Position numbers and translations under genes: made by a program
Virus record (IMG/VR): IMGVR_UViG_3300042445_002020
Reading direction: 5' to 3' (one strand)
Source of the DNA: an uncultured virus (IMG/VR IMGVR_UViG_3300042445_002020)
Taxonomy: Duplodnaviria > Heunggongvirae > Uroviricota > Caudoviricetes
DNA length: 20,000 bases
In this document: one piece after another, positions 1 through 20,000 of the stretch
Layout: each line of letters opens with the position of its first letter
Position numbering within the stretch: position 1 is the stretch's first letter
Notes under the pieces: generated by a model
What the model saw: only the letters and a program-made list of their open reading frames with translations
Database searches by the model: none
What the model was told of the DNA's origin: nothing

Positions 1-79
1 ATACGTTACGTAAACGATTATAACATTCTTGTGTTAAATCTAATTTATTGTAAACTGCCAATACGAAGGTTATGTTCAT
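1..79 (-). CDS. Glycosyltransferase family 2, N-terminal fragment (runs off the window)
   Basis: Hand translation MNITFVLAVYNKLDLTQECYNRLRNV... resembles the first strand and helix of GT-A/GT2. Its ATG (79-77) overlaps the TGA of the upstream gene (ATGA). Confidence 0.6.
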   Translation of the reverse strand, partial: MNITFVLAVYNKLDLTQECYNRLRNV

Positions 80-840
80 CTGTAAATTTTTGAAAATGTT
101 TGTAATGAAGATATTAAATCAAGGGATTTCATTACCTCGTATGTTATGGTTTTATTATATCCAGAATCTTTAATCGTTTTGGAAAAGTTCTTATGAAACT
201 CATCTTCTTTAATTACCACTAACTTTGGTTCAGATACGTGTATATGTTCAATATAATTAAAATACTCTACAAGTTCAACATTAGGGTCCACATTCTCCAA
301 TATAGAGTTGTGAGTGTCAATCATTGTCTTAATATTTTTTAACTCGTTAGAATCAATAAATTTAACAATATCACTAACCGTGTGAAAAAATTCACCACCG
401 TATGATGATGTGTTAGGTTCAATTAATACTTTAATATCTGTACCAATCAAGATATTATCCACATAGGTAAAGATTTCAATTAAGGAATCTTCCCATCCAT
501 TAGTTTTCTTTCTTAATCCTGGTGAACCAAACACCAATACCTTAACACCCAATAGTTTAGAATAATAAATTAACTTATCAAAATGTGATTTAATAACATC
601 AACATCGGTTATATCAACACATTTAACACCATAGAATAGTGATTGAATTGAGTATGGAATAATCCCATTGTCATCCAAATATTTTTTATAACTAACAATG
701 TCTTTGGTTTCTAATTCGGACCAGTCTTTAATTTTAGTTAAAACGGATTCAATATTATTAATACCATTCTCTTTTAAAGATTTAAATATAGTTTCGGAAT
801 CTTGGTTATCCCAAGCAAAATTACTTAACGCTAAATTCAT
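76..840 (-). CDS. Sugar phosphate isomerase/epimerase, xylose-isomerase-like TIM barrel (AP endonuclease 2 family)
   Basis: 254 aa with LVFGSP, IEPN, MIDTHN, HIHVSE and ITYE, giving the E-D-H-E metal-ligand pattern of this family. Confidence 0.8.
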   Translation of the reverse strand: MNLALSNFAWDNQDSETIFKSLKENGINNIESVLTKIKDWSELETKDIVSYKKYLDDNGIIPYSIQSLFYGVKCVDITDVDVIKSHFDKLIYYSKLLGVKVLVFGSPGLRKKTNGWEDSLIEIFTYVDNILIGTDIKVLIEPNTSSYGGEFFHTVSDIVKFIDSNELKNIKTMIDTHNSILENVDPNVELVEYFNYIEHIHVSEPKLVVIKEDEFHKNFSKTIKDSGYNKTITYEVMKSLDLISSLQTFSKIYR

Positions 841-1579
841 TGATAAATTGTTTTATTTCTTTTAATACGTTATGTTTATTCGAAATGTACCCACCAAATT
901 TGGTATGGTAATCATATGTCACTTTACTTCCATTTTGAACTTTATCTGTATATTCAGAAAATAACTCAACAATTTCTGATGTGTGTATTGGTTCCGTAAA
1001 TAAATTGAATACCACTTCCTCAGGGTACTCCGTTGAAAACTTATCTATGTCAGATTTTAGATTATCTAAATTATACCATTGGAAAAATGAATTTTGATTA
1101 ATTTGTTCCACGTTATTATTGTGTATTAAATCATATAAAACATTTTTCTTGATGTTTTTATTAAACAATGCTGGTAATCTGAATATTTTTAAATCATCTG
1201 TCTTCACCATTTCTTTAACCATCAATTCAAATATATAACGGTTATTACCGTAACTCAATTTACTGATATTAGGTGAATATGTTTCATCTGAAAAAATAGG
1301 AGAATCATTATAAACATCAATTGTTGAAATAAGAGTTACTTTAGAATATTTTAATATCGATATTGTCTCAATTATTTTATGAATATTATTCATATCATCC
1401 TTTAGATTCTTATTCACCATCCATTTCGTTGCGGGTAGACAAGTTAAGAACAACTCATCTCCGTTTTGTGCAAAGTCCGTAAATGTATCTAAATTTTTAC
1501 TGTTAAAAGTGTGGTCGTATGATTCACTTTCTAAAATAGTGGATCCAACAAGACCCGTGTTACCTATTATTAATTTCAT
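821..1579 (-). CDS. NAD(P)-binding SDR / nucleotide-sugar epimerase-reductase-like protein
   Basis: N-terminal IIGNTGLVG Rossmann motif, ISTIDVY, YGNNR (YxxxR in place of YxxxK), IFRLPALF. Confidence 0.75.
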   Translation of the reverse strand: MKLIIGNTGLVGSTILESESYDHTFNSKNLDTFTDFAQNGDELFLTCLPATKWMVNKNLKDDMNNIHKIIETISILKYSKVTLISTIDVYNDSPIFSDETYSPNISKLSYGNNRYIFELMVKEMVKTDDLKIFRLPALFNKNIKKNVLYDLIHNNNVEQINQNSFFQWYNLDNLKSDIDKFSTEYPEEVVFNLFTEPIHTSEIVELFSEYTDKVQNGSKVTYDYHTKFGGYISNKHNVLKEIKQFINEFSVK

Positions 1580-2549
1580 TTTGTATGTATTTTTCGATTA
1601 TATAAATTCCTTGTATTTTACCCGTAAAGCAGTTTATTATGTTACCGTCCTTGGAAATCACTGGATATCTTTCATCGGAGGTACTAACAATTTTAGATTT
1701 TGTTGATAAAAAATAACCATTATATTCATAATGGGATAAAAAATCAGGTAAATAATGTTTAACTTTCTTTTCCATTAGAATCAATTTTTTATTAACAAAA
1801 TCTTGATCGATGGTTTTTATGTAATTTTTTAATTTTCTAACACTACTAAATTTTTTTACTGGAGTATGTTCCACATCAGTTAGCGTATATATATCGTCTT
1901 TATATGGGTATATTGAAAAGAACTCACCATCTACCATAGTTAACGCGTCAAAATTTGTATGTTTTATTTTTTTATATAATAAAGAAATTGTTAATTCATA
2001 AAAAGAATTTTTACAAGTGGAATGTTTAATATGGTTATTTGTTGCGTTAATAACTAAATCGTATTCTTTGGATATTCTACCCAACTCTTTTTTATCTATA
2101 TTAATATTGGTTGTTATATTTTTTAATTTATCATTAAAAAACTTATGTGCCTTATCGAAATCAATATGTCTTTCATTAGTATTCACACAACCCTCAACAT
2201 CCTCAAATTTTATATCGGATAATTCTTTATCAAACTCACGGAATATTTGAAGATAAGTTACATAATCGATAACGGATTTAGTGTTGGGAACACAATATAA
2301 ATTATTTGGAACCTCCTTCGTTAAAAAACCATAATCAGACATAAACTGATTAAATGTATTTTTACACATTTGTCTGGTTTTATTGTTTCTGGCATAGTGA
2401 AATCCTAAATGTAATCTATTTTGATTATTATAAGAAGTTTCAGTAAATAACAAATTATTTTTGTCAAACAAAGTTACATTGTGATTACCTTTTAACTTAT
2501 ATGCTAAATGACATCCCACCCAACCACCTCCAATAATTGCAATTTTCAT
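1560..2549 (-). CDS. FAD-dependent oxidoreductase (DAO-like)
   Basis: Likely start is ATG 2549 (TAATG overlap with the upstream stop). MKIAIIGGGWVG is a dinucleotide-binding motif; also TSYNNQNRLHLGFHY and C-terminal TGKI. Confidence 0.8.
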   Translation of the reverse strand: MKIAIIGGGWVGCHLAYKLKGNHNVTLFDKNNLLFTETSYNNQNRLHLGFHYARNNKTRQMCKNTFNQFMSDYGFLTKEVPNNLYCVPNTKSVIDYVTYLQIFREFDKELSDIKFEDVEGCVNTNERHIDFDKAHKFFNDKLKNITTNINIDKKELGRISKEYDLVINATNNHIKHSTCKNSFYELTISLLYKKIKHTNFDALTMVDGEFFSIYPYKDDIYTLTDVEHTPVKKFSSVRKLKNYIKTIDQDFVNKKLILMEKKVKHYLPDFLSHYEYNGYFLSTKSKIVSTSDERYPVISKDGNIINCFTGKIQGIYIIEKYIQNEINNR

Positions 2550-3211
2550 TAAATTGTTCTTTGTAATATTGGTGATTGGCCCCAATTGGATTTATTTTTA
2601 TATAGGTCTAATGAAAAGTAATATTCAGTTCTTCTTTGTGTATTAGTACCAAACCAATTATCATTATCCGCAACCTCCCATCTAGCATCATCATTATAAA
2701 TTAGTGGCATTGGTTCTGTCATCCACATAATGTAATCTTCATATGGAACACCCCAATTTTTCCAATGATTCATTGACTCTTCAGAATAATCGGTATTTCT
2801 AATTGACATTATTTTTTCTTTAACTGACAATAAGTAATCATACTTATATGTACCCATAGTCATTGCGGGTTTATTATTCAAAGAAAGTTTAATAGCACCT
2901 TCGGGAATGTTATATAATAATTTTTTAAAATCTGGTCCAAATTTACAAGTGTCATGTACGAGGAACCAATATTCAGATTCCAATTGCTTATCGACAATCT
3001 CAATAAGCGGACTATACTCATATGAATTGTGGTCTAATCTATGGTGATGAATACCATCAATTACTTGGTACTCGTAATTATCAAATCCAGCATTAAATAC
3101 ATGTATATTGTCACGTTCAATACCTCTCTCAATTAAAGATGGAATTATAATTGGTAGTGTTGATTTATAAAAATTTATATTTGTTGCTATTGCTATTTTA
3201 ATTGTGTACAT
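2549..3211 (-). CDS. Hypothetical protein, possibly GT-A-like glycosyltransferase
   Basis: 220 aa, coupled on both sides in the GT operon. YWFLVHDTC lies where a DxD-like motif would be expected. Weak assignment. Confidence 0.45.
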   Translation of the reverse strand: MYTIKIAIATNINFYKSTLPIIIPSLIERGIERDNIHVFNAGFDNYEYQVIDGIHHHRLDHNSYEYSPLIEIVDKQLESEYWFLVHDTCKFGPDFKKLLYNIPEGAIKLSLNNKPAMTMGTYKYDYLLSVKEKIMSIRNTDYSEESMNHWKNWGVPYEDYIMWMTEPMPLIYNDDARWEVADNDNWFGTNTQRRTEYYFSLDLYKNKSNWGQSPILQRTI

Positions 3212-3782
3212 ATAGTGTTTTTGGTAAATAAATTATGCTTGACGGGAATTTAGTAACATACTCTTCAATGAATAACCAATCCGATTGTGCAATGGTGGTG
3301 TCTAATTTTAATTGTTTCGCGAATTTAGTTTTAGAAGCAAAATTACCAATATCAATTCTACCGTATTTAACCATGGATTTTACATGAATATACTCAAAAT
3401 TTACCCAATTGTGAACCATATCACAAAAAATAAAATTAGATTCAGGATGTTCATTTGTTGCGGATAAAAAATTATCAACAAAAACAGGGACATAATAATT
3501 ATCTTCGCCGGTCATAACAACCCATTCTTCTGTGGCTAATTCTAAACCTATATTTCTAGGTGTATGCCCCCAATCATTATGTCTTTCGGGTAAAATAGTA
3601 AATCTTATTCTTTCATCATCCTTAAAGTATTTCATAATTTTATCTAACGTACCTTGTGGTGGGCAGTCTGCAATAACATGTGCCACCCATTCGTTACTTG
3701 TTTGCGCACATAAAGAATTCAATAAACACATTAAGTGATCTGGTCTATTATATGTTGGTATTATAAATTCTATTTTGCTCAT
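3198..3782 (-). CDS. Glycosyltransferase family 2
   Basis: IEFIIPTYNR start, RNIGLELATEEWV, GEDNYY (DxD-like) and SDWLF. Confidence 0.85.
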   Translation of the reverse strand: MSKIEFIIPTYNRPDHLMCLLNSLCAQTSNEWVAHVIADCPPQGTLDKIMKYFKDDERIRFTILPERHNDWGHTPRNIGLELATEEWVVMTGEDNYYVPVFVDNFLSATNEHPESNFIFCDMVHNWVNFEYIHVKSMVKYGRIDIGNFASKTKFAKQLKLDTTIAQSDWLFIEEYVTKFPSSIIYLPKTLYVHN

Positions 3783-3784
3783 AA

Positions 3785-4516
3785 TTAATTTCTTTTATCA
3801 AATAACATGTACCAATTCCAACTTGTTATTAATTTATCATCCATTTCAGATTCAGAACTTTCTTTAGGTGAATAATTACATTTTAGTGGTGATTCATAAA
3901 GACCACTAATTTGAAATCCATGTGTATACATAAAATATACAAAATTATCATAATCAAATAAACCCTTATAAATAAATGTGTGCCCCATTCTCCAATTAGG
4001 AACGCTTACAAACATTTTACCACCATTTTTTACAAGTTTATAACATTCTTGAACAACAATTGACGGGTTATATATGTGTTCCAAAAAATCATTTGTAATT
4101 AAAAAATCATAATCATTTGACAAATCATTGGTGTCAAATGAATTCATCAAATCTTTTACAAAAAAATTACCTTTATAATTTCTATCTTGAAATATTTTTT
4201 GGGCTCCTGGTTGATCGATAAATGTGTAATCTAAATCAATAGATTTATCAATTATTTTTTGACCTAATAATCCGGGACCCGAACCTAACTCTATGATTTT
4301 TTTAAAGTTATTTTCATTAACAATTTTACACAATATATTTGACTCATATTCATATCTTTCTTGCCAAGTTGGTATATCAATTCTGCATTCAATGTCAACT
4401 AAATTTAGTTCGGTTTTTTCATTGACCCATTCATTGTCATTTTCAAATTGATGTTTATATTGTTCATTTTTAAAAAATGTAACGTCGTGTTCACCATTTG
4501 TTCTAAAGATTGCCAT
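3785..4516 (-). CDS. Class I SAM-dependent methyltransferase
   Basis: IIELGSGPG motif I, YDFLITNDFLEHI, and LVKNGGKMFVSVPN, typical of glycan-cluster methyltransferases. Confidence 0.85.
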   Translation of the reverse strand: MAIFRTNGEHDVTFFKNEQYKHQFENDNEWVNEKTELNLVDIECRIDIPTWQERYEYESNILCKIVNENNFKKIIELGSGPGLLGQKIIDKSIDLDYTFIDQPGAQKIFQDRNYKGNFFVKDLMNSFDTNDLSNDYDFLITNDFLEHIYNPSIVVQECYKLVKNGGKMFVSVPNWRMGHTFIYKGLFDYDNFVYFMYTHGFQISGLYESPLKCNYSPKESSESEMDDKLITSWNWYMLFDKRN

Positions 4517-4519
4517 AAG

Positions 4520-5140
4520 TTAAATTGTTTTATAAAAATTGTTTTGTTTTTCTTGACGTTCTATTGTCTTATGGTGTTGTATACAATAATCGTCGTCATC
4601 GGTTGGTAATGATGAAAATTTTTGACCACCTAAAATTCGTTCGTGAACCTTACCATACCAACTCATTCCTTTCTTATAGATTCTTCCCTGTGCATCAGGA
4701 TAGTTAACCCATCCCTTATTGTTTACATTCCACCCCCACTTTTTAATATGTTCATCGGTTAAACCTTGAACTGTATTAATTCTTGGAACAAATATTAAGT
4801 CCACACCAGGATTCATTTCTAATATTTGATGTAAGTTTTGTACCATATACTCACTAATCATTTCATCTGCATCAAGTTGGTAAATGTAATTACCTTTACA
4901 ATAACCATTTAATATGTTTTTAAAATCTGCAAAATTATTATTCCAATCAAAACATTTCCACGTTTGAACATTGGGTAATTTATTGTATGGTAATAAGAAA
5001 TCTAATACTTCAGGGTTACCATTTTTTTCATCATATAGAATCACAATCTCGTCTTGAGCTCTCTTGTGTTTCAATATGAATGGTACCAACTTCTTGATTT
5101 CCTCCAACTCGTTGCAAACTGTTATCGCAAAACTTATCAT
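4520..5140 (-). CDS. Glycosyltransferase family 2
   Basis: MISFAITVCNE (start 5140; alternative start 5158), NFADFKN, LDADE (DxD), YPDAQGR and KVHE. Confidence 0.85.
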   Translation of the reverse strand: MISFAITVCNELEEIKKLVPFILKHKRAQDEIVILYDEKNGNPEVLDFLLPYNKLPNVQTWKCFDWNNNFADFKNILNGYCKGNYIYQLDADEMISEYMVQNLHQILEMNPGVDLIFVPRINTVQGLTDEHIKKWGWNVNNKGWVNYPDAQGRIYKKGMSWYGKVHERILGGQKFSSLPTDDDDYCIQHHKTIERQEKQNNFYKTI

Positions 5141-5231
5141 ATTTCTTTTTGTTTTCATTTATTGTTAATTCCTCACACCTCCAACACCACTCTTTATTTT
5201 CCGTATCCCAAATATGTCTTTCACATTTCAT
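5031..5231 (-). CDS. Small Cys/His protein, possible zinc ribbon
   Basis: ATG overlaps the upstream TGA (ATGA). N-terminus CERH-x9-CWRC. The 3' half overlaps the GT2 gene in another frame. Confidence 0.5.
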   Translation of the reverse strand: MKCERHIWDTENKEWCWRCEELTINENKKKYDKFCDNSLQRVGGNQEVGTIHIETQESSRRDCDSI

Positions 5232-5479
5232 GCTCTATTATCTCCTATATTCATCCACCAATCAAGATAATTAAAATTATCACCACCATTTATTTTTCTT
5301 GTTAGTCTTTCTATTATATCCTCATCAATACTTCTTGAAATTTCTTCCGACATCACTCTAATTAATTCTGCTTCAACATCGACACGTCTTTCATTAAAAC
5401 CATCAAGATCCCAAACCGCACGAAGTCTTCTAGCCCCCTTTTTTGATATCCCATGAAAAAATTTAAATTCACTAACCAT
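5228..5479 (-). CDS. Small protein (83 aa) resembling a segment of a T4 gp23-type major capsid protein
   Basis: Likely start ATG 5479 (MVSEFKFFHG). RRLRAVW...VDVEAELIRVMSEEISRSIDEDIIERL matches by eye the gp23 pattern RxLxAx[YW]...D[AV][DE]AELxxxLxxEIxxEI[ND]xE[IV][IV]. Confidence 0.6.
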   Translation of the reverse strand: MVSEFKFFHGISKKGARRLRAVWDLDGFNERRVDVEAELIRVMSEEISRSIDEDIIERLTRKINGGDNFNYLDWWMNIGDNRA

Positions 5480-5732
5480 TTTGTCTCTCCCTCGCAAATA
5501 ATTTAAACTCTCTACCATTATTGTTGAATGCAATATTACTATCTGAAGTTGGACTTAATTGGATTGAACATTCATTAGGACCTGTGGCAAAGACAACCGG
5601 TTCTTCCTCATCAAATTGAAAACAAAACTCAACATCTTCAGAAATAAACATTGGTCGAGTTAACGTTAATAGTTGTGTTGGTTCCAATTCTAAAAACAAG
5701 TTAGTCTTCCCTTGAAAAAATTTAAAGTTCAT
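5472..5732 (-). CDS. Hypothetical protein (acidic, probably beta-rich)
   Basis: ATG 5732 (or GTG 5735) directly after the GT4 stop. Its stop overlaps the next start. N-terminus is MNFKFFQG. Confidence 0.65.
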   Translation of the reverse strand: MNFKFFQGKTNLFLELEPTQLLTLTRPMFISEDVEFCFQFDEEEPVVFATGPNECSIQLSPTSDSNIAFNNNGREFKLFARERQNG

Positions 5733-5736
5733 CACC

Positions 5737-6984
5737 TTATTTTATTTTAGTAAGTTTAGGTAGTATAAGTTTTTGTTCTTTTGGTTGTACTGAGAATGGA
5801 TTAATAATATCTTTAAACTTTTCTTTCATTTTTTCCATTGAGAATTTTTCTTTATTCTCATCACCCAACATCATAGACTTCTCTAAAAATTTATCGTAGT
5901 CTTTATAAACCAATTTAAAAACTTCAGTCACTTCGTTGTAGTTTGCGGTAAACCATTTAGAATCTTTCAATATAAAAGTATCAACCGCACTTTCATGAAC
6001 CTCGGTTAATTTACCACCAATCATAATTGCTTTATCCATTGGTAGGAAATCCTTATGTCCTGACCAGTTTGATGCAATTACGGGTTTACCTGTCATTGTA
6101 AATTCTAATAAAGGTCTACCAAACCCTTCACCTTTTGTAATCGTTACCATTGATTTAACTTTAGGATGATTATATAAATTATTCATCTCATCATTAGTTA
6201 AATCACCAAACAACAAATAGATTGACGGTGGATTTTTATAATCACTCACTAACCCTTCTATCTTCTTTCTAAAACTTTCTCTTTCTTTAATTGAGAACGA
6301 TGCGGATGATGTTTTAAGGATAAGTGCGGGTCTATCTTCAACATCTTTAAATGCTTCTGCGAAACATCTAATCAACATACCAACATCTTTTCTATCTTGA
6401 CCTGTGTCACCCTTTAACCAATGACCAACAAACAAGTAAGCAAAATCTTCTTTGATGTCAATGTCAATATTGTTATAAACGTTGTTGTATATTTTGGTAT
6501 CAACACCTTCAAATAGAACTTCAATTTGTCTTTCAATCTTATGTTGTTTAATTAACTTACCAGTATTTTGTTCATTCTCATTGTAAACTGTTTGTAACAA
6601 AACATCTTTTGAAAACGTGGACGTTGTAATGATTAAATCCATTCTATTACAACCATCAATCCAATCCTTAGGTGCAATAGTCGTTTCAATGCCAGCAGTA
6701 ATCCCGATATTAAATTTACCAACTCTTTGGAATTCATTTGGAACAGTTACTTGAACGTAAATGTCTGGTGTTTTTTCTAATTGATTAACAATATTAGACT
6801 CAATCCATTTATGAAATAAATTATCTTCCAATGCCGTCATCGGGGTTGAACCCCACATACAACTATCAATCTTGATTTCAAACAAATCCATTTCATAAAG
6901 TGCTTGTAACAAATCTCTTGAGTGGGCACCATATCCACTTCTTGTTTTAACTGGTCCTCTAAATAATAAAAATGGTTTGTTCAT
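5737..6984 (-). CDS. Glycosyltransferase family 4 (GT-B)
   Basis: SGYGAHSR, FEGVD, YLFVGHW, DRKDVG and GEGFGRPLLE...PVIASNWSGH (GT4 ExFGxxxxE motif). Confidence 0.9.
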   Translation of the reverse strand: MNKPFLLFRGPVKTRSGYGAHSRDLLQALYEMDLFEIKIDSCMWGSTPMTALEDNLFHKWIESNIVNQLEKTPDIYVQVTVPNEFQRVGKFNIGITAGIETTIAPKDWIDGCNRMDLIITTSTFSKDVLLQTVYNENEQNTGKLIKQHKIERQIEVLFEGVDTKIYNNVYNNIDIDIKEDFAYLFVGHWLKGDTGQDRKDVGMLIRCFAEAFKDVEDRPALILKTSSASFSIKERESFRKKIEGLVSDYKNPPSIYLLFGDLTNDEMNNLYNHPKVKSMVTITKGEGFGRPLLEFTMTGKPVIASNWSGHKDFLPMDKAIMIGGKLTEVHESAVDTFILKDSKWFTANYNEVTEVFKLVYKDYDKFLEKSMMLGDENKEKFSMEKMKEKFKDIINPFSVQPKEQKLILPKLTKIK

Positions 6985-6985
6985 A

Positions 6986-8347
6986 TTATATAATCTTGTA
7001 TAAATTAAATTTACTTCTTGGTTTAAAATTCTCTAAGGTTTGTTCAATACCCTCAATCATTTTATCACACATTATTTTATTTGATAGATTGTTAATCATA
7101 AACTTCCTACCCTTTAATCCTTTTTCTTTTCTTTTCTTCTTACCAATTTTATACATCTCCATGATGGCATTTGCAACATCATTGTCATTAACTCTATCGT
7201 CAAAGATATATGGTGTTGGTACCGAACCATTCAAATTAATAGCTGACGACCAAACAGGTTCAACCCAGTCACCATGATTTATGTTACCATGTACTTCTTT
7301 ATTGTGAAGTGTACCTACATTAATGTAATCATCTTCTGTATAATCAAATCCACATTGGTCTTGTAAACCACCAGTAACATTAACAATGATTGGTACGCCT
7401 GCCATTAAACTCTCAGCAGTTGTTAATCCAAATCCTTCATTGTTTGCAATGTTAATCGTACAATCAACACCATTGTAAATTTCATTTAATTTATCTTGTT
7501 CCAATTTTAAATTGGTGAACTTAACGTCGTAATCTTTACAAACAGCATCAATTACAGCAGGTAAGTCGGTACCATTCTCATCAACAGGATTCGTGTGCAT
7601 TAGTAACAAACACTTATCCGCCTTTTCTTTTGGTAACATATCACAGAACAATCTAAATGAATAAATCACATCACTTGGTTGTTTCCTTCTAATGTTTCTG
7701 CTGTTAAAGAATAAAACAAAATCATATTTCTTATCACCATGAATTAAATTATTAATATCATCCGATATTCTATCCAATGGTTTAAATAAATCAGGATTAA
7801 TACCATGAGGAACATAACTAATTTGCCAATCCTTTAGTGGATTAAATGTTACTTTATCAGTTCTCTTACCAACACGATGTACGATACCATACGTTTGTTT
7901 AGATATACAACCCAACCAATCACAAGATTCAAAAACATCTCTATTGTATTGTGGGTCCGGTAAATCATCCCATATATGATAAAATAATATTGGAGTGTGT
8001 CGTCTTATCTCATGCTCAACATCATATAACCACTGCCAATAATGTGGGTCAGTAAAGTGTAAAATGGCATCTGGTTTCTCATCGTCTATTAATTTACGAA
8101 GAATACCAACGTCACCATAACCATTATACGGAATAATTTTCAAATTAGCATCTTTAACACCGGTCCTTGTTCTAATATCGTCGTTAACATCAACAATTTT
8201 ACCGAACTCAGGATGTTTAATCGCTGCACCTAATTGTACCCAATCATATTTGTGAATGGTACCCATCACAATTTCTTTCGACATAGTGGCAATTCCGGAT
8301 GTCATCCTTAAATCGTCAGATAATAAAAGTATTTTTTTCTTCTTCAT
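6986..8347 (-). CDS. Glycosyltransferase family 4 (GT-B)
   Basis: Likely start ATG 8347 (MKKKKILLLSDD). TSGIA, VPHGIN, RNIRRK and NEGFGLTTAESLMAGVPII. Confidence 0.9.
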   Translation of the reverse strand: MKKKKILLLSDDLRMTSGIATMSKEIVMGTIHKYDWVQLGAAIKHPEFGKIVDVNDDIRTRTGVKDANLKIIPYNGYGDVGILRKLIDDEKPDAILHFTDPHYWQWLYDVEHEIRRHTPILFYHIWDDLPDPQYNRDVFESCDWLGCISKQTYGIVHRVGKRTDKVTFNPLKDWQISYVPHGINPDLFKPLDRISDDINNLIHGDKKYDFVLFFNSRNIRRKQPSDVIYSFRLFCDMLPKEKADKCLLLMHTNPVDENGTDLPAVIDAVCKDYDVKFTNLKLEQDKLNEIYNGVDCTINIANNEGFGLTTAESLMAGVPIIVNVTGGLQDQCGFDYTEDDYINVGTLHNKEVHGNINHGDWVEPVWSSAINLNGSVPTPYIFDDRVNDNDVANAIMEMYKIGKKKRKEKGLKGRKFMINNLSNKIMCDKMIEGIEQTLENFKPRSKFNLYKII

Positions 8348-8348
8348 A

Positions 8349-8546
8349 TTAAAATTTAGATCCTGTCGTCGCCAATCCAACGTGATTGTTTATTGTACTT
8401 CTAAAGTTTTCATCTTTATTGTATAAATCCATAGAACGATTCACTAATTTTTGTAAATTAATAGAACCCTCAATCGATTTAGTTTTAAATTTTTTGTAAA
8501 CATCATCCAATATATTGACGCTTGTTAGTTTTTGTTCTGTTTTCAT
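8349..8546 (-). CDS. Small protein, probably ribbon-helix-helix DNA-binding; first gene of the glycosylation operon
   Basis: Start ATG 8546, 65 aa. LTSVNI strand followed by two amphipathic helices (DDVYKKFKTKS, NLQKLVNRSMDLY). The fold is inferred. Confidence 0.55.
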   Translation of the reverse strand: MKTEQKLTSVNILDDVYKKFKTKSIEGSINLQKLVNRSMDLYNKDENFRSTINNHVGLATTGSKF

Positions 8547-8580
8547 GTTTATAATATATAAAATTATATATATCAAGTAT

Positions 8581-8624
8581 AAAAAAAATATCGGACAAAA
8601 CAAAATAGTCCTATCCGATATTTT
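8581..8624 (-). terminator. Probable intrinsic terminator of the MGCGCK gene
   Basis: Perfect 11-bp inverted repeat AAAATATCGGA (8585-8595) / TCCGATATTTT (8614-8624) with an 18-nt loop, ending in a T8 run on the minus strand, 2 nt after the stop at 8627. Confidence 0.7.
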
Positions 8625-8626
8625 AC

Positions 8627-8791
8627 CTACGCTTGAGGTTGTTGATTATTTTTTGGTGGGGCTGATTCAACTCTAACCGAAAATATATCATCAGTTTGGG
8701 GAACATCTTGTGTCGGTTCCTCAATTTTAATTGTTAATGGTACCGATTCAATCGGTTGTTCTTCGTTTCTTTTTTTACATCCGCATCCCAT
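8627..8791 (-). CDS. Small protein (54 aa) with N-terminal MGCGCK motif; not in ORF track
   Basis: Hand translation MGCGCKKRNEEQPIESVPLTIKIEEPTQDVPQTDDIFSVRVESAPPKNNQQPQA*. Flanked by an upstream ATATTTATA motif and a downstream terminator. Confidence 0.75.
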   Translation of the reverse strand: MGCGCKKRNEEQPIESVPLTIKIEEPTQDVPQTDDIFSVRVESAPPKNNQQPQA

Positions 8792-8807
8792 AGTTTGTGT
8801 GTTTTTT

Positions 8808-8816
8808 TATAAATAT
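8808..8816 (-). promoter_or_regulatory. ATATTTATA motif, candidate phage-specific (late?) promoter
   Basis: 16 nt upstream of the MGCGCK ATG. Variants lie upstream of DUF192 (9924-9932), the basic peptide (13238-13246) and iscU (18191-18198). Confidence 0.5.
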
Positions 8817-8848
8817 TTTGGTTTATTGGTTTTTATTTCTTAACTTTA
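8817..8848 (+). promoter_or_regulatory. Bacteroidota-type sigma-A promoter (near consensus)
   Basis: TTTG (8817-8820), 20-nt spacer, TAACTTTA (8841-8848; consensus TAnnTTTG), upstream of the DNA methyltransferase. Confidence 0.55.
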
Positions 8849-8881
8849 ATAAAAATATATAAAATTTAAATCAAAAAAGAA

Positions 8882-9625
8882 ATGGAAAAAGATTTTAAAC
8901 CCGTAAAAAGTGTGTATAATTCAAACGATGAGGTAATAAAAAACATCATGGGGTTGTACAACATAGTACAATTTGACCTAGATTGTACGTACTCAACAGG
9001 TAATTTTTGGAAGAATCTACCCGCGCCCAAACATAAGTCGGACCTTTTTCCAAAAAACGATACCATCATTAGGGCTAGTTCTGAAAATCTACCATTCGAT
9101 GATAACTCAATGAAGAGTGTAATGTACGACCCACCATTTGTAATTGCAGGTAAATCCTACAAAGATAATAAAGATGGGAGTTCGATCATAGCAAAAAGAT
9201 ACGAAGGTTATGAAACTTATGGTCATTTAATGAAAAATTATTATAATACCTTAAAGGAATTGTATAGAATCACAGAAAAGGATGGAATTGTGGTGTTTAA
9301 GTGTCAAGATACCGTATCAGGAGGAAAAAATCACTTTACACACTCAATGGTTATGGATATGGCAATGGAATTCGGATTCTATCCAAAGGATTTGTTTATC
9401 TTGGTGGCCAACCTAAGAATTAATAGTTTTGGGACTAAGTGGACAAAACAAGAACATGCACGTAAATACCATTCATATTTTTGGGTATTCCAAAAGACTA
9501 AACCAAAAGTAAAATATGATTTCTCAAATATTGAACCGTATTCGGATGAGGTAACTATCGAACAGGATTCTGAGGTGTCCCAAGGTACATTCCAACACGA
9601 TCACCTACTTTCCAACCCTCTGTAG
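8882..9625 (+). CDS. DNA amino-methyltransferase (N6-adenine/N4-cytosine), apparently orphan
   Basis: DCTYSTGNFW (motif I variant), VMYDPPF (motif IV), ELYRITEKDGIVVFK. No restriction enzyme is recognisable next to it. Confidence 0.8.
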   Translation: MEKDFKPVKSVYNSNDEVIKNIMGLYNIVQFDLDCTYSTGNFWKNLPAPKHKSDLFPKNDTIIRASSENLPFDDNSMKSVMYDPPFVIAGKSYKDNKDGSSIIAKRYEGYETYGHLMKNYYNTLKELYRITEKDGIVVFKCQDTVSGGKNHFTHSMVMDMAMEFGFYPKDLFILVANLRINSFGTKWTKQEHARKYHSYFWVFQKTKPKVKYDFSNIEPYSDEVTIEQDSEVSQGTFQHDHLLSNPL

Positions 9626-9920
9626 TTCCAGCAGGAAATTCGATGACGTGGTCACCAATACCCGCGTATTTCGGTGGATTCATACGATGTCGGTCAGGCG
9701 CAGGACAATTAGAATGAATTTGATTTATTCTATTATTGAGAACGAAGACAATATCAAGTGGGATAAGGCAATTCTTCATCCAAAATGAATGGTGACCCTT
9801 ACCCATTTTAAAGACCATACAACCCTCTAATGAATCTCTACCCATCATACCCTTACGGATATCTTCTGAGTTAGATAAGTACTCAGCTTGAAATGTTTTG
9901 TTATTGATGTGAACTGACAT
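9555..9920 (-). CDS. DUF192 (UPF0127) family protein
   Basis: KGMMGR, GCMVF, SFWMKNCLIPLDIVF, VIEFPAG and KVGDRV signature. Confidence 0.85.
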   Translation of the reverse strand: MSVHINNKTFQAEYLSNSEDIRKGMMGRDSLEGCMVFKMGKGHHSFWMKNCLIPLDIVFVLNNRINQIHSNCPAPDRHRMNPPKYAGIGDHVIEFPAGTTEGWKVGDRVGMYLGTPQNPVR

Positions 9921-9931
9921 AACTATAATTA

Positions 9932-9963
9932 TTTGGAATTACCAAAAGAATTTTATATATTTG
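9932..9963 (+). promoter_or_regulatory. Bacteroidota-type sigma-A promoter (perfect consensus)
   Basis: TTTG (9932-9935), 20-nt spacer, TATATTTG (9956-9963). ATG follows at 9968. Confidence 0.75.
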
Positions 9964-9967
9964 AAAT

Positions 9968-10174
9968 ATGGAAACAATATTCGGTGGTTTAATTGAATTT
10001 GAAGATATTGATGAGTTCGATCAATTTGTGCGCGATATCGATAAAGAATCCGCATTGGCAATAATTGGAAAGGCGTTGGACTTCTGTAATCAAAATAGGA
10101 TGTTTAACCTAATGGAAGCCAATACGTTATATAAATGTTTAACTAAATTAAAAGAAGATGCAAATAAAGATTAA
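9968..10174 (+). CDS. Hypothetical protein
   Basis: 68 aa directly after the promoter; overlaps the next gene. Confidence 0.7.
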   Translation: METIFGGLIEFEDIDEFDQFVRDIDKESALAIIGKALDFCNQNRMFNLMEANTLYKCLTKLKEDANKD

Positions 10175-10337
10175 GGAAATTATCTACATAATGATGATAT
10201 TGACTGGAATATTAGTTCAGAAGTATGGACTTAAAGGTGCCGACCCCGAGTTAGTGAAATATTTTGGTTGGGGTGTCATATCACTTGGTTCATTTAACCT
10301 TGTGTTAGATTATATTAGAAAACCTAAAAAGAAATGA
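10158..10337 (+). CDS. Small membrane protein (59 aa, two hydrophobic segments, basic C-tail); not in ORF track
   Basis: Hand translation MQIKIKEIIYIMMILTGILVQKYGLKGADPELVKYFGWGVISLGSFNLVLDYIRKPKKK*. ATGA overlap with the next gene. Confidence 0.7.
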   Translation: MQIKIKEIIYIMMILTGILVQKYGLKGADPELVKYFGWGVISLGSFNLVLDYIRKPKKK

Positions 10338-10642
10338 AAAATTATTTATTAATTTTATTTTTTCAAATTATGTTTAACATTTTCAAAGTGTTAGAGATAA
10401 AATATACATACGAAAACAAACTTAAAGCGTTATTACTCAATAGTGTTTGGATAAATCTAATGGCTTTAGGTTCTGCATATTATTCGTTGGATGGTATGTT
10501 TAAAGGTGATTTTTACGGAATCATTTTTTACATTTTAGGTAGTGTCATTGGTAAATGGATTGCAATGACTCAGTATGAAAATTATCGTTCTAAGATTTAT
10601 TCATTGTTTAATAAAAAAGAAGATGAAAAAGAAATATTGTAA
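10334..10642 (+). CDS. Membrane protein (about 3 TM)
   Basis: Three hydrophobic stretches and a charged C-terminus; loosely like DUF5698/UPF0316-type membrane domains. Confidence 0.7.
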   Translation: MKNYLLILFFQIMFNIFKVLEIKYTYENKLKALLLNSVWINLMALGSAYYSLDGMFKGDFYGIIFYILGSVIGKWIAMTQYENYRSKIYSLFNKKEDEKEIL

Positions 10643-10823
10643 AGATTTTTTTATCTATAAGAAGAGACACCATTGGTTTTTAATACCAACAATTGTTTTT
10701 TTTTATAATAAAACCGAGTTCCTTGAAACTGGTGTCTACACACCTTCTTGGGGATTAACAGTTAGATGGTTAACATATATGATGGGCATTCAAATACAAG
10801 AATTATATAAACATGGAAAATAG
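10623..10823 (+). CDS. Hypothetical protein
   Basis: Likely start ATG 10623 (MKKKYCKDFF); overlaps both neighbours. Confidence 0.6.
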   Translation: MKKKYCKDFFIYKKRHHWFLIPTIVFFYNKTEFLETGVYTPSWGLTVRWLTYMMGIQIQELYKHGK

Positions 10824-11181
10824 AGATACTAGTGTATTAACATTCGGGGCAATTGTTTCCTTATTTGGGGTATGTGTTTCATTAATGTATTTTAATGATA
10901 AACCCACACCCGTTGTGACAACTACAATCTGTAAGGAAGATTCATTACAAAACGTAATTAATGAATTACAAATGGATTTGAAAATGCAATCAGATGGATT
11001 TGATTCTAAAGAAAAAAGATATTCTGAAATTTTATTTGAGTATGAATATGGGCTTGACCATTTAAAAAATTACCAACCACAATCATATAGAGAGTTTCAC
11101 AGAATTTTAGCTCATAAAGAAAATTTCAGCAGACAAGACGAACAAGATAACATAAAAAGGTTAGAATCACCAAAATGGTAA
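10813..11181 (+). CDS. Hypothetical protein with N-terminal TM anchor and coiled coil
   Basis: Hydrophobic VLTFGAIVSLFGVCVSLMYF followed by a heptad-like segment. Confidence 0.7.
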   Translation: MENRDTSVLTFGAIVSLFGVCVSLMYFNDKPTPVVTTTICKEDSLQNVINELQMDLKMQSDGFDSKEKRYSEILFEYEYGLDHLKNYQPQSYREFHRILAHKENFSRQDEQDNIKRLESPKW

Positions 11182-11183
11182 AC

Positions 11184-12368
11184 ATGAATAGATTAGATAA
11201 AAGATATCAAGATTTATTAGAAGATATTTTAGATAATGGAGTCGTAAAAACGGACAGAACAGGTACTGGAACTATTTCAGTATTTGGTAGACAAATTAAA
11301 CACAAGATGTCACAAGGGTTTCCATTACTTACCACAAAGAAGATGGCATGGAAGACAATGGTAACCGAATTACTATGGTTTTTAAAAGGTGACACCAACA
11401 TCAAATATCTTGTTGATAATGGTTGTAACATTTGGAATGGGGATGCTTATAAGAATTATACCAAAGAAGTGAATGAAATTATTGATGGATACAAATGTGG
11501 TGATATTATGGGAATGCAAGACCACATTGAAAAACTATTCAGTAACTCGGATTTGTTAATACCTTTAACACAAGAGGAATTTATTAATCTAATTAAAATA
11601 GATAATGAGTTTGCAAAAGAGTTTGGTGAGTTAGGTCCAATCTATGGTAAACAATGGAGAAGGTGGAGAGAAGGTGAGTACACTACTCCGTTAGGGTTAG
11701 ATGGCCCTTCAATATGGAAAGAAGGCATTGACCAAATACAAAACTTAATTGATGAACTAAAAACAAATCCCGATAGTAGAAGATTGATGGTATCAGCTTG
11801 GAATGTCGGTGAGTTAGAACATATGGTTCTTCCACCTTGTCATTACGGATTTCAACTCTACACTAGAAAATTAACTGGAGAAGAGATGTGGGATTTATTA
11901 AAGAAAAAAGTGGGAGAAGAGAAGTTCCAATCAATGATAGATGACATTGTTCCGTTTGGTGGCGGGTTAAGTGAGGAATTGGAATCTTATAGGATACCTA
12001 AACGAGCAATATCATTAATGTGGAACCAACGTTCAGTCGATACATTCTTAGGTTTACCATTCAATATTGCATCATATGGTTTGTTATTAGAGATTCTTGC
12101 AAATGAAGTTAATATGATACCAGAAGACCTAATAGGTAACTTAGGAGATGTTCATTTGTATTCTAACCACATTGAACAAGCTAAAGAACAAATTGGTAGA
12201 GAACCATATAAGAACTTGCCAGTGCTAAAGTTTAGTCCAATACAATTGGCACATTTTGAACATCATAGGGATACCTTTGAAGACCACATAAAAGAATCAC
12301 AACCATATCAATTCATAATTGAGGGGTACGAATCACACCCATCAATAAAAGCCCCATTAAGTAATTAA
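11184..12368 (+). CDS. thyA: Thymidylate synthase with large insertions
   Basis: DRTGTGT, FPLLTTKK, ELLWFL, LGPIYGKQWR, PDSRR, LPPCH (catalytic Cys), QRSVD, GLPFNIASY, GDVHLYSNH. Start is 11184 or 11175. Confidence 0.95.
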   Translation: MNRLDKRYQDLLEDILDNGVVKTDRTGTGTISVFGRQIKHKMSQGFPLLTTKKMAWKTMVTELLWFLKGDTNIKYLVDNGCNIWNGDAYKNYTKEVNEIIDGYKCGDIMGMQDHIEKLFSNSDLLIPLTQEEFINLIKIDNEFAKEFGELGPIYGKQWRRWREGEYTTPLGLDGPSIWKEGIDQIQNLIDELKTNPDSRRLMVSAWNVGELEHMVLPPCHYGFQLYTRKLTGEEMWDLLKKKVGEEKFQSMIDDIVPFGGGLSEELESYRIPKRAISLMWNQRSVDTFLGLPFNIASYGLLLEILANEVNMIPEDLIGNLGDVHLYSNHIEQAKEQIGREPYKNLPVLKFSPIQLAHFEHHRDTFEDHIKESQPYQFIIEGYESHPSIKAPLSN

Positions 12369-12369
12369 C

Positions 12370-12618
12370 ATGTTTATCCACATTACACCAGACGAATTAG
12401 AAGAAGAATTTAGAGAGTCATGGAAATTAGGACATATTATACACCCATCGATTGATTATGCCGATAATGCAATTTATGCCGTTTTTGAAGGTAAATTGGT
12501 AATAATATTCAGATTTAAGAAGTATGGGTGGATTAATGATAACCGACAGAATACTTACAATGTGAGTGCAGGGTCTGCGGGAATAACAATTAATATAATA
12601 AAAAATGAAAGAAATTAA
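12370..12618 (+). CDS. Hypothetical protein
   Basis: 82 aa, 1 nt after the thyA stop, overlapping the next gene. Confidence 0.7.
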   Translation: MFIHITPDELEEEFRESWKLGHIIHPSIDYADNAIYAVFEGKLVIIFRFKKYGWINDNRQNTYNVSAGSAGITINIIKNERN

Positions 12619-13090
12619 AATTTTAGTAATATTAATGTTCACATTGAATATTAATTCTATGGCACAAAATCAATTTTCAGATTATGTGACTCATTTAAAG
12701 AACGACACCACTAATTTAAAACTAAAACGATTGGAATCATTTGTCATGGAATGGTATGGGATTAGATATAAATTCGGAGGATCAACCAAAAACGGTATAG
12801 ATTGTTCACAATATACCAAAAAACTATATTGGGAGGTCTATGGAAAGAAATTAGGGAACAATTGTGCAGAACAATGGAAACAAACCACAAGAATCAAAAA
12901 GGATAGTTTAATGGTCGGGGATATTGTATTTTTTATGAGTAAAGAAAGCCCAAGTGGGTGGCATTGCGGTCTTTATTTAGGAAAAGATATGTTTTCACAT
13001 GCTGCGAATATAAAAGAAGGGGTCAAGATAAGTAGCTTATCCGAACCCCGTTACCTTCGTTCATATAAGGGTGCTGGACGTTTTAACTAA
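12605..13090 (+). CDS. NlpC/P60 (C40) cell-wall peptidase with signal peptide
   Basis: YKFGG, GIDCS (catalytic Cys), GDIVFF, WHCGLY and FSHA (Cys-His-His). Hydrophobic N-terminus ending SMA-Q. Confidence 0.9.
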   Translation: MKEIKILVILMFTLNINSMAQNQFSDYVTHLKNDTTNLKLKRLESFVMEWYGIRYKFGGSTKNGIDCSQYTKKLYWEVYGKKLGNNCAEQWKQTTRIKKDSLMVGDIVFFMSKESPSGWHCGLYLGKDMFSHAANIKEGVKISSLSEPRYLRSYKGAGRFN

Positions 13091-13221
13091 CGACCTTGAC
13101 CTCTATATTTCTTCGGTTTTTGAGCTTTTGGACCCCAAGATTTTTGGGCTTTTCCATTTTTTCTTTTACCGAAGGTGACCTTCATTGAAGATGCACCACC
13201 TTTACCCTTAGCTTTTGCCAT
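13087..13221 (-). CDS. Small highly basic peptide (44 aa) ending KKYRGQGR; not in ORF track
   Basis: Hand translation MAKAKGKGGASSMKVTFGKRKNGKAQKSWGPKAQKPKKYRGQGR*. Fills the intergenic gap; its TAG overlaps the convergent NlpC/P60 TAA; ATACTTATA motif upstream. Confidence 0.8.
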   Translation of the reverse strand: MAKAKGKGGASSMKVTFGKRKNGKAQKSWGPKAQKPKKYRGQGR

Positions 13222-13263
13222 AATATTTACGTTTTTATATAAGTATTTTATTATTTTTTTTCA

Positions 13264-13271
13264 TAAATTTG
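13264..13271 (+). promoter_or_regulatory. Bacteroidota -7 box
   Basis: TAAATTTG matches TAnnTTTG, 19 nt upstream of ATG 13291. No clear -33 TTTG. Confidence 0.4.
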
Positions 13272-13290
13272 TTGAAATTAATTTAATCCA

Positions 13291-15192
13291 ATGGAAGACA
13301 TTATCACTCAAAGGTTCAATTACGCAACCATCACCGTATTTAAGGATTATTCTAAATTAATTGATAGGAAAGAGTTAATAAACTCCGTTTCCACTAATTT
13401 AGATTCACTTGATGGGTATGATGATTTATTTGAAAAAAATAAAAAAAATATTAGATTTTTCATTGATAATATACGTAGACCCACAACAGGTAGGATAGTT
13501 GATTTCCCCGAAAAAGTCGGTAAAAGAAAAACCAAGTTTTTTTATGGGGAATCGGAAGTAAATGAAACAACAACCATAAACTACGCAATTAGAAACTTTC
13601 AAACAAGAGACGATAGACACATTAAACGACACTATGGTAATGCGTTTAGTGAGATATCGGTAACCACAATTGAACGTTCAATTAGAAAACATGGAGATAA
13701 GATAACAATAAAAGTTTATCGTAATCATAGTCATAGAGATTTTAATAACATCTATTTCAGAAAATCATTAAGTGTTGAATCGGTAACCTTCAACCTTAAA
13801 ACAGGTAATTTTACCACACTTAGCATGAATAAAAGTGGTAAGAAAACAAGCAAAACATTTAGAACTAACAATTTCAATTTTTTGGATATGCAATTCAAAG
13901 ATGGTGGAATTTTAAACATGAGAAAATGTTTAGATGATGACTCAGTTCTTCTGAAAGAATATAATGAAACATTTAATAATACCGATTTTATTTATGAGAT
14001 AGATAAAATATTCAATCTTAATCAAAATTTTAGTTTTAATGGTACGTGGTTCTGTCAATTAATGTTAGAACGTTTTGTCGAATTGAAAAAAATTAAAGTA
14101 TCAAACAACTACGAATATTGGATTAAGAAATACTACCCAACTGAAAAATTCCTAAAGAAAAACGATAGGAAACTCATCGCATCAATTTTAGATCTATTTG
14201 AAATCAAATCTAAAATTACAATTAAATTAATGCACGAGAATAGTAAAATGGATATTAATTCGTTGGCTCGTCTATGTTATTTTTTTGGTGATAACTTCTC
14301 AAAATACATTGGCAGCATTGAAACGAGACATTTTTTGAATACATCAAACGAAAGTAGTTATTCAGATGGTGGACATCCTAAATTTAAGTTCGCTAAAGAA
14401 TTTAAAAACCACGAGTTTCAAATCAGTAATAACGAAAAAGAAAATATTGTTAAAATTCTTAACAATTTAAATTGTGAAGTTAAAGGTTACCAAAGAATAA
14501 TATTAACTCATGAAAAAGAAACATTAATTAACCCGAGGTTTGTTGGTGATTTACATGACCATTTTAATATGATTAAAAAGTTACGTGAATTCATTCCCGA
14601 TTTACAACTAAGGGCTAAGAACATTGATGACTTTGATAAGGAACATGTTGAATTATCTAAAATGATGAAGTTCATTAAAAAGGGTTATGTTATTGAATAT
14701 CGATTTGCAGATAAAATGGTTGAGGATGTTGAATCACCAATTAAAGTTAAGATTAATTTAAGTGATGATGAATCAAAACCAGAGTGGGTTACACCCGAAT
14801 ATTATCCTCACATTTTAAAAAGAGAAGAGGAATACGATGAAGAGGGTAGATTCATGCATCATTGTGTGGCATCATATTCTGATAAAGACAGGTCAATTAT
14901 TATTTCAGTAAGAACTGACGATGGTAAAGATAGAGTAACCTGTGAGTTTGATTGTCAAACCGGTAATATGATTCAGGCAAGACACTTCTGTAATGCACAA
15001 CCACCCGCAGATATTGCTTTAGCTATTGAACAATTGAAAAGGAAAGCAACAACCTACGCGAGAATGGGAATTTTACATTGTATTGAAAGTAAAAAGGTAC
15101 CGGTTAAAATTAATGGAATTGAGGTAATCCCAGAAAAGAAAGAACCAATAGCACAAAGTACATTCGATAGACTATTTGAACCCCAATTTTAA
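13291..15192 (+). CDS. PcfJ-like domain protein (paralog 1)
   Basis: 633 aa; C-terminal EEYDEEGRFMHHCVASY...IISVR...RVTCEF...QARHFCN fits the PcfJ-like signature EGxxMxHCVxxY. Confidence 0.75.
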   Translation: MEDIITQRFNYATITVFKDYSKLIDRKELINSVSTNLDSLDGYDDLFEKNKKNIRFFIDNIRRPTTGRIVDFPEKVGKRKTKFFYGESEVNETTTINYAIRNFQTRDDRHIKRHYGNAFSEISVTTIERSIRKHGDKITIKVYRNHSHRDFNNIYFRKSLSVESVTFNLKTGNFTTLSMNKSGKKTSKTFRTNNFNFLDMQFKDGGILNMRKCLDDDSVLLKEYNETFNNTDFIYEIDKIFNLNQNFSFNGTWFCQLMLERFVELKKIKVSNNYEYWIKKYYPTEKFLKKNDRKLIASILDLFEIKSKITIKLMHENSKMDINSLARLCYFFGDNFSKYIGSIETRHFLNTSNESSYSDGGHPKFKFAKEFKNHEFQISNNEKENIVKILNNLNCEVKGYQRIILTHEKETLINPRFVGDLHDHFNMIKKLREFIPDLQLRAKNIDDFDKEHVELSKMMKFIKKGYVIEYRFADKMVEDVESPIKVKINLSDDESKPEWVTPEYYPHILKREEEYDEEGRFMHHCVASYSDKDRSIIISVRTDDGKDRVTCEFDCQTGNMIQARHFCNAQPPADIALAIEQLKRKATTYARMGILHCIESKKVPVKINGIEVIPEKKEPIAQSTFDRLFEPQF

Positions 15193-15204
15193 CTACACAA
15201 TGTC

Positions 15205-15239
15205 AATAAATCCATATATATTTTGTATATGGATTTATT
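15205..15239 (+). repeat. Perfect 14-bp inverted repeat enclosing the start codon of PcfJ-like paralog 2
   Basis: AATAAATCCATATA (15205-15218), loop TATTTTG, TATATGGATTTATT (15226-15239). ATG is at 15229. Confidence 0.85.
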
Positions 15240-16617
15240 ATTTAAATACAACCAAGAGAAGAAAGATAAGTACAATTCAAAATCTACCTGTGATTTAAAG
15301 TTGTTCTATGATGGTACCACAATCATATACGATTCATTGTTTGATTTCGAATACCAAAGATATGGTAACAAAAAAAAAGTTCAATTTTACCATAACCTAT
15401 CCTTTAGTACGATTACGGGAGACGTTATTGTTACATATAAAATCATCAACGATAATTTAACCAACGAGAAATCATATAACAACAAAACAAAAACTAAAAA
15501 GAATGATTTTAATTTATTGTTTGAGTTAACCGATAATGGATTTATTAGAGGTGAAAAAAGAATTGGATACTGGGGAGTAAAATATCACAGAGCTCAAGAT
15601 ACAATATGTGAAATGATGATGAATGTATTGAGACCTAAATTCACATCATTATTTTTAAAAGATAAAGAGTACAATAAACCATCACTTAATCGAATGTACG
15701 ATATGTTGGTTGATTTTCATTTGGATTGTAAGAATATTAAATCTCATGATGGAATATATTACGATATACAAAATGATTACCCCAAAAAGAAATGGTTAGT
15801 AAAGAACGATTATAAGTTCCTACCCGCTGTCCTAGATTCGTATGGAATAAAATCCAGATACTTAATTGGTGAATTAAACAAATACGAAGGTAAACCAATA
15901 CACATTAGTTCTTTAAATTACATTTGTAAGTTATTCGGTGAAAATTACATTGACTACATTAAAAAAATAGTGTGGGAAAATCATTGTTTTGATTTACCAC
16001 CAAACAAAAAGACACACCAACTTAAAAATGAATCTGAGAAGGATTGTATGGTAAAGGCTATCAATAATTGGGAAACCGAAACGTTAAGATCGGACACTCT
16101 TATTTATTCGTTAAACAAGTTATTTTCAATACGAGATTTATTGGAAGCTAAAAAAATAGATTTAAAGTTTAAGGCAAAGAATGATAATGAATTTGAAAAC
16201 CATATGGAGACTTGGTTAGGATACAAATTACACTTTTCCAGAGGATATAGAGTTAGGTACTCAATACCGACAGATATTGTTAATGATGTAGAGACAGATA
16301 TTGTCCTTAATGGTGAAATTTATAAACCAAACGTATTGTTGACAGAAGAAGATTATAGGGTTGAGGGGTTTACCATGAAGAATTGTATGGCTAAACAATT
16401 TCCTCACGGATCTATCTATATTTTTATATCTTTACATCATGGAAGAAAAAGGATTAACCTACAATATAGAAAAGGTAATCTAATACAATCATATGGTAAG
16501 GCAAATACAAAAGTTTCCGATTCATATAATGAAGTAATTGATATATTAACACAAAGAATGAAAAAATATCACAACATAGAGTGGAAAAAAGAGAAATACG
16601 ACTTCTTAAGTTATTGA
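15229..16617 (+). CDS. PcfJ-like domain protein (paralog 2)
   Basis: Likely start ATG 15229. EEDYRVEGFTMKNCMAKQ and QSYGKAN. Shares YPxxKxLxKNDxK and CxxFGxN blocks with paralog 1. Confidence 0.7.
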   Translation: MDLLFKYNQEKKDKYNSKSTCDLKLFYDGTTIIYDSLFDFEYQRYGNKKKVQFYHNLSFSTITGDVIVTYKIINDNLTNEKSYNNKTKTKKNDFNLLFELTDNGFIRGEKRIGYWGVKYHRAQDTICEMMMNVLRPKFTSLFLKDKEYNKPSLNRMYDMLVDFHLDCKNIKSHDGIYYDIQNDYPKKKWLVKNDYKFLPAVLDSYGIKSRYLIGELNKYEGKPIHISSLNYICKLFGENYIDYIKKIVWENHCFDLPPNKKTHQLKNESEKDCMVKAINNWETETLRSDTLIYSLNKLFSIRDLLEAKKIDLKFKAKNDNEFENHMETWLGYKLHFSRGYRVRYSIPTDIVNDVETDIVLNGEIYKPNVLLTEEDYRVEGFTMKNCMAKQFPHGSIYIFISLHHGRKRINLQYRKGNLIQSYGKANTKVSDSYNEVIDILTQRMKKYHNIEWKKEKYDFLSY

Positions 16618-16628
16618 TAATCAATAGT
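16610..16628. promoter_or_regulatory. 7-1-7 palindrome, Fur-box-like candidate operator
   Basis: TATTGAT-A-ATCAATA (16612-16626). The 19-mer GTTATTGATAATCAATAGT matches GATAATGATAATCATTATC at 14 of 19 positions. Confidence 0.35.
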
Positions 16629-16650
16629 TAAAAAATATTTTCATTTAAAT

Positions 16651-16681
16651 TTTGTGGTATTAATTTGATTGTATATATTTG
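16651..16681 (+). promoter_or_regulatory. Bacteroidota-type sigma-A promoter (perfect consensus)
   Basis: TTTG (16651-16654), 19-nt spacer, TATATTTG (16674-16681). Confidence 0.75.
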
Positions 16682-16702
16682 TTTTATAAAACATAGAAAA
16701 AC

Positions 16703-16867
16703 ATGCAAGAGAAAGAATCAAAATCAAATAGTCATTTTTGGATTAGCATTGTAAAATCGGGTATCAGGTTTGGTGCTTGTTTTTTCCTATTTCAAGGTGA
16801 CGTAAAAATTGCGGCAGTATTGTTTGGACTGGCAGAGGTCTTAGGTATTGCTGAAGAAATATTTTAA
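16703..16867 (+). CDS. Small membrane protein (54 aa); not in ORF track
   Basis: Hand translation MQEKESKSNSHFWISIVKSGIRFGACFFLFQGDVKIAAVLFGLAEVLGIAEEIF*. First gene after the promoter. Confidence 0.75.
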   Translation: MQEKESKSNSHFWISIVKSGIRFGACFFLFQGDVKIAAVLFGLAEVLGIAEEIF

Positions 16868-16912
16868 CTATGAATTTTTATTTAACACGAGCATTCGTAA
16901 AAAAATTAAAAG

Positions 16913-17212
16913 ATGAAAACAACAGAAAGACCAACAAACAATTTCGACACGATAGTGTTCAAAGAACTCAACTTTCAACCACACCCAATGGGAATGGGGG
17001 AACAATGTATAGTACAATTTCCAAATGGTTACGGAGCTAGCATTGCTCGAAGCCAATACACGTATGGTGGAAAAGATGGTTTATATGAATTGGCTGTATT
17101 TGGGAAGGATGGTCAAATAACTTACAACACATCAATTACTAATGATGTACTTGGTTATCTATCGAAAGAAGATGTGGAAAAAACATTATTTGATATTAAA
17201 AACTTAGATTAA
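16913..17212 (+). CDS. Hypothetical phage protein
   Basis: 99 aa; FPNGYGASI...YGGKDGLYELAV resembles a common uncharacterised phage family; TAATG overlap with the next gene. Confidence 0.75.
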   Translation: MKTTERPTNNFDTIVFKELNFQPHPMGMGEQCIVQFPNGYGASIARSQYTYGGKDGLYELAVFGKDGQITYNTSITNDVLGYLSKEDVEKTLFDIKNLD

Positions 17213-17475
17213 TGACAAGTGAAACTAAATTCAGAGCGGGATTAGTAATGACACTATTAGGGTTAATTATGATGACATTTTTATACTTTGAAAAGGATAG
17301 GGTGTATCAAGAACTTAAAATATCGTCATCGGCACAAATTGATAGTTTACGAGATGAATTATTTATTAAATTTACTGAGGTTAGTCGCTATGAAATTGCT
17401 CTTGAAATCTTCAAAGAACAAAACAAAAAAGAAGCAGATGAATTTGAATTAATATTAATAACACAAACAGAGTAA
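17212..17475 (+). CDS. Hypothetical protein with N-terminal TM helix
   Basis: Hydrophobic AGLVMTLLGLIMMTFLYF; translationally coupled. Confidence 0.7.
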   Translation: MTSETKFRAGLVMTLLGLIMMTFLYFEKDRVYQELKISSSAQIDSLRDELFIKFTEVSRYEIALEIFKEQNKKEADEFELILITQTE

Positions 17476-17477
17476 AA

Positions 17478-17801
17478 ATGTCAGACGAAGAGTTTAAAAA
17501 TCATATTAGTGGTGACCTAAATTTAGGTGGAACAAAATACTTAAACATAAAAGCCAGCACCATTGTCAGTTTGAATGAACAATTTACAATTTATACGGAG
17601 GATGGACCAAAGTATTTAAATGTTAATATAAGTGCAGATTTTGATGAAGTACCAAAAAAATATCATGAGATATTTTTAAATGTATTGACTTCAAAATATT
17701 CAAACTCGGTTTCATTTGGGAATAATCCATTTTCGGAATGTAAACCAGTTCAAAAAAAGAAGTGGTGGCAGTTTTGGAAAACACAATATTTCACAAACTA
17801 A
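17478..17801 (+). CDS. Hypothetical protein with C-terminal KKKWWQFWK motif
   Basis: 107 aa, 2 nt after the previous stop. Confidence 0.7.
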   Translation: MSDEEFKNHISGDLNLGGTKYLNIKASTIVSLNEQFTIYTEDGPKYLNVNISADFDEVPKKYHEIFLNVLTSKYSNSVSFGNNPFSECKPVQKKKWWQFWKTQYFTN

Positions 17802-17805
17802 AAAC

Positions 17806-17964
17806 ATGTATATGATGTATGTTGCGTTATTAATGATTGTTACAGGTTTATGGATGGCTTACGAGATTTGGAGAGCACCATTACTGGAAGAAACTGAAAA
17901 TGGTAATTATAAAACTAAAAGACCAACTAAAAAACTAAGTGACTTATGGCGAAAGCGACGTTAA
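17806..17964 (+). CDS. Small membrane protein (52 aa)
   Basis: Likely start ATG 17806 (MYMMYVALLMIVTGLWMAYEIWRAP); basic tail. Confidence 0.6.
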   Translation: MYMMYVALLMIVTGLWMAYEIWRAPLLEETENGNYKTKRPTKKLSDLWRKRR

Positions 17965-18191
17965 AATATGATTTGAGTGATCCGGACGATGTTATGGAAC
18001 ACAAAAGAGCGGTTAAATCTTTAGATATGGCAATGGCTCTATGGGATATTGTACATAACACTAAAAAAGGTTTAGAATGGTCAATGGAGGGTAAAGAAAT
18101 TGACAAATACGATGCTTTGGAATTGGTGTATGAAAAGATACACGAAATATTAGATAACCATAACATCAATACGGACGAACTAATTAACTGA
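17946..18191 (+). CDS. Hypothetical phage protein
   Basis: 81 aa, helical, overlaps the previous gene. Confidence 0.7.
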   Translation: MAKATLKYDLSDPDDVMEHKRAVKSLDMAMALWDIVHNTKKGLEWSMEGKEIDKYDALELVYEKIHEILDNHNINTDELIN

Positions 18192-18198
18192 TATTTAT
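18191..18198 (+). promoter_or_regulatory. ATATTTAT motif upstream of iscU, candidate phage-specific promoter
   Basis: Same core as 8808-8816 and at a similar distance from the ATG (18215). Confidence 0.45.
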
Positions 18199-18214
18199 CA
18201 TATAAACAAATACT

Positions 18215-18685
18215 ATGGCATACGGAGATAAGGTGATAGACCATTTCAATAATCCAAGAAACGTAGGAACCTTGGATAAATCTAAGTTAAGCGTGGGAAC
18301 AGGCTTGGTTGGTGCACCTGAATGTGGTGATGTCATGAGATTACAAATAGAAGTGATTGACAACATCATTGTTGATGCAAAATTTAAAACCTTCGGATGT
18401 GGTTCAGCAATCGCCTCTTCTTCAGTAGCCACTGAATGGTTGAAAGGAAAGAGTATCGATGATGCGTTGACGATTGATAACATGGATTTAGTGGAGGAAC
18501 TATCGTTACCTCCAGTTAAGATACATTGTTCAGTATTGGCTGAAGATGCTATTAAATCCGCAATAAATGACTATAGAAAGAAGCAAGGATTACAAGAAAT
18601 TAAATTCGAGGATATCTTTAATGACGAAAAAAGAGAAAGTGTTAAACAGTTTATTTTAGAAAACAAACAAAAAAATAAGTTATGA
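18215..18685 (+). CDS. iscU: Fe-S cluster scaffold IscU
   Basis: DHFNNPRNVG, GAPECGDVM, FKTFGCGSAIASSS and LPPVKIHCS (three Cys plus the HscA-binding LPPVK motif), with a charged C-terminal extension. Confidence 0.95.
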   Translation: MAYGDKVIDHFNNPRNVGTLDKSKLSVGTGLVGAPECGDVMRLQIEVIDNIIVDAKFKTFGCGSAIASSSVATEWLKGKSIDDALTIDNMDLVEELSLPPVKIHCSVLAEDAIKSAINDYRKKQGLQEIKFEDIFNDEKRESVKQFILENKQKNKL

Positions 18686-18990
18686 GTTTTATCATTGGTA
18701 GGGCTTGTGTTGATTGTATGGATACTGCATGTGCAAATGTGTGTCCTGTTGATTGTATTCACGGACCAATTGATATAGAGGGTTCAGGTTCGGAAGTTGG
18801 GAAACAAGGTAAAGATGCGTTCCCTGGTGGACAACTTTACATAAATCCAGATATATGTATCAATTGTGGTGCATGTGTACCTGAATGTCCCGTTAGTGCT
18901 ATTTATGAGGACGAAGATTTAGCAATAAAAGCAGGTGATGAAGAGTATGTTCATAAGAACTACGAATTCTTTGGTTTAAAATATAATTAA
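18682..18990 (+). CDS. Dicluster ferredoxin, probably 7Fe ([3Fe-4S][4Fe-4S]) FdxA type
   Basis: CVDCMDTACANVCPVDC (Cx2Cx4Cx3CP, as in Azotobacter FdI) and CINCGACVPECP. ATGA overlap with iscU. Confidence 0.9.
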   Translation: MSFIIGRACVDCMDTACANVCPVDCIHGPIDIEGSGSEVGKQGKDAFPGGQLYINPDICINCGACVPECPVSAIYEDEDLAIKAGDEEYVHKNYEFFGLKYN

Positions 18991-18991
18991 G

Positions 18992-19321
18992 ATGGTTACA
19001 GTATCGGATAAAGCACTTGAACATGTTATAGAATTAATGATGAATCAGGGGATAAATCCTGATACTCATTACCTTCGTGTTGGGGTTAAAGGTGGTGGAT
19101 GTAGTGGATTATCATATGCAATGGATTTTGACGACACAATAACTGATATGGATGAAGTTGTTGATTTAAATGTATTGAGGGTTATAATAGATAAAAAATC
19201 AGTTCTATATCTATATGGTACCGAATTAGACTATTCCGATGGATTAAACGGAAAAGGTTTTAATTGGATTAACCCACAGGCAAGCCGCACTTGTGGATGT
19301 GGAGAAAGTTTTGCTCTCTAA
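18992..19321 (+). CDS. iscA: A-type Fe-S carrier (IscA/SufA/HesB family)
   Basis: LRVGVKGGGCSGLSY, LYGTELDY and NPQASRTCGCGESF. Confidence 0.93.
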   Translation: MVTVSDKALEHVIELMMNQGINPDTHYLRVGVKGGGCSGLSYAMDFDDTITDMDEVVDLNVLRVIIDKKSVLYLYGTELDYSDGLNGKGFNWINPQASRTCGCGESFAL

Positions 19322-19377
19322 ATTTTTTATTTTCAATTTTATTTCATATATTTTATTAAACAATAAAACGTAATATT

Positions 19378-19659
19378 ATGCCGGAATTTTCAGCAGAGGT
19401 TGACATCGACCCAAGTGAGTTTATTGACTCATGTAGTAAAAAAGAAAAAGATAGATTAGTTGAAATCCTAATTGAGGATGGGTACATCCAACCAGACCAA
19501 AACACTAAAAGTAATAAAAATGGTGTTCGTAGACCAAACGTCAATGACCAAATATTTTGGGAAAGCTTAGAAAATCTTGCAAAGTGTAGAGATTTATTAT
19601 CTGTCGAAGAAGAAAACTTTATTAATAATTTGGGAAATAAATTTAAATACATTAGATGA
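19378..19659 (+). CDS. Hypothetical protein
   Basis: 93 aa with an A-rich leader; ATGA overlap with the next gene. Confidence 0.7.
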   Translation: MPEFSAEVDIDPSEFIDSCSKKEKDRLVEILIEDGYIQPDQNTKSNKNGVRRPNVNDQIFWESLENLAKCRDLLSVEEENFINNLGNKFKYIR

Positions 19660-19754
19660 TAAATTTATTAATTATTTTTGGGTTTATATTTTTTGCTGCA
19701 ACATCAGTTTTTGGTGTGGTTGATTTACTGAGACAAATAAATAAATTGAAATGA
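19656..19754 (+). CDS. Single-TM peptide (32 aa); not in ORF track
   Basis: MINLLIIFGFIFFAATSVFGVVDLLRQINKLK*; ATGA overlaps at both ends. Confidence 0.65.
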   Translation: MINLLIIFGFIFFAATSVFGVVDLLRQINKLK

Positions 19755-19987
19755 TTGATTTAATAGGGTGGATTGCATCCTTAGTTGTTTTATCGTCTAT
19801 GACATTTAAAACAATGTGGAAATTAAGATTGGTGAATTCAATTGCTTGTGTTATGTGGATATTCTATGGATACCTCATATCAAACAACCCAACTATATTT
19901 GTAAATTTTGCAATATTGGTGACACACATAATTTGGTTTAATAAAAACAAAGTACATGGAAATCAAACACCCACTAGTAAAGGGTAA
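19751..19987 (+). CDS. Three-helix membrane protein, YgjV / PQ-loop-SemiSWEET-like
   Basis: IGWIAS...KLRLVNSIACVMWIFYGYLI...PTIFVN pattern. Confidence 0.65.
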   Translation: MIDLIGWIASLVVLSSMTFKTMWKLRLVNSIACVMWIFYGYLISNNPTIFVNFAILVTHIIWFNKNKVHGNQTPTSKG

Positions 19988-20000
19988 AGTAAAAGAAATA
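19956..20000 (+). CDS. Partial hypothetical protein (runs off the window)
   Basis: ATG 19956, MEIKHPLVKGKVKEI..., open to the window end. Confidence 0.45.
   Translation, partial: MEIKHPLVKGKVKEI

Follow-up and report, generated by a model that had tools for sequence, protein, structure and literature searches.

A minus-strand gene at positions 5228–5479 of a 20,000-nucleotide stretch of uncultured phage DNA (the whole stretch is called the window) encodes an 83-residue protein, here the mini-protein, that joins an N-terminal FKFF tag, a piece of capsid protein and a tail resembling GH19 endolysins. Profile comparisons identify the central piece as a copy of the P-domain core of a gp23-type capsid protein, made long ago and since diverged, and comparison of homologous loci identifies the gene as real, intact and under purifying selection. 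The mini-protein is a putative tagged bait for host proteins that recognize the capsid protein, an assignment that is tentative and falls somewhat short of probable. The features of the locus are:

5228..5479, minus strand: mini-gene, 83 amino acids, FKFF tag plus capsid-protein piece plus GH19-like tail
5450..5467, minus strand: FKFFHG tag, residues 5–10 of the mini-protein, also present in the upstream gene and in numerous unrelated small proteins encoded by related phages
5300..5431, minus strand: capsid-derived segment, residues 17–60, equivalent to 343–390 of a relative's capsid protein and 264–311 of T4 gp23
5258..5326, minus strand: GH19-endolysin-like tail (moderate support), residues about 52–74, overlapping the end of the capsid helix
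5282–5302, minus strand: T-R-K-I-N-G-G, core motif of the tail in the window copy
5472..5732, minus strand: upstream FKFF-tagged gene, 86 amino acids
5031..5231, minus strand: small ORF downstream whose N-terminal part carries a conserved C-x2-H...W-C-W-x-C pattern (27/43 loci)
5737..6984, minus strand: GT4 glycosyltransferase, upstream of the mini-gene in 43/43 loci
6986..8347, minus strand: second GT4 glycosyltransferase, near the operon head
4520..5158, minus strand: GT2 glycosyltransferase, downstream of the mini-gene in 41/43 loci; the contigs of the other two loci end early

The open reading frame, its translation and the position of residues 17–59 at 5431–5303 agree with a preliminary description of this DNA, as does the claim of an intact gene overlapping both neighbors, the overlaps being 8 nt with the upstream gene and 4 nt (ATGA) with the downstream ORF. 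Translation likely starts at position 5479, since the majority of homologs begin 2–5 residues ahead of the tag; an in-frame ATG at 5518 falls within the upstream gene. The downstream ORF extends out of frame across the GT2 start; it has a conserved C-x2-H...C-x2-C beginning, and in some relatives the ORF is fused in frame to an epimerase. A contig from a lake DNA run is identical to the window across 5210–5506 (the run is independent, but may be the source sample), and 20 of the 24 runs listed are lake DNA. Three RNA runs available as contigs leave the mini-gene uncovered and are uninformative on expression. T4 late-promoter and Bacteroidota promoter motifs were not enriched.

The window is part of a large freshwater phage genome. 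A relative of the window phage, G005, is 316 kb and 95% complete, and the window's GT4 is 44% identical to the GT4 of Flavobacterium phage immuto. A Bacteroidota host is likely because two mini-protein homologs are placed in Bacteroidota bins. Elsewhere in the window, positions 18215–19321 (plus strand) hold a phage-borne cluster resembling, from sequence, IscU/NifU, a 4Fe-4S ferredoxin and IscA, and NifU_N was confirmed in a relative. Two large tandem genes occupy 13291–16617 (plus strand); the first has a PcfJ-like domain, and the second is seemingly related and has no family match.

Taken alone, the mini-protein gives a weak match to Pfam Gp23 (E = 0.011; 15.7 bits, under the 24.4 cut-off) and to PHROG 138 (E = 0.011), and no gp23 match in the PDB at E ≤ 10; an Arc-like PDB match (E = 0.064) is a chance helix. 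A search of 1.84 billion representatives returned 53 matches, 52 of them 41–142 residues long. Removing one of these matches as a repeat artefact (P0049) and adding four of five close matches and the query gave an alignment of 57 rows (A1), in which the likeness to a gp23 segment proposed earlier becomes clear. Pfam Gp23 (PF07068) is matched by 50 of the 57 members at E ≤ 0.01 (best 1.5e-16) and PHROG 138 by 47. The best PDB matches of the family profile are T4 gp23 264–311 (E = 3e-4), the stretch that the preliminary description had named, and hhalign of the family against 29 capsid proteins places residues 17–60 on 343–390 with a probability of 99.2% and E = 3.6e-19. The matched 44–48-residue segment of gp23 covers a strand, a short helix and the spine helix. 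The window copy belongs to the more strongly diverged part of the family, and the loop shortening described for it is specific to it, as many homologs keep the full-length segment. A wider profile search, covering 6,310 candidates of 22–249 residues, yielded 566 proteins; the 120 listed ones were used, and homologs beyond these may include broken capsid genes. A search for longer fused forms found just three capsid proteins among 7,999 candidates scored, which is weak evidence against such forms. In NCBIfam one homolog matched OXA beta-lactamases and SufB at 17 bits, against a cut-off of about 600 bits, and these matches were treated as chance.

The capsid reference is the 575-residue capsid protein of G005, standing in for the window phage's own. 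G005 carries both the mini-gene and the full capsid gene, 180 kb apart, and the two products are 50% identical over 52 residues. Residues 17–60 are homologous to gp23 264–311 in gp23-type major capsid proteins (PDB 6uzc, 5vf3), but the mini-protein corresponds to about 45 of 575 residues. Its 83 residues cannot hold the full HK97 fold (N-arm, E-loop, P- and A-domain): the match is confined to 343–390, the A-domain, N-arm and E-loop are missing, and two small residues of the helix have turned to arginine. Its gene is remote from head genes while the full capsid gene is still present elsewhere; as claimed earlier, no head genes lie nearby among the 20 window proteins scanned, and the capsid motif was found in 0 of 43 mini-gene neighborhoods. 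The AlphaFold2 model (pLDDT 63) is fairly confident solely for helix 35–63, and Foldseek with this low-confidence model returned no structural match. The capsid protein model has helices at 351–358 and 361–391, with low confidence at 338–375; the long helix is presumably the spine helix of the HK97 fold. In the ESM Atlas the mini-protein matches unnamed clusters and one Gp23-domain cluster under the bar. Complex prediction for the G005 mini-protein and its own capsid protein scored 0.00 twice with both chains lacking an alignment and gives no verdict. Since a role as subunit or enzyme is not possible, we infer that the mini-protein is a binding protein belonging to a tag-based accessory set.

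A DNA pattern search located 43 viral loci, among them that on the window's own contig, which together encode 23 distinct proteins. Internal stops occur in none of the 43, and the proteins are 69–102 residues long. The median pairwise dN/dS is 0.41 (24 genes; 256 of 276 pairs usable, 255 of these below 1), a value from non-independent pairs and from a pattern that favors members retaining the motif; the closest pairs range from 0.12 to 0.51, and the neighboring GT4 and GT2 genes have values of 0.14 and 0.11. The expectation that homologs would be short, intact and under purifying selection is thus borne out, and neither of the two findings named beforehand as contradicting the gp23 assignment, lack of a profile match or a neutrally evolving frameshifted remnant, was obtained. 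At 24 residues common to the G005 mini-gene and capsid gene, 12 codons are identical and 12.3 are expected. Because codons are shared only as usage predicts, the likeness is held by selection and not by recent copying, and recent gene conversion from the phage's own capsid gene is rejected for this sole testable pair.

Conservation within the segment is selective. Over the shared columns (80 rows), identity is 49% both between mini-proteins and capsid protein and among the mini-proteins themselves, whereas the capsid segment is almost invariant within a lineage. Capsid residues D364, E366, E368 and S374 are also the mini-protein residues in 174–189 of 196 members, D382 in 196 of 196, and the tryptophan is kept. 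The hydrophobic stripe L369, L373, I377, I381, I385 and L389, probably buried in the folded capsid protein, is retained as bulky hydrophobic residues in 99–100% of the 196 members. Capsid A371 and A379 have become R or R/E, for the most part arginine, in 170 and 178 of 196 respectively, and the loop between strand and helix carries in-frame indels. At 357, 358 and 360 the mini-proteins show an Immutovirus-like capsid state (73%, 66% and 29% vs 4%, 0% and 3%); at 346, 353 and 376 they show the state of their own lineage. A 47-column tree resolves neither the origin nor the donor of the segment.

The capsid match is followed by T-[RK]-[RK]-[IV]-N-G-G in 150 of 196 members, the window copy included. 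Among 1,284 ORFs of related phages this motif is found only in four mini-proteins, three GH19-type endolysins and one other tagged protein, with 0.006 occurrences expected, although the motif was chosen after the fact. The tail-only profile has a phage chitinase as its top match outside the family (E = 6e-4), and its first five PDB matches are endolysin or lytic-enzyme chains (E = 0.026–0.12). In JGI, 'predicted chitinase' is the name given to 4 of the 120 homologs listed, and all eight members chosen on this ground match a PHROG chitinase (E = 0.006–0.074). Hhalign of the tail against GH19 gives a probability of 27% and E = 7e-4, with a score of 23.3 against a best of 18.6 in 60 shuffles. The GH19 profile scores above 8 bits in 10 of 196 members and in none of 980 controls; the window copy scores −1.2 bits. 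The Pfam GH19 catalytic domain is not matched by any of the 57 members, and just the last 30 profile positions align. Like GH19 endolysins (PF00182; PHROG 14712 and 181), the mini-protein has the same helix end and motif, and part of the family also has a similar D-x-[IL]-x-H-[FW] tail; it differs in that the piece is about 20 residues with weak scores and no catalytic region and in that the invariant lysine of the endolysins is arginine in 96% of the mini-proteins. Shared descent of the tail with a phage GH19 endolysin is probable from these comparisons, the alternative being a convergent helix cap.

The preliminary description had not noted the shared tag, the loss of lysine or the probable endolysin origin of the tail. 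F-K-F-F-x-G opens 187 of 196 family members in exact or near form. A census of seven sequences, two of them the window and the contig it comes from, found 39 FKFF-tagged ORFs in which the tag is spelled by 13 different codon combinations; these synonymous variants indicate constraint at the protein level and make a frameshift signal unlikely. The tag pattern is present in 5/5 records with the mini-gene and 0/5 without it. Among the tagged proteins scanned, 13 of 17 have no Pfam match at E ≤ 0.5. Two further tagged families carry capsid pieces, scoring 11.0 and 9.9 bits against a maximum of 4.4 in 800 shuffles. In one, the piece matches T4 residues about 96–120; the Gol peptide, trigger of the Lit defense, lies in this region, at 94–122. 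Gol is described as 29 residues in the first quarter of gp23 (PMC3014915). The gene at L157:1456–1923 is tagged and has this Gol-like N-terminal capsid region (Pfam Gp23 E = 4e-4), and the tagged family at L169:13270–13716 has a degenerate copy of the capsid region that runs up to the spine helix (9.9 bits; control maximum 4.4).

The upstream tagged gene (5472–5732) has as its body a lysine-poor paralog of an untagged 81–91-residue gene with a PCEW motif (BLAST E = 2e-5), and the untagged gene is present at the mini-gene site in 21 of 43 loci. Tagged and untagged copies occur together in 14 loci, the tagged copy alone in 22 and the untagged alone in 7; both end in F-K-L-F, near the tag motif, and the ESM Atlas gave no usable match for the PCEW protein. 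Thirteen tagged genes lie within 20 kb in locus L174 (G005 236–256 kb). At L169:11622–12101 is an unrelated tagged membrane-anchored protein with TRRINGG, of which the orthologs have just a degenerate form. Relatives encode tmRNA, 12 tRNAs and a ClpP protease (L172:18575–18984; L173:3259–6488; L015:16893–17567), with no tRNA for lysine in the part of their sequence examined. ClpP as a tag reader is not diagnostic: all five records contain it, including two without the tag pattern.

Lysine makes up 0.04% of 12,781 residues in the core of the mini-protein family against 7.2% in large proteins, and its median is 1.8% in 33 tagged proteins against 9.0% in 241 untagged small ORFs (orthologs counted repeatedly). 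The genome is AT-rich (31% GC), and GC bias as the reason is ruled out by abundant Ile (12%) and Asn (9.5%), whose codons are also AT-rich. Of 187 tagged members, 26 have another residue in place of the tag lysine, and the window copy has a rare lysine at residue 62. Lysine deserts are described for ubiquitin-ligase receptors and mycobacteriophage proteins in the available text of PMC13696103. As in these cullin-RING substrate receptors and Mycobacterium phage proteins, the mini-protein has its lysines at one end and K-to-R changes in the body; unlike them, it belongs to an AT-rich phage, and no ubiquitin- or Pup-type machinery was found. The E1, E2, JAB and Pup-ligase families were absent among 236 representatives of 392 proteins (130–900 residues) and ThiF was not found in 5/5 records, a scan of records 39–95% complete in which about 60% of the proteins have no family.

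The window mini-protein has no match in 50,697 GenBank phages, and a capsid-like member matches capsid genes only. Four partial records (45–86% complete) with capsid proteins 76–79% identical to that of G005 yielded no mini-gene, tag pattern or such GT4. Three genomes, those of Flavobacterium phage immuto_2-6A, of phage Mel-JY01 and of record G014, contain the GT4 and a GT cluster but not the mini-gene. By this distribution the mini-gene is an accessory gene of a tag-bearing clade, and its absence from close capsid relatives and from same-operon phages argues against an essential role in assembly or glycosylation. In tag-less G010, an untagged 67-residue ORF at L338:1483–1686 (minus strand) has a weak spine-helix match (E = 0.0015) and scores 3.4 bits on the capsid profile, within the control range.

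Of the three functions suggested in the preliminary description, a decoy is the leading candidate. In the proposed mechanism, the body of the mini-protein would show a conserved capsid epitope to a host protein that recognizes newly made capsid protein, either an immune sensor or a sensing chaperone. The FKFF tag would dock bait and catch on a common partner that sequesters or removes the catch, and the lysine-free body would spare the bait from lysine-directed modification or cutting, as in lysine-desert adaptors. The retained polar capsid residues, intactness, lysine loss, co-occurrence of tag and mini-gene and recurrence of capsid pieces in the tagged set all count for the bait, and the divergence of the mini-proteins over a near-invariant capsid segment is easier to reconcile with changing host partners than with a single fixed partner of the phage's own. 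CapRel-SJ46 is modeled on the P-domain sheet and spine helix and also touches A-domain loops (available text of PMC9712102), and overlap of the mini-protein with the modeled contact is a further point in favor. CmdC senses T4 gp23 (PMC11618068, partial text), and Avs7, Avs8 and Avs10 bind the A-domain via extended folded surfaces (PMC13581612, partial text). The piece overlaps the CapRel-contact region and a sister tagged gene has a Gol-like region, but the known systems (CapRel-SJ46, Lit/Gol, CmdTAC, Avs7/8/10) are E. coli or enterobacterial host systems that read whole capsid proteins, whereas the mini-protein is a fragment. A 45-residue piece without the A-domain cannot offer the Avs7/8/10 surface or the CapRel A-domain loops, which counts against the bait, and a fragment may trigger defense instead of blocking it where the sensor is of the chaperone or peptide type (CmdC, Lit). 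The lack of conjugation families in the scan, the replaced tag lysines, lysine 62, the −1.2-bit score of the window tail and a position within a sugar operon outside the tagged-gene array also count against it.

A bolder form of the bait proposal would make the tagged set modular: FKFF tags with lysine-free mosaics of the best-conserved epitopes of the phage's own late proteins (spine helix, Gol region, endolysin motif) would deliver host pattern-recognition proteins to one shared lysine-modifying or proteolytic machine. The window gene would be a two-epitope bait, and the set would play in phages the part that substrate receptors have in targeted degradation; we regard this extension as rather unlikely.

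The best-kept positions form the hydrophobic stripe, and complementation of the capsid protein fits this at least as well as a bait. MicroProteins are small inhibitory proteins derived from that part of a larger protein which makes its interactions. The mini-protein likewise derives from such a region; unlike microProteins, it bears the tag of a multi-gene set to which it belongs, along with a further motif of unrelated kind. As a dominant negative, the fragment would use the buried spine-helix face to swap into the folding capsid protein of the same or a co-infecting phage, and arginines at the former A371 and A379 on the other face would block lattice contacts. Head assembly would be delayed or tuned, or competitors excluded, and the endolysin-like tail could likewise affect lysis. 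The Immutovirus-like states at 357, 358 and 360 are compatible with a non-self target; the own-lineage states at 346, 353 and 376 and the lack of resolution in the tree speak against one. Fast divergence and loop indels sit poorly with a near-invariant partner, tag and lysine exclusion are left unexplained, and absence of the mini-gene from 4/4 partial genomes with close capsid proteins (76–79% identical) weakens an obligatory form of the assembly role suggested earlier. A dominant negative is possible but unlikely.

It is distinctly doubtful that the captured helix is a mere scaffold with a function in the tagged set unrelated to capsid recognition. Most tagged bodies indeed have no family, and the mini-gene dN/dS of 0.41 exceeds the 0.11–0.14 of the glycosyltransferases, but the capsid-specific polar residues and tryptophan are retained and capsid pieces recur in three tagged families. 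The preliminary description also suggested an adaptor that brings the GT4 and GT2 enzymes to the capsid for virion glycosylation, as the fixed place behind GT4 and before GT2 with overlapping stops and starts might imply. This is very improbable: three phages have the same GT4 and GT cluster without the mini-gene, a copy of the capsid core would imitate the substrate and not bind it, and the site also gathers tagged genes without capsid sequence, such as the upstream gene.

T4 internal proteins carry a capsid-targeting sequence, and the gp21-type maturation protease is glutamate-specific. An internal head protein with FKFF as the targeting sequence, avoiding lysine against a lysine-specific maturation protease, would account for a short N-terminal tag on diverse, unrelated small proteins, a feature the mini-protein shares with the T4 type. 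The motif of the tagged set differs from that of T4, and the lineage capsid keeps an invariant E60 in L-I-N-E that fits a glutamate-specific gp21-type protease, which would cut the glutamate-rich mini-protein body (11% glutamate, several L/I/V/M-x-E sites); the idea is highly unlikely. A decaying pseudogene or chance helix likeness, compatible with the weak single-sequence match and the missing structural match of a low-confidence model, is refuted by family homology and selection and has a negligible chance of being right.

Phage genes that combine a tag with a capsid fragment, and phage-encoded capsid-fragment decoys, are not described in the literature searched, which included few subscription papers, and the available text of a 2026 review of countermeasures (PMC13728456) mentions no such genes. 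The gene design is rated new because the mini-protein belongs to none of the families tested; its action may be of a known kind, decoy or microprotein. Capsid protein ranks among the main triggers of bacterial immunity against phages, and mutating it often offers them no escape: for CmdTAC, no gp23 escape mutants were found (PMC11618068, partial text). If the bait reading is true, the phage would sidestep this limit on escape in a new manner, by maintaining under selection a separate copy of the most conserved capsid core, and that copy would point to the epitopes read by Bacteroidota sensors. If the mini-protein instead acts on capsid folding, it would be a natural assembly inhibitor. On either reading, an almost complete avoidance of lysine in proteins of an AT-rich genome points to a lysine-directed process, new to the literature, at work when these phages infect. 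The genes are small and testable without phage culture.
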